DNA of 64,000 bases from positions 2,852,001 to 2,916,000 of the forward strand of contig OX597821.1 of NCBI GenBank assembly GCA_951406725.2, in the 5' to 3' direction. The notes under the pieces are model-generated. The model was not told the origin of the DNA and did not search any database. It saw nothing but the letters and a program-made list of their open reading frames with translations. This document shows, in pieces, positions 1-64,000 of the stretch; position 1 is the first letter of the stretch, and each line of letters starts with the position of its first letter. Made by a program: the position numbers and the translations under genes. This DNA comes from Octopus vulgaris (Eukaryota).

Positions 1-430
1 TCCACTCCCATTCATCATTGTAGCTCCTCTATCTTCTTTCTCTTCAATCCTGTTGTCACCAGGATATGCTACCTCAATTATCAGCCATTTTCGTTCCTTT
101 TCTCTTCACTACAACAATGCCACGTTTCCGAATTTTAATCTCACCAACTCCTTCTAGGATTTGGTTATATAATGTATTTCATCTTTCACAAGCAAAATTT
201 CCCCAAGGCTGCCAATGGAGCATTTTTCCGCCAAACAATCTGCATTTGTCGCTCTCATTTGATTTTTCAATTGTGCACTCCACGTCATTTGTCCTAAATG
301 CTTGCTCTCTGTCGCACGTATAAATGTTTTGTTTCCATCTTCAATACACTCCTCCTCATCCAAAGTAAGTAGCCTTCTGCATCAGACCTGCCTCACATAT
401 CCCATGCAAACTCTTCGCAGATATTTTCCT
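1..430 (-). mobile_element. Degenerate R4/Dong-like (RLE-type) non-LTR retrotransposon fragment
   Basis: Minus-strand translation across frameshifts gives KMLHWQ..G.F...EGV and KWLIIEVAYPGDNRIEEKE, typical of the restriction-like endonuclease region. Confidence 0.7.
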
Positions 431-479
431 TTCAATGACATCTCCTTTTTCATGATTCTATCCTCTTACATTTTTTCTT

Positions 480-666
480 TCTTAACAAAATTGTCAATTT
501 TGATGCTGCTGGGCATTTGTCTTTACGTTCGAGGGTGAAAGCTGTCCGCGATTTAGCTTTGCCTTTCATGCTTTTTTCGGATCGATAGCGTAAATACCGT
601 CTAAATGTAGGGTCGTTGTAATCGATTAGCTCCTCTGCCAAAATGTCATGCCATTAGTAGAAAGAA
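480..666 (+). mobile_element. Degenerate tRNA-derived SINE (family B)
   Basis: ctttgcctttcat...gatcgatag...gtaatcgattag...agtagaaagaat matches copies at 6281 and 33459; its 3' end runs into (ATC)n. Confidence 0.6.
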
Positions 667-822
667 TCATCATCATCATCATCATCATCATCGTCGTCAT
701 CATCATCGTCATCATCATCATCACCATCGTCATCATCATCATCACCATCATCCTCATCAAAATCATCATCATCATCATCATCATTATGATCATCATGATC
801 ATCATCGTCATCATCATCATCG

Positions 823-894
<72 letters not shown>

Positions 895-912
895 CCATCA
901 TCATCATCATCG

Positions 913-990
<78 letters not shown>

Positions 991-996
991 GCATCA
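667..996. repeat. (ATC)n microsatellite
   Basis: Direct observation, about 110 units with gtc/acc variants. Confidence 0.98.
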
Positions 997-999
997 TAT

Positions 1000-1385
1000 G
1001 AAAACTCACAGTTAATTTTGCTGGGAAAGTGTTAGCTGTCCGCAGCCAGCAGACTAAGTTCACTCTTGTTTACTGGTCATGCTTCAAGAACTTTGCGAAG
1101 AATTCTTGCAGTTCCAAGCAATGCTGATTTTTGAAAGTGTTCTACCTCCACACTTGCACCAATCTTTTTCAGCCATGTTGGTAGTTGAGTGCTTATACTT
1201 CCAAGTGCACCAATTACTATTGTATCACGTCTACTCTCTTCAATTTTTATTCACCCCGACAGTGTCCGGTTTCCGATGTCTGGTCGGGTGATTGCATCCC
1301 ACAAAATTTTGTAATTCAAATGATCGCACTGGATCATTGCATCCCACAGGATTTTGCAATTCAAATGATCACACTTGATCCTTGC
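1000..1385 (-). mobile_element. 3' end of R4/Dong-like non-LTR retrotransposon
   Basis: Minus translation CKILWDAMIQCDH..TRHRKPD and IVIGALGSISTQLPTWLKKIGASVEVEHFQKSALLGTARILRKVLEA* (stop 1077-1079); about 44-bp tandem duplication at 1292-1380. Confidence 0.85.
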
Positions 1386-1392
1386 AGCCCAC

Positions 1393-1526
<134 letters not shown>

Positions 1527-2008
1527 TACGTCGCGTAGTATACAATATCGTGAGGTTGTTGATTACACAGGAAGTCTTAGTCACATGAAGGGCGAAGTTA
1601 ATCATCAAGCTGGAATTGTGAGTTTGCACGGCGGGCATTACACGGCAATCGTACTTGTAATTATTTGATTATACAAGAAAATATAGACATTTTTACTATC
1701 AAAAATATTCTAATAATCTAATTCAAAATTTTCTCCAAGAGGAATTTTGATTAATACAATATAATATTATGATGTTTACATAAAATATTACATGACCAAT
1801 CTAGCAGAAATTTCAGATATATTCCACATTAAGAAGTGATTGTTTTTGTCATATAATCGTTTACACATTAGAAACAGAACCGCCGACTATATAATTAATC
1901 AACAGACGGGTAAATAAACTTTAATAATTGGGTGACAAAAAGACGAAATTGAAATTTCCTATTGCCGGAACGATAATATATTGAAGTTTGATATTACGGG
2001 TACATATG

Positions 2009-2124
<116 letters not shown>

Positions 2125-2182
2125 CAGGCATACACACTCATGCACACACACAGATACACATATACACACAGACACACACACA

Positions 2183-2255
<73 letters not shown>

Positions 2256-2267
2256 TATATATATATA

Positions 2268-2510
2268 TACTTTTATTCTTTTATTTGTTTCACTCAATTG
2301 ACTGCCACCATGCTGGAGCACCACATTAAGGATTTTTAGTCGAACAAATCGACCCTAGGGCTTGTTCTTTATAAGCTAAGTTTTTATTTTATTGGTCACT
2401 TTTGCCGAACCGCTAGTGACGCCAACAACGGTTTTCAAAGCGAGGGTAGGGGTACAAACGCACACATACTCAGAGACAGACAGACACACTCACACACAAA
2501 TACACACATA

Positions 2511-2569
<59 letters not shown>

Positions 2570-2722
2570 GTCGGGCTTATTTCAGTTTTCCTCTACAAAT
2601 TCAGTGGCAAGGTTAGGGCAGCCTGATGCTATAGTAGAAGACACTTGCCCAAGATGACACGCAGTGGGTTTTCCACCGGCACCAAATTGTTGGAAAGCAA
2701 GCTTCTTACCACACAGAAGAGC
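2268..2722 (-). mobile_element. CORE-type tRNA-derived SINE (family A) with internal (TA)/(CA) microsatellite
   Basis: Reverse complement of the full copy at 53392-53800, including the CORE-like cttgggcaagtgtcttct motif. Confidence 0.85.
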
Positions 2723-2741
2723 GAAACTAGAAGAAGCACGT

Positions 2742-2784
<43 letters not shown>

Positions 2785-2804
2785 GTATGTATGTTTGTGT
2801 GAAT

Positions 2805-2960
2805 ATGTTTCTGTGTCTGTGTTTGTCCTCCAGCATTGTTTACCGGTTCGGCAAAAGGAACCGATAAACAAAGCTTACAAAGAATAAGTCTTGGTGTCAA
2901 TTTGCTCGACTCAAGGTGGTGCTCCAGCATGTCCGCAAAGGACTGAAACAAGCAAGAGAG
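2805..2960 (+). mobile_element. 3' half of SINE family A
   Basis: cggttcggcaaaag...gaataagtc...ggtgctccagcat...gactgaaacaag. Confidence 0.8.
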
Positions 2961-3269
2961 AAAAAATTTAATGATATTTTTCAATGTAAATTTTTATGCG
3001 TAATTTTTCTTGTCAAATGTTCTGAATTTCTCGAAAATGTGCCAACAGATATTTAGATGTACCTGTCATGTCTAAGGATTCAGCTGGTATCTCTACTCTA
3101 TTTTCATTTACTGTTGTCAGGTTATTAAAAATAGGTAGTAAGGTATTTTTAATACTGAGTAAATTAATGATATCTGCCAGAATTTAAGATATCTGAGGTA
3201 AGGTATTTGAGGACACAAATTTTTTGTGTCATTGCTGCAATTTTGCTAACACTGTATAATCTTTGTTTC

Positions 3270-4170
3270 AGAAAATATTAATGGAAGACCCTCAGCTTAC
3301 TCAAGAAATGAAGATTCATGCTGTTATTGTGGTTATAAAGGCTGAACAGAGGGATTTAGGAATATCTCGATTTTTTTAAAGTTCCCAGATATTTCGTCTC
3401 TAAAGTTTGTAGGGAGCGAGAAACTTAAGATGGAAACATATCACCAGTATCAAAGCAAAACAAAAAGCATTCTAAACGCTCTGAAATCATCAGGACACCT
3501 GAATGTATCCAGCAAGTTGGACAGACCATTGATTACAATGCCGGAAATACATGAGGTCAGTCGCAAAATATCTCCATGTGGCAGAAGGAACAATCACAGT
3601 TTTTGTCCAAGACGACATGAGATATATGTTTTATATGATGAGGATATGTCTATATGTCAGAAAAAGCAAAAGAAAATCACTACATCAGATCTAAAAGGCT
3701 CCTAACCAAACTTCAAAATCCGACAGAAGAAGGTTTGATTTCGTTTTTCTCAAACGAGAAAAATCTCGACCAAGGTCAAAAAGTTAACAAAAGAAATGGC
3801 AGATGGTTATGCGCAAACCACTCTTCCGCCTACATTGAGGCTCTGGAAATAATTGTTAAGCCCTGGATATACACTGTATGCAATGGAAGGCTATATGTGT
3901 TTCAGGAAGACCCTTCACTATCATATATGGCTCTAGTAACACAGGAATTGATGGCTGAAAATTTTGATGATCACATAACCCCTAACATCTGGTCTCCTAA
4001 TTCCCCAGATCTCAATCCATTGGACTATTAAATGTGGAGCGTTGTTCAGAGAGAGATCAAGGAATACGCCCATAACACCAAAGATTCTTTGAAAACTGCC
4101 ATAGTCAGAGTAATGCCCAAAATGAACCAAGAGAACTTGAATGGCCCATGTAGATTATTTAGATCTCATA
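3270..4170 (+). mobile_element. Degenerate Tc1/mariner-superfamily transposase, DD37D/maT-like
   Basis: ORF 3654-4031 has FFSNEK, YVFQED and WSPNSPDLNPLDY*MW motifs. Confidence 0.8.
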
Positions 4171-4363
4171 TACGAGGGGCGTATGAAAACTTTTGAGCCT
4201 TCAAGGCGTTTGAGCCTTGAAGGCGTTTGAGCCTTCAAGGCGTTTGAGCCTTCAGGGCGTTTGAGCCTTGAAGGCGTTTGAGCCTTGAAGTCTTGTACCT
4301 ATATTCGAAGTCTTGTACCGTTTTGTTTTTTTGAGGCTCAATACATTTCATACATCTTTCGTA
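4171..4363. mobile_element. Mariner-type MITE with internal 17-bp tandem array
   Basis: TIRs tacgaggggcgtatgaaaacttttgagcct / aggctcaatacatttcatacatctttcgta with TA ends; six copies of tttgagcctt(c/g)aaggcg. Confidence 0.7.
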
Positions 4364-5231
4364 GAAGCAGTTGTTGAGATATACATACATACATACGTAC
4401 ACACACAAACAGTCATACATAAATACATACATATATGCATATGCCAGGTAGTCTCCTGGAGGTGAACGAGAGTAACGTCGAAGTCACATGCAACTAATTC
4501 TTCTAAAAATAGCAAAAATCAAGTTTACTGAAAGTATTAGCATATCCTTAGATTCAATGCTTAAGTAATTTCATGTGTGACTAGACGTAAAAACAAGTAT
4601 TAATATACATATACATACCTATAGGTATATAGATAGTAAGAGAAAGAAATAGTGAGTGAGAAAAAGAGTGAGGTGGGGAAGTGCGTTAGTTTGATGTGTG
4701 CATTTGTGTGTACATGTCTTCGTGAGCGTGCGTTTCTCGGTGTTTCTATATGTATTCGTATATACTCATATATATGTGTGTCTGCCCGTTCCTATCGAAT
4801 GACACATATAACGATACTTCCCTTTATTCCCTGCCGGAATCAACCTGGATGTTAATCAATCTGAATGGCAACAGCCATCTGAAGTTTACAAAATGTGACA
4901 GCTTCTCTATGTCGTAAATTATAACACGTTTCTAAGCAAACTTCTCTATTGTTTCTGTGAGTCCTATGGGGATTGTACATTACCTATACGTTCAGTTGAA
5001 TATACTTCTGTGTACCGGTGTAATACCACATATTTCACTGGTTTACAGATACAGTTAGCTAACGTATACCGTATAACACCCTTTGGTGTGATCGTTGTTC
5101 GTAATGGTTGTGACACACATTAGTTGAGATTGAGATTACTGTGATATAAGCCATTCTAGACCTATAGATCTCGAAATATTTTATATATCTCCATATGTGT
5201 CTATATTTATATGACAGTAGGTGCACAAATG

Positions 5232-5263
<32 letters not shown>

Positions 5264-5264
<1 letters not shown>

Positions 5265-5495
5265 TTTATTTAAAGCAGCAGAAAATTCAACAAAATCTGT
5301 TACTCTGAGTTTCTCGTTGCCGTTCATCAGACAGTTTTTCCAACAAAAACTGTCTGATGAACGGCAACGAGAAACTCAGAGTAACAGATTTTGTTCAATT
5401 TTCTGCTGCTTTAAATAAAGCATATTACTCTACCACTGGTATTTGAGTACTCTTTTTTTTCCACCTTGTTTCACAGTTATGTGTTTACTCCGGTA
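5264..5495 (+). mobile_element. Fold-back PLE-derived mini-element in (TA)n
   Basis: 76-bp inverted arms 5264-5339 / 5345-5420 (1 mismatch) plus about 73-nt tail, TA repeats both sides, HHR in each arm. Confidence 0.8.
5350..5387 (+). ncRNA. Minimal type-I hammerhead ribozyme motif (mirror copy on minus strand 5297-5334)
   Basis: ctgt-CTGATGA-aCGgcaaCGa-GAAA-ctcagag-TA-acag: stem I ctgt/acag, GNRA-capped stem II, short stem III, GUA triplet. Confidence 0.8.
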
Positions 5496-5501
5496 TATAT
5501 T

Positions 5502-5565
<64 letters not shown>

Positions 5566-5727
5566 TGTGTGTGTGTGTAAAATGCCGATTTTCTTCCAAA
5601 ATTAGCCAAAAGTTATTATATCATTATTAACAAATTCAGGGTAACATAAAAACTTGAAGAAAAGTTCTTTGCTACAAGTAGTATGGCGAGAAGAAAGAAA
5701 TAGTCAATAGACTATATATTATTCATA

Positions 5728-5815
5728 TAAAAATACAGTGTACATTAGAACACATAAGAGATGGTCATAAGAGGACATCTGACCCGCTAGAAGAGTAGTT
5801 AAACGCCAAACCACT
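5728..5815 (+). repeat. Old dispersed repeat; inverted copy at about 6947-7040
   Basis: gtgtacatt..aacacataagag...cgctagaagag...ccaaaccacta shared in opposite orientation. Confidence 0.55.
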
Positions 5816-5857
5816 ATTTGGGGTTATATATAGATATATATATATATATATATATAG

Positions 5858-5889
<32 letters not shown>

Positions 5890-6114
5890 AAATGATCCAT
5901 TATGCCAGGGTGCAAAATTGTTAAACACTTAATGAAGATTAACTTGGAGGGTAGTTTGTCTTTAGTAAAAATCCATAACTTTACTAGCAAAAAAATTCAG
6001 AATGGCGATGATATATAACTTTATATAGCTCCCACGCGTTTGTAGCCCTATATATTTTATGAATACATCTTGATCTTGTAGTCTTCGTGGCAGGCATCGT
6101 AAATGTGCATTTAT

Positions 6115-6245
6115 ATTATAGTGTTCCTCTGGAATTCATTTTATCAGCCCTCGAAGTTTGAAAGGTAAATTCGACTTCGGCGGAATTTGAACTCAGGAAG
6201 TAATTATAATCGAAATACCGCAAAGCCTTAAGTCCGACGTAGTAC
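6115..6245 (-). mobile_element. SINE family B, degenerate
   Basis: gaaaggtaaattcgacttcggcggaatttgaactcag, reverse complement of the family core. Confidence 0.7.
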
Positions 6246-6280
6246 TCATTCTTTATTCTTTCATATATTAGATATTCTTT

Positions 6281-6475
6281 AAGGCAGCGAGCTGGTAGAA
6301 ACATTTGCACGCCGGGCGAAATACTTAGCTGTATTTCGTCAGTCTTTACGTTCTGAGTTCAAATACCTCCAAGGTCAACTTTGCCTTTCATCCATTCAGC
6401 GGTCGATGAATTAAGTACCGGCCGCGGCCCCCTCGCCGAAATTTCAGGTTTTGTGCGTAGAGTATAAAAGATTAT
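6281..6475 (+). mobile_element. tRNA-derived SINE family B
   Basis: aaggcagcgagctggtagaa (A box) ... gttctgagttcaaat (B box) ... ctttgcctttcatcc...gtcgatgaattaagtacc. Confidence 0.85.
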
Positions 6476-6514
6476 ATATTCTTTGATATATATATATATA
6501 TATATGTATATATA

Positions 6515-6710
6515 ATTCAGTCTGCTTGACCGCTAAAATCGACAACTTTTTTCATTCACTCTCTGTTTATTTTCTCTTATTTCTTTCTGTTGAAGAGCAT
6601 AGGCTGGAAGCGTAAAATACTTATTCACTTTTCTCGAGCGTCAAACTAATACACTTTTTTGTTGCTCATACACCTGTCTTCGTCTTTTCTGTTTTTATAA
6701 ATTTCAACTA
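6515..6710 (+). mobile_element. PLE pLTR-like fragment with degenerate HHR (6582-6619)
   Basis: tcttt-CTGTTGA-a-gagcataggctg-GAAG-cg-TA-aaata; same family as 51695 and 53252; TA flanks. Confidence 0.6.
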
Positions 6711-7039
6711 TATATAACTATACATATTTCGCTTGCCCTTGCGCGGTGGATTTGAAAAATTATAATACATAAGCAGTGGACACATGCTGCATTGCCTCAT
6801 AACTATATGTTTAATATAGGCGTATCTGTTGATGAAGACTTCACCAAGCAAATTATTTTATTTGCTAATATAAAGTCAGAAACCATGGTCCAGGAGATAG
6901 ATGGTAAATGTTTTTAATTTTCGTTCTCTTCGAAATTTATCCCTAATAGTGGTTTGGATTTTGGCTTTTCGGTCTCTTCTAGCGTGCTAAGTATCCTATC
7001 ATGGATACCTCTTATGTGTTTAAATGTACACGGTATTTA

Positions 7040-7075
<36 letters not shown>

Positions 7076-7077
7076 GC

Positions 7078-7230
7078 AGCTGCAGCGTGGAAGATGTTTG
7101 TAACCAATTTAAGAACACACAAAAAAACCGTTACATTCATTTCAACGTCTAAATTTAATTTGTGTCAAAATATTTTCTTTGCTTTGAAACCGTGACCTGT
7201 TCGCTGACACAACTTCGTGCTGCATCTGAG
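7078..7230 (-). mobile_element. PLE pLTR-like fragment with HHR-like fold (7161-7211)
   Basis: Homologous to 48185-48350; follows (TA)n. Confidence 0.6.
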
Positions 7231-7742
7231 AAAGTAACAGCTACTTCAAGATATATATGTATTTATGTATGTATATAAACAGATCAAGTCACTTGTTATG
7301 CAAGTATATCTCCGCAATTCTGATAGCTTGAGCCAGGTTACTAAAACTCTGAGGGCAGCCGTTACTTGTTGCTTGAGGAAAATAATGCCGAAGCAGCATC
7401 ATCTCATGAAATACTGCATCTCACTGAAGGTTTATCCGAAAAAGGATTCACAAAACAGTAGAAACACCAACCCTAAAAACATGACAAGCATAGAGACTAA
7501 GACATATTTTGATGACGAACCTGAAATATAAACTATATGTACAAATTGCCACTAAAAAAGGGGGAAACGAGAAGCCAACCTAAAGGGAAGAACTTACTTA
7601 ATATTCGGGAAATGAAACAATTAAAAGGCCTACTCCGACGTTAATGTAACTCTATGGAACAGGAGCGTTCAACTCGTTGAAGAGAAACGTGGACGTTACA
7701 ACTACCATATATTTATAACTACCCATATATTTATAAAACTTA

Positions 7743-7930
7743 AGGTAGCGAGCTGGCAAGAACATTGCCATGCCGGGTGAAATCCTTAGCGGCATTTCGT
7801 AAGTCTTCACCTGCTGAGTTTAAATTCCACCGAGATCACCTTTGCTATGCATTCTTTCGGTATTCATAAAATAATCCCCAATTGAGTCCTGAAGTCGGAG
7901 TAATTCACTAATCTCCTCTCTTGTGTCAAA
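7743..7930 (+). mobile_element. SINE family B
   Basis: aaggtagcgagctggcaagaa...ctgagtttaaattccaccgag. Confidence 0.75.
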
Positions 7931-8114
7931 CTTTGAAGTCAATATATATACGTACACACGTACATACATACACATACACACACACACACACATACACACA
8001 CACACATGTATTAAAATTTATATTCGGTATTCCACCAATTAATAAAACTGGCAGTGATTGTGAATGTCATTTTAATGTAGTGTTGTCGTGCTATCAGAAT
8101 GAGTTTTTGTTAAT

Positions 8115-8300
8115 AAGGTAGCGAGCTGTCAGAATCGGTAGCATACCGGTCAAAATGCCGACCGGCTATGCCAGCGGGGTAGACTTTGTTTCACCCTCAG
8201 AGTCGATGAGATAAGTACCAGTTGAGCACAGATGTCGATGAATCGACATCGCCCCTCATACGAAATTGCTGGCCTGATGCTAAAATTTGTGACTAATATA
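8115..8300 (+). mobile_element. SINE family B, internally deleted
   Basis: aaggtagcgagctgtcagaatcg...gtcgatgagataagtaccagttgagcac. Confidence 0.7.
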
Positions 8301-8619
8301 AATGTTATTAATGCTTAGCCGAAAGTTAGAATAATAATTATCAATGTTGGTTCTGAGGTCATTCCCGTTTAAATTCAAGTGAAGTTTTTTCCAGACGTTT
8401 TGTTCTAGTGAATATGGTTAGACATTCATAAAAAGTAATTGAATTTTCAGCTACTACACTGCATTGTTATAATAACAACAAGCAACAAATGAGGGGACCT
8501 TTAAGCAGTCACTCAGTGTTCCCAAGATAACAGTGAACTATTCTTAAAATGACACCTTAGAAATCTATAGTGGTATAGTGCTGTAGAAAAGGTTGTTTTT
8601 TATAACGTACTCTTAGATA

Positions 8620-8800
8620 AAAGCGGTGAGCTGGTAGAATGCTTCGCAGTGCAGGCGAAATACTTAGCGGCGTTTCCTCCATCTATAACTTTCTGATTTC
8701 GAATATCATTGAGGTCGAGATTGCTTTTAATCCATTTGGGTTCGATAGAATAAATACCAGTTAATCACTTGGTTTGATGTAATCGACTTACATCCTCACC
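8620..8800 (+). mobile_element. SINE family B
   Basis: gcggtgagctggtagaa...gaggtcgagattgctttt...gatgtaatcgactta. Confidence 0.7.
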
Positions 8801-10283
8801 TATCGATAGCTCATTGCCTGAATGCCTTTGTTTATGGATGGACTGGATTACCGATAAGACTAAATCTTGATTTTCGACGTACGTTATTCAATAGCAAAGA
8901 TTTCTTTCCCCAAAGTCAGTAGCATAGATCGAGAAACGAGTTATGTCATACTGACCTCTGTGTCAATGTCCTTAAACGTTCTTTCGTCTTTTATGAAATC
9001 TTAATGGTGTGTGAATCAGTAGCTAAGATGTTAAATATATCTTGCAGGCGAAAAATCGGTCGTGTTTATATCACTGCTATTTACTCGAAGTAAAAATATA
9101 ATGGACGCCATAAACATCTTCCCTGTCTAACCGTGCACGATTTGTTTAAAATACGGCAACAACATAATTGATTCCATATTGTCTGACGGACGTAACATGA
9201 ACGTTTGGAATTTCAGCTTGTAACAATTATAGTTTCCTATTGTGACTGCTGTTGATATTTTTTGTTGTTTAATACAATGTCAGCCATGGATTGAATGAAT
9301 TGTATTTCGAGACTTTCAGACCATGATCGTTTACTGTTCTCCGATTGATCATAATATAAACTACGTTAGTTGACATTCCTCGTTCACGTCTTTAAGATGA
9401 CAAGGCGTAATGTGAGTAATTTGAGAAAGGTAGTGCCGAAATGTTTTACTGATATAGCAATTGCACGGTGGCAAATGCTATATCTTCAGTCGTCAACAGG
9501 TAGTGAAACCCATACATGATAAACGGAGAAACAAAACACGCTAAAACAGCCAAAAGAAGTCTGTCAAATTAATAAGCGTAGAATACAGTGTCTAAAGTCC
9601 CTGCGAATATGCGAAAGGTTCATAGTTTGAATATCTTTCAGGATGCGACTGATATATAAGCGTCCTGTACTCAAATTGCCGAAATGACCCAAAAGCCGTA
9701 GCAAGAGGTAGAGCATCTGAAAATAAAAGAAAATATACAGCAGTTTCCAGTACTAAAATAGAAAGTCACTTTCGAGAAAAAATAGCTCACAAAATAACAG
9801 TGTTAATATTATCTAAAAATGCTACGCTTGATAATTCGAAATTGCAGCCATGATTATTAGCACATAGTGAACACTTAACTATAATAAAGATATCCTCACG
9901 TTTATTCTAAACAACCATTTAAATACTAAAATAATACACAGAATCACCATCGGTACAGAGAAACTTCATATTACTATTTCGCGAGTAGTTAATGTCCATC
10001 TGGAAAACAGTTCGATTATCAAGCGTAGGTTTTTATGACAAGTTAAAGAAAATCGGAAACTATGTATCAATCGTTTAGAGAATGATTGACTCAGATACAT
10101 AATCTGTATAGAAACCAATAGAAAAGTCACTGTAGGGTTAGTTAAGTCGGTGAGGAGAAAAAAAATATAACTGCAAATACATAGATAATGCAGTGTCACC
10201 ATCGGATTAAAAAAATGTAAATGCTATGGTGAGAAAATTAAAAGCCAAAATGTTTATAAATTTGCAAGCAAGGTCTGGATTCG

Positions 10284-10496
10284 AAGCGGTGCTGAAAAGT
10301 TCCTGGTTTTAAGGGTATCGCGAAAGAGCAGGCTAGGGGTCCAACCTCCCGAATTCGTTTACAAGGCTTAATAAAACTGAAGGACTGCTGGAATAAGTGC
10401 GCGAATCTGAGAGGGAAAGAGGTCGAATGAAATCATAACTGACCCTCCTGTATTTTCGTTTGGCCAAAGCCGGAAACTTTTCAGCATCCTCTTGTA
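10284..10496. mobile_element. Mariner-type MITE
   Basis: Inverted termini gtgctgaaaagttcctggtttt / aaagccggaaacttttcagcatc. Confidence 0.65.
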
Positions 10497-10883
10497 AATT
10501 GAAATTGTATTTAGTTATCATCCTTTCCTTCTGACCTACTATAATGCCAGTCTGTACTTCGTCGATTGTCTATACCAAGACGCCAAATATTGGCGAAGTT
10601 TAGTCCGTGTAATCTCTCGTTGACTAAGTGGGGAAAACAAAGCACTCGTCTTATATTCTTGATCGAGATATTAAAAAAGTTATGGACACATAAACAGGAT
10701 TTGGACTCAATATGAAACTCGGGGAATTAATGACCAAGAAATATTCTTGTGATCGAAGTCATACAAGAACAAGAATCATGGAAACAAACAGTATGGCATA
10801 TGCTATCTTTATTATATTTGTCAATGATATACATTTCCAAGAAGTTTTAATTGGAACCATTTACTCAAACATATATCTGTCAG

Positions 10884-10978
<95 letters not shown>

Positions 10979-10990
10979 ATCTATATGTCA

Positions 10991-11048
<58 letters not shown>

Positions 11049-11066
11049 ATATCCATATATCTATCC

Positions 11067-11097
<31 letters not shown>

Positions 11098-11104
11098 AAT
11101 CTAA

Positions 11105-11157
<53 letters not shown>

Positions 11158-11220
11158 CATCCACATATCTCTGTATCTATCTATCTACCTATCTAACTAT
11201 CTATCAATCTATCTATATGT
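10884..11220. repeat. (TATC)n / GATA microsatellite
   Basis: Direct observation. Confidence 0.97.
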
Positions 11221-11888
11221 CTGTCTCAGTACATATATGTGTAAAAGTCTGTGTTTCATAGTATGCGCAAGTATATATGTATATATGCTTATTTATATAT
11301 ATATATATACATGTGTGTGTGTGGGTGTGTGCGTATGTGTGTGTGTGTGTGCGTGTGTGTAGGTGGGCACGGATGTGCGCCTGTGTGCGTTTGTATGTGT
11401 ATAAACACATACATTTCGAACTGGATACATTTTTCCTGTTTGCGCATTATTATATCTAAATACGAACAGTACACACAAGTGACACACATGTACACATACG
11501 CGCGCGCGCACACGCACAAACACACACACACACACACTCATGCTCAAACAAACATATTTAAACACAAACATATCCAATGATACACGTAAGATGAGCTCGA
11601 ACATACATACGCCCACACACGTCTACGCGCGCACATTTACATCGTGAGGGAGAAGTGAAGAGAGAAGGTGAGCGAACATGTATACCATTGAGATCTTGAG
11701 ATGTAGACGAATTTTATTACGTCTTTTAGACATTTTGAGTGATGCTAATATTTCTGTAACATGCAATATAAAAGAAACTAAATCGATCGTAAAAAATTCA
11801 AAAAGATAAATTGCATAATATATCAAATGCGAACAGCGAACAGAAAAAAGTAGAAACAAGAAACCTCTGCAATATAAATATAAATACT

Positions 11889-11986
11889 TATGTATGTATG
11901 TATGTATGTATGTATGTATGTATGTATGTATGTATGTATGTATGTATGTATGTATGTATGTATGTATGTACGTACGTATGTATGTA

Positions 11987-12081
<95 letters not shown>

Positions 12082-12110
12082 ATATATATATATATCTATG
12101 TATGTATCTT

Positions 12111-12157
<47 letters not shown>

Positions 12158-12411
12158 GTTTGTATGTGCGTGTGTGTGTGTATTTTTGTGTGTACGTATA
12201 CGTATGCACTGATATACACACTCTCATATATACATATATATATAAAGTATATATGTACATATATATAAATATAAAATAAATATATTCATACATACACACA
12301 TATACATGTATGTATATGTATGTATATATGTATATATAAACATATATACGTGTATATATCAATGCATACATATATAAATATATACATATATATATATACA
12401 TATATATATAA

Positions 12412-12492
<81 letters not shown>

Positions 12493-12532
12493 TGTTTATA
12501 TATATATACACATATATACATATATATATATT

Positions 12533-12592
<60 letters not shown>
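11889..12592. repeat. Compound (TATG)n/(TA)n/(GA)n microsatellite field
   Basis: Direct observation. Confidence 0.95.
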
Positions 12593-12595
<3 letters not shown>

Positions 12596-13281
12596 GCAGC
12601 TATAGAAAGATACGTAGAAAGATACATAGGTATATAAATCATGTACACATTTCATGCTGGCTTCAACTGAAATTCAAATATAAAGCATATTGTTCAGTAA
12701 AGAGGAATATTATCTTCAGAGATATTCTGTTTCACTAATGGAAAGAATTTCTATGCAAACTTTGCGCAACTGAATATCATCAGATGTGGCTAAATACCTC
12801 TTAATAATGTTCTGATGGGACAGCTTATATCGACTTCCCATATTATGTTCGTATTTTGACTCTAACGATGTATATATCTCTTTCTATTTTCTTTTTATTA
12901 TACTACGAAAATTCATTGAAGATAAGTGGTTGAGCTCAAGAGATTTTCGTATAGCTTTCTTTAAATGCGAAACATCTAATGACTAATGTGGGACGTAGTG
13001 CTAATAATGATGTTTTTCTGAAATGCAAATATGTATATATAAGAATTTTGTTTGTTTTATAAAGTTCATTTGATGGAGAATAATCACAGGGGTACACGTT
13101 CAATATGTCATTTTGACCTACCACGAACCCTCACATTTCAACATTATGTATTTACACGGTGAACTTCAAATCACGAAATTCACCGAATCTGTGAAATTCA
13201 TGAATCTGAAAGAGGAACAATAATCTTGGACGATTATTATAGAAATCACAATCGAATGTTGAGATGCAAAGAAAGAGTATT

Positions 13282-13527
13282 TTTTTTTACTCTTTTACTT
13301 GTTTCAGTCATATGGCTACGGCCATGCTGGAGCACCGCCTTAAGTCGAGCAAATGGACCCCAAGACTTATTGTGTGCAAGCGTATCACTTATTCTATCGG
13401 TCACTTTTGCCGAACCGCTAAGTTACGGAGACATAAACACACCAGCATCGGTTGCGAAACGATGGTGGGGAGAGATGAACACAGACACACATACATATAT
13501 ATATGTATAAAATGAAATAAAAAACAG

Positions 13528-13566
<39 letters not shown>

Positions 13567-13725
13567 ACGGGCTTCTTTCAGTTTTCGTCGACCAAATCTA
13601 CTCACAAGGCCTGGTCGGCTCGAGGCTATAGTAGACGACACTTGAGCAAGGTGACACGCAGTGGCACTGAACCCAGAACCATGTTGTTGGTAAGGAAGCT
13701 ATTTACCACACAGCCACTCTTGCGC
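13282..13725 (-). mobile_element. Full-length SINE family A (CORE-type)
   Basis: Colinear reverse complement of 53392-53800. Confidence 0.9.
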
Positions 13726-13849
13726 ACCCGCGTATGTAGATATTCTATCAATTAAACTACATGCAGACATATATGATTGATCTCGTTAAAAATTTAAGTA
13801 TCTGGATGGTTCCCTCAGCAGTAGGACGTTGGCAGACAACGCTTGAATG

Positions 13850-15130
13850 TTTACGCCTGCTTTGCGTCGATCTTCACAATGCACACATTATGGAATTCTC
13901 ATCCAAATCTAATTTGTTCTACTTCTTCAATATACCAAAAAAAAGCGCAAGGCATAACGGGCAAAATTTCGCCTGGTGTTTCCTCTTTTGAGACTTTCAG
14001 TTGTTCCAAACATTACATTGTTTCTTCCATTAACGTTTTACAATACCTCGAGAACACGATCCTCTATTCCTGCGACCTTTCAAACGAAAAGCCCCGAGCA
14101 ATAGTCTCTCAAAATAGGCAATGTCTATAACCATTCCTAAAACCTTCCATCTCCGCTCCCTTTCAAAATCTTACATGCGAACACAAATTGAGTAACATTT
14201 TGTTTATCTCCTTGAATATCGCTTCCTCCTTAAAACGAGTTTACTCTCGATTGTATCTGTCATAAGACACAAACTATTGGGTATACGATCGCCAAAAAAA
14301 AATGATGAATACTCCAAAGAATGTTGATGTAGAGTAGCTCTCCTCATTAATTATAATTTCGTTGTTTTGTTGTACACCAATCCTTTGGGAAAACCACAAC
14401 TCAATGAGTTCGTTCTCTCAAACGTCTTTCCATATGCGGCTTAATTTAAGATGTCAACCTGCTGGTGTGCACTGATAATGTGCAATAAATTAAATGCTGA
14501 GTGCCCTACGTGCTGTAGCCTCCAACAATGCCCAGTGCTATGCTGATGATATGCATGACGAAATTCCCATTAAAAACTTAAACTAAATGCTCGTCCACCA
14601 GCTGAGCCAAGATATTTCATAACAAATATACTGTGATTCCATAAGCTGGGATTTGGAGATTGTCCACCAATGATGTTATACTAATCTTGAAAGACACAAT
14701 CTCTGCAGATATACTACATTTATCGCATCATGTTTCTCTAAGCAGCAAAAGCTAGGAATTGGACTCACCTTCAATAAGGTCTCTCAAAATTAAGCCACAT
14801 GCTAAGAGCCATCCGGTAGAGAGCGCTGCAAAATGATTGACTTCACTCTTCAGGAACACGAAGTATTCCCAGTCACCACCACAATTTAACCTGTCACCAA
14901 AAAATATGGAACTCATAATGAATTAAGGCTTCTACATGGTGGATGTTGCTCTTACTATTCAAACCAAATATTCCGTACAACCTTAACTGAGAAATCTGTT
15001 GATTTATTGCCATGAGTTTAATCGAAACATACCCCAGAATAATCTATAGCATAAAGACTTATTATTTCCACACTCTTAATTTCTTCCCTAAATACATAAG
15101 TATTTAGAGTATGTGAGAGAGGGTTGTTCT
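13850..15130 (+). mobile_element. Highly degenerate CR1/L2-group LINE RT relics
   Basis: tatgctgatgat (YADD) at 14539, GLTFN and IME.SS-like C-terminal motifs; many stops and frameshifts. Confidence 0.4.
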
Positions 15131-15279
15131 GGTCGTACACAGATTTCTAATTTCAGCTCTCAAATGGTGTTCAGCTAAATGCACACACAATTACACCCAT
15201 TATATCCTCACGGGATGTGTGTTATATGTAATCTCTACTTACTAGTGAGAGTTCTTTCGCTGTCTATTTTAATGAAGAC

Positions 15280-15480
15280 CATGACGTTATCGTTGTATTT
15301 CGGAATGGTCATTTTGCCAGTTTAGCCAATAAAAACACACGCACTATATATTTGGTGTTACTTTGCTTCAGTGTTATTTATATTATACATTAAACTTAAT
15401 CTTATTCCGTCCCGAGTTCTTTCGTCGCACTCCTGTGACTGCATCAGTGGTCCTTTGCTTTCTTCTTTCTTATTTATCAA
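15280..15480 (-). mobile_element. PLE pLTR-like fragment with degenerate HHR (15411-15450)
   Basis: Minus: cca-CTGATGC-a-gtcac aggagt gcgac-GAAA-gaac-TC-ggg. Confidence 0.5.
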
Positions 15481-15791
15481 ACGCATGACGTTATTGATTG
15501 CTCGAAACTTAGTGGGCCAGTGTAAGTTATGTTCTTAATGAAATTCTTCCTCCTCACATACATAATGAAATCGAAGTCACCATTGACACACGAGGAAGTG
15601 TCACAGTCCTCGATCTGACGGCGCCAAATAAAAGTAGCTAATGTTCTGTCAGATCTAAGATCATTTCTATGTATACTAAATTGCTTGGACTCCAGCTTGG
15701 GATCAATCAACTATAGTACTAAAACACGCGAAACCGTACACACACAAAACATTTACCTCTATACATACGCACGTTGATACATACATATTTA

Positions 15792-15846
<55 letters not shown>

Positions 15847-17454
15847 CGTCTTCTTGCAGTATGTAATGAACCTACGCTAAATATACTGAACAACGTAATC
15901 TAACATTGAAGGTTGAAATTATGTAAACTGCAGTTCACATAATTCCAAGTTGACAATCTCTTTCACATCCATATGCATCTCTAAAACATTTGACAAACAT
16001 TGTAGCATAATGCTTATCGAATTCGTATTCTGTTTCATAAAAAATGGCCATGCAACTAAACAGAAGCCAGCGGCATATGTAATATTATGCGTACATGTCT
16101 GTAAATCTATATGAGTAAGAATATAGGTAAAATTATGTAAAGCTATCTCATCAGCAATGTGTGTAGAAATATGTAAATCTATATGCGTAGTAACATGCGT
16201 TGAAACACGAGTAAAACATGTGGAAAAATTGAGCGTGGTATTTGCATAATATTCTATATGTAAGCTTTGCATTAAAGAGTAGGCTGCTTGTCTAAATCAG
16301 AAAAATATTTCAAAGTACCTTGAGGAAGGATCAGCTTAATTAAGCAAGTCAATCCTTTACTCGCTTGTTCATATTCCTCTAGGTTAAAATAGGATCTTTC
16401 TCTAAAAGATTCTTAAAAATTTAAGTAATTTGTTGAAAGATGCTCCATAGATTAGGAGAACATATAAATATTTTTTATGCTCTGACGTGTAATTCCTGTT
16501 TACGTGTAATTATGAAGTATTCTTATCTTATATTTTCGTTCTACAGGGTAAAAGTGATTTAATTCCTATTCGTTCGAATCGCTATATTTAATGCACAAAA
16601 CAATGATATGTCTGTAGGCATATTTCTCGTCTCTTATATTTTATCTTATAAGTTTAAATGTAAATCGATGATTGGAGGGTGAACAGAAAGCCAAGGGATA
16701 TATACGAAGTGAGGAAATAAAATTTATGAAGACGTTAAAAGCTTTGCTAATAAATAATTGTAAACGTATAAAGCTGAAAGTGTTAACTCATGGCAGCTGG
16801 TTTGACACCGGAAAATCGAATATGTTTTGCTAGTGGCATAAATTCTCAATTATTGATGAATTAGTATGATTAACCGAACCATTAGTCACCCATAACACGT
16901 TTTAGAATTAATCTTTTCTTTACAGCAGATTTATATTTTTGCCTGGTTAGAATATTTTGTTTTTAAATCTTATTGGCATTTTTTAGCGTATATGTAATCA
17001 GGCGTTTCAGCATTGATTGATATTCTGATTCAAGTGGCATGTAACGTATTCTGTAATTCATTTATTCTTATACTGGCTTCCAACTCTAATATGGAACGCC
17101 CTTCCGTGGTTGATATCTCATGATTTCAATGAAACCACTATTTGGTCTGGTATATATTTACGCTGTTCTATTAGTGGAACGCAAAAATTTCCCTTCGTCC
17201 ATATGGTCGAAATTGAGTTCCTAAGATATAGTTTTTGGATGTATCGCTTTTTTCCTTTTTTGAAAAAGCGGCTTTCAACTCATTATTTACATACTAATAT
17301 TGAGAGCTTTATATGCTTCGAGATAAGTTGCTCGAAACAGGACTTAGTTCACAGTCTCTCGAAAATTTTTATGACATATCAACATACAAACACGCACTAA
17401 CACACATGTGACCTATGGCGTTTGTAAGATTCTGTGTGGGTGTATTTCGTTATA

Positions 17455-17719
17455 CACGTTTCGGTCATTAGACTACGGCCATGTTGTGGCACCGCCTTGC
17501 AGATCTTTTAGTCAAATACAAACTGCCTAGTATTTATTTCTTAAAGGTCTGCAGATTATCCTCTTTGCCTGTTTTGCTGAACCGCTAAGTTATGTTTCTG
17601 AAGAGGACATGGAAGGACAAAAACAGACACACACAGACACGCTCTTTTTACACAAACACATACACACACTTTCACATATATGTGTGTGTGTGTGTGTGTT
17701 TGTATGTGTATCTGTGTGC

Positions 17720-17760
<41 letters not shown>

Positions 17761-17944
17761 TTAAAAAATTATAATTTAGAGTACGTAAGAGATACATCCA
17801 CGCTGGAAATAGAAGTCAAAACTTGACTGTAAAACCACATTAAATGTTCATACAGCACAGCATTTTAAATAATTATTACCTTTGAAAGGTTTTTATTCCA
17901 ATGCTGGCCACCTGATGAGACGGTATTTTAAATATCGATCTTAT

Positions 17945-18016
<72 letters not shown>

Positions 18017-18170
18017 GGCGTGCTTCCTTTAGTTGCCGTCTATCAAATCCCTTCCCAAGATTTTGGTCGGCCCGAAACAATAGTAGAAAACACTTGCTCC
18101 AGGTGCTATGCAGTGAGAGTGATCCCCTAACCAAATGTCTGGGAAGCAAGTTCTTACCACAAATCCTCGC
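17455..18170 (-). mobile_element. SINE family A halves (3' half about 17455-17640, 5' half about 18016-18170) separated by microsatellites and about 180 bp of other DNA
   Basis: Similarity to 53392-53800. Confidence 0.65.
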
Positions 18171-18329
18171 TAAATATATAACCATATTTTTTTTATAATT
18201 TTAGCTATTTCAGTCCTTAGACTACGGGTGTGCTGTGGCACTACCTTCGAAAAGTTTACTGCAATGAATTGATACCAGTACTCTTTTTCCATGTTTTAAC
18301 CTTGGTACTTATACAATCCATATAACTAG

Positions 18330-18678
<349 letters not shown>

Positions 18679-19188
18679 TATATGGTGTTTAACGCAGGTG
18701 TAATTTAAATCCAATGATTTGAATAACACCGTTTGACTCCATTGCTTAATTTATCCATGCTATATAAGATCAGCTCATTTAACACTTTATAAGTAGGCTT
18801 TATTATCCTTGGCACTTATGGGATCTGCTACGGTGGTAACTATTTATTTATTCTTCCTTGTGATGCATTTGTATGAATGTATATGTGTGTGGGTGAGTGG
18901 ATGTAAATGCATGTGTGCATTCACACGCATTTGTGTTAATATATAACAATCAAAACGACTTAGTCTATAAAATTCCTGCAGAATATATTCGACATACTTG
19001 TTTCAGTCTTTTAAAATGAAACTGTGAATCTCTGGAACCATTCAATATGAACTGAGCAAATTTATATTTTCCAAATTAATTGTAAGATACTAATAGGAAA
19101 ATAAGAAAATTGTGTAATAATATAAATGAAACCGGAACATTACTCGTATCTTTATTGAAATACATATAGATATAGTACTTCTCCATAT

Positions 19189-19249
<61 letters not shown>

Positions 19250-19282
19250 TAGTTAGATAGATATGCATATATATATATATAC

Positions 19283-19325
<43 letters not shown>

Positions 19326-19714
19326 TGTTAGATATACAGGTTAAATATGCGTGTATATATATATATATATGCATGTATGGTTTATGAATGTACTACATTC
19401 GGCAGTCGAATGCAAAACAAAATTTAAGACTAATTCATTTAGCAAAAATCTCCAAAATCTCTCTAGAGAATCTATATTGGCTGATTCCCATCATCGACAT
19501 CTCTTAATCATTCAAATATTTTAATGCTTTTCTCCAGTGAAGCCATATATCCGCCAAGCAAAATTTGGAAGACACGCACACAATTTCAAGCACACACACA
19601 CACACAAACACAAACACACACAAACACAAACACACACACTCACGCACACACATACAGGCACAGAGAGAAAAACATGCATACACACATTTATTAGCAATTA
19701 TGTCGTTTTAGAAA

Positions 19715-19772
<58 letters not shown>

Positions 19773-19782
19773 TGTCTGTATG

Positions 19783-19823
<41 letters not shown>

Positions 19824-20318
19824 ATGTGTCTGTGTGAGTGTACGTACACATATAAACTGGTACAGAGTCATGTGTATATACTAGTGTCTGTGTCCGTATG
19901 TCTGCACACATCATCATTCATTTGTAGAGTAAATATATCATCTCATATTTCTATGTAACATCTAAGAATCCGCATACAAGTTCAACACATTTAGGGATGG
20001 TGATACACAATGTTGATTAGTATTAACTTCTATAATAAACTACGCACACACACGCGCGCACACATACAAACGCAGTCTCGGCAGCGCACTCTAAATGGGC
20101 CTATTGTAAATATTTAGACCTCTGTACATGTGTGCATCGCAAATACCACTTATATATACTCTTTATTTATGTTTATTTACAGTGTTACTGTATCTTTACC
20201 TATTATAATCCTGACTTCTAGTTTATATATGTATATATATATATATGTACATTATATATGAATATATATGCATATATATACATACATATATATGTATATA
20301 CATATAAAATTTTTTATC

Positions 20319-20450
20319 ATAATGAGATAAAAATAAACCAAGGCGTAGAAGATTTTAGTACGTTTATAGATAGGTCTTAAAGCTGTTTCCAGGATAATTA
20401 TTATATCCCTTCATCGGAGAAGGTGTGGAGGAATAGTTAAGTAATAGTTA
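20319..20450 (-). mobile_element. PLE pLTR-like fragment with HHR (20375-20420)
   Basis: Minus: tct-CCGATGA-agggata taataat tatcctg-GAAA-cagctt-TA-aga; adjacent to a TA tract. Confidence 0.6.
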
Positions 20451-20570
20451 ATTTAGATATGACGCAAAAGAGAGAGGGAGATGGATGAAAGAAAATAGAT
20501 GTGAGGTATGTAGGGATATTGAATTTGTAGATCCATATTTAGGCAAAAATGGTATATGTGTAAGGTTCCA

Positions 20571-20612
<42 letters not shown>

Positions 20613-21221
20613 TTGTGTGTGCGATTGGTCCCTGCTTTTGGATAATAAACAGTATATATACTTTTTATAGTAAATGAAATTCGGACACTAGCTGACCAGT
20701 TATCAATATATTGGTCTTTCAACCAAAGCTATATCAAATATAGAGCATATTATCTCTTTATACAGCTATCGTATCCCAATTTCACTTCATATCAATTAAA
20801 ATAGTATCGCTTCTGAAGGCATGTGTATAATATTATAATATATATATATATATACAGACACATATATATTTATACACAATCAAACACACACATGCATACA
20901 CTCACACACACATACACGCGTGCGCCTATATGTGTTCTAGTCTTTATAGCATTAAGTGATGTGCTTGAACAATAACTATACCTAGAATGACTCGCTCCAC
21001 GTTTCTACCGAAAGTTTATTAAATTCCTGAGCCGTAAAATGTATGTATGTACGTACGTTGTATGTATGCATGTATGTTTGTATGTATTTGTCTATCTATC
21101 TCTCTGTATGCCTGTCTAAATTTCCATATACACATATTAATAAGTAAACTCATACATACATATTTCCTTTTCCATATATATACATACCTACACACATATA
21201 TACATACATGCATACGTACAT

Positions 21222-21285
<64 letters not shown>

Positions 21286-21290
<5 letters not shown>

Positions 21291-22910
21291 TTAGAGATAA
21301 AACCACTATTAGGCAAATCAAACAGTGAAAACCATCAATCAAAAAAACATAGAAATAAAACTAATTAATATAATTATACAAAATATATAAAATATAAAAT
21401 TCAAAATTTAAATTAATTAAATTTAAAGTTAATTATTTTTTTAAAATTATTAATATATATATATATATTATTTTTACTCAGCCAAAGAGATATAAAGATC
21501 GTTAACAGTAATACGAGTTTTTTTTAAAGTTAGGTTTCATGTATATACATGTATTGATAGCATAAATTTTAGTCTTTAATAACTATATTAGATGATAGTT
21601 ATTTTAAATATATTATAATTGTTATTATAACTTATATATTGCTTTTTTAATTGATAATTGGTAGATGTATTTCTTCCATTGATAAATATATTCGTAGTAT
21701 TTATTGGATACTATATAATTAGGGATTGATTATTTCATTAAGTATTTTACGATTTCATTTTAGTTCTTAACTATACGGTTTTTGTAAGTTATTAATTAGC
21801 CAACGAGATATATGGATCGTTAGTTAGCTATAGTGTTCTTTTAAGTTTGTTTGTTTTTTTTACAATTTGCTTTTTCATCTTAAATCTTTTAATATATTTA
21901 TAAGTAATAATGAATAATTAATTTATTAGGTCTTTATTATACGTGCATGTATATTTATTGATATAGATAATTTTAAATCTTAATTCTCGTAGTTATATAC
22001 ATTTATTTATATTCATTGATAAATTAGTTATTATTCAAATATTATATACTTATTTGACTTGAAATTAAATTTAATAATATGAATAGTGATTTTTTGTTAA
22101 ATATTTAGGTAATTAGATATTGACTATAACTGAGATTAGATTATTTGTGCGTTTATTATGTTTTTTAAAGCCATATTATATCTCAATAGACAAATACATG
22201 TTCTATATATTCTTACCTTAAAAATTAATACTTAAATATTAATATTTAACAGTGTAATCGATTATATGGCATAATCATAATCGTTAAAGATTCTAGTTTG
22301 ATAATAGAGTTTGTTATAAGAAAAATTATTATTTTATTTATTTCTTTAAAAATATTGTTTAAATATATTTGATTATTTATTTAAGAATTATTATTAACCT
22401 GAAGATTGACTATAACTATAATTCGAATTATTACTTGAATTTAAATTATTGTTATTCGAATTAGGTTACGGGCATGAAACGATCGTAGTGCTTTTACTTT
22501 TTTTCTTATATTAAACTTTTTAATACTTTTTGATAGTTATATATATTTAATTTAAAATAAAGAAATAAAGAAATATATAATTAAATAAATAAAAGATAAA
22601 AATAAAAATAATGATAAAAATAAAAATTATATATATATATATAAATTTGTAAGTATAAATTAATAATTAAAAGTAATTTTTTTGAAATTTTAAATTTAAA
22701 TTTGGAATTTAATATTTTATATATTTTGTATATTATATTAATTAATTTTATTTCTATGTTTTGATTTATGTTTTTCACTGTTTGATTTGCCTAATAGTGG
22801 TTTTATTTCTAATTTAATATATATAATTATACTGTAAAATTAGATTTAATCCTAAATCTAATTTTTCCCTGTAAGTTTGGATTTACTTCGTAATATTATT
22901 TATAAATTTA
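21286..22910 (+). mobile_element. 1.6-kb very AT-rich fold-back PLE-derived element with HHR at 22396-22490
   Basis: Inverted arms about 21286-21425 / 22690-22817, about 90-nt tail, (TA)n both sides; CTGAAGA...GAAACGATCGTA; short relative at 59346-59632. Confidence 0.75.
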
Positions 22911-24244
22911 TATATATATATATGTATTTTTTCATTCGTAGACACACACACTGAACACCTACATAGATATACACATTTATAAGTTATTTTATGTTTAATG
23001 ATTATATATTTCACCTCGTTAGTTTGTGAACGTGGTGATTAGCGTTGAATATTTCATCTGAAGTAGGAGAAAACGGTTTTTGTTTCACTGTGATGGTTTC
23101 CCCATTAAACTCTGGAAACAATGTAACCTTCGTCTGCAGAATTAACCAGCAATAAGATAACATTCGGACGAGTGTGGGATGTATTTGTCATTTATTTGTG
23201 TGGCGTTGAAAGAAATAAGAGATGAATACTGACCTTGTGAATGATTGCCGTTTGAAAAATGATTAATTACGTGTTTTCTTGCGTGTGAATGTGTTTGTGT
23301 GTTTTATTACTTTTTTCATGCTTAAGATGATAAAGTTAGCAACACTGATAGCATTGACAGTCCTTATTTATATCCATAGGAGAATGATCTCGTAGGCTAC
23401 AGACCAATTAAAAGTAAGGTTAGTGTTTCAAGTGTGTAAAAATCAATAATACAAACAATGTGTTGCTATATAACTACCATTCACCCAATAATTAGTAGTC
23501 ACCAAAAACTGATTCATTGTTAAGATATCTGTGAATCCGCTATAAATCAGAAACAATGGATAATACAATTATTATATATTTTTTTCTCTCTGTCTCTCTC
23601 TGAACTGAAAATGTAATTATTTCGAAATAAAACAGAATTACTATAAGAACTTGTATTAAAATGACTTCAAATATTTAAAATAAATCATTGAATGAAATGA
23701 ACAAAATAAAATTTCAGAATAAATAATTCTACGTGCAAATATCTATAAAATCCTTAGATATTTTTTTCTTTTCTATATAATAACAAACACAATTTTCAAA
23801 AGTTTTTCAATCATTTCATAAAATTTGGAAGCACAATGTATTATATATTTATAATTATATATACAATCAATTGTGAGTATTTCCAATAAATCTACCCGTG
23901 AGACGATAGTGATTCTCATATACATGAAGAAGACCATTTTTTCATAAAAATGATATTCTACAACTTCTCTGACAATGACTCCTTCATTAATATATATTCC
24001 TCCCATGTGAAAACGAATTTATTTTAAACTATGTGAAATGGGTAATAAAATAATTAAAGAAAGCATGCCAAATGATATAGTTCCAGGATAGTTTTCCATT
24101 GACTCTTTTAGCAATATTCCTGTTCTCTGATTAGTTAGAGATAGTTGCATTACTCGTCGCGAACTAGAATTAATAGAATTGGAGCGCATAAAGGTGTTCA
24201 ATATGTTAATATAGGTTTCAAATTTTGTCTCAAAACAGCAGTTT

Positions 24245-24425
24245 TGGGGAAGGACTAAGTCGATTACATCTACCGTAGCGCTCAACTGGTAATTATTTCA
24301 TCGTATCCGAAAAGAGGAAGAGTAAAGTCTATCGCGGTTTAATTTTGATCTCAGAGCGTAATGACAGACCAAATTTCGATATGCAGTTTGCTCAGAGTCG
24401 AGACGTTTCTGCCTGTTCGCCGCCT
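24245..24425 (-). mobile_element. SINE family B, degenerate
   Basis: taagtcgattacatc...ctcaactggta...gttcgccgcct. Confidence 0.65.
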
Positions 24426-24592
24426 GACGAAAATATCAATATCACAGAATGTTTGCAGTGAAGGAATTCGTTTTTGAGAAAGTACAAGAAAAAGAAAGTA
24501 CAAGAAAATTCTATGATCCGCTTCTTGAAAATTTGACCCCTTGGGAAATAAGCCAGCAGGATGCAGAACTATGACATAAACTGGTTCCTACA

Positions 24593-26026
24593 TATAGCTG
24601 TCCTCAAATTATTCATAATCTTGATTTAAAGAATCATGGCTATTTTTATGACTGCTTCCAGACACGATTCTTGTACTTGTCCACAAGTTTCCTGTATGTC
24701 TCCTGTGAGATGTTGGCCCACTTTTCCTTCGCGAAAATCTCGAGCTGGGTGACGTTGATCAGTTTCCTAGCCATTACACTGGTCCTCAACTCGCGCCACA
24801 AGTTATCAATCGGATTCAGGTTTTGATTCTGAGTTGGCTATTCTAGGACGTTGAACTTTTTGTTCTTGAACCATTTCTTCACTTGCTTGGTGATATCATT
24901 ATGATCATTGCCCTAATGTCACTTCCAGTTGTAGCTGAGTTGGAGTTTCTCAGCGGATAACTTCCCGATTTCATCAAGACTCCTGATGTAATCTTCCTTT
25001 CTTATGATTCCTTGGACTCTGACAATGTTCTCTGTGCCACTGGAGGAGAAGCATCCCCATAACATTATGTTTCCACCACCATGCTTGGTGGTGGTTACAG
25101 TGTTCTCTGAATTGTATGCTTCTCCATTCTTCTTCCAGAGGTATCCAGCATGCATATGGCTAACGTCGCCTCATCAGACCACATGATGGTTGAACAAAAG
25201 TCGGGGTCTTGCGTCAGATAGCCTCTAGCAATGGCCAGGCGAGCCTCCAGATGTTTCTTCCTGAGCAGCGACGCGACCTCTTCTGCGCAAAACACGCTCA
25301 ATGCTGAACCGTGACACTTTCGTCCCTGCCTGGTCGAGAGTTTCAATTGGGGCCTTGATTGTGGTCCAGGGGTTGTTGTTGACCCCTCACCAGATCTTTC
25401 TGGCATGTTTGCGAGACACCATACGGTTCCTGTCAAGCCCACTCATGGTTTTATCAGTATTGAACTTCTTGTGCTTATTGATTATGCTCTGTACTGTTGC
25501 TACATGGACATAATATTGATTTGAAATGGCCTTTTAATATTTCCCTTCACTGTGGGCACGCACAAAACGTTGACGTAGGCCCTGACTGGGCTCCTTCTTT
25601 TCGGCCATGGAGATCAGAAACTGAGGATGACCAGACCACTTTCCCTCTATTTATACCTGACCCCTCTCGTGGTTTTTGCCAAAGAAGAGTGGTTCATCAT
25701 CCCGGAGACATGCAAGAAAATTGTGAGCACGTACAAGAATCGGCTAGAAACAGTCATACAAAAACAAAGGCTATGCTATTGACTATCAAAGAAAGATTCG
25801 GGACTCAGTAAACCTAAGGTGTGAATAATTTTCAACACGGCATAAAACAATCGACGAATAAAATACCCCTGAAATGAAAATTTGTTGAGTTGTGCAATGT
25901 TATTCCTTCACTTGTTGGTCACATATAACTCATAAACAAACTTGACAAAATGCATTCATTCCATAACAAAAGGAAACATATCACAAAACCTCACAAGAAT
26001 ATGAACAATTTTGAAGACGACGTGTA
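24593..26026 (-). mobile_element. Degenerate Tc1-like (DD34E) transposon
   Basis: MWSDE, KHGGGNIMLWGCFS and LNPIDNLW motifs; termini gtcctcaaattattcata / tatgaacaattttgaagacgac. Confidence 0.9.
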
Positions 26027-26154
26027 TGAGTAGTATGTTACCCTTAATAAAAATTATGGCTTTGTATTTGTTAAAATGAACTGTTAAAAGTATAGAATGG
26101 TGTCCTAACATATTACAGTTGCATCATTTTATGAAATATACTACTCAGCTAATC

Positions 26155-26246
26155 AACGTATACAGCTACTAAACGTATACAGCTACTAAACGTATACAGC
26201 TACTAAACGTATACAGCTACTAAACGTATACAGCTACTAAACGTAT
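26155..26246. repeat. Perfect 17-bp minisatellite (aacgtatacagctacta) x about 5.4
   Basis: Direct observation. Confidence 0.95.
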
Positions 26247-27608
26247 GAGTGAAATTTTAGGTACACCTCTCCATTTCATTTAATAACGCATATTTATGAA
26301 GAATAAAGTCTTCGCGCCCACAAATCATTTTCGTCATAAACGTTTACATGTTTAAAAAATTAGAACCCATTTTAATATTTTGAGGAAATTGACAATTTCT
26401 GTAGCCATTACATTTAGTATATTATCTAATGTAGATAGGGGAGGTGTAATGACTCTAACCAATAAAATTGATAGAAGTTAGAGAGTATGGCAGAAGATAT
26501 ACTGACCGACAAGAGAAAAATGCTATCCTGGCGTATGATGTCAAACAAGATTAAGTTATAAATTCTACCACCTACCGAGCCAGACATAAATTAATTTTCA
26601 GCACAAATGTTGTTTAAAGGAGAGGTAAGTCTATTTATAGAGCTACTGATATTTGGAAGGTAGGATGTAATTCAACATCGCTGTAGAATATGGAAAATAA
26701 TTTCACTAAAACATAACAAAGCAAAAGGTTTTTCAATATTAATAAGGCTGCATAACAGGCTTTTCTTTCTCTGGTGGAATTGTAAATTATCTGAAGGCAG
26801 TCATGTTGTTGCAATTCATTCGGTGTGGTACAAACGTTGACATGGTTATTTAAGATAATTAACTGCAGTCACTCATAATGTAAACATGTTTATCCTACGG
26901 AACATAACTGATATTAAATGAAGGTTTTGCAAAAAGAATAAATTGTAGTTATTGGAATCTAAGGCATAATATCAAATTATACAGGTTTTACATAGAAAAG
27001 GTTACTACAGCTATGAGAAATATTAATTTAGTTTGACATAGTGCTAGGAAAATAAAAAAAAATCTACTAAATAATATTTAGATAATGTTCTGTTTCTATA
27101 CAGTATAATAGGAAATAATTCACACTAATATTTTAGTAACTTATTTCAATTATCATATGACTATTATAACTTAATTTAAGAAGATGAAAATCATTTAGTC
27201 CATGATACATTGGGATATTCTTGGTTATCTCTTCGCCATCTATTAGTGTCAGGGCCAGTTTATTTCTTTTAAGACAATGGTCACCCATGTGTATTTTTAT
27301 TATTCATGTAATTCATCTGTGCTCGTTTATCAGGGGTGTTTGGTAAAACCTAACAAACACTGTTAAACGAATCAGTGATACATGAATAGTCGAACATATA
27401 AAAGAAAAAAAAAATTAGTTCCTGACATCAGCTTGCGATGAGCATTGTAGATGGTCACCACGGAAAGCTTTTGCGGCACCAGCAGAATCTTTGACTTATC
27501 ACCTTTCTGTGTTATCACGGATCAATTCTTGATAAGTGTAATGCCGTTCACAACGTGCATGCCGTTTTCGCCTGAGTAAGCGATGAATAAATAATAAATG
27601 GGGATAAA

Positions 27609-27859
27609 TATTGGGTTGTCCGGAAAGTTCGTGCCGATTTTTAAATCGGGGATCTAATGGGCGAAGCGTAGGGCACCTTAGCCGGACGTTCGGTTCATCC
27701 CACATCACCAGTTCTGCTTACCAAAAGTGGCCCACTTGGCACCGTGCATTCGTCGTGGCATAACGGCGGCCGCCTCCGATCGGGAGAGGAGCGGCCCGTT
27801 TCGCCCGTTCCGAGTTCGAGAGTAGATCGAGGCCGTCAACGTCCCCGGGGCCTCCAGTC

Positions 27860-27898
<39 letters not shown>

Positions 27899-28444
27899 CG
27901 CCAGCGGGAGAACGACACGCAATTCCGTCCGGTAAAGCCATTACATTTATAATCAACCAAATATGAACTATTTTGTTGCACAATGCGTCTCCATCTTTCC
28001 ATTAATTTCAAAATACCCTCTTCCCAGAATTGAGGTAGATTCATGGCAAAGAATTCATCAAGGTATCTTTTTTACGTCATCCAAGGAATTGAAAGTTTTA
28101 TCATTAAGACTATTCTGCAGAGACCTGATTAAGTGGAAATCCGAAGGAGCAATATCTGGTGAATATGGAGGGTGGGGTAATACATCCCAGCTGAGATGCA
28201 GCAACTTTTGTCTAGTTCTCAAAGCATCAAGTGCCGAAAATGAATTTCCTTCTCTTTCATTTTAAAAGGTTATAGAATTAACACAGGTTATAGGAACCTA
28301 AACCTCCTTTCACGAAAAGATAACTTAAACTGTGCTTTAAATGGAGGTGTAGTCAAATCCTATTTTATGAACTTAACCATGTTCAAAAGTAAGTCGAAAC
28401 GGAAGCTACTATACATCGGAACGAAATTTGCTGACAACCTAATA
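27609..28444 (-). mobile_element. Internally deleted mariner (DD34D) element
   Basis: TIRs tattgggttgtccggaaagttcgtgccgat / atcggaacgaaatttgctgacaacctaata; minus translation WDVLPHPPYSPDIAPSDFHL.RSLQN. Confidence 0.9.
27646..27938. pseudogene. 28S rRNA fragment with internal inversion (27646-27860 sense on minus strand; 27860-27938 sense on plus strand)
   Basis: Conserved LSU motifs: tagctggttccctccgaagtttccctcaggatagctgg on plus; agtgggccacttttggtaagcagaactgg..gggatgaaccgaacg on minus. Confidence 0.93.
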
Positions 28445-29079
28445 TGTAATCCAGCAAGCAGGGTGTACTTAATGCTTTCCGAAACACTTGAATTTTTTTG
28501 AATTGATGCATTATTGCTAATGTGTAACATACGGTGTATTCATGATTATTTTATCTCATAATACATATTTGAAACGTAAAAGAATATCCTCTTCGCCAAA
28601 GTTTCAGAAGCATGCAGCTATCAAACAGTCGTGAATGGCTCTGTATTTGCTATTATGTCTATAAAGCTTCGGTTTCTTTGGAAATTATGACATCACACCT
28701 ACTTTCTGACGGAGAAAACGGAATGAAAAATATTCTAAAATGCTAGTGAATAGTTTTCTGTAATAGCGAAACGAAATTGGATTTTTAACTGACTAGAAAA
28801 CATTTTATCGTAGAACGATACGCTCTGTTCTATTTATACCTAGCAAACACTGTGAATAAAAAGACCGATATAATTCGTTAGCTACGATACCCGCGTTACG
28901 AAATTTCTCAAAAGAAAGTACGTTTATAGGACAAAAAATATATGTTTACGTTTATAACTTAATGGCAAATTAAACGAAACAAAGAAAACTTAAAAATATA
29001 GAAATTTTTGTCATCTGTTTCAGAGGTGTCAAAGGTAGTTTATATTCGTTAATTTTGACACCAGGCCAGTACTCAATAT

Positions 29080-29260
29080 CTGGGACTAAGTCGATTACAT
29101 CTCAACTGGTACTTATAGACTGTCAATACTGGTACTTATAGACTCCGCAGAAATATCAATGGTATGTTGTCTGCAGCAGAATTTGAACTCTAAACGTGCA
29201 AGCGGACGAATTGCCGCTAAGGACTTTGCCAGGCGTGCTTAAGAATCTGCCAGCTCACTG
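29080..29260 (-). mobile_element. SINE family B, degenerate
   Basis: taagtcgattacatc...gcagaatttgaactc...tctgccagctcac. Confidence 0.65.
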
Positions 29261-30678
29261 GATTATACCCGTATATATTAATAACACAGACTCAATACAT
29301 ATCTGTCAGCCCATTTCTGAAACATGCTTATAGCCTCAACTCATTAAAAAAACATGAATCTTTTAATAATGAGAATTAAATTGCTGTTTATAACGTTAGG
29401 AATGTCTTCGTCTCGTTTTTCTCTACAGTTATTGAAGTTCTTTTTAGCAAACATTCAAAGATACTCTAATATATGCTACCCATGAAAAGAAAACACAGGA
29501 TATATAGTGCATTCTACAATTAATTATATCCATATAAGAATTAGATTGGTAACGATTGAAATACTTTCATTATAGATCTTCTCATAAAGAATGCGTAGTG
29601 TCTAGCAATCTAGGATGGCGAATGCCGGACAGGAGTGCTAGTAAGAAGGGGAGATAATAAAGTAGTGTCGTTCCCAAAACGAAAATGCGCGTAGGTGTGT
29701 ATAAGAGAGCGTGATATATGTGCATGTGGAAGAGCGCTGGTGACCTTGACGTGTGCGTGTGTGAATATGTAGGTGTGTGGATGATGGTATGGGGCTTGGA
29801 AGTGATCAGTGCTAGTTTGTGCTTGGTGGTGTGATGTGATGTGGTGTTGTGTGTATGGTGGTATATGGTGTTGTAGTGTGTGGTGTGGGGATGTGGGGGA
29901 GTGAGAGTGTGGAAAGCAAGGATGGAGTGTGGATTAGGGTGACGGTGGGGGTAGAGGTGTGGTATCTATATTAATAGTTACCAGACACGTCTACGAAAGC
30001 TTGGACCATGTGATTGCGTAGCAAATTGCTAATCACACAGCAAAGCCAGTAACTCTATAAATACATTTAGGGTTGTTTATATACTTTGTTGTAGTTGATA
30101 TGTATTAATTAAGTAAATGAATGTGATACAAATTAACAGAATTAATGATGGTTACGCATAAACACACTTCGATGTTTAACGCCATGACTGAACTCTCCAA
30201 GCAGATAGGTAAGCAACGAAATTATCAGTGCTTGGTGTTTCTAAGTGTGAAATATGATTTTGTAAAGAGATAACAACTTGAACAAATGTTATCCTTAAGC
30301 AAATACCACTCCCACGTGTAACTAAAACTTCTTAATTGTTGTGTTTACCTATCAATTCTTCTAGATAGTCATCAATTTTAGTAGTTAGATAGCTATCAAA
30401 TTCACTTATTCTTAGTCACACAACCAATCAACGAGACTAGAAAGCGATGCGAAACTTTACTATCCTACATTGTGTTACCATATAACTGTTAAGTATGTTT
30501 ACGAACACGACTATCTGAAGTGATATTTTATCTTGCGAGTGAAATAGCATTAGGATCTTATTATAATGGTAAACATATAATAATGACATAATGTCATACA
30601 AGTACGATTAAAAGACGAAAAACAAATTATGAACTAGACAAATTAAGAATAACACTTTCGCATTGTTTTCAATGACCC

Positions 30679-30701
30679 TTCTTCTTCTTCTTCGTCTTAC
30701 A

Positions 30702-30781
<80 letters not shown>

Positions 30782-30869
30782 CATCATCATCATCGTCGTT
30801 GTCGTCGTCGTCGTCTTCATCACCATCACCATCACCATCACCATCATAATCCTCCTCCTCCTCATCATC

Positions 30870-30956
<87 letters not shown>

Positions 30957-30997
30957 TTTATTATTATTATTGTTATTATTATCATTATTATTATTAT
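30679..30997. repeat. Compound (TTA)n/(TCA)n/(TCG)n trinucleotide array
   Basis: Direct observation. Confidence 0.97.
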
Positions 30998-32912
30998 TCT
31001 ATGTTTGACTTTTGCTTTACATTTGTACAAGTTGGCTCCCAGTCTCACCCAGAGACCGCAAGAGACAACAGGTTGGAAGTTCGTGATGTCGTTATGCCTA
31101 GTGTGCCTTATATTTGGTTTTGAATTTACTGTTGTACTAGTGAATGTTAAAAAAAAAAAACGAAAATTATGTTTTGTTTTAAAACCTGAGATTACATAGA
31201 ATGTATTTTGCGTAGGATATGAGCAGTTCCCATAAGCACTATGTTTTGAATTTCTGCCATTTTGGCGTTTCCTGGTATCTGAGTTAGGTAGCAATCAGCC
31301 CCTTTTGCTATCATTCCAAGGGCACGTATGGCAACAGGCATTGCTTTAGTCTTCAGGTTCCACATTTTGCTGATTTCTTTTTCAAGATCTTCATATTTGC
31401 TCAGTTTTTGATAGATCTTGACAGATTCGCTTATATCGATTGGGACAGTCATATCAATGAGGAGGCATGTTCTTTGTTTGAAGTCTTTCAATATGATGTC
31501 TGGCCTATTTGCATCTATCTTTCTGTCAGTTGGAATGGGGAAGTTCCAGAGGAGTGAGATGTGGTCATTATCAAGCACTGAATGTGGTTTGTGTTCCCTC
31601 CAGTTTTTTCATGGGGCAAACCCAGGTTTTTGCAGATTACCCAGTGGATATATTGTGCAGCTCTATCATGCCTGTTGAGATACTCTGTAGGCGCTAGAAG
31701 ACTGCAGTGGAAACAACAGAATCAACGGTTTCATTTATTTGTTGACATACATGACATGTTGGGCTACTGCCGTTCTTTAATATGATGGCCTGGTAGTTCC
31801 TTGTAGGTAGGCATTGATTTTGAGCTGCTATGATGAACCCTTTTGTTTCAGATTTTAAGCCAGAGGCCATTAGCTATTGATGGGTCAAGGCTTTGTCAAC
31901 ATCTGCATTATTCGCTCTCTTTGGGTATTTGCCATACAGAGGTTTTTCTTGCCATTTATCATTCAGAATATCTAAGGCAGCAGTTTTGGCCCGGGTTTTC
32001 ATGCGTTTAGCTTTTTCTGTGCTTGTTTCTTGTATGTCGAATTCCGAAATTTGTTGTATTCGGAATTCACTTAGATATTCCTTTGCCTGTTTTGTTACTG
32101 AGTGTGATTCTTTCTTGTTTTCATGTTTGGAGACAAGTTTTAACATCCAGTCCTCAGAGTTTATCAGGTAGGTGTCTAGGCCAATTGTAGCAATCTTTAT
32201 TGTTATTGCCAGTTGTAAAAGTCCACGGCCTCCTTCTTTTCTTGGCAGATAAAATCGTTCTATATCTGCCTTAGGGTGGTGCATTCTATGCATTGTCAAC
32301 AGCTTTCGTATTTTTCTGTCAAGATTACATATTTCAGTAATTGACCAGTTGACGATATTGAAACTGTAAGTCACGACTGGTATGGCTAATGCATTGATCG
32401 CTTCGATCCTGTTTCTAGCATTCAGCTCTGTCGTGAGTATTGCTATAACTCTGCGATAACATTCTCTCCTGATCCTTTCCTTCATCACTGAATGCCTTAT
32501 TCCGTCCCCTTCAATTACCCCTAGGCACTTGTAGCTCTTCGCTGGTTCTAATTCTTTTATGACATTCTGCTAGTCAAGGTTAACGTTAGATGTTTCTGTT
32601 ATTTTTCCTTTCATAAAGGTAGCTTTTGCACATTTATCGATTGCATTCTGATGTCATCACTGAATTGTTTGACTATCGCTAGTAAGCCCTTGAGTTGTTG
32701 GTCGTTTTTTGCAAAGAGCTTTAAATCATCCATGTAAATGAGATGATTTATATTTTTATCAAACATTTTATATCCGTACTGCGCGTCATTGAGCAATTTT
32801 GAGAGAGGTATTAAAGCTAAACAAAAGAGGAGTGGTGATAGTCAGTCACCCTGGAAAACGCCACATGAAATTTTTACATCACCAGCATTTAAAGATTCAT
32901 TGTCACTGTTCA
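30998..32912 (-). mobile_element. 5'-truncated R4/Dong-clade non-LTR retrotransposon (RT, CCHC remnant, RLE, 3'UTR)
   Basis: GVFQGD.LSPLLFCLALIPLS, NHLIYMDDLKLFAK, YLPRKEGGRGL, RPDIILKD..CLLIDMTVP, MGTAHILRK*; 3' end abuts (TAA)n. Confidence 0.93.
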
Positions 32913-33458
32913 TTATACATATATATAATGACTAAATACTACTCAATATCAAACCCATAAACATCATATATGTGACGAACATATGTCGTGAACTCATTTC
33001 GCAGAATAAGATATTCGTCTGACCGTGGGATTTGTCGCTTTGTATCTTCTTCTTCGAAGCATTTGGACATGTTTGTTTTTATTATGGTGGGAGGCGCAGG
33101 TCTTAGTCGTTAGGGCATTCGTCCCACGTTCTTCAAGTCAGAAGTTCTATTCCCGACGCACGGTTTTACCTTTCATTCTTTCAGGGCCTATAAAATAGTA
33201 TCAGTTGAGCAATGGCGTCGATGCAATTGATTTATCATCTCCCCGAAACTTGTTGGCCATAATTCGAAACCCATCTTACACTTACTCATAAAATCCACAT
33301 TTGAAGCTATTGTTAAATGTATTTTTAATACATATAGCTGTAGAAATGTTCATTGAAACATCCACAAGTATTTGTCAAATCTCTTAACTTACATTTTAAT
33401 TTTAGAAGTGATTGCACCATCTGCTAGGAGGGAAGGACAAACCAAGCTGGTATTATAG

Positions 33459-33665
33459 CTGGCAGAAACGTTAGCACGCCGGGTGAAATGCGTAGCCGTA
33501 TTTCGTATGCCGCTACGTTCTGAGTTCAACTTTACCTTTCATACTTTCCGGGTCGATTAAATAAGTACCAGTTACGCACTGGAGTTGATGTAATCGACTT
33601 AATCCGTGTGTCTGTCCTTGTTTGTCCCCTCTATGTTTAGCCCCTTGTCGGTAATAAAGAAACAG
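33459..33665 (+). mobile_element. SINE family B variant with Tx1-like 3' tail
   Basis: Family B head and core, then gtccttgtttgtcccctctatgtttagccccttgtcggtaataaagaaa. Confidence 0.85.
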
Positions 33666-33779
33666 GTATTATATCTGACTGCCTTCGACATGAAAGAGCA
33701 TATTTCGATATTGAAATAATGGTCATAATTGTAACTGCTGAAAAAAATGTGTTTAATAATCCAGTAAATTGGAAAGAGG

Positions 33780-34185
33780 GAACTAGTTGATTACATCGAA
33801 CCAAGTGTTTCACTGGTACATAATTTATCGGCCCCTAAGTCGAAAAGCACTGCACCTCGGCAGAATTTGAATTGAGAACTTAACGACGGGTGAAATCTCG
33901 CTAAGCATTTCGTCCAGTGTGCTAACGATTCTCCCAGCTCCCCTCCGCGCCCCAAACTAAAATTAAATAAAAGTGTCTAATAACCCTTCCTACGAAAGGC
34001 ACAAGCCTTGAACTTTTGTGTGAGGGGGCTAATCTATTATATCCACCCAGGTTTTCTCTGGAGATTAATTTATCGACCTCGAATTATGAAAGGCAAAGTT
34101 GACCTCAACCTAAATAAAGACGGACCAAATGACACTAAGCATCTCGTTGGTGTACTAAGAATTGTGCCAGCTCGCCGCCTTAAGT
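33780..34185 (-). mobile_element. Two tandem SINE family B copies
   Basis: Each ends in ccagctc..; gaaaggcaaagttgacctc and ctggtacataatttatcg cores. Confidence 0.75.
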
Positions 34186-34197
34186 GTGTTTAATAAT

Positions 34198-34620
34198 CGT
34201 TTCTTTATTGGTCACAAGGGCCGCACACAAATCTAATAGGGACAATACAAACTAGGGACTCGTGAGGTTTAACACAAAAATCGAGTAAACAATGAAATAA
34301 CAATGACAATTAACAATACTATTAAACAATAAAATTCACCGAAAGGGGTTAGATCTTTACAGGGACCACCGAAAAACCACTCACATTCTGGTTATCCCGA
34401 CCGCCAAAGGCACCTCAGCAGACACCTCTCTCTTTCTCAACTCCGGTTTACAAACGAAAGTTCAGAGTAGGCCCATTCACTCGGGCCATGTTTACTACAT
34501 TCAGCCACCTTTCAACAAATTTACTGGTGGGTAGAACTTCCATCTCTATTCTCACTTCTTTTGAAGTGGAACTTGAAAAAGCTCAATGAGGGCTTGGCCG
34601 AATTGGAAAGTATCTATCTT
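34198..34620 (-). mobile_element. 3' end of L1/Tx1-like LINE
   Basis: Reverse complement of 42410-42780; coding FKFHFK..VRIEMEVLPTSKFVERWLNV, ends cccttgtgaccAATAAAgaaa. Confidence 0.7.
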
Positions 34621-34789
34621 CAATAATGATCACAATTATTGTGCTAGCAAGAAGGAAATTTCGTTTTTCGCATGATTTCTTTGAATGACTTTTGTCAATG
34701 CTAAGATTTCATCATTTTAGAAGCAAATTGTGCCTAATTTTCTTGACGGCTCTCAGTTCAGTGTCAATTTTAACATGGAGAGCAAAAAC

Positions 34790-35780
34790 TAGCATTTTCC
34801 TCACATTTTGCTTTTTAGTTTCCGTAAAGGCCAGAAAGCTCTGAACATCACAAATAAATATGTGAAGTTTATTGTGTTGGTAGTTAGATATGGTTTTAAA
34901 AATTGCGTCCTCGAGACGTTTCGCCACAAGATGACCAACGTTCTGTTCGACCTCCTGAAATTGATGATGACCGAATCAGATCCGTATTTGCATCTAATTG
35001 TCATATAATTGTGCGAGAGAATGCAGAAATGAATCGCACACAACTATTGAAAATCACTTTAAATGTCTCCATATTTGGGTTCCACATAAACTGAAAGAAA
35101 TTCACTTAAGGCAATGAATCAATATTGATACATGCACCTCAAACGCAATGAAGTCGTCCTTGTTTTGAAACGAATCATTCCTGGTGATGAAAAATGGATT
35201 GTCTTCAATAACATCAATCGAATACGATCATGATATAAACGTAGTGAACCAGCACAAACCAACGCATTGAAAGCTGAAGTACATCAAAAAATGTCATGCG
35301 GCAGGATTACAAAGTCATTGTTTATTTTGAGCAGCTTCCAAGGGACGAAACGTTCAATTCAGATGTTTACTCTGAACAACTAATGAAACTGGAGGAAGCA
35401 ATCAAAGAAAAGGGGCCAGAATTGGCAAATTGTAAAGTAATCGTGTTCCACTACGACAACACTGGACCACACACATGTTTGCTAATTCGTGAGAAATTAT
35501 TGGAGCTTGGTTGGGAAGTGATGTTACATCCGCCATATAGCCCTCTCGTTGCACCATCAGATTACCATCTATTTCAAAGGCTGCAAAATTCTTTAAATAG
35601 TAAAACTTTTAATAATGGAAATGACGTGAAATCGCACTTGCTTCAGTTTTTGGATAAGGAGGAGCAGAGGTTCTATGAGTGCGGAATCATGAAGTTGCTA
35701 GAAAGATAACAAAAGGACATCGAACAAAATGGAAAATATATAATTGACAAAAGTTAATTCATTTTACACTAAAACCGCAG
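34790..35780 (+). mobile_element. Degenerate mariner (DD34D) transposase
   Basis: GDEKWI, HYDNTGPH, HPPYSPLVAPSDYHLFQRLQNSL. Confidence 0.9.
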
Positions 35781-36002
35781 ACATATCTTTATCTAACATC
35801 TCGGTACCTAGTAAGCTTGGAACCCAGCTGCTAGAAATGACAGTGTGTAACTCAAGGCTATAATTAGGTAAAATATATCATGTAAATTGTCAGCTTAATG
35901 TAACTCAACGAACATAGATATTTGTTTGTTGAGTTGTAGGATATTCATAGCTGGATAGTATTTGATAAAATCATTCGTAGATTATGGCAACAGCAGCAAC
36001 AG

Positions 36003-36185
36003 TGGAGGCACAATAGCCCAGTGGTTAGGGCAGCGGACTCGAGGTCGTAAGAACACGGTTTCGATTCCCAGACCGGGCATTGAGCAGAAAAACATAATCT
36101 CCACGAGGCTTCTGCTGGGGAGGGTGGTGAACCCCGCTGTACTCTTTCACCACAACTATCTCCCACTCTTTCTTCCTACTTCTGC
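36003..36185 (+). mobile_element. tRNA-derived SINE family C
   Basis: tagcccagtggttagggcagcggactc...ggtttcgattccc A/B boxes; related to 61230-61512. Confidence 0.8.
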
Positions 36186-36894
36186 CACAAAGCAGATGAA
36201 CCATGGTGTAATCCACCATGGTGTGGTAAACTTTCAGACCTTAGTCTAGATTGTAAATCCTCTGTACCCCAGGATGGTTCAGCTCTCCATCCGTTAAAAG
36301 CCACCATTTACGGAATGAGGATAACAACGTAGCTTTCGCGCCCGTGCAACCGCCAGTCTACCACGCGTGGTGGGTGGATCTTCAAGTTGCCACACGCATT
36401 CTTAGTAGTTTAGAGTAGGCTCGAATTAGAGATTATTCCTTGTGGCTAATGGCGGTAATCCTGAGTGGAAGAAGAGGAAAAAAAAGAAGAAGAACATAAC
36501 AGCAACAACAATAGAGCAATAACAACAATAGAAATATACCTTTCAATGGTTAATCATCTATCAATGTCAAAGGATTCAAAACGCATTCACGACAAAGGGT
36601 TATTGTTAACACCATTACGTCTAACATCGCACCATCAGTGACCTTTGCTATCAAATTCCCTAAACAGCTCCGAACAGCATAATGTTAAAGGCAACAATTG
36701 AGATCAATGCCATTGACACGATGCCACTAGTATTACAATAATCCTCAAAATAATCAATCAAAAAATGCACACATACAAGCACGCGCACACACGCATACAT
36801 ACACACATATACACGCACATACGAATACGCACACACATGCACAAACATACACACACATAAATATCTATATCTATACATATATATGCACATATAC

Positions 36895-36969
<75 letters not shown>

Positions 36970-36972
<3 letters not shown>

Positions 36973-37285
36973 GGAGCACTACGTCGGTTACGACGACGAG
37001 GGTCCCAGCTGATACGATCATGGGAACAGTCTGCTCGTGAAATTAACGTGCAAGTGACTGACCAATCCACAGACACGTGTAACCCTAACGTAGTTCTTGG
37101 GGACATTCAGGATGACACAGAGTGTGACAAGACCGGCCCTTCGAAATACATGTATAACTCAAGCTGAGTGGACTTCAGCAACGTGAAATAAAGTGTCCTG
37201 CTCAAGGATGCAACGCTTCGCCGAGAATTGGCCTCATAACCATACAGTTGTGAGCCGAATGCCCTAACCACTAAACCACGCGCCT
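36970..37285 (-). mobile_element. tRNA-derived SINE family D
   Basis: Minus: aggcgcgtggtttagtggttagggcattcggctcac...ccttgagcaggacactttatttcacgttgct; related to 60715-61035. Confidence 0.75.
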
Positions 37286-37334
37286 ATATATACACATGAT
37301 GCCATTAAGCCACGTGCCATATATACACATGATG

Positions 37335-37445
37335 AGCATCTTTGAGTTTCCGTCTATTAGATCCACTCACAAGGCTTTGGTAGGTCTTAAGCGATAGTAG
37401 AAGATATTAGAAGGTGCCAATAAGTGGGTTTGAACTCAGAAACAT
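37335..37445 (-). mobile_element. 5' part of SINE family A
   Basis: gtttccgtcta..atccactcacaaggctttgg...atagtagaaga. Confidence 0.7.
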
Positions 37446-37697
37446 GTATGTGTGTATAAAAAACAAATCAGAATATATATCATCCGCAGTAAAGTAACAC
37501 AACTCTCAGCACTGCTGTCATTTCTTACGCACTATAATTTGTAGAATTTGTAGGAAGATGTTTCGTCGATCATGCATTGCCGTCTGGAATTTGGAACACA
37601 CAATTCGTGGAATCAAGAGAAGATTCAGATGTTTTCAAACAATTTCGCAGCTGAATAAGGACTTTCTCAGGGCTGAGCAACACAGTCAGCTTCCACC

Positions 37698-37814
37698 CCT
37701 GCTGCAGCTGCTGCCGCCGCTGCTGCCGCTGTTGTTATACCACCACCACCACCACCACCACCACCACAACCATTACCACTACTACTACAACTACTATCAC
37801 TACTACTACAACCG

Positions 37815-37863
<49 letters not shown>
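37698..37863. repeat. Compound (CTG/CCG)(CAC)(TAC) trinucleotide array
   Basis: Direct observation. Confidence 0.9.
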
Positions 37864-38193
37864 CGTTTCGTGCTTCTTCTTTATTCCACGCGATTTCCGA
37901 CAAGATTATCACAAAAGCCACCCACTACTCCATTACGAACTCTGACACTAAGACATAATACTGAAAACTATCCACCATAATAAAGATTAACAAAGAAAAC
38001 CTTGCAATCGCCGTATCTTCTAGCAATCCACCATCAACATATCTACAACCACAGACACAAACACACACACGCGCGTAAACACACACACACACATGCACAC
38101 CCACAACTACAACCGATAGGAACTGTACCGAATACAAAAGCTTCCTCGACACAACTAACCACATTACACACATATATATGTAAGTATATATAA

Positions 38194-38242
<49 letters not shown>

Positions 38243-38399
38243 GGTATATATATATATGTATAAGTATATATATATATATATATATATATATAGGTATATA
38301 TATATGTATAAGTATATATATATATATTATATATAATATATATATATATGTATAAGTATATATATATATATTATATATAATATATATATATATGTATAA

Positions 38400-38439
<40 letters not shown>

Positions 38440-38967
38440 TATATATGTATAAGTATATATATATAACATATATAAATATATACACATATATATATATATG
38501 ACTCACACACATATATATATATATATATATACTTGCATACATACACACACGTGTACATATGTGCGTTTGTGCGTGTTTGAGTGTGTTTATGTGTGTGTGT
38601 GTTTGTATGTACTACGCTCACGAGCTCAGCTGCAATCACAATATCCAGCGTCGCAATAATTGCCACTCACGCGTACGCAAGTACGTATAAATGGACAGAT
38701 AAATATATTGCACACGTAAAGACGCGCTCGTCGTTGTTTTGAAGAGCTTACAACAAATTCCGGAGAGTAATCTTCTTGAATATCTATGACACAAACACAC
38801 TGATGACAGTTAACAATACAAGTTATCAGTTTGTGGTTAAGCCAAGATTTTCTTTATCTTCATTTTAACTAAAGCAGCGTTTAGTTTGTAAGACATAGGA
38901 GATGGTTACTATTGATAGCGATAAAAGACGGCGAAACAGATTGAGTTGAAGAAGAGAATAATAGAGG

Positions 38968-39006
<39 letters not shown>

Positions 39007-40325
39007 GTGTGTGTGTGTGTGTGTGTGGTGCATGTATATATACACACACAGAGATTGGAAGTGTGTACATCTGTATATGTGTATGTCTAAGTGAGTGTGT
39101 CTGTGTGTGTCTGTGCGTACGCGTTTCAAGATATGTGTGTATGGGAGATAAAGCGAGTGACGAAAGCTGGTGATACGGTACCGTTTACAAATACGTTGAA
39201 GCATTATATATGACAAAACAAAAGCTAGAACACATACACACACACACACACACAGACACACACCCACACACACATATATATATATATATGTAAACATACA
39301 TACATACAAGCATACATTATCTAAGTTTATTTTATCAATAGTTCATATTCAGTTCTCAGATTTACACAACGCTGTGCTGAAGATATCTATCCTCACAAAA
39401 GAGCTTGCCGAGTTCTATATCAGATTCTTTTCACTATGTAATACACACACACGCGCGCGCGCGCACATAACTGTCAGATCCAGGAATCGAGGAATACGAA
39501 TAAAGTTAGCTTCAATATTTCATGCGTTAGCATGAACCTCCTGACGACAATGTGATGTTTCATCTAATCAAGATATCTCTGGCCTAACAGTTAACCTGTG
39601 GTATGCACCTGACTTGGATATTTAGTACTTCCGTCTTTCCGCTGGCTATGAAAGATATGTAGCACGGATCTTATCTGGTCCGTTCCCTAACTCTTGTGTG
39701 TGCGTTTGTGCATGCATGTCTGTGTATGCACAATATTTGTAAACAAACCAGAAAGGCTTTGTAAGTAACGGAGAGACAGCAACTATAGAAGACACATAGT
39801 ATATTGAAAAATGTATAATAATATATCAATAATATATATTATCCCATTCGAAGCGACAAGTTTTAAATACAAACAAATGACTATAAACTGATGTGCTAAA
39901 TCTAGCAAGTATCGGACCCGCAAATCGACGCTTACATGGCTTCTTGCACATCCGTTTCGGTCAAACACTCACCCATCAATTTCAGCTAAATTCCATGAAT
40001 GTATATTTAAACTGTCTAATACTGCATATAATAATACTAATAATATATATTTCATATATTCATACGCAGCTAGACACACACACCCGTACTCATACACACA
40101 CCACCACCACATATAGATAGATAGATAAAGATTTAGATATACGTATGTAACATATTCGCGCGTGCACACTCACGCAAACACACAAACACGTATATATATA
40201 TATATCACACACACTTACGTATATACATATATATATATATAAATTCATATATATATATATACATATACTTGTATATATGTATATATATATATATATAAGT
40301 ATATATATGCATATATATATATATG

Positions 40326-40412
<87 letters not shown>

Positions 40413-40600
40413 ATATATAACTAGTTATATATATACTTACGTTTCTTCCGTGTCTTCAAGGATGCATTCATATTCCAAAATTTGCATACAAAATGGAATA
40501 CAAAGAATTGTTTTTATATGATTGGACGTCATCGTCGTCTTGGTCATCATCCGACGTCGCCTCCTTAACCGTAGTAATAAACGCAGTAATTAGCAGTAGT

Positions 40601-40771
40601 CTCTTCTCCTTCTTCTTCTCCTTCTTCTTCTTCTTCTTCTTCTTCTTCTTCTTCTTCTTCTTCTTCTTCTTCTTCTTCTTCTTCTTCTTCTTCTTCTTCT
40701 TCTTCTTCTTCTTCTTCTTCTTCTCTTTCTTCTTCTTCTCCTTCTTCTTCTTCTACTTCTTCGTCGTCTTC

Positions 40772-40803
<32 letters not shown>

Positions 40804-41046
40804 TACCACAACCACGTACTCCACTTCATCGTCCTTTATTTCCCACTGCCCCTCCTCCTCCACTTCCCTGTGCCTCCTCCCCTCGTCTTCCTGTCTTCCT
40901 CCTCCTCTTCCTTCTTATTATTGTTAGTGATCTTAGTAGTAGCAATTGTTGCTGTTGTAGCGGCTGGAGCACTAGCTTTAGCAGCATAAGTAGCTGTAGC
41001 TGATGAAGGTGTAGTAGTGGTAGTCGTCGTCGTCATCGTCGTTGTC

Positions 41047-41103
<57 letters not shown>

Positions 41104-41233
41104 AGAGCAGTAGTAGCAGCAGAAGCAGCAGTTATAGTCGTAGTGGTGGTAGCAGTAGCAGTAAACAGCTGCAGCTCTAGTGGTAGTAGTAGTGGTGGTG
41201 GTGGTAGTAGTAGTGTTAGTGGTAGCAGCAGTA
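40601..41233. repeat. (TTC)n and (GTA)n/(GCA)n trinucleotide arrays
   Basis: Direct observation. Confidence 0.95.
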
Positions 41234-41709
41234 GGTGCGCTTTCGGTGTTAGTGGAGATGGGGACGTCGACGCTTTTGGCGATCGTAGATTCGTTGCAAG
41301 GAAACGAAGACACAAAGATAAAGAAGTTACAATGGAGGTGAAGGCAGCGGTGGAGAACGAAGAATAAACTAATCGACAAACAGCAGCATTATCCGTCGAT
41401 AATTTACTTGGATGACAATATTTCGATTTGGCACTGAAGACCGGAGAGTATCATAAAGGAAATTCGGTTTTAATCTTTCATCTGAATGTCTTTTTCTACT
41501 TCCATTGGGAAAGTTCTCGTAACAAAATTAGACTTGGTTTTCAGCCGCTGAGTGACACCATTAATATATAAATGTGTAAATGTATCAGCCAAGAACACAT
41601 ACATATAATCATATTACACATTTCCACGTGTATCGACATACACGAGCAGACACATTTACACGCTCAAACACAAACACACACATAAACACATACGCACCGC
41701 ATGCATATA

Positions 41710-41765
<56 letters not shown>

Positions 41766-41824
41766 GTATATGTTTGTACTTGTATATATGTGTGTATTTG
41801 TCTCTGTGTGTGTGGCTTTCACTG

Positions 41825-41858
<34 letters not shown>

Positions 41859-42129
41859 CTTACATAAATGCATGCATATATACGTACACAAACACACGTT
41901 TGTGAATGTGTTAATTTGAGTATGTGTGTGTGTGTGCATCTATGTGTATACATAATTCATAGACGCATATATGTACGCACAAACGGATTCTTTTGAAATT
42001 AGATTTATTTCTTTTGAGCGAAACATTTACTTTCATAAATGTTTGTGAATTATATGACTGAAGGACATGCTTGCTTCGCAATTTCCAATTTTGATTCAGA
42101 GAAAATTTAAAATGAATTTATTGCGACTG

Positions 42130-42780
42130 GTTGTTCTTTTTGCGTATATCAATATACACCGAAATATTTCAATTTACCCTGAATACAGAAGAAGCATATG
42201 CATCTAAATGGAATAGCCAAGCGCTGGACGTAATCCCTCCCAGAAATTACTGGTTTAGTGGCTATAGCGAAAGAGATAGTATAGTGGATCCGTTTGAAAG
42301 GGCTGAAGACAGGCACTTTCATGTTTGGCCAAGTCCTCATCATTTTCAAAAGGAAGTTGAAAGTGGAGAGGGAAGTGTTAACTTCTAGCAAGTTTGTTCA
42401 AGGGTGGGTGGCACTTTCATCTCTGGCCAAGCCCTCATCAACTTCAAAAGGAAGTTGAGGGTGCAGAGGGAAGTTTTGACTTGTAGCAAGATTGTTGAAA
42501 GGTGGGTGAATGTTGGAAGAATGGTAAGTGTGAACGGACCAATTCTGAGCGTGTACATGTAAAAATAAACGAAGGGTTTTTGCCCTGTTGTTCAGGCACC
42601 CGTGGTTTTTTGTGGGGCTTTTCACGCGGTCCTATTGGGAGTTTTAATTTGTTTAATTTTTAAATATTTATATTGTTTACACGTTGTAAAAAAACATTGT
42701 ATCGTTTTGGTTTTGTCTTATATGTTATTGTATGTCTTTTAATGTAATTCTATGTGACCCCTTGTGGCCAATAAAAGAAT
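42130..42780 (+). mobile_element. 3' end of L1/Tx1-like LINE with 98-bp internal tandem duplication
   Basis: RLKGLKTGTFM..; KRKLRVQREVLTCSKIVERWVNVGRMVSVNGPILSVYM*; T-rich 3'UTR, AATAAA, then (TTA)n. Confidence 0.7.
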
Positions 42781-42782
42781 GA

Positions 42783-42801
42783 ATTATCATTATTATTATT
42801 A

Positions 42802-42890
<89 letters not shown>

Positions 42891-42922
42891 TTTATAAAAT
42901 AACGTTATAAATGATGATGATG

Positions 42923-42970
<48 letters not shown>

Positions 42971-42978
42971 TAATAACA
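42783..42978. repeat. Convergent (TTA)n and (TAA)n arrays
   Basis: Direct observation. Confidence 0.97.
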
Positions 42979-43459
42979 ATTCATTCTTTTATTGGCCACA
43001 AAGACTCATATAAATTACATTAAAACACATACAACAATATCAAATTATTATTATTACTATTCAAAATTATTCTTGTTAGTATTTCGGAGCCAATAATAAA
43101 CTGAGCACCTGCGAGACACTGGGATCGATGTAATCGATTATCACTCTCTTATCAAATTCCAAGCGTTGTGCCTATAATAGAAAGGTTCTTATTATTATCG
43201 TGGTTTCTTTCAATTGTGCTCCTATTTCTTACCGTGCATCTTCCCGACATTTAAGGCAAAGAAACTCACGAATACATTGGCAGGTCATTAAAATAAGGAT
43301 ACCAGATTGTTCATTTACAAATTTATGTGATAGGAAAAAGGAGATAAAGAAAAAAAGATAGACCAGAAAAAGAATGAAAGAAAAAGGAAAAACAAAAATG
43401 GAAACAAAAAAAAGAAGAAAAAAGAAGAAAAAATATAAAGAAAAGAGAAAAGAGATAAA

Positions 43460-43990
43460 GACGCCATCAGGATGCCGAAATCCAGCAGATAATCAAAAAT
43501 GATCCCAAGATGTCGACAAGCACAGTTGCACGTGTGAAATATGTGGGTGAAAATCAGATGACGCTGGAGGACATTCGCTACATTTCATGAGGCTATGAAG
43601 CATGGAAGACAAACTGATCAATAACATGAAACGCGCTTGAGCTGGACATGAGAAGAATTTCTTAAAAGCTGAGCGACGTGATTAAACCTTGGCTAGATCG
43701 GGTAGATGTAGGGAACCTGTAACTGTGGCAGCAAGACTCTGGGCCTTACCACACCAGCTGGTAGACCTAGGTAGGCTTAGCTGTAAGAGTATTTGTTAGG
43801 TCACAGAGCACTTGACATTTGGCCTCCCAACTCATCTGACGGCAAAACCTCGACTTTTGTGGAGAGTCATGGAACGAGAGAAAAAGAAATCCAGCTGCAA
43901 TACGAGGGCGATCTGAGGGCCAGTATTACCAAGCCCTTCATGGACATAAAACGGGATTGTCATCGAGGTCAAAAGCAGGTTCATCGAGTG
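43460..43990 (+). mobile_element. Degenerate DD37D/maT-like transposase relic
   Basis: VIKPWLD, WQQDSGPYH, DIWPPNSSD motifs. Confidence 0.65.
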
Positions 43991-44240
43991 AGAGCGATAG
44001 AACATGTCATATAAACTTATAAATCCCTCCCGCCAAAAGAAAAAAAAAGGAAGAACATTCCTGAGACAGGAATTTGTAAAGAAGGTACGTTCGAAAAGGA
44101 GATTAGAAATTCATTTCTACTTACAATCAAGACGTTCATGTCTTCTTTCTCTCTTTATTGCCCTTTTCCCCGGAACCATATACCGAAGCACACATAGATC
44201 TATGCACATGAAAACTCTGTACACTGAACGGTTTCATTTG

Positions 44241-44283
<43 letters not shown>

Positions 44284-44876
44284 ATATTGTCCCCATTCAA
44301 ACGAACCATGGATATACATGCATAAATTAATTTCTTTAAGTGCTTAATCTGAACTTTACCTTCTTTAAAATTAAACACATTTGCAGTACTCTGAACTTTA
44401 GCATTTATTTGCACTCTATTCTAATGAATGTATTTTGCTACATACAAATTGCTTGACATTCAACCAGACATCACGATTGCTAAACCGTGGTAGATATCAA
44501 AAAAAAAAAAAGAAAAAAAGCTACAGCAAGTAAATGACTAAAACAAAATAGAAAAGATTTCGAAACACATTGAGATTTGGAAAGATTATATCAAATGTCA
44601 GAGTAAATTGGATTGATTTTCACCGCTGAAATTTAATTTCCTGCTTTAAATTATGCAATACATATATCTATATCGATCTGTTGTAATGCTTTCATCACGA
44701 CCTCTGCACACATATGAAGAGATACACATTCGGTTACTCACACACATGTGGACATACATATATGGTCACGCGTGCACAGGAAAACACGTATGTGTTTGTG
44801 TATGCATGTATGTATGAATGTATATAGGTACATATGTGTATATATATATATATATAATTATATGGCTCTCTCTCTG

Positions 44877-44956
<80 letters not shown>

Positions 44957-44980
44957 TGGAGAAAGAGAGAGACAGATACA

Positions 44981-45022
<42 letters not shown>

Positions 45023-45134
45023 TACATAATATGCATATGAATGTGTGTGAGCGTATGTGCGTGCGTTTCTTTGATTATGTGTATATGTACATATATATAT
45101 ATATACACACATATAAATTCACATATATATATAT

Positions 45135-45196
<62 letters not shown>

Positions 45197-45639
45197 ATAT
45201 GTATATACGGTGATACGTATTCATATAAATACATATATAGTTATATACACCCCCACATATACGTACACACGTACGCACATATATATATCAATACACACTC
45301 CCACACATGTGTATGTTTATAATTATTTATGTTATGTATGTGATCTATTGTCTACCTCTTCCTCTTTTCAACAGTAACAACGCTCAATCATACTGGCTAT
45401 CGGAATATAACAGAATGTAGCATCAGATATATCAAGTAAGATAACAGCTACATATCTCCTGAGATTGCTTTACATATTTATCTTCTCTTTCGGCTTCATA
45501 TTGCTTCGACATGCAACATATTACGGCCACTTATTAGGAACCCGATCAATACGAGCATAAAGATGAAATTACGGTTATTATATATACATATGTACATTCA
45601 TGCACACATATGTATATTTACATATCTTACTTCACATAA

Positions 45640-45711
45640 ATATAAATAAAAATACACTTATATTCCTATTTAGAGACCAATTTGTCCTGCTAGAAAGAAA
45701 TATATATACAT

Positions 45712-45765
<54 letters not shown>

Positions 45766-46690
45766 ATATATTCGTTGCATTGTGGTTATTTGATGCAATA
45801 TATATATTGTTTTTGTTTTGCAATTCATATTTGTTTTCACTTGTATTTACTTCCCATTTTTGAGTCTTTCGCTTGTCCCTTGCTCAATTTATTCACATGT
45901 CCCACGACAGGGGTCTCTTCAGATGGTTACTTCCATCGTTTCTTTTTCGAATCTGAATCTCGCCTTTGTTAGGAGTCTCTTGAGTTTAGGTGGTTGTCTG
46001 CGACTGTTGATAATTTGTGGTTTTTCAATTATTCGTTGGAGATTTCGTGATTGACCTAGAATTGTGTTGGGGGGGGGGGGGGTTTCGATGATGTTGTGGT
46101 TTCTAGGATTGCGGGTGTCTACAAACGGAAAATTTGTATTTGAATTTGTAACTTACACTCCTGCGTTGCATGTTTCTCCATTTGTTAGAGATCGGGATTG
46201 TCTTTGCGTTTGTTATGCTATGTTGAATTAACTTGTGATATTTTTTGTTTCTCAAGGAATATATTAAGTTCTGCCAGTTCTTTCTCTCGTTTATCAGTAT
46301 CTGAGTCTATTGAGCATATGTCTATTTCCATATTAAATGGTCTGTTCCTTTTTGCATGGGAAGATCTAAATATTGGTGTGTGTCTGTGTCCTTGTAGTAG
46401 AGGTCAGTTGTAACTGTCTCATTTTCTTTAATTATAAGGGGGAGTTCATGTTCATTCATTTCTATAATGAATTGGATTGAGACATGAATGCTATTTATTA
46501 ATCTCAGAAATTTAGTAAGGTGCTCATTAATTCGGTTCCAAAATAGAAAGCAGTCATCTAAGAATATTTTCCAGTTTCCTATAAGGTATGTTTTGAAGTT
46601 GTGGTCAAAAGTAGTTCTGGATAGACTGTAGATTTTTCTTCTAGAATCCCCATTACTAGTGTGGAAAATATTGGTACGAGTTTCGTCGCC
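45640..46690 (-). mobile_element. Degenerate Penelope-like element: RT fragment plus 3' pLTR
   Basis: WKIFLDDCFLFW...SIQFIIE...LP...TDLYYKDTDTHQYL; CTGAAGA...GAAAgacTC at 45853-45926; (TA)n at both ends. Confidence 0.85.
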
Positions 46691-46714
46691 ATTGCGGTGC
46701 ATATATATATATAT

Positions 46715-46860
46715 AAATGTGAAATTCTTAGTAATAAGGTATTTCATAAATTCCTTCTTAGGTGGGACTGGAATGTCTTTCAGTGACATGCCAACATCTC
46801 CATTAATACCAGAGAAACTCCGTATAATATTACTCTAGTTAAATAAGAATATAAAGTACC
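46715..46860 (-). mobile_element. N-terminal fragment of a second PLE
   Basis: MSLKDIPVPPKKEFMKYLITK resembles the SLKNIP.P....Y...LI.K N-terminus of PLE ORFs of the type at 62-64 kb (recalled motif). Confidence 0.5.
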
Positions 46861-47479
46861 AAACTGAGGATAAGAAATCCATTTCACTGTTGCGTCAGTT
46901 CGATAACATATAAGTATTGGTATAATTCAATAATAAAGATAAATTAAATATAGAGATATTCTTTGGACATTCAATAATTTATTTATAGTACAATATTACA
47001 TTAAATGGTATGAATATAATACATAGCATAACATAATGTTATATAAATAATTATAAAATTCCTAAAAGTCCAATACGTATAATCACTGTTCAGTTATATA
47101 TAAGTAACTTCAGGCTCAATTCGGTTCAGAAATACGAAACTCTGTCTGGAAAGGGCGTCTGGGTTCTGAAAATTAATTCAAATGTATGTGTTATGAGCGT
47201 GAGCGTTAATTATTAAATCTTATATCAATTGCAATTAAAACACAACACAAAATTACCTATAAGACGAATAATGTTAAAACGTATACGTCTGGTATTAAGC
47301 TGATAATAAGATATTAAAAATCGTAAGTAAATATTGAAACCCACGGATATTAATAGAAAAAACATGTATAAACAGAAACAGAAACGGGCATATCCTGAGC
47401 GAAAACTAAGATGTAATGGTCAGAGCATTCATTCTAATTCGCTGTAAATCACAGATAAAACATTGACTATATACAGACT

Positions 47480-48090
47480 AAATCTAAAATCCGTTCAGTC
47501 GAAGTCGACTCTCGGTTACTCAAGGGATCAGTGTTCTCCAGCGAGTTCTATCCTGGGTCGCTTCTTTCAGATTGACTATGGTCATTCCTGGGTCACTCTT
47601 GATGGTGTCAAGCCAGTGGGTTCTTGGTCGGCCTCTTCCTCTCTTGACTCTGACCATTCCGAGCATGATGTCCTTTGCCAGGGATTTTTTCCGCATGATA
47701 TGACCAAAATATGCTAATCTATCCTTGGTGATCATACCTTCTAGCGACAGGTTCGGCTTGATCTGGCTAAGAACTTCTCCATTAGTGAGCCTCGCTGGCC
47801 GTAAAAGTTTTCTCCAACACCAAAGCTCGAATGCATTAATTCTCTTCTGGTCAGATTTCTTTAGTGTTGAGGTCTCGCATCCATATGTTGCTATAGGGAA
47901 GACGATTGCATTCACCAAACTGCATTTGGTAGCGAGGCTGATGTCTCTACTCTCCGAGACCTTGCTCATGCTGACCATTGCCTCTCTGAGTAGTACTACC
48001 CGCCGCCTTATTTCTGGAGTGCAGTTAGCATCTCGATTTATTTTGGAGCCAATGTAGATGAAATCATCAACCACTTCGATCTCTTCATTA
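47480..48090 (-). mobile_element. 3' end of RTE/BovB-like LINE
   Basis: IEVVDDFIYIGS, VFPIATYGCE, INAFELWCWRKLL, YFGHIMR, RGRGRPRTHWLD; gagtcgacttcgactga terminal stem-loop. Confidence 0.93.
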
Positions 48091-48114
48091 TGTATATACA
48101 CACACACACCCATA

Positions 48115-48184
<70 letters not shown>

Positions 48185-48189
<5 letters not shown>

Positions 48190-48350
48190 CAAATATAACT
48201 TCAGCGTGGAAGTTGTTCTATAAGCCATTTAAAAATACACAAAAACCGTTAAATTCACTTCAACATTTAGATTTCAGTTGCCAAAATATTTTCGTCGCTC
48301 TGACACCGCGACCTGTCACTGACAAAATTCTGTGCTATACAAATACATCT
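48185..48350 (-). mobile_element. PLE pLTR-like fragment with HHR-like fold (48278-48325) in (TA)n
   Basis: Minus: ttgtca-GTGACA-g-gtcgc ggtgtcaga gcgac-GAAA-atat-TT-tggcaa; homolog at 7078. Confidence 0.65.
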
Positions 48351-48353
48351 CCG

Positions 48354-48405
<52 letters not shown>

Positions 48406-48817
48406 GCGCTGCGGAAGCACTCTTTCGCCCTCCACCCACGGTATGCTATAATAGTGATTGCTTTCCACACCAAGCGGACAATTTCAAAATCACAGAACAT
48501 GGCCAGATGCCGCAGGCGTCCCTTTCCATCTTGATCTATTGTAAAAGCCTCGTGGTATGACAATTTTTCCCGTTTCGCGACGGGACGCTCCTCATATAGG
48601 ATCTCAAAGCGGCAGCTTTGAAGATTCAGCTACCCACCCAAATCCTGCTGCTTGTTAGTCTGAGAAAAGGAAACTGTCAAAATATCGGTCGATCTTTGAA
48701 AAGTACAAGGTCAATCCCATGGCAGTAATTGACGTTGTTGTAAAAGAGATAATTTGTTTTCTTCGAGCGTATGGACTACAGGACTTACAGAAAATTGTAT
48801 TGAGTGTCTCGTATACG

Positions 48818-48863
<46 letters not shown>

Positions 48864-49159
48864 TCTCTTATATTGTCTCACTCCGCTACTTCTACCAATC
48901 TCCATTCAGCTCACATATGTATAATATTGAAATTCAATGACTGAGACTTGAGTTCGAAGTGAGGAATGTATGTGTGTGTTTGTGGGTGTGTTTGTGAGTG
49001 TACGTGTCTGTGTGTATACATCTATGAACGACAGGTCAACACAGCGATAATTATTTGTCCATTTCCATTATTTATATACATACACACAGGCAATCACATA
49101 TATTCGTATATGTATGTATATTTATATATGTATGTATATAAATATGCATACACTCATAG

Positions 49160-49191
<32 letters not shown>

Positions 49192-49219
49192 AGATATATA
49201 CATACATATATATATATTG

Positions 49220-49287
<68 letters not shown>

Positions 49288-50146
49288 CATGTACGTATTT
49301 GCACATATACTTCTTTCGAGTGAAATATCTGATTACGAATTCACAATTGATTCTAAGATAACACCATTCTTCCTAAAGAAGACTCTCAAGTCATACTGAA
49401 ATAATAATGAAATATGCGCCGTGCATCAGATTTCTATTCAACGCTGTTTTGATATCCTCTTCTATTGAAGATATTTTCAATGAGGGCTTCTAGAATATTT
49501 TCATATATCATAGATTTGTTTAGTTTGCTGCTATGTTATAATTATGCAGTGGTATTTTGAAATGCTAATGATTTTTGTAAACAAATATAATTGACGTTGT
49601 TGTAAAAGAGATAATTTGTTTTCTATTCATTAATATTAGAGTATAACAATACATTATATATATATATATATATATATATATCTTTGATTGAAAATGATGT
49701 TGATGTTCCCCAGGTTTCGTGAACATGAAACAACGGAAGGACAAAAGTGATTATTGAGAATATCGCCAAAATGACTGGTAAATGAAAACAGATAGGAAAT
49801 TAAAAATACTCGTCATGATAAAGAAAATATTATTTCTTATCGTTGGCGAGTGATATATAGATATCAACAAATTTATTGTGAACTTGTGGCAGCAATAAAT
49901 AATAGCAATATTATATTTGTGTACAATTTCTTATTTATTCAATAAATATTTACTTGCTTGTATAGAGTTGTTTCATATTTGTACATTTAGGTATCTATAT
50001 ATATATATACATACGTACATATAAACACACACTCGCACATTGACACTCCCCCACATAGACATATGCATAGACACATACGTACATGTGTGTTTGTGTATGC
50101 CTGTGTATATATGTATGTGAATTTATAATATATATATATATATATA

Positions 50147-50584
50147 AGTTCAGCAAAAATTTAGATTCAGATGAATATGGTACTTAATTTAGATGCACCA
50201 GCAAAATGTGTATGATGTTATCTATAAAAATACGTGGGGTGATTATAATCAAAATAAGCAACAAGAATGACTCTGGTAATTTGGTACAATCGTTTCGTTC
50301 TACATCATTTTGTTAAATGTTGTAAGTATTACAACAGATTTAAGAAGGACTTCACTACCTCATATGTTCTTAAAATTTAAATCCACATCTTTGTCTGTAT
50401 ATCTACCTTCTCTATAATGTTGCCACTTGATTTGAAAATTTTTGTATTAATGAAAAACCTCTATAATTGGCTGATGAGTACTCAGCTTCTTAAATCTGTT
50501 GTAATACTTACAACATTTAACAAAATGATGTAGTACGAAACGATTGTACCAAATTACCAGAGTCATTCTTGTTGCTTATTTTGA

Positions 50585-50586
<2 letters not shown>
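50147..50586. mobile_element. Fold-back PLE-derived mini-element in (TA)n
   Basis: About 100-bp inverted arms 50249-50348 / 50486-50585, about 100-nt tail on the left, TA flanks. Confidence 0.8.
50467..50552 (+). ncRNA. Type-I hammerhead ribozyme motif with extended stem II
   Basis: ttgg-CTGATGA-gtact...agtac-GAAA-cgattg-TA-ccaa; internal hairpin tgttgtaa/ttacaaca. Confidence 0.82.
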
Positions 50587-50637
<51 letters not shown>

Positions 50638-50745
50638 TATACATATATATATGTATAAACACACATATATATACATACATACATATATGTATATCTATCT
50701 ATATATATAGAGAGAGAGTGAGAAAGATATATAGATAGATTAATT

Positions 50746-50791
<46 letters not shown>

Positions 50792-51694
50792 CACTGAGAC
50801 ACAGCGACACATATGCAAAACATGAAGGCTTGAGAAAGTAATGCATTGCAGATACCTCATCTTATGAAAGTATCTTTTGGAGCTCTTCTTGGTTTGTTTC
50901 TTTTATGTATCAGAGGTATGTGTGTGCATTACACAGTTTATTCAAATAGACACCATTGCAGCATTAGGTGCCCTGATGTTTCGTAGATGCCAAACAACTT
51001 ATCAATAAATTATTCGAGTTTACATTCAGTTATTTTCGTCGTGAGGGAAGTTTAGTTTTGTTCGCTATATATGGTAGTTTTCAAGAATAATTTCGGATTA
51101 TCATATTTAGGGACCTGGTACGCTGTGACGCAAGTCTCTGTCTCTTATTAGTTGATATATATTTTGGGGCCATCAACTTATCCTGCTCTGAATATTCGTA
51201 GTTTCCTAATTATTCATTTCGGCATAAATCCCCTCCCATGGTGGACTATCGTGATGCTATTGACTTTGTATCGAAAGTTAAACAGAAGTGAGAATTGTAA
51301 CATATTTGTAAGAGCTACTTGTTCTCCAACATGCAATGAAACAGTTAGAATTTGACAGAAACGAACTTCACGCTATATTCAAACAGCATCGTACGCCCGC
51401 ACACGCACGTACACCCAAAAGAACACGCACGCACACACACACAGAGAAAAGAACAGAAACATAGAAGAGGTAGGTAAAGAATAAAATTGCTCAAATAGAA
51501 TATTATTATTATCCTTTTACAAAATTGAATATTTTCAAAAATTACTATAATATATGTTTAATATTAAATTTAGAAAAATTGGTATTTGGGCTATATTTAT
51601 TGTTTCGCAAAATACAAGTTGCTTCATACATGTATATCTACGTTTTCTTTGTTTAACCTTTTCATCTGTGTATTGGCATATATATATATATATA

Positions 51695-51750
51695 TAGGCT
51701 CGAAACGTAAAAGACTTTTTTCTATTCCTGAGCGCTATACTAATACATAT
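51695..51750 (+). mobile_element. Truncated pLTR of the 6515 family (3' half of HHR)
   Basis: taggctcGAAAcgTAaaaga...gagcgctatactaataca fused to (TA)n. Confidence 0.65.
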
Positions 51751-51759
51751 ATACATATA

Positions 51760-51965
51760 CATAAGGAAAATAAGGCAAGGTAGAGGATGCTACAATAATT
51801 TTTTTATCATAAAGAACATTTTCGTACCAGTTTCAGTCATTGCGACTTTTTCAACTTAGAGTAAAACATGAAAAACGATGAAATTGTGAGAAAATTAAAT
51901 GAAATATTTTAAAAAAGATATATCCATAGTTTTCAAATGCAAGTGATATTTTAATTTTTACTGTC
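51760..51965 (-). mobile_element. PLE pLTR-like fragment with variant HHR (51822-51857)
   Basis: Minus: TTGAAAA-agtc gcaat gact-GAAA-ctgg-TA-c. Confidence 0.5.
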
Positions 51966-52134
51966 TGTCTCTTATATGTATGTATATATACATGTATGTA
52001 AGTATGTATGTATATATACATATATATACATATATATATATACATATATATATACATATATATATACATATATATACATATATATATATAACTTAGATAA
52101 ACTTAGATATGTTTCGACCAAAGATTGGTCCAGG

Positions 52135-52777
52135 CCATGTCTAACTTAATAGCACCACCTGATAGAATTATTCGAATCCCGTTTAAGTCAAGTTTTGTTC
52201 AAGTAGTGAGTTCTTGTTGGGTGAGTTGTATCCAATTATGGGTGGCTTATCTGGTATTCTTTGAAATAATCTATCCAGACTCTGTTTAAAGTTGATGGGA
52301 TCCTTTTCCTCTTTGATCTCCCTCGGGACAATGTTAAATAGGGCAGGGCCTGTTGAGGAAAAGAAATAATGTTGCAGTGTACATGTATGTTGTGATCTTG
52401 AATTGGGCAGGGGACGTATAGCCCGTGGTCCAAGTCTTGGATGAACCTTGAAGCTAATGTTTAGGTCGTTTGGGCAAAGTTGGCGGTATATTTTCCACAT
52501 CGTACAAATGATGTACCGCTCACGGCGACGCTGGAGGGAGTAAAGTTTCAAGGCTTTAAGGCGATCCCAATAATCGAGAGCAGCCATGCCTTCAATTTGT
52601 TTAGTGAGTGCCCTCTGGGGTGACTCAATTCTGGAGATGTTTTGTCTTGTGTGAGGAGACCACAGTGGTCAGCAGTATTCAAGGTGTGGCCGTACAAAGG
52701 AGGAAAAAAGTCGTATGATGGCACCTTGTTCTCTGGACCGGAAAGTTGTTAAGATCCAGGAACTCATCCTACGAGCT
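52135..52777 (-). mobile_element. 3' end of CR1/L2-group LINE
   Basis: FVRPHLEYC..WSP, YWDRLKALKLYSLQRRRERYII, HPRLG, GPALFNIVP. Confidence 0.85.
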
Positions 52778-53105
52778 ATATACATATATATACATATATT
52801 GATTGATATACGTGTATATATCAATGGCTATTTACTTATCAACCGAGTAATACAAATAGTGCATACTAGTTAGACATGGCAATGAATGTTGATAATATAT
52901 TATTAATTTTAAATATTATGGTCAGTTGGTGACGTGCATATAGCTTGTTACAAATAATAACAACGAGATATATTTATGATATTAGAATAACAACGATGGC
53001 TGAATTTAGGAAATAAATATAAGAAACTAGCCATAAATATAAGAAACACACAAACATACAAATTTCTCTATTCCTCTGTTTCTGTTTCCTTTTTCCTCTA
53101 CCTAC

Positions 53106-53243
<138 letters not shown>

Positions 53244-53251
53244 ATATATAT

Positions 53252-53359
53252 AAAGGGAAAGTTTACGAAAATTAACAAAAGACGAAGGCAGGTGGAGTAC
53301 AAACAAACAATTGTATTAGTATAGTGCTCAGGAATAGAAAAACTCTTTTACGTTTCGAG

Positions 53360-53363
<4 letters not shown>
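53252..53363 (-). mobile_element. Truncated pLTR of the 6515 family in (TA)n
   Basis: Reverse complement of taggctcgaaacgtaaaaga...cacctgccttcgtcttttg. Confidence 0.7.
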
Positions 53364-53391
<28 letters not shown>

Positions 53392-53393
<2 letters not shown>

Positions 53394-53562
53394 CGTAGGA
53401 GTGGCTGTGTGGTAAGTAGCTTGTTTACCAACCACATGGTTCCGGGTTCAGTCCCACTGCGTGGCACCTTGGGCAAGTGTCTTCTGCTATCGCCTCGGGC
53501 CGACCAAAGCCTTGTGAGTGGATTTGGTAGACGGAAACTGAAAGAAGCCCGTCGTATATATG

Positions 53563-53597
<35 letters not shown>

Positions 53598-53800
53598 CTG
53601 TGTTTGTTCCCCTAGCATTGCTTGACAACCGATGCTGGTGTGTTTATGTCCCCGTTACTTAGCGGTTCGGCAAAAAGAACCGATATAATAAGTACTGGGC
53701 TTACAAAAGAATAAGTCCCGGGGTCGAGTTGCTCGATTGAAGGCGGTGCTCCAGCATGGCCGCAGTCAAATGACTGAAACAAGTAAAAGAGTAAAATAGT
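53392..53800 (+). mobile_element. Full-length CORE-type tRNA-derived SINE (family A; resembles octopus OR-type SINEs)
   Basis: A box tggctgtgtggtaag, B box ggttcagtccc, CORE-like gcaccttgggcaagtgtcttct, internal (TA)(TG), gtaaaaga tail. Confidence 0.92.
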
Positions 53801-53805
53801 AAACA

Positions 53806-53872
<67 letters not shown>

Positions 53873-54794
53873 TCTCTTTCTAGATACGAATACATACATA
53901 TACATAAACACGCTTGAAATTTTGAAACTGTATAAGTTTAGATTAAACATTTTCATGTAATGTTATATCTATACCTAATAATTTAATTATACATTTACAT
54001 GTATAAATATTGTCAGGACGATAGGAATGAGTAAATAGCCGAGGTTTTATGTCGATTAAATGAGAAGGTTCTCTCAAACGCAGATGTAAATTAACAATTC
54101 GTAGTTATGATTAATGCCAATAATCCATACACATGGTGAATAATATCGTTTCTAAGACTGCGTTGAGTGTCTCTAGCTGTGTACTTTGTTTATACAACAG
54201 AATTAATAGAGATGTAATGAAGTGACTATAATGAGAATGTAATTTTGAAATATATGTAAACAAATTTGATAATTCAGTAAGAAAATTGGATATAATTTGT
54301 TGATACTATTGATGATGTTCACGTACGTGATGATGATTATGACAACGACGATGATGATGATAGTAATAAATATGGTGATGATGACGCGACCAAATAATCT
54401 AAAATACGTTGTGGACAGAGTAATATTATCGAGACGCGATTGCAATTCAAGAAATAATTACGTTAATCAAATATCCTAATAATACATACATACATGCCTA
54501 CATATATACCTATCTACATATATATACATATACATACATATATATATATATAGATACATACATACATACATACATACATACATACATACATACATACATA
54601 CATACATACATACATACATAAATATGTGTGTGTGTGTGTAAGTATATAAAAATCATTATAAGGCCAGCTACTGAGTAGCGCCACATGCTAGAAGTAGAGG
54701 CCAAATGGCCCTAAATTTACATTTGTTAATCACATAGAGATAGACTGAAAAACATTTATATATATAAAATCCTATATAAATTTTATTGATACAT

Positions 54795-54848
<54 letters not shown>

Positions 54849-54909
54849 TATATATGTGTGTGTGTGTGTGTGTGTCTATGTGTGTGTGTGTTTATGTGTA
54901 TGTATTATT

Positions 54910-54947
<38 letters not shown>

Positions 54948-55007
54948 GAGGCACGTAGTTACGAACAAACACATATATATGTATACGGTATTAATATAAA
55001 TCATATA

Positions 55008-55888
55008 TATTGTGTCATCCCATAAATCATGCGGTTTTTTATACCTCTATTACTTTTCAATATTAAGACAATGTTCTTTAATCTAACATATACTCTCATT
55101 CATTTTCTACAATGTTCTCCCATCTATCGCGTACGCTTCCAAGGGCCTATTTTCAACATTCACTTGTCGATGAAGAAAAATATTCGTCCGGTACTGTTTT
55201 CCCGTCCAAATTACTCAGAAGACTGCAGAATAGATAATAATCAGATTGGGCAATGTCCAGCGAATTTGTGGGATGGAACATCGTTTCTTATTCAAACTGC
55301 TCCTGCCATTGGAATGCCATCATCAGAGTATGTGACCAAGCATTTCCCTGATGGAAGAACACCTTTCGTCTTGAAACAAAAGATGGTCGTTTTGCGATGG
55401 CGCTTAGGTGCCAATGAATGGTTGAATGACGAAATCCAAGCTTTTCAGCTAGTTCCTCAAGAGTTATGATGTGATTTTGTCCCATCAGGTTTTGCAGGAC
55501 GTCCTCGCCGAGCTCTACAGATCTTCCAGGTTAAGGCTCGTCTTCTAGACTGTAGTTTTTGGCTCGGAATTTCTGGGAACAGTTAACACTGTTTTCGGCT
55601 TCTTGCCCGATCCACATACACTGCATTAATATTCTTCGCAATGGTTGCCTTTATTGAACTCATAAATCAAAATATGCCGAATATGCTCCTTTGTTGCTTC
55701 CATTACAGCTTCAAAAAAAGACAACTGTTAAAATCGAACTGCACTCCTCAAAACATGCACTTAGAATAATCAGAAGTTAATATTACTAGCTGCTGTTATA
55801 GCAAGTTGATGCAGGTAGTTTATCCCGGCTACCTTCAATCTTTCTCATACAATTCAAAAATCTGCATTATTTATGGGATGACACAATA
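55008..55888 (-). mobile_element. Internally deleted mariner element
   Basis: TIRs tattgtgtcatcccataaat / atttatgggatgacacaata; TLEELAEKLG HTH, FFHQGNAWSH. Confidence 0.9.
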
Positions 55889-57440
55889 TAAGCGATTTAT
55901 ATTCAGTAGTATCGACTATACTCTTCAAATCATTACTTCTAGGTTGATGTCTAAATGAGGAATAATTATGTATTTTATATTACGTTCATATATGAAACCC
56001 GGTATGTCTACAAACTTGTTATGATGACTGAAGCTTTGATGACTGAATGTATGAGGAAGCATAGCTTTGTCGCTTATAAAACACATGACTTTTTGTTCGA
56101 TCACATAGTGTGATATTTGATGCAGCTAGACAGTACGATGAAAATTATTTAAATCTACTGTTTTTTTTCTAATTAGGCCTGTTCTTTATCTGACATAGTT
56201 GCTGGAAGTAATGGGATTTGGGGTACAATTCGAATTCTACTGGATTCCAGTACATGAGAATTGCGTGAAGGTTTCTGTAACTTATGAGGAAAGACATGGT
56301 GAAAATTTATAATCCTGATAATATGTCTAAATATGTAATATACTTTTGCAGTTAGCAAACGGCTTTGTCTTGTTAGTTGTTACATGTAGTTTTTATATGC
56401 CGTGTAAACTGTTTTAGGAACACTAATAGAAACACCGTTCCCATCAGAGAGCCCACCGTTCCCATCATGTAACAGACGTTCAGATTGGCTAGAAGTAAGC
56501 AATCAGTTATAGTCGAAATTCAAAACAGCAAAATTGATTGATCCGTAATACCACCCGCTATTCAGTTCAAAAGCCAAGACCACGTACTTAAGATAATAGG
56601 CAGAACAAATTAACCATTAACCACATACGTCTGCAAGGAAAAAAAAACGTTTCATTTATATATTTCATAGAAACATTCTATAGCATGTAAGTGGAAAAAT
56701 GTATATAAACTTAAATCTGTAACAGCAACTTTAATTATACTGTGTAATTAACGTCACGTATATGATTAGATTGCTTCTATAGCACTGACCTAGTGTATCA
56801 AAGAAGAAACCACCTCTGATTTGTTGTTTCTTTCTGTAAAGACAAGCAACTATATTTCACTGAAATTATCCCTTAACTTATGGAATTTAGGAAGATATTT
56901 AAAACAATGCCGTCACTCTAGATTCATAGTAATACACACTTAAACGACACTGATCAAACATTTTCTTCGTGTGAGAGGATCTGAGGCTACAAAGAATTTT
57001 CAGCAAAACTCGTCTTGACAGATATAGCACTCAAATGTCAATCAGTATGAATACATTTGTTATTGGGATTCTAGACAGCCACTTCTTAAGACAAACAAAC
57101 AAATAATAATAAAGAAAACACAAAAATAATATAGTGAAGGTCATGAAATAGTATATGCTTGTTCAAATCTGACCTAATACCAACGCCAACAACAATGCTG
57201 ATATGTTAACGTTTGATATCTGTCAATGAAACTACATAACTGGAAGGCGAAATACCTTACTTGCATCTCCGATAAAAGTGCAAGTCTTTAGATTTCATTG
57301 AAACGATTTCACTACATTTATGAATGAAACCTCCTCATCACATTGCCCGTTTTATATTTGCGTTTGTAAGCCTGTCTGTACAGACTGGTCAGGGATATTT
57401 CGATAGGATTGTCCATTAATTAGAAGATTAATCCTCACTG

Positions 57441-57716
57441 GTGAAGGCGCATGGCTCAGTGGTTAGAGTGTCGAGCTTACGATCGTGAGGTTGTGAATTC
57501 GAATTCTACATTGCTTCAGTTCACTAAGCTGTAGAAATAAGTTGCAACAAGCTGTATCGGCATTTGCTGTTCCTTTGGATAACACTGGTGGCATGGAGAG
57601 ATGAGGCCGGTATGCATGGGCGACTGCTGGTCTTCCATAAACAACCTTGCCCGGACTTGTGCCATGTGGGGTAACTTTCTAGGTGCAATCCCACGGTCAG
57701 TCATGACCGAAGGGGT
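57441..57716 (+). mobile_element. tRNA-derived SINE
   Basis: ggcgcatggctcagtggttagagtgtcgagcttacgatcgtgaggttgtgaattcgaattc tRNA-like head. Confidence 0.75.
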
Positions 57717-58619
57717 CTCATAATCCTGACTATTAGCGTCTGGATATCGTTTGGACAACAATCGCAAAGGGTTGAAACAATATATCTCCTGCTTCAGCAA
57801 TTCTGCTAATGGAATGTTCTGGATGAGAACTTTATTTATAGGATAATTATACCTCAGTGGTATTTGATCTCCGAGTGTAGAGATGTGGAACAAATATAGA
57901 AAGTACTTTTATCCGACGCTACAACCTCTTGACTAAAAAACCTAAAGGCGTCGCTTCAATATCGGGCCGAGAGTAACATTGTGCATTCGTATGTCTAGCA
58001 TCCCTGACAGGAAAAGAGTAAACATAGATATATGAGATTAAATGTTACAATTTAGATTAATCATAACTGAAAGTTGAACAAAGACAAGTAAGAAGCAGTT
58101 AAAAATCCTCATCGATCAACTGCATCAAGTGTTTCAAAAGATTTCATCATTGCTTTTCTGTATATGAGTATCAGTCTGTTTCGTGGGGGGGGGGATCCAA
58201 ACTTAACTGCGGCAGGCACGGCTGGATGTTGCTAATGAATATATGAAAAAAGAAACTCGCACTATTGAAAATGAAGTTGTGGGCGAGGGATAGTAAAATA
58301 TAATTTATGTATCATTATGAACAATACATCATAAACGTGGTAAAGATAATCATATAGTTGAGACAGTAACAGAGAGACAGAGACCGAATGTAATTCCTAC
58401 ACATTCAAATTGCAACTATATCTCTGTTGTATAGCTTACTATCCTCTTAAAGAAGGATGGCTCCTGATTGTGAGCATTACATCGTAATTTTACTAAACCG
58501 AAGCTGCTAAACAAAAACAAATTCAAACAGACTTAATATAAAAAGAAATGCCCATATCTATGCTTTTATATATATATGTGTGTGAGTGTGTGTGTGTGTG
58601 AGGTTGATATACATCAATA

Positions 58620-58680
<61 letters not shown>

Positions 58681-58729
58681 GATGGAGAGATTCTCCTAGC
58701 TTTCAAAAAATAGAGAGAAAACAAAACTA

Positions 58730-59340
58730 TAATGTTCCACGTTTTTAGGTGCTCGGATTACTGCTCCTAACTATGGTCACCATACAGTATAAAACTTATG
58801 CGGAAATCGAAGCAATCCAATGAAGCTACACAAAAAAATCGTCTCAATGCAGCATAGCAACTATTCAAAGAGGCTGATTGAGCTAAAACCCTACTCCCTA
58901 GGACGAAAGCCGGATAGCTTTACAATGATATACGCCTGGAAAATACTGGAAGGCTTTGTCAAAAACTTGGGGATCGAAAGTTGCACAAACAGCAGAAAGG
59001 GATGGCACTGCACAGTACCAAAGTTTCCAACATCATCATCAAAATACATAACCAGATACTGCAACAGTTTGGATTTCAAGAGAGCTGACAACACTTCAGA
59101 ATCTGTGAGAGACCTGCATGGGGTGGATGTGGGTGTCTTCATAACAAAACTTGATTTCCTTCCGTCGAAGTTTCCAGATGAGCCTACTTCACGGCACGAA
59201 ACACAGATCTGGGCGCCACCATCAGATTCCCTCATTCATCAAATGCAACATAACAGAGGTGGCTTGAAATTACGGTATAGCACAGCCAATGGTGATGCTT
59301 CAGGGTAACCGCAGTTTTAAACCTGAAAGTATTTAAAGAA
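58730..59340 (+). mobile_element. 3' end of CR1/L2-group LINE
   Basis: YCS.LWSP, RLIELKPYSL, IYAWKILEG, PDEP...SDSLIHQ. Confidence 0.8.
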
Positions 59341-59345
59341 TTTAA

Positions 59346-59629
59346 TTAAATTTGTGATAAAACCACTATTAGGCAAATCAAACAATGAAAAACATAAGCC
59401 AATACATAAAATTAATTAATTTATATTATTTTAAATATATATCAAAAGTATTAAAAGTTTAAATTAATTAATTTTATGTATTGGCTTATGTCTTTCATTG
59501 CTTGATTTGCCTAATAGTGGTTTTATCTCTAATTTAATATAATATAATATAATATATTTATACTATAAAATTGGATTTAATCTTAAATCTGATTTTTCCC
59601 TGTAAGTTTGGATTTATTCCCTAATATTT

Positions 59630-59632
<3 letters not shown>
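59346..59632 (+). mobile_element. Short fold-back member of the 21286 family
   Basis: Arms 59346-59423 / 59460-59537 and the same tail (atttttccctgtaagtttggattta) as 22818-22908, then (TA)n. Confidence 0.85.
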
Positions 59633-59687
<55 letters not shown>

Positions 59688-60714
59688 GTATGTATATGTG
59701 TGTGTGTGTGAATATATATTCATGCATATATATCGTTTTGGTGAACGAATATCTAATAATCTCACGAGAACAAGTGATATTTACATGTCTAGATTATCAA
59801 GTGTATCACACACTATAACGAAAGCGCATGCCGAATGTTTGCTGGAAGTACAAAGTTTTGAAATATATTGTCTGTGGTAACATACTTGTGTTACGATAGG
59901 AAAAAAAGTCCAAACAATTCGAATTGTAACGTATATTTAGTCCCTTGAGATTTAAAACACAAACACATACAAAAAAAACAAAACAAAAGGAAAACGACAA
60001 AAAATAGCCCTCTACATTAACACAAGATCATAGGGAGAGATTTTTGGTGGTGATGGCTGTGTTGTATGGGAATATCTATCGACTTTGAAGAACTTCTTTG
60101 TCAATACATCCTATAATTTAGCATACAACGAATATCAACAGTATAAAAGTTTACTATTCTTTAAAACCAGTGTGACATAACAAGAACGCTACCCAGGAGA
60201 CTTACGATTCTCTTTAATGCTTCTGTGTATGTGTATACATGCATGTAAGTAAGTGTCTCTGTGTACACAGACACACTCACACATACACGCGCAGATACGC
60301 ATTTATGTACATAGAAATTGCAAAACATTGTAGGCATATACGAATATAAAAAGGGCAGAAGTAAACGACAGGGAAAAAAACAAAAAAGAAAAGAAGAGAA
60401 AGTTCGCTTTTGGTGGAGACAAATAGCTTTTACTACGAGTAAACATCTAAAAAGATTTCTAATAACAGGATGTGTTTTGCGAATAAGAACAGCAAATATA
60501 CTTTGTATTCTAACGCATATCCATCTAACTATGCATGCGTATATACATACACACACATATGTATAAGCATGCTTACGTAAGTTTGCGTTTATATATATAT
60601 ATACACACATACATCACCATATATATATATATATATGCATGTAGGTATGCACAAATGCATATTTATGTGTCTGTGTAAATGGGTCAGTGGGCGTGTGTGA
60701 GTTGAGTATATATC

Positions 60715-61035
60715 ATGGTGTGAGGTTTAGAGGTAGTGTATTTGGTCCGTATCGTAGGGACGTGTGTTCTACACCCGACTGTACCGTGTACCTTTCAGCA
60801 ATGCATTCTATTTAACGTTGCTCGAGTACAGTCAGCTGGCAAAAAGTTGTAGTACCTGCATTTCAAAGCGCCATTTTTGTCACATTCTATGTTACCCTGA
60901 ATCCCCTTGATAAGCACGTGATGTTTACGTATGTCTTCGGAGTGGCCAGACACTTAAAAGGTAATTCCACGAGGCAGCTTTTCCGTTGCTCAGATCAACT
61001 GGGACTCTTATTTTTGCAACCGATGAACAGCCAAT
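60715..61035 (+). mobile_element. SINE family D, degenerate
   Basis: tatttaacgttgctcgagtacagtcagctggcaaaa...tgtcacattct...gatcaactgggactct. Confidence 0.6.
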
Positions 61036-61169
61036 TCATATATGTGCATGAATGAATGTATGAACGTATGTATGTATGTATGTATCTATATATATGCATA
61101 CATACATGTATACACACCTACATACATACATACATAGATACATACATATGTACATACATACATATATAC

Positions 61170-61229
<60 letters not shown>

Positions 61230-61230
<1 letters not shown>

Positions 61231-61512
61231 AGCGTCGCCCATTTCAAGCCCAGCCAGGCTCATGGGCCCGGTTTCCCGGTTTCTGTGGCATATGTGTTCC
61301 CCCAGCTGGACGGGTCACCAGTCCATCGCAGCTTTTCTAAAAAGAACAGGAAGTGAGAGTGAGAGAAAGTTGTGGTGAATTAGTACAACAGGGGTCGCCA
61401 CCACCCTCTGGCGGAGACGCGTAGAAGTTTTAGGTGTTTTCGCTCAATAAACACACAATGCCCGGTATGGGAATCGAAACCGCGATCCTCCGACCACTGG
61501 GCCATTGCGTCT
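61230..61512 (-). mobile_element. SINE family C
   Basis: Minus: gacgcaatggcccagtgg..gcggtttcgattccc..tttattgagcgaaaacaccta. Confidence 0.8.
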
Positions 61513-62194
61513 CTCTCTCTCTCTATATATATATATATACAAATAAAAAAATGGAGGAACAGATTCCTTTCAATCATCAAATACCGTTACTATAATGCGA
61601 ATCCATACAGTCAACTAAACATCAGTCTTTACACCTCCCTAATTAAGCTCGTTGAAAAAGTTAAGTTGTATAAAATACCGTAATAAAAACAAAATATTCT
61701 GTATCTGACCATATATTATCTTCTAGTTAAAGTTTATTATTGTGGATATTTTTTAGAGATCGATATACAATTTTAATGTTACTCAATTAAGCAACTATTC
61801 ATATTTTAATTCTGCATTAATACCTATCTATTCATTTATACATCCATTTACTGATATAAGAGGGTTATATAATATTAATCCAAGGTTATTCATTATCATA
61901 TCTATGTACCCCTATAAATAATAGGTAATTTACTTTTGATCAAAGGTAATACAATTATATCCTCTTAATTAAATAAATGTTAAATCAAAACCATTAATAT
62001 CGAGATGGACCACATAAGTATTTAAAACTAAACAAACAAATATTAAATCCACCCGTTTCCTATAAACGTGTATAAATACAAAAAATACCTTAATCCAATA
62101 TAGGCTGAGGTACACAGGAAATATATATATGCATATACGTATATACACTCATATACGTACATAAACATTCACATGCACACCTGCATACATACCT

Positions 62195-62409
62195 ATAGTT
62201 CCCAAATATATGTACTTAACCCTGTAGAATTAAACCTATTCCTATTCCTAAAGGTGTATCTATGATAATTAAGTATCTGTTTCAGACTATTTTTAGTAGC
62301 ACCCTACTATCGCATTGTGTACTCACAATACATTGGTAAACCACCTCTTTTCTCAAGCATTCATTATTGAACACACAGTTGTCTTTAATTCTACAATTGC
62401 AGCTATTAT
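62195..62409 (-). pseudogene. Disrupted GIY-YIG endonuclease of the PLE
   Basis: After the TAG: DNSCNCRIKDNCVFNNECLRKEVVYQCIV, then a deletion/frameshift, then H...F.N....NSTGLSTYIWEL*. Confidence 0.8.
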
Positions 62410-63110
62410 CTAATTGATAAACTTAACCTTATGATTCTCAGCATCAATATTATTATTGATAATGTTAACATCAATCTCACTAATTATTCCTATATTCAAC
62501 GGTGGTCTATATTTAACATTATTAATATTATTCAAATCGTTAGAGCTACTACTACTAATACCAGTATCATCAACCATGTTACTATTCGTCGTTACAGAAA
62601 TACCACTATTGTTACCTCCATTAGGGCTACCCACACTCGCACTATCAAAATTACTAAATCTCAAGCGGTAGTGGGGCACATTACTGCTAACCAAGTTCAT
62701 CTTTCTATCAAAATAGAAATGGTCTAATTTTCTATTATTAAAAGAGGATATTATGGTGGCCAAGTTATGAGTAAGGCCGTATCCTATTCTAATAGTTTTA
62801 TTATTAATTATGTTACAATATTTATTCTTTCCCTTCCCAAAATGCTTGTACAATAAACTATGGATAATTCCAACTATGTCAGTTTTAATTTGCATAGCAT
62901 ATGGAATTATTAGCCATAGTGCATCATTACCACTATATAGGTTACCTATTATATTTCTATTATTAACAAATATCCTATTCCCCTTATTTGCCCTACACTT
63001 TCTATGATTTATATTACCAAGATTATGACTAAAATCCTTGTCATAATTATTATTGTTACTATGGTGTAAATAAGTTTTTCTATTTCCGTAAATATTATTA
63101 ATATTATTAA

Positions 63111-63176
<66 letters not shown>

Positions 63177-63270
63177 CATTATTATTATTATCATTATTAT
63201 TATTATCATTATTATTATTATCATTCTTCTTCTTCTTCTTCTTCTTCTTCTTCTTCTTCTTCTTCTTCTT

Positions 63271-63301
<31 letters not shown>

Positions 63302-63999
63302 TTCTTCTTCTTCTTCTTATTATTATTATTGTTATTAATATTGATGTTATGTGCAAAGTCATTTAATATAAGATCATTAGCTCTATTTATACCGGTACTA
63401 GTATTATTACCATTCACAATATTATATTCCTTAATGTCCCTGACCCTAGAGTTGCCGTTAGCCCCACCCAACCCATTTATATTTGTAGTAGTTGATCTAC
63501 TTCTATCACTAAGGTTGTTACTAGGTATATACTTAATTTTACCAGTATAACCTGTCTTATGTAATGCAGAGTCGTATTTTTCACTATGTCTATTAAATAT
63601 ATCTACGTTCGAGGATAGATAAGAGATTCTTTTACTAATGCTAAGCAAAAGTGACCTTTTTACTTGAGTGGGGTGATTGCTAGAGTAGTTTATATAGACT
63701 GAATTAGAATTAGGTTTAACATAAGGTTCATGTATTCCATTAGTGAGATTGCAATTAACATCTAAATAATTGACAGAGTAATTTTCATTTTCAATAATTA
63801 TTGATAAGCCAAAACTCTTAAAAAATTTGCGCAGTCGTTTTTTCAGTATTTCTAGTTTTCTAATTGATGTATTCTTAACTAAAAACAAAGCGTCGTCTCT
63901 ATATAGGCCGCCCTTCAATTCAGGGAATTCGCTACTTAAATTATCTAGTAAATACATCCCTACTAAATCAGTCGCTTCCGCTGAATCCGGCGATCCCAT
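62410..63999 (-). CDS. Penelope-like element reverse transcriptase ORF (partial; continues past the window edge)
   Basis: MGSPDSAE..DLVG, GLYRDDAL, NYLDV, YVKPN...YINYSSNHP, YDSAL..TGY, IIPY, TIRIGY motifs. Confidence 0.92.
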
Positions 64000-64000
64000 A

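What the first reader, a model, noticed from the sequence alone, without database searches (positions are those of the whole stretch)
21286..22910. Long and short members of one fold-back family invert at the same nucleotide
This 1.6-kb element and the 0.29-kb element at 59346-59632 both begin their inverted arm at ttaaatt(a/t)g(a/t)gataaaaccac. This is the point where the direct arm runs into an internal TA-rich run before a 90-nt tail. The 5264 and 50147 elements also invert next to an internal ATAT/TATA 70-100 nt from the 3' end. Inference: the second (TA)n target strand primes on this internal TA run (twin-priming-like), producing programmed fold-backs.
Basis: inference. Interest (0 to 1): 0.7.

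Follow-up and report, generated by a model that had tools for sequence, protein, structure and literature searches.

The report
Double-primed Penelope retrotransposon fold-backs
These mirror-image insertions are truncated ends of a Penelope-like jumping gene in a layout already described, and because one arm nearly always carries a 90-base tail that the other lacks, each was likely written by two separate copying starts on the element's RNA, one from each cut DNA strand.

Summary
Observation confirmed. The elements at 21286-22910 and 59346-59632 are 5'-truncated ends of a Hydra-clade Penelope-like retrotransposon. Full copies elsewhere in the genome carry an RT plus GIY-YIG ORF, a hammerhead and direct pLTRs. 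Arms end at two fixed sites: A, the internal TA run, and B, about 90 nt further on.

Fold-backs pair A with B almost without exception: 44 of 48 old pairs, 17 of 17 scorable young pairs, no A/A pair in this family. Inner junctions vary. Either arm can be the longer one, which a single snap-back cannot build. In young relatives both arms lack the same 1.8-kb intron and stop at one 5' limit, so the template was likely spliced sense RNA.

The inverted-pLTR-plus-tail layout is published, and so are two RT start sites flanking the tail in vitro. I found no paper stating the A/B pairing rule. This scan noted the same mechanism earlier, in this genome and others.

However, A is also used alone, the arms overlap, and one family drops a template base at A, so pure annealing is not enough.

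The parts
21229..21285 (.). (TA)n target tract, left
   Evidence: sequence
21286..21476 (-). inverted, tail-less arm (ends at start site A); copy of 22621-22818
   Evidence: 85% identity
21473..21476 (.). inner junction, 4-nt overlap (TTTA) between the two arms
   Evidence: L041
21473..22818 (+). direct arm: unspliced pLTR/3' UTR of the Penelope-like element, starting about 180 nt inside the clustered 5' limit of its subfamily
22396..22491 (+). hammerhead core (CUGAAGA at 22399, long stem II, GAAAC-GAUC-GUA at 22476-22487); stem I weak in this old subfamily, intact in young relatives
   Evidence: read by eye; z -2.3 fold of the region
22814..22825 (+). start site A: internal TA run, pLTR end
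22819..22909 (+). tail: in full-length copies this sequence follows the 5' pLTR and leads towards the ORF start; contains a 13-bp hairpin; ends at start site B, a (TAT)n/TA run
22909..22923 (.). (TA)n target tract, right
59346..59462 (-). short family member: inverted tail-less arm, the longer arm of the two (reaches about -121 versus -61 to -78 of reference copies)
59459..59632 (+). short family member: direct arm plus tail, followed by (TA)n
5264..5493 (+). unrelated family, same layout: palindrome 5264-5420 with a hammerhead on each strand (5350+, 5334-) and a tail 5421-5493; no ORF-linked copy found
50147..50589 (-). third family, same layout: tail 50147-50243, short tailed arm to 50347, longer tail-less arm about 50349-50589 with a hammerhead core at about 50467-50552; sister copies adjoin a related RT-GIY-YIG ORF

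Best explanation
These are truncated insertions of a Hydra-clade Penelope-like retrotransposon, and each fold-back was likely made when both cut strands of a (TA)n target primed reverse transcription on the element's sense RNA, one at start site A and one at start site B about 90 nt downstream. Shown: the family identity; two end points A and B; their one-to-one pairing in fold-backs; independent arm lengths; short overlaps at the inner junction; intron-less arms with a sharp 5' limit in young relatives. Inferred steps: (1) A Pol II promoter in the pLTR makes a capped RNA, spliced or not, that runs through hammerhead, A, tail and B into the ORF. (2) The GIY-YIG domain cuts both strands of (TA)n. 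(3) One 3' end starts at B and the other at A; the TA-rich sequence helps set the register, but the start zone is fixed by the RNP. (4) The two cDNAs run towards the RNA 5' end for independent distances, the B cDNA usually passing A. (5) Their 3' ends are joined with 0-5 nt of overlap or a few extra bases. If only one start is used, a solo A-ended or B-ended copy results. That one RNA molecule serves both arms is the least certain step (about 0.6).
For: Identity: L111 holds pLTR, tail, ORF and a second pLTR ending at A. Relatives with the same pLTR end and tail have open frames of 820-860 aa. The best fold match is TERT. Pairing: 44 A/B, 2 B/B, 2 A/mid-tail and 0 A/A of 48 de-duplicated old pairs; 31, 1, 2 and 0 of the 34 pairs not selected for the tail. 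Young pairs: 17 of 17 scorable are A/B, and 1 was cut off by the locus end. Taking 48 of 49 against a 0.5 ceiling gives p about 1e-13. Other families: 13 of 15 pairs (5264) and 9 of 9 pairs (50147) are one tailed plus one tail-less. Independent lengths: the tailed arm is clearly longer in 13 old pairs and the tail-less arm in 5 (the other 30 were not clear-cut in low-complexity DNA). The tail-less arm is also longer at 59346 and in young L296, L327, L328, L343, L351 and L356. B arms that stop inside the tail are joined to A arms in L149, L178, L272 and L297. Sense spliced template: a GT-AG intron of 1816-1853 nt in 7 of 10 intact pLTR copies measured is missing from both arms in 8 of 11 short young fold-backs, the other 3 having one arm too short to reach the junction. 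It is also missing from both arms in 11 of 15 insertions found by exact junction search. None of these extends upstream of one A residue. Shared template: rare variants occur in both arms of L321, L331 and L332. L327's arms are 100% identical over 2471 nt versus at most 98.8% to other copies held. Literature: a purified PLE protein cuts and extends both strands and starts at two internal sites that bound the tail (PMC11167929).
Against: No biochemical or RNA-level evidence for this family. Arm-to-arm identity did not exceed identity to another copy in 2 of 5 long young pairs (L324, L326). Two RNAs from one source locus, or conversion between arms after insertion, would also give matching arms. 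2 B/B pairs exist, and one compound locus of the 5264 family holds a tail/tail and a tail-less/tail-less pair. In vitro the anole protein used both start sites on either strand, at a site not homologous to the target, so pairing was not shown there. Asymmetric deletion at a palindrome centre could make a tail-less arm look longer. Only 1 of 44 A/B pairs shows a resolvable target-site duplication. The spliced evidence comes from a sister subfamily about 80% identical at the end, not from the 21286 subfamily, whose copies held are unspliced.
Confidence: 0.72

Rival explanations
1. cDNA snap-back: one cDNA primed at B folds back on itself, copies itself as far as A and is captured there by the second target strand through TA microhomology.
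For: Explains the A/B pairing and identical arms. Near-perfect palindromes with centres at the RNA 5' end exist (L304, L314). The tailed arm is the longer one in most clear cases (13 vs 5).
Against: It cannot put sequence in the tail-less arm that the tailed arm lacks, yet this is seen in old copies (L053, L112, L125, L139, L145, 59346) and in near-identical young copies (L296, L327, L328, L343, L351, L356). Tailed arms that stop inside the tail also occur. A-primed cDNAs are common, and their snap-back would give A/A pairs, which are absent.
Confidence: 0.12
2. Dual priming on two RNA molecules held by an asymmetric protein dimer, one subunit set at A and one at B.
For: Avoids strand displacement on one RNA. 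A dimer is predicted for the anole protein. L324 and L326 arms are no closer to each other than to other copies.
Against: Needs a built-in asymmetry to forbid A/A. Both arms are spliced together in every short case that can be scored, and rare variants are shared, although same-locus RNAs could do this.
Confidence: 0.1
3. Self-priming on an antisense template and/or endonuclease resolution of a DNA intermediate, cut at A on one strand and B on the other (published hypotheses, PMC3846280 and PMC8557442).
For: A and B resemble the (TA)n target and could be cut sites. The 5264-family A junction is precise and drops a template base.
Against: Both arms carry a sense-strand splice junction and stop at a sharp 5' limit, which an antisense template does not predict. 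In vitro the tail ends are RT start sites.
Confidence: 0.04
4. Non-autonomous DNA transposon (MITE or foldback type) with terminal inverted repeats and a TA target.
For: Inverted ends, TA context, high copy number.
Against: The ends are asymmetric (0 A/A of 48). Inner lengths run from about 110 bp to 9 kb. Solo 5'-truncated copies are common. The sequence is continuous with an RT-GIY-YIG ORF, and introns are lost.
Confidence: 0.01

Closest known systems
Hydra clade of C-terminal-endonuclease Penelope-like elements, incl. Hydra-1_Obim (Craig et al. 2021, PMC8557442; passages, section 11 and supplement rows read)
   Same: RWK-like, DKT, CxCX5C, CxxC and CxH motifs; hammerhead; (TA)n insertion; partial tandems and inverted 5'-truncated copies.
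   Different: Unit about 6.3 kb with a 2.5-3.6 kb non-coding pLTR region (the clade is described as generally <3 kb); tail 72-100 nt versus 30-40 bp; N-rich insert; 1.8-kb pLTR intron. Not aligned to the published consensus.
Inverted pLTR with optional tail (Pen2a_Av and others, Arkhipova et al. 2013, PMC3846280; passages read)
   Same: Head-to-head arms, tail on one arm, tail continuous with the ORF start, N-rich insert.
   Different: That paper favours self-priming on an antisense template; here both arms come from spliced sense RNA in young copies.
Poseidon PAc in vitro (Frangieh et al. 2024, PMC11167929; main text read, parts 1-2 of 4)
   Same: Two internal RT start sites bounding the tail; both strands cut and extended; hammerhead cleavage not needed (arms here run through the intact cleavage site).
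   Different: PAc starts in an AC-rich loop unrelated to the target, whereas here both sites are TA-rich. The paper does not discuss inverted copies or pairing of the two sites.
LINE-1 twin priming (recalled, no call)
   Same: Both target strands prime on the RNA, giving an inversion with short overlap at the inner junction.
   Different: L1 arms copy non-overlapping RNA from a variable internal site; here both starts are fixed and the arms mostly copy the same stretch.

Membership tests
Penelope-like elements (EN+) | single ORF with telomerase-like RT | tested here: met
   838-aa ORF with YRDD; top Foldseek hit TERT, E 1.2e-6, model mean pLDDT 62; Pfam and PDB sequence searches blank
Penelope-like elements (EN+) | C-terminal GIY-YIG endonuclease | tested here: met
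   VYKC..YIG..R motif conserved with homologues; assigned by motif reading, no profile hit
Penelope-like elements (EN+) | partial-tandem pLTRs, inverted 5'-truncated copies, optional tail | tested here: met
Penelope-like elements (EN+) | type I hammerhead in pLTR | tested here: met
   full core with three stems in young copies and the 5264 family; stem I weak at 22396; no Rfam hammerhead hit for 21200-23000; cleavage untested
Penelope-like elements (EN+) | spliceosomal intron near the pLTR promoter | tested here: met
   GT-AG intron precisely absent from short copies; seen in the young subfamily only
Hydra clade | RWK and DKT motifs, CxCX5C linker, CxxC and CxH, no CCHH | tested here: met
   RIKWK, SDKT, CTCRDKSNC, CYLC and CRH in P0010 against the description
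Hydra clade | (TA)n insertion preference | tested here: met
   flanks; no genome-wide control computed
Hydra clade | phylogenetic placement with reference Hydra elements | not tested
   reference sequences were not in hand
Neptune clade (first guess) | CX2-5CxxC linker and CCHH motif | tested here: not met
   the linker is CxCX5C and only one cysteine lies in the GIY-YIG core
TIR DNA transposon / MITE | symmetric terminal inverted repeats defining both ends | tested here: not met
   0 of 48 pairs A/A, 2 of 48 B/B
LINE-1-type twin priming | arms copy non-overlapping RNA segments | tested here: not met
   arms overlap in all scored pairs (which were selected for a shared core); 4 non-overlapping cases seen

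The most novel reading that the evidence does not exclude
The inverted pLTR is the primary product of a dedicated two-start mechanism: an asymmetric PLE ribonucleoprotein seats the two cut target strands on two fixed sites of one capped, spliced or unspliced sense RNA and copies the same stretch twice by strand displacement. The tail is then simply the spacer between the two seats, and in (TA)n-targeting lineages both seats have come to mimic the target.
Probability: 0.5. Interest if true: 0.75.

Novelty: new member of a known kind. Interest (0 to 1): 0.5.

Why it matters
How Penelope-like elements form tandem and inverted ends is named as an open question in PMC8557442, and the steps after initiation are unvalidated in PMC11167929. 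The near-obligate pairing of the two start sites, the independent arm lengths and the spliced sense junction in both arms give three concrete predictions for the existing in vitro system. They also argue against antisense self-priming. Intact 838-aa copies with young insertions make this family a usable model. The layout itself is known, and the particular insertion at 21286 is an old, decayed copy.

Tried and rejected
Genome-wide repeat listing was swamped by microsatellites. Rfam found nothing relevant, and there is no ORF inside 21286-22910. Pfam and PDB sequence searches missed the protein. Neptune membership was my first reading and was dropped after the motif comparison. A DIRS-like reading (inverted repeats plus an internal complementary region; recalled) was dropped when the ORF proved to be RT plus GIY-YIG.

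The TSD search gave 1 of 44 versus 5 of 1892 cross pairs and is uninformative in (TA)n. An apparent variant confined to tail-less arms in the main family (CAC-type, 4 of 101 vs 0 of 77) is too rare to use. A similar AG variant in 6 tail-less ends of the 50147 family is unexplained. Tail folding is significant only for the main family (z -2.5 and -1.7; -0.3 and +0.6 for the other two), so a shared tail structure is not shown.

Sequencing-run search: no RNA holder listed. No reads were laid, so expression, RNA ends and a possible second intron starting in the tail remain open.

Rows dropped before counts: of 58 raw old pairs, 3 were cut by locus ends (two were the window element itself) and 7 were duplicates. 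In one search the 'dup' label also covers loci with no scored arm.

Literature searches for a published statement of paired start sites in inverted PLE copies, or of intron-less genomic copies, found none. Subscription papers and bioRxiv supplements were not visible, and I did not see the PMC11167929 supplement (Fig. S2 on genomic ends), which may bear on this.

Full report
Observation. The 1.6-kb element lies between two (TA)n tracts. Its left 190 nt (21286-21476) are an inverted copy of 22621-22818, and the last 90 nt (22819-22909) have no mirror. The element at 59346-59632 has the same two ends. I call the internal TA run A and the TA-rich end of the tail B. The genome (2.8 Gb; an octopus by the names of the closest proteins) holds at least 1238 candidates. 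In the first 30 loci, 12 of 13 inverted arms begin at A.

Identity. Walking upstream through longer copies reached a GIY-YIG frame and then L111, which reads pLTR, tail, ORF, long non-coding region, pLTR ending at A. So the tail is the sequence that follows the pLTR on the way to the ORF, as described for Penelope elements (PMC3846280, passages). A protein search found many relatives with open frames of 820-860 aa. Those fetched share the pLTR end and tail with the window elements at about 80%. The protein's best fold match is TERT. Its motifs fit the Hydra clade and not Neptune; I took the Hydra lead from earlier scan notes and checked it. A minimal hammerhead lies about 120 nt upstream of A in young copies and, with a long stem II and weak stem I, about 330 nt upstream in the window element. 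The 5264 and 50147 elements are other families with hammerheads. The 50147 family is linked to a related ORF; no ORF-linked copy of the 5264 family was found.

End points. With queries that contain no tail, 38 of 60 arms end at A, 21 at B and 1 within the tail. In the young subfamily 27 of 42 A ends share one exact junction and most others lie within a few bases. In the 59346 subfamily the A arm stops after a variable number of AATAT units, which points to register set by short pairing. In the 5264 family, however, 18 of 19 tail-less ends lack the C that 15 of 16 tailed arms have just before ATAT. This points to a start fixed by the element, in line with the non-homologous starts found in vitro (PMC11167929). 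Both effects likely act.

Pairing. Of 48 de-duplicated old fold-backs, 44 join an A arm to a B arm, 2 are B/B, 2 are A/mid-tail and none is A/A. Among the 34 not selected for the tail the counts are 31, 1, 2 and 0. All 17 scorable young pairs are A/B, as are 13 of 15 and 9 of 9 pairs in the two other families; the two exceptions come from one compound locus. Independent choice of site could give at most half mixed pairs, and 48 of 49 has p about 1e-13. The samples are top hits per query, not random draws.

Arm lengths and inner junctions. The tailed arm is clearly longer in 13 old pairs and the tail-less arm in 5, the other 30 being unclear. The tail-less arm is also longer at 59346, at 50147 (read) and in six young copies. 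Four insertions join an A arm to a B arm that stopped inside the tail. A snap-back of one B-primed cDNA cannot produce these. Inner junctions fall at many positions, with 0-5 nt overlap or a few extra bases (4 nt in the window element).

Template. Intact young copies have a short exon, a GT donor, an intron (1816-1853 nt in 7 of 10 measured) and an AG acceptor just before the hammerhead. Short young copies lack exactly this intron: in both arms in 8 of 11 short fold-backs, and in 11 of 15 insertions found by exact junction search. None of these extends upstream of one A in an initiator-like context. An extra G precedes it clearly in two copies, ambiguously in four and not in three, a partial cap-like signature (inference). 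The old subfamily shows a matching cluster of 5' ends about 1.6 kb upstream of A, and most of its copies have a non-GT base pair at the analogous donor, which would explain why the window element is unspliced (inference). Rare variants are shared by both arms in three young copies. Arm-to-arm identity beats the nearest other copy in 3 of 5 long pairs and ties in 2.

Mechanism. The simplest account is that both cut strands of the (TA)n target prime on the sense RNA, one at A and one at B, and that the two cDNAs are joined at their 3' ends. Exclusion of A/A is natural if both primers sit on one RNA. An asymmetric dimer on two RNAs from one locus is not excluded. Steps shown and inferred are listed under Best explanation.

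Comparison and novelty. The inverted copy with a one-sided tail is standard for endonuclease-bearing PLEs (PMC8557442, passages; PMC3846280). Two RT start sites bounding the tail, with both strands extended, are shown for an anole element (PMC11167929), which does not discuss inverted copies. An intron beside the pLTR promoter and hammerhead is known from Drosophila Penelope (PMC2377424 and PMC4209133, passages). Other papers seen: bioRxiv 10.64898/2026.07.22.740005, part 1 of 5; PMC13282606, passages. Six searches found no paper stating the pairing rule. Earlier notes of this scan reached the same mechanism on other DNA, in this and other genomes; they are not independent support. Verdict: a new member of a known kind, with good genomic evidence on an open mechanistic question.

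Noticed in passing
window 62743-63999 (-): Fragment of another Penelope-like ORF, 54% identical to P0010 over RT residues 328-490.
   Followed up: no
window 50348-50349: The longer arm of the 50147 element begins with G plus ACTTCAC, resembling the 5' limit (ACTTCAT) of the young sister subfamily; possibly a shared initiator and a copied cap.
   Followed up: no
young subfamily B ends (L291-L358); old L027, L030, L139: Only about 10 of 43 B ends follow the template's TATTATTTAT; 20 read TATTATTATA and several carry extra TAT units, with long (TAT)n runs in old copies. Possibly slippage or telomerase-like reiteration at initiation.
   Followed up: partly
window 22871-22876 and homologous tails: A donor-like GTAAGT (GTAAAT in young copies) lies inside the tail upstream of the ORF start; a second intron spanning site B is possible but untested.
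   Followed up: no
L066 about 3045-3150 (oriented): An A-ended copy runs directly into a U6 snRNA-like sequence at an ATATA overlap (label recalled, not from a call).
   Followed up: no
L008: The only fold-back with a resolvable target-site duplication, about 20 nt, whose end overlaps the TA run at A.
   Followed up: yes
L032 (oriented 5500-8136): An 882-codon RT frame of another retroelement abuts a family copy at an (ATT)n tract (R4/Dong-like label recalled).
   Followed up: no
L194: Compound locus of the 5264 family with four arms in the order tail/tail then tail-less/tail-less, the only departure from the pairing rule in that family.
   Followed up: no
L273, L279, L324-L328: Young full-length copies often carry an internal tandem duplication of about 1.5-1.75 kb in the non-coding region, including the small exon.
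   Followed up: no
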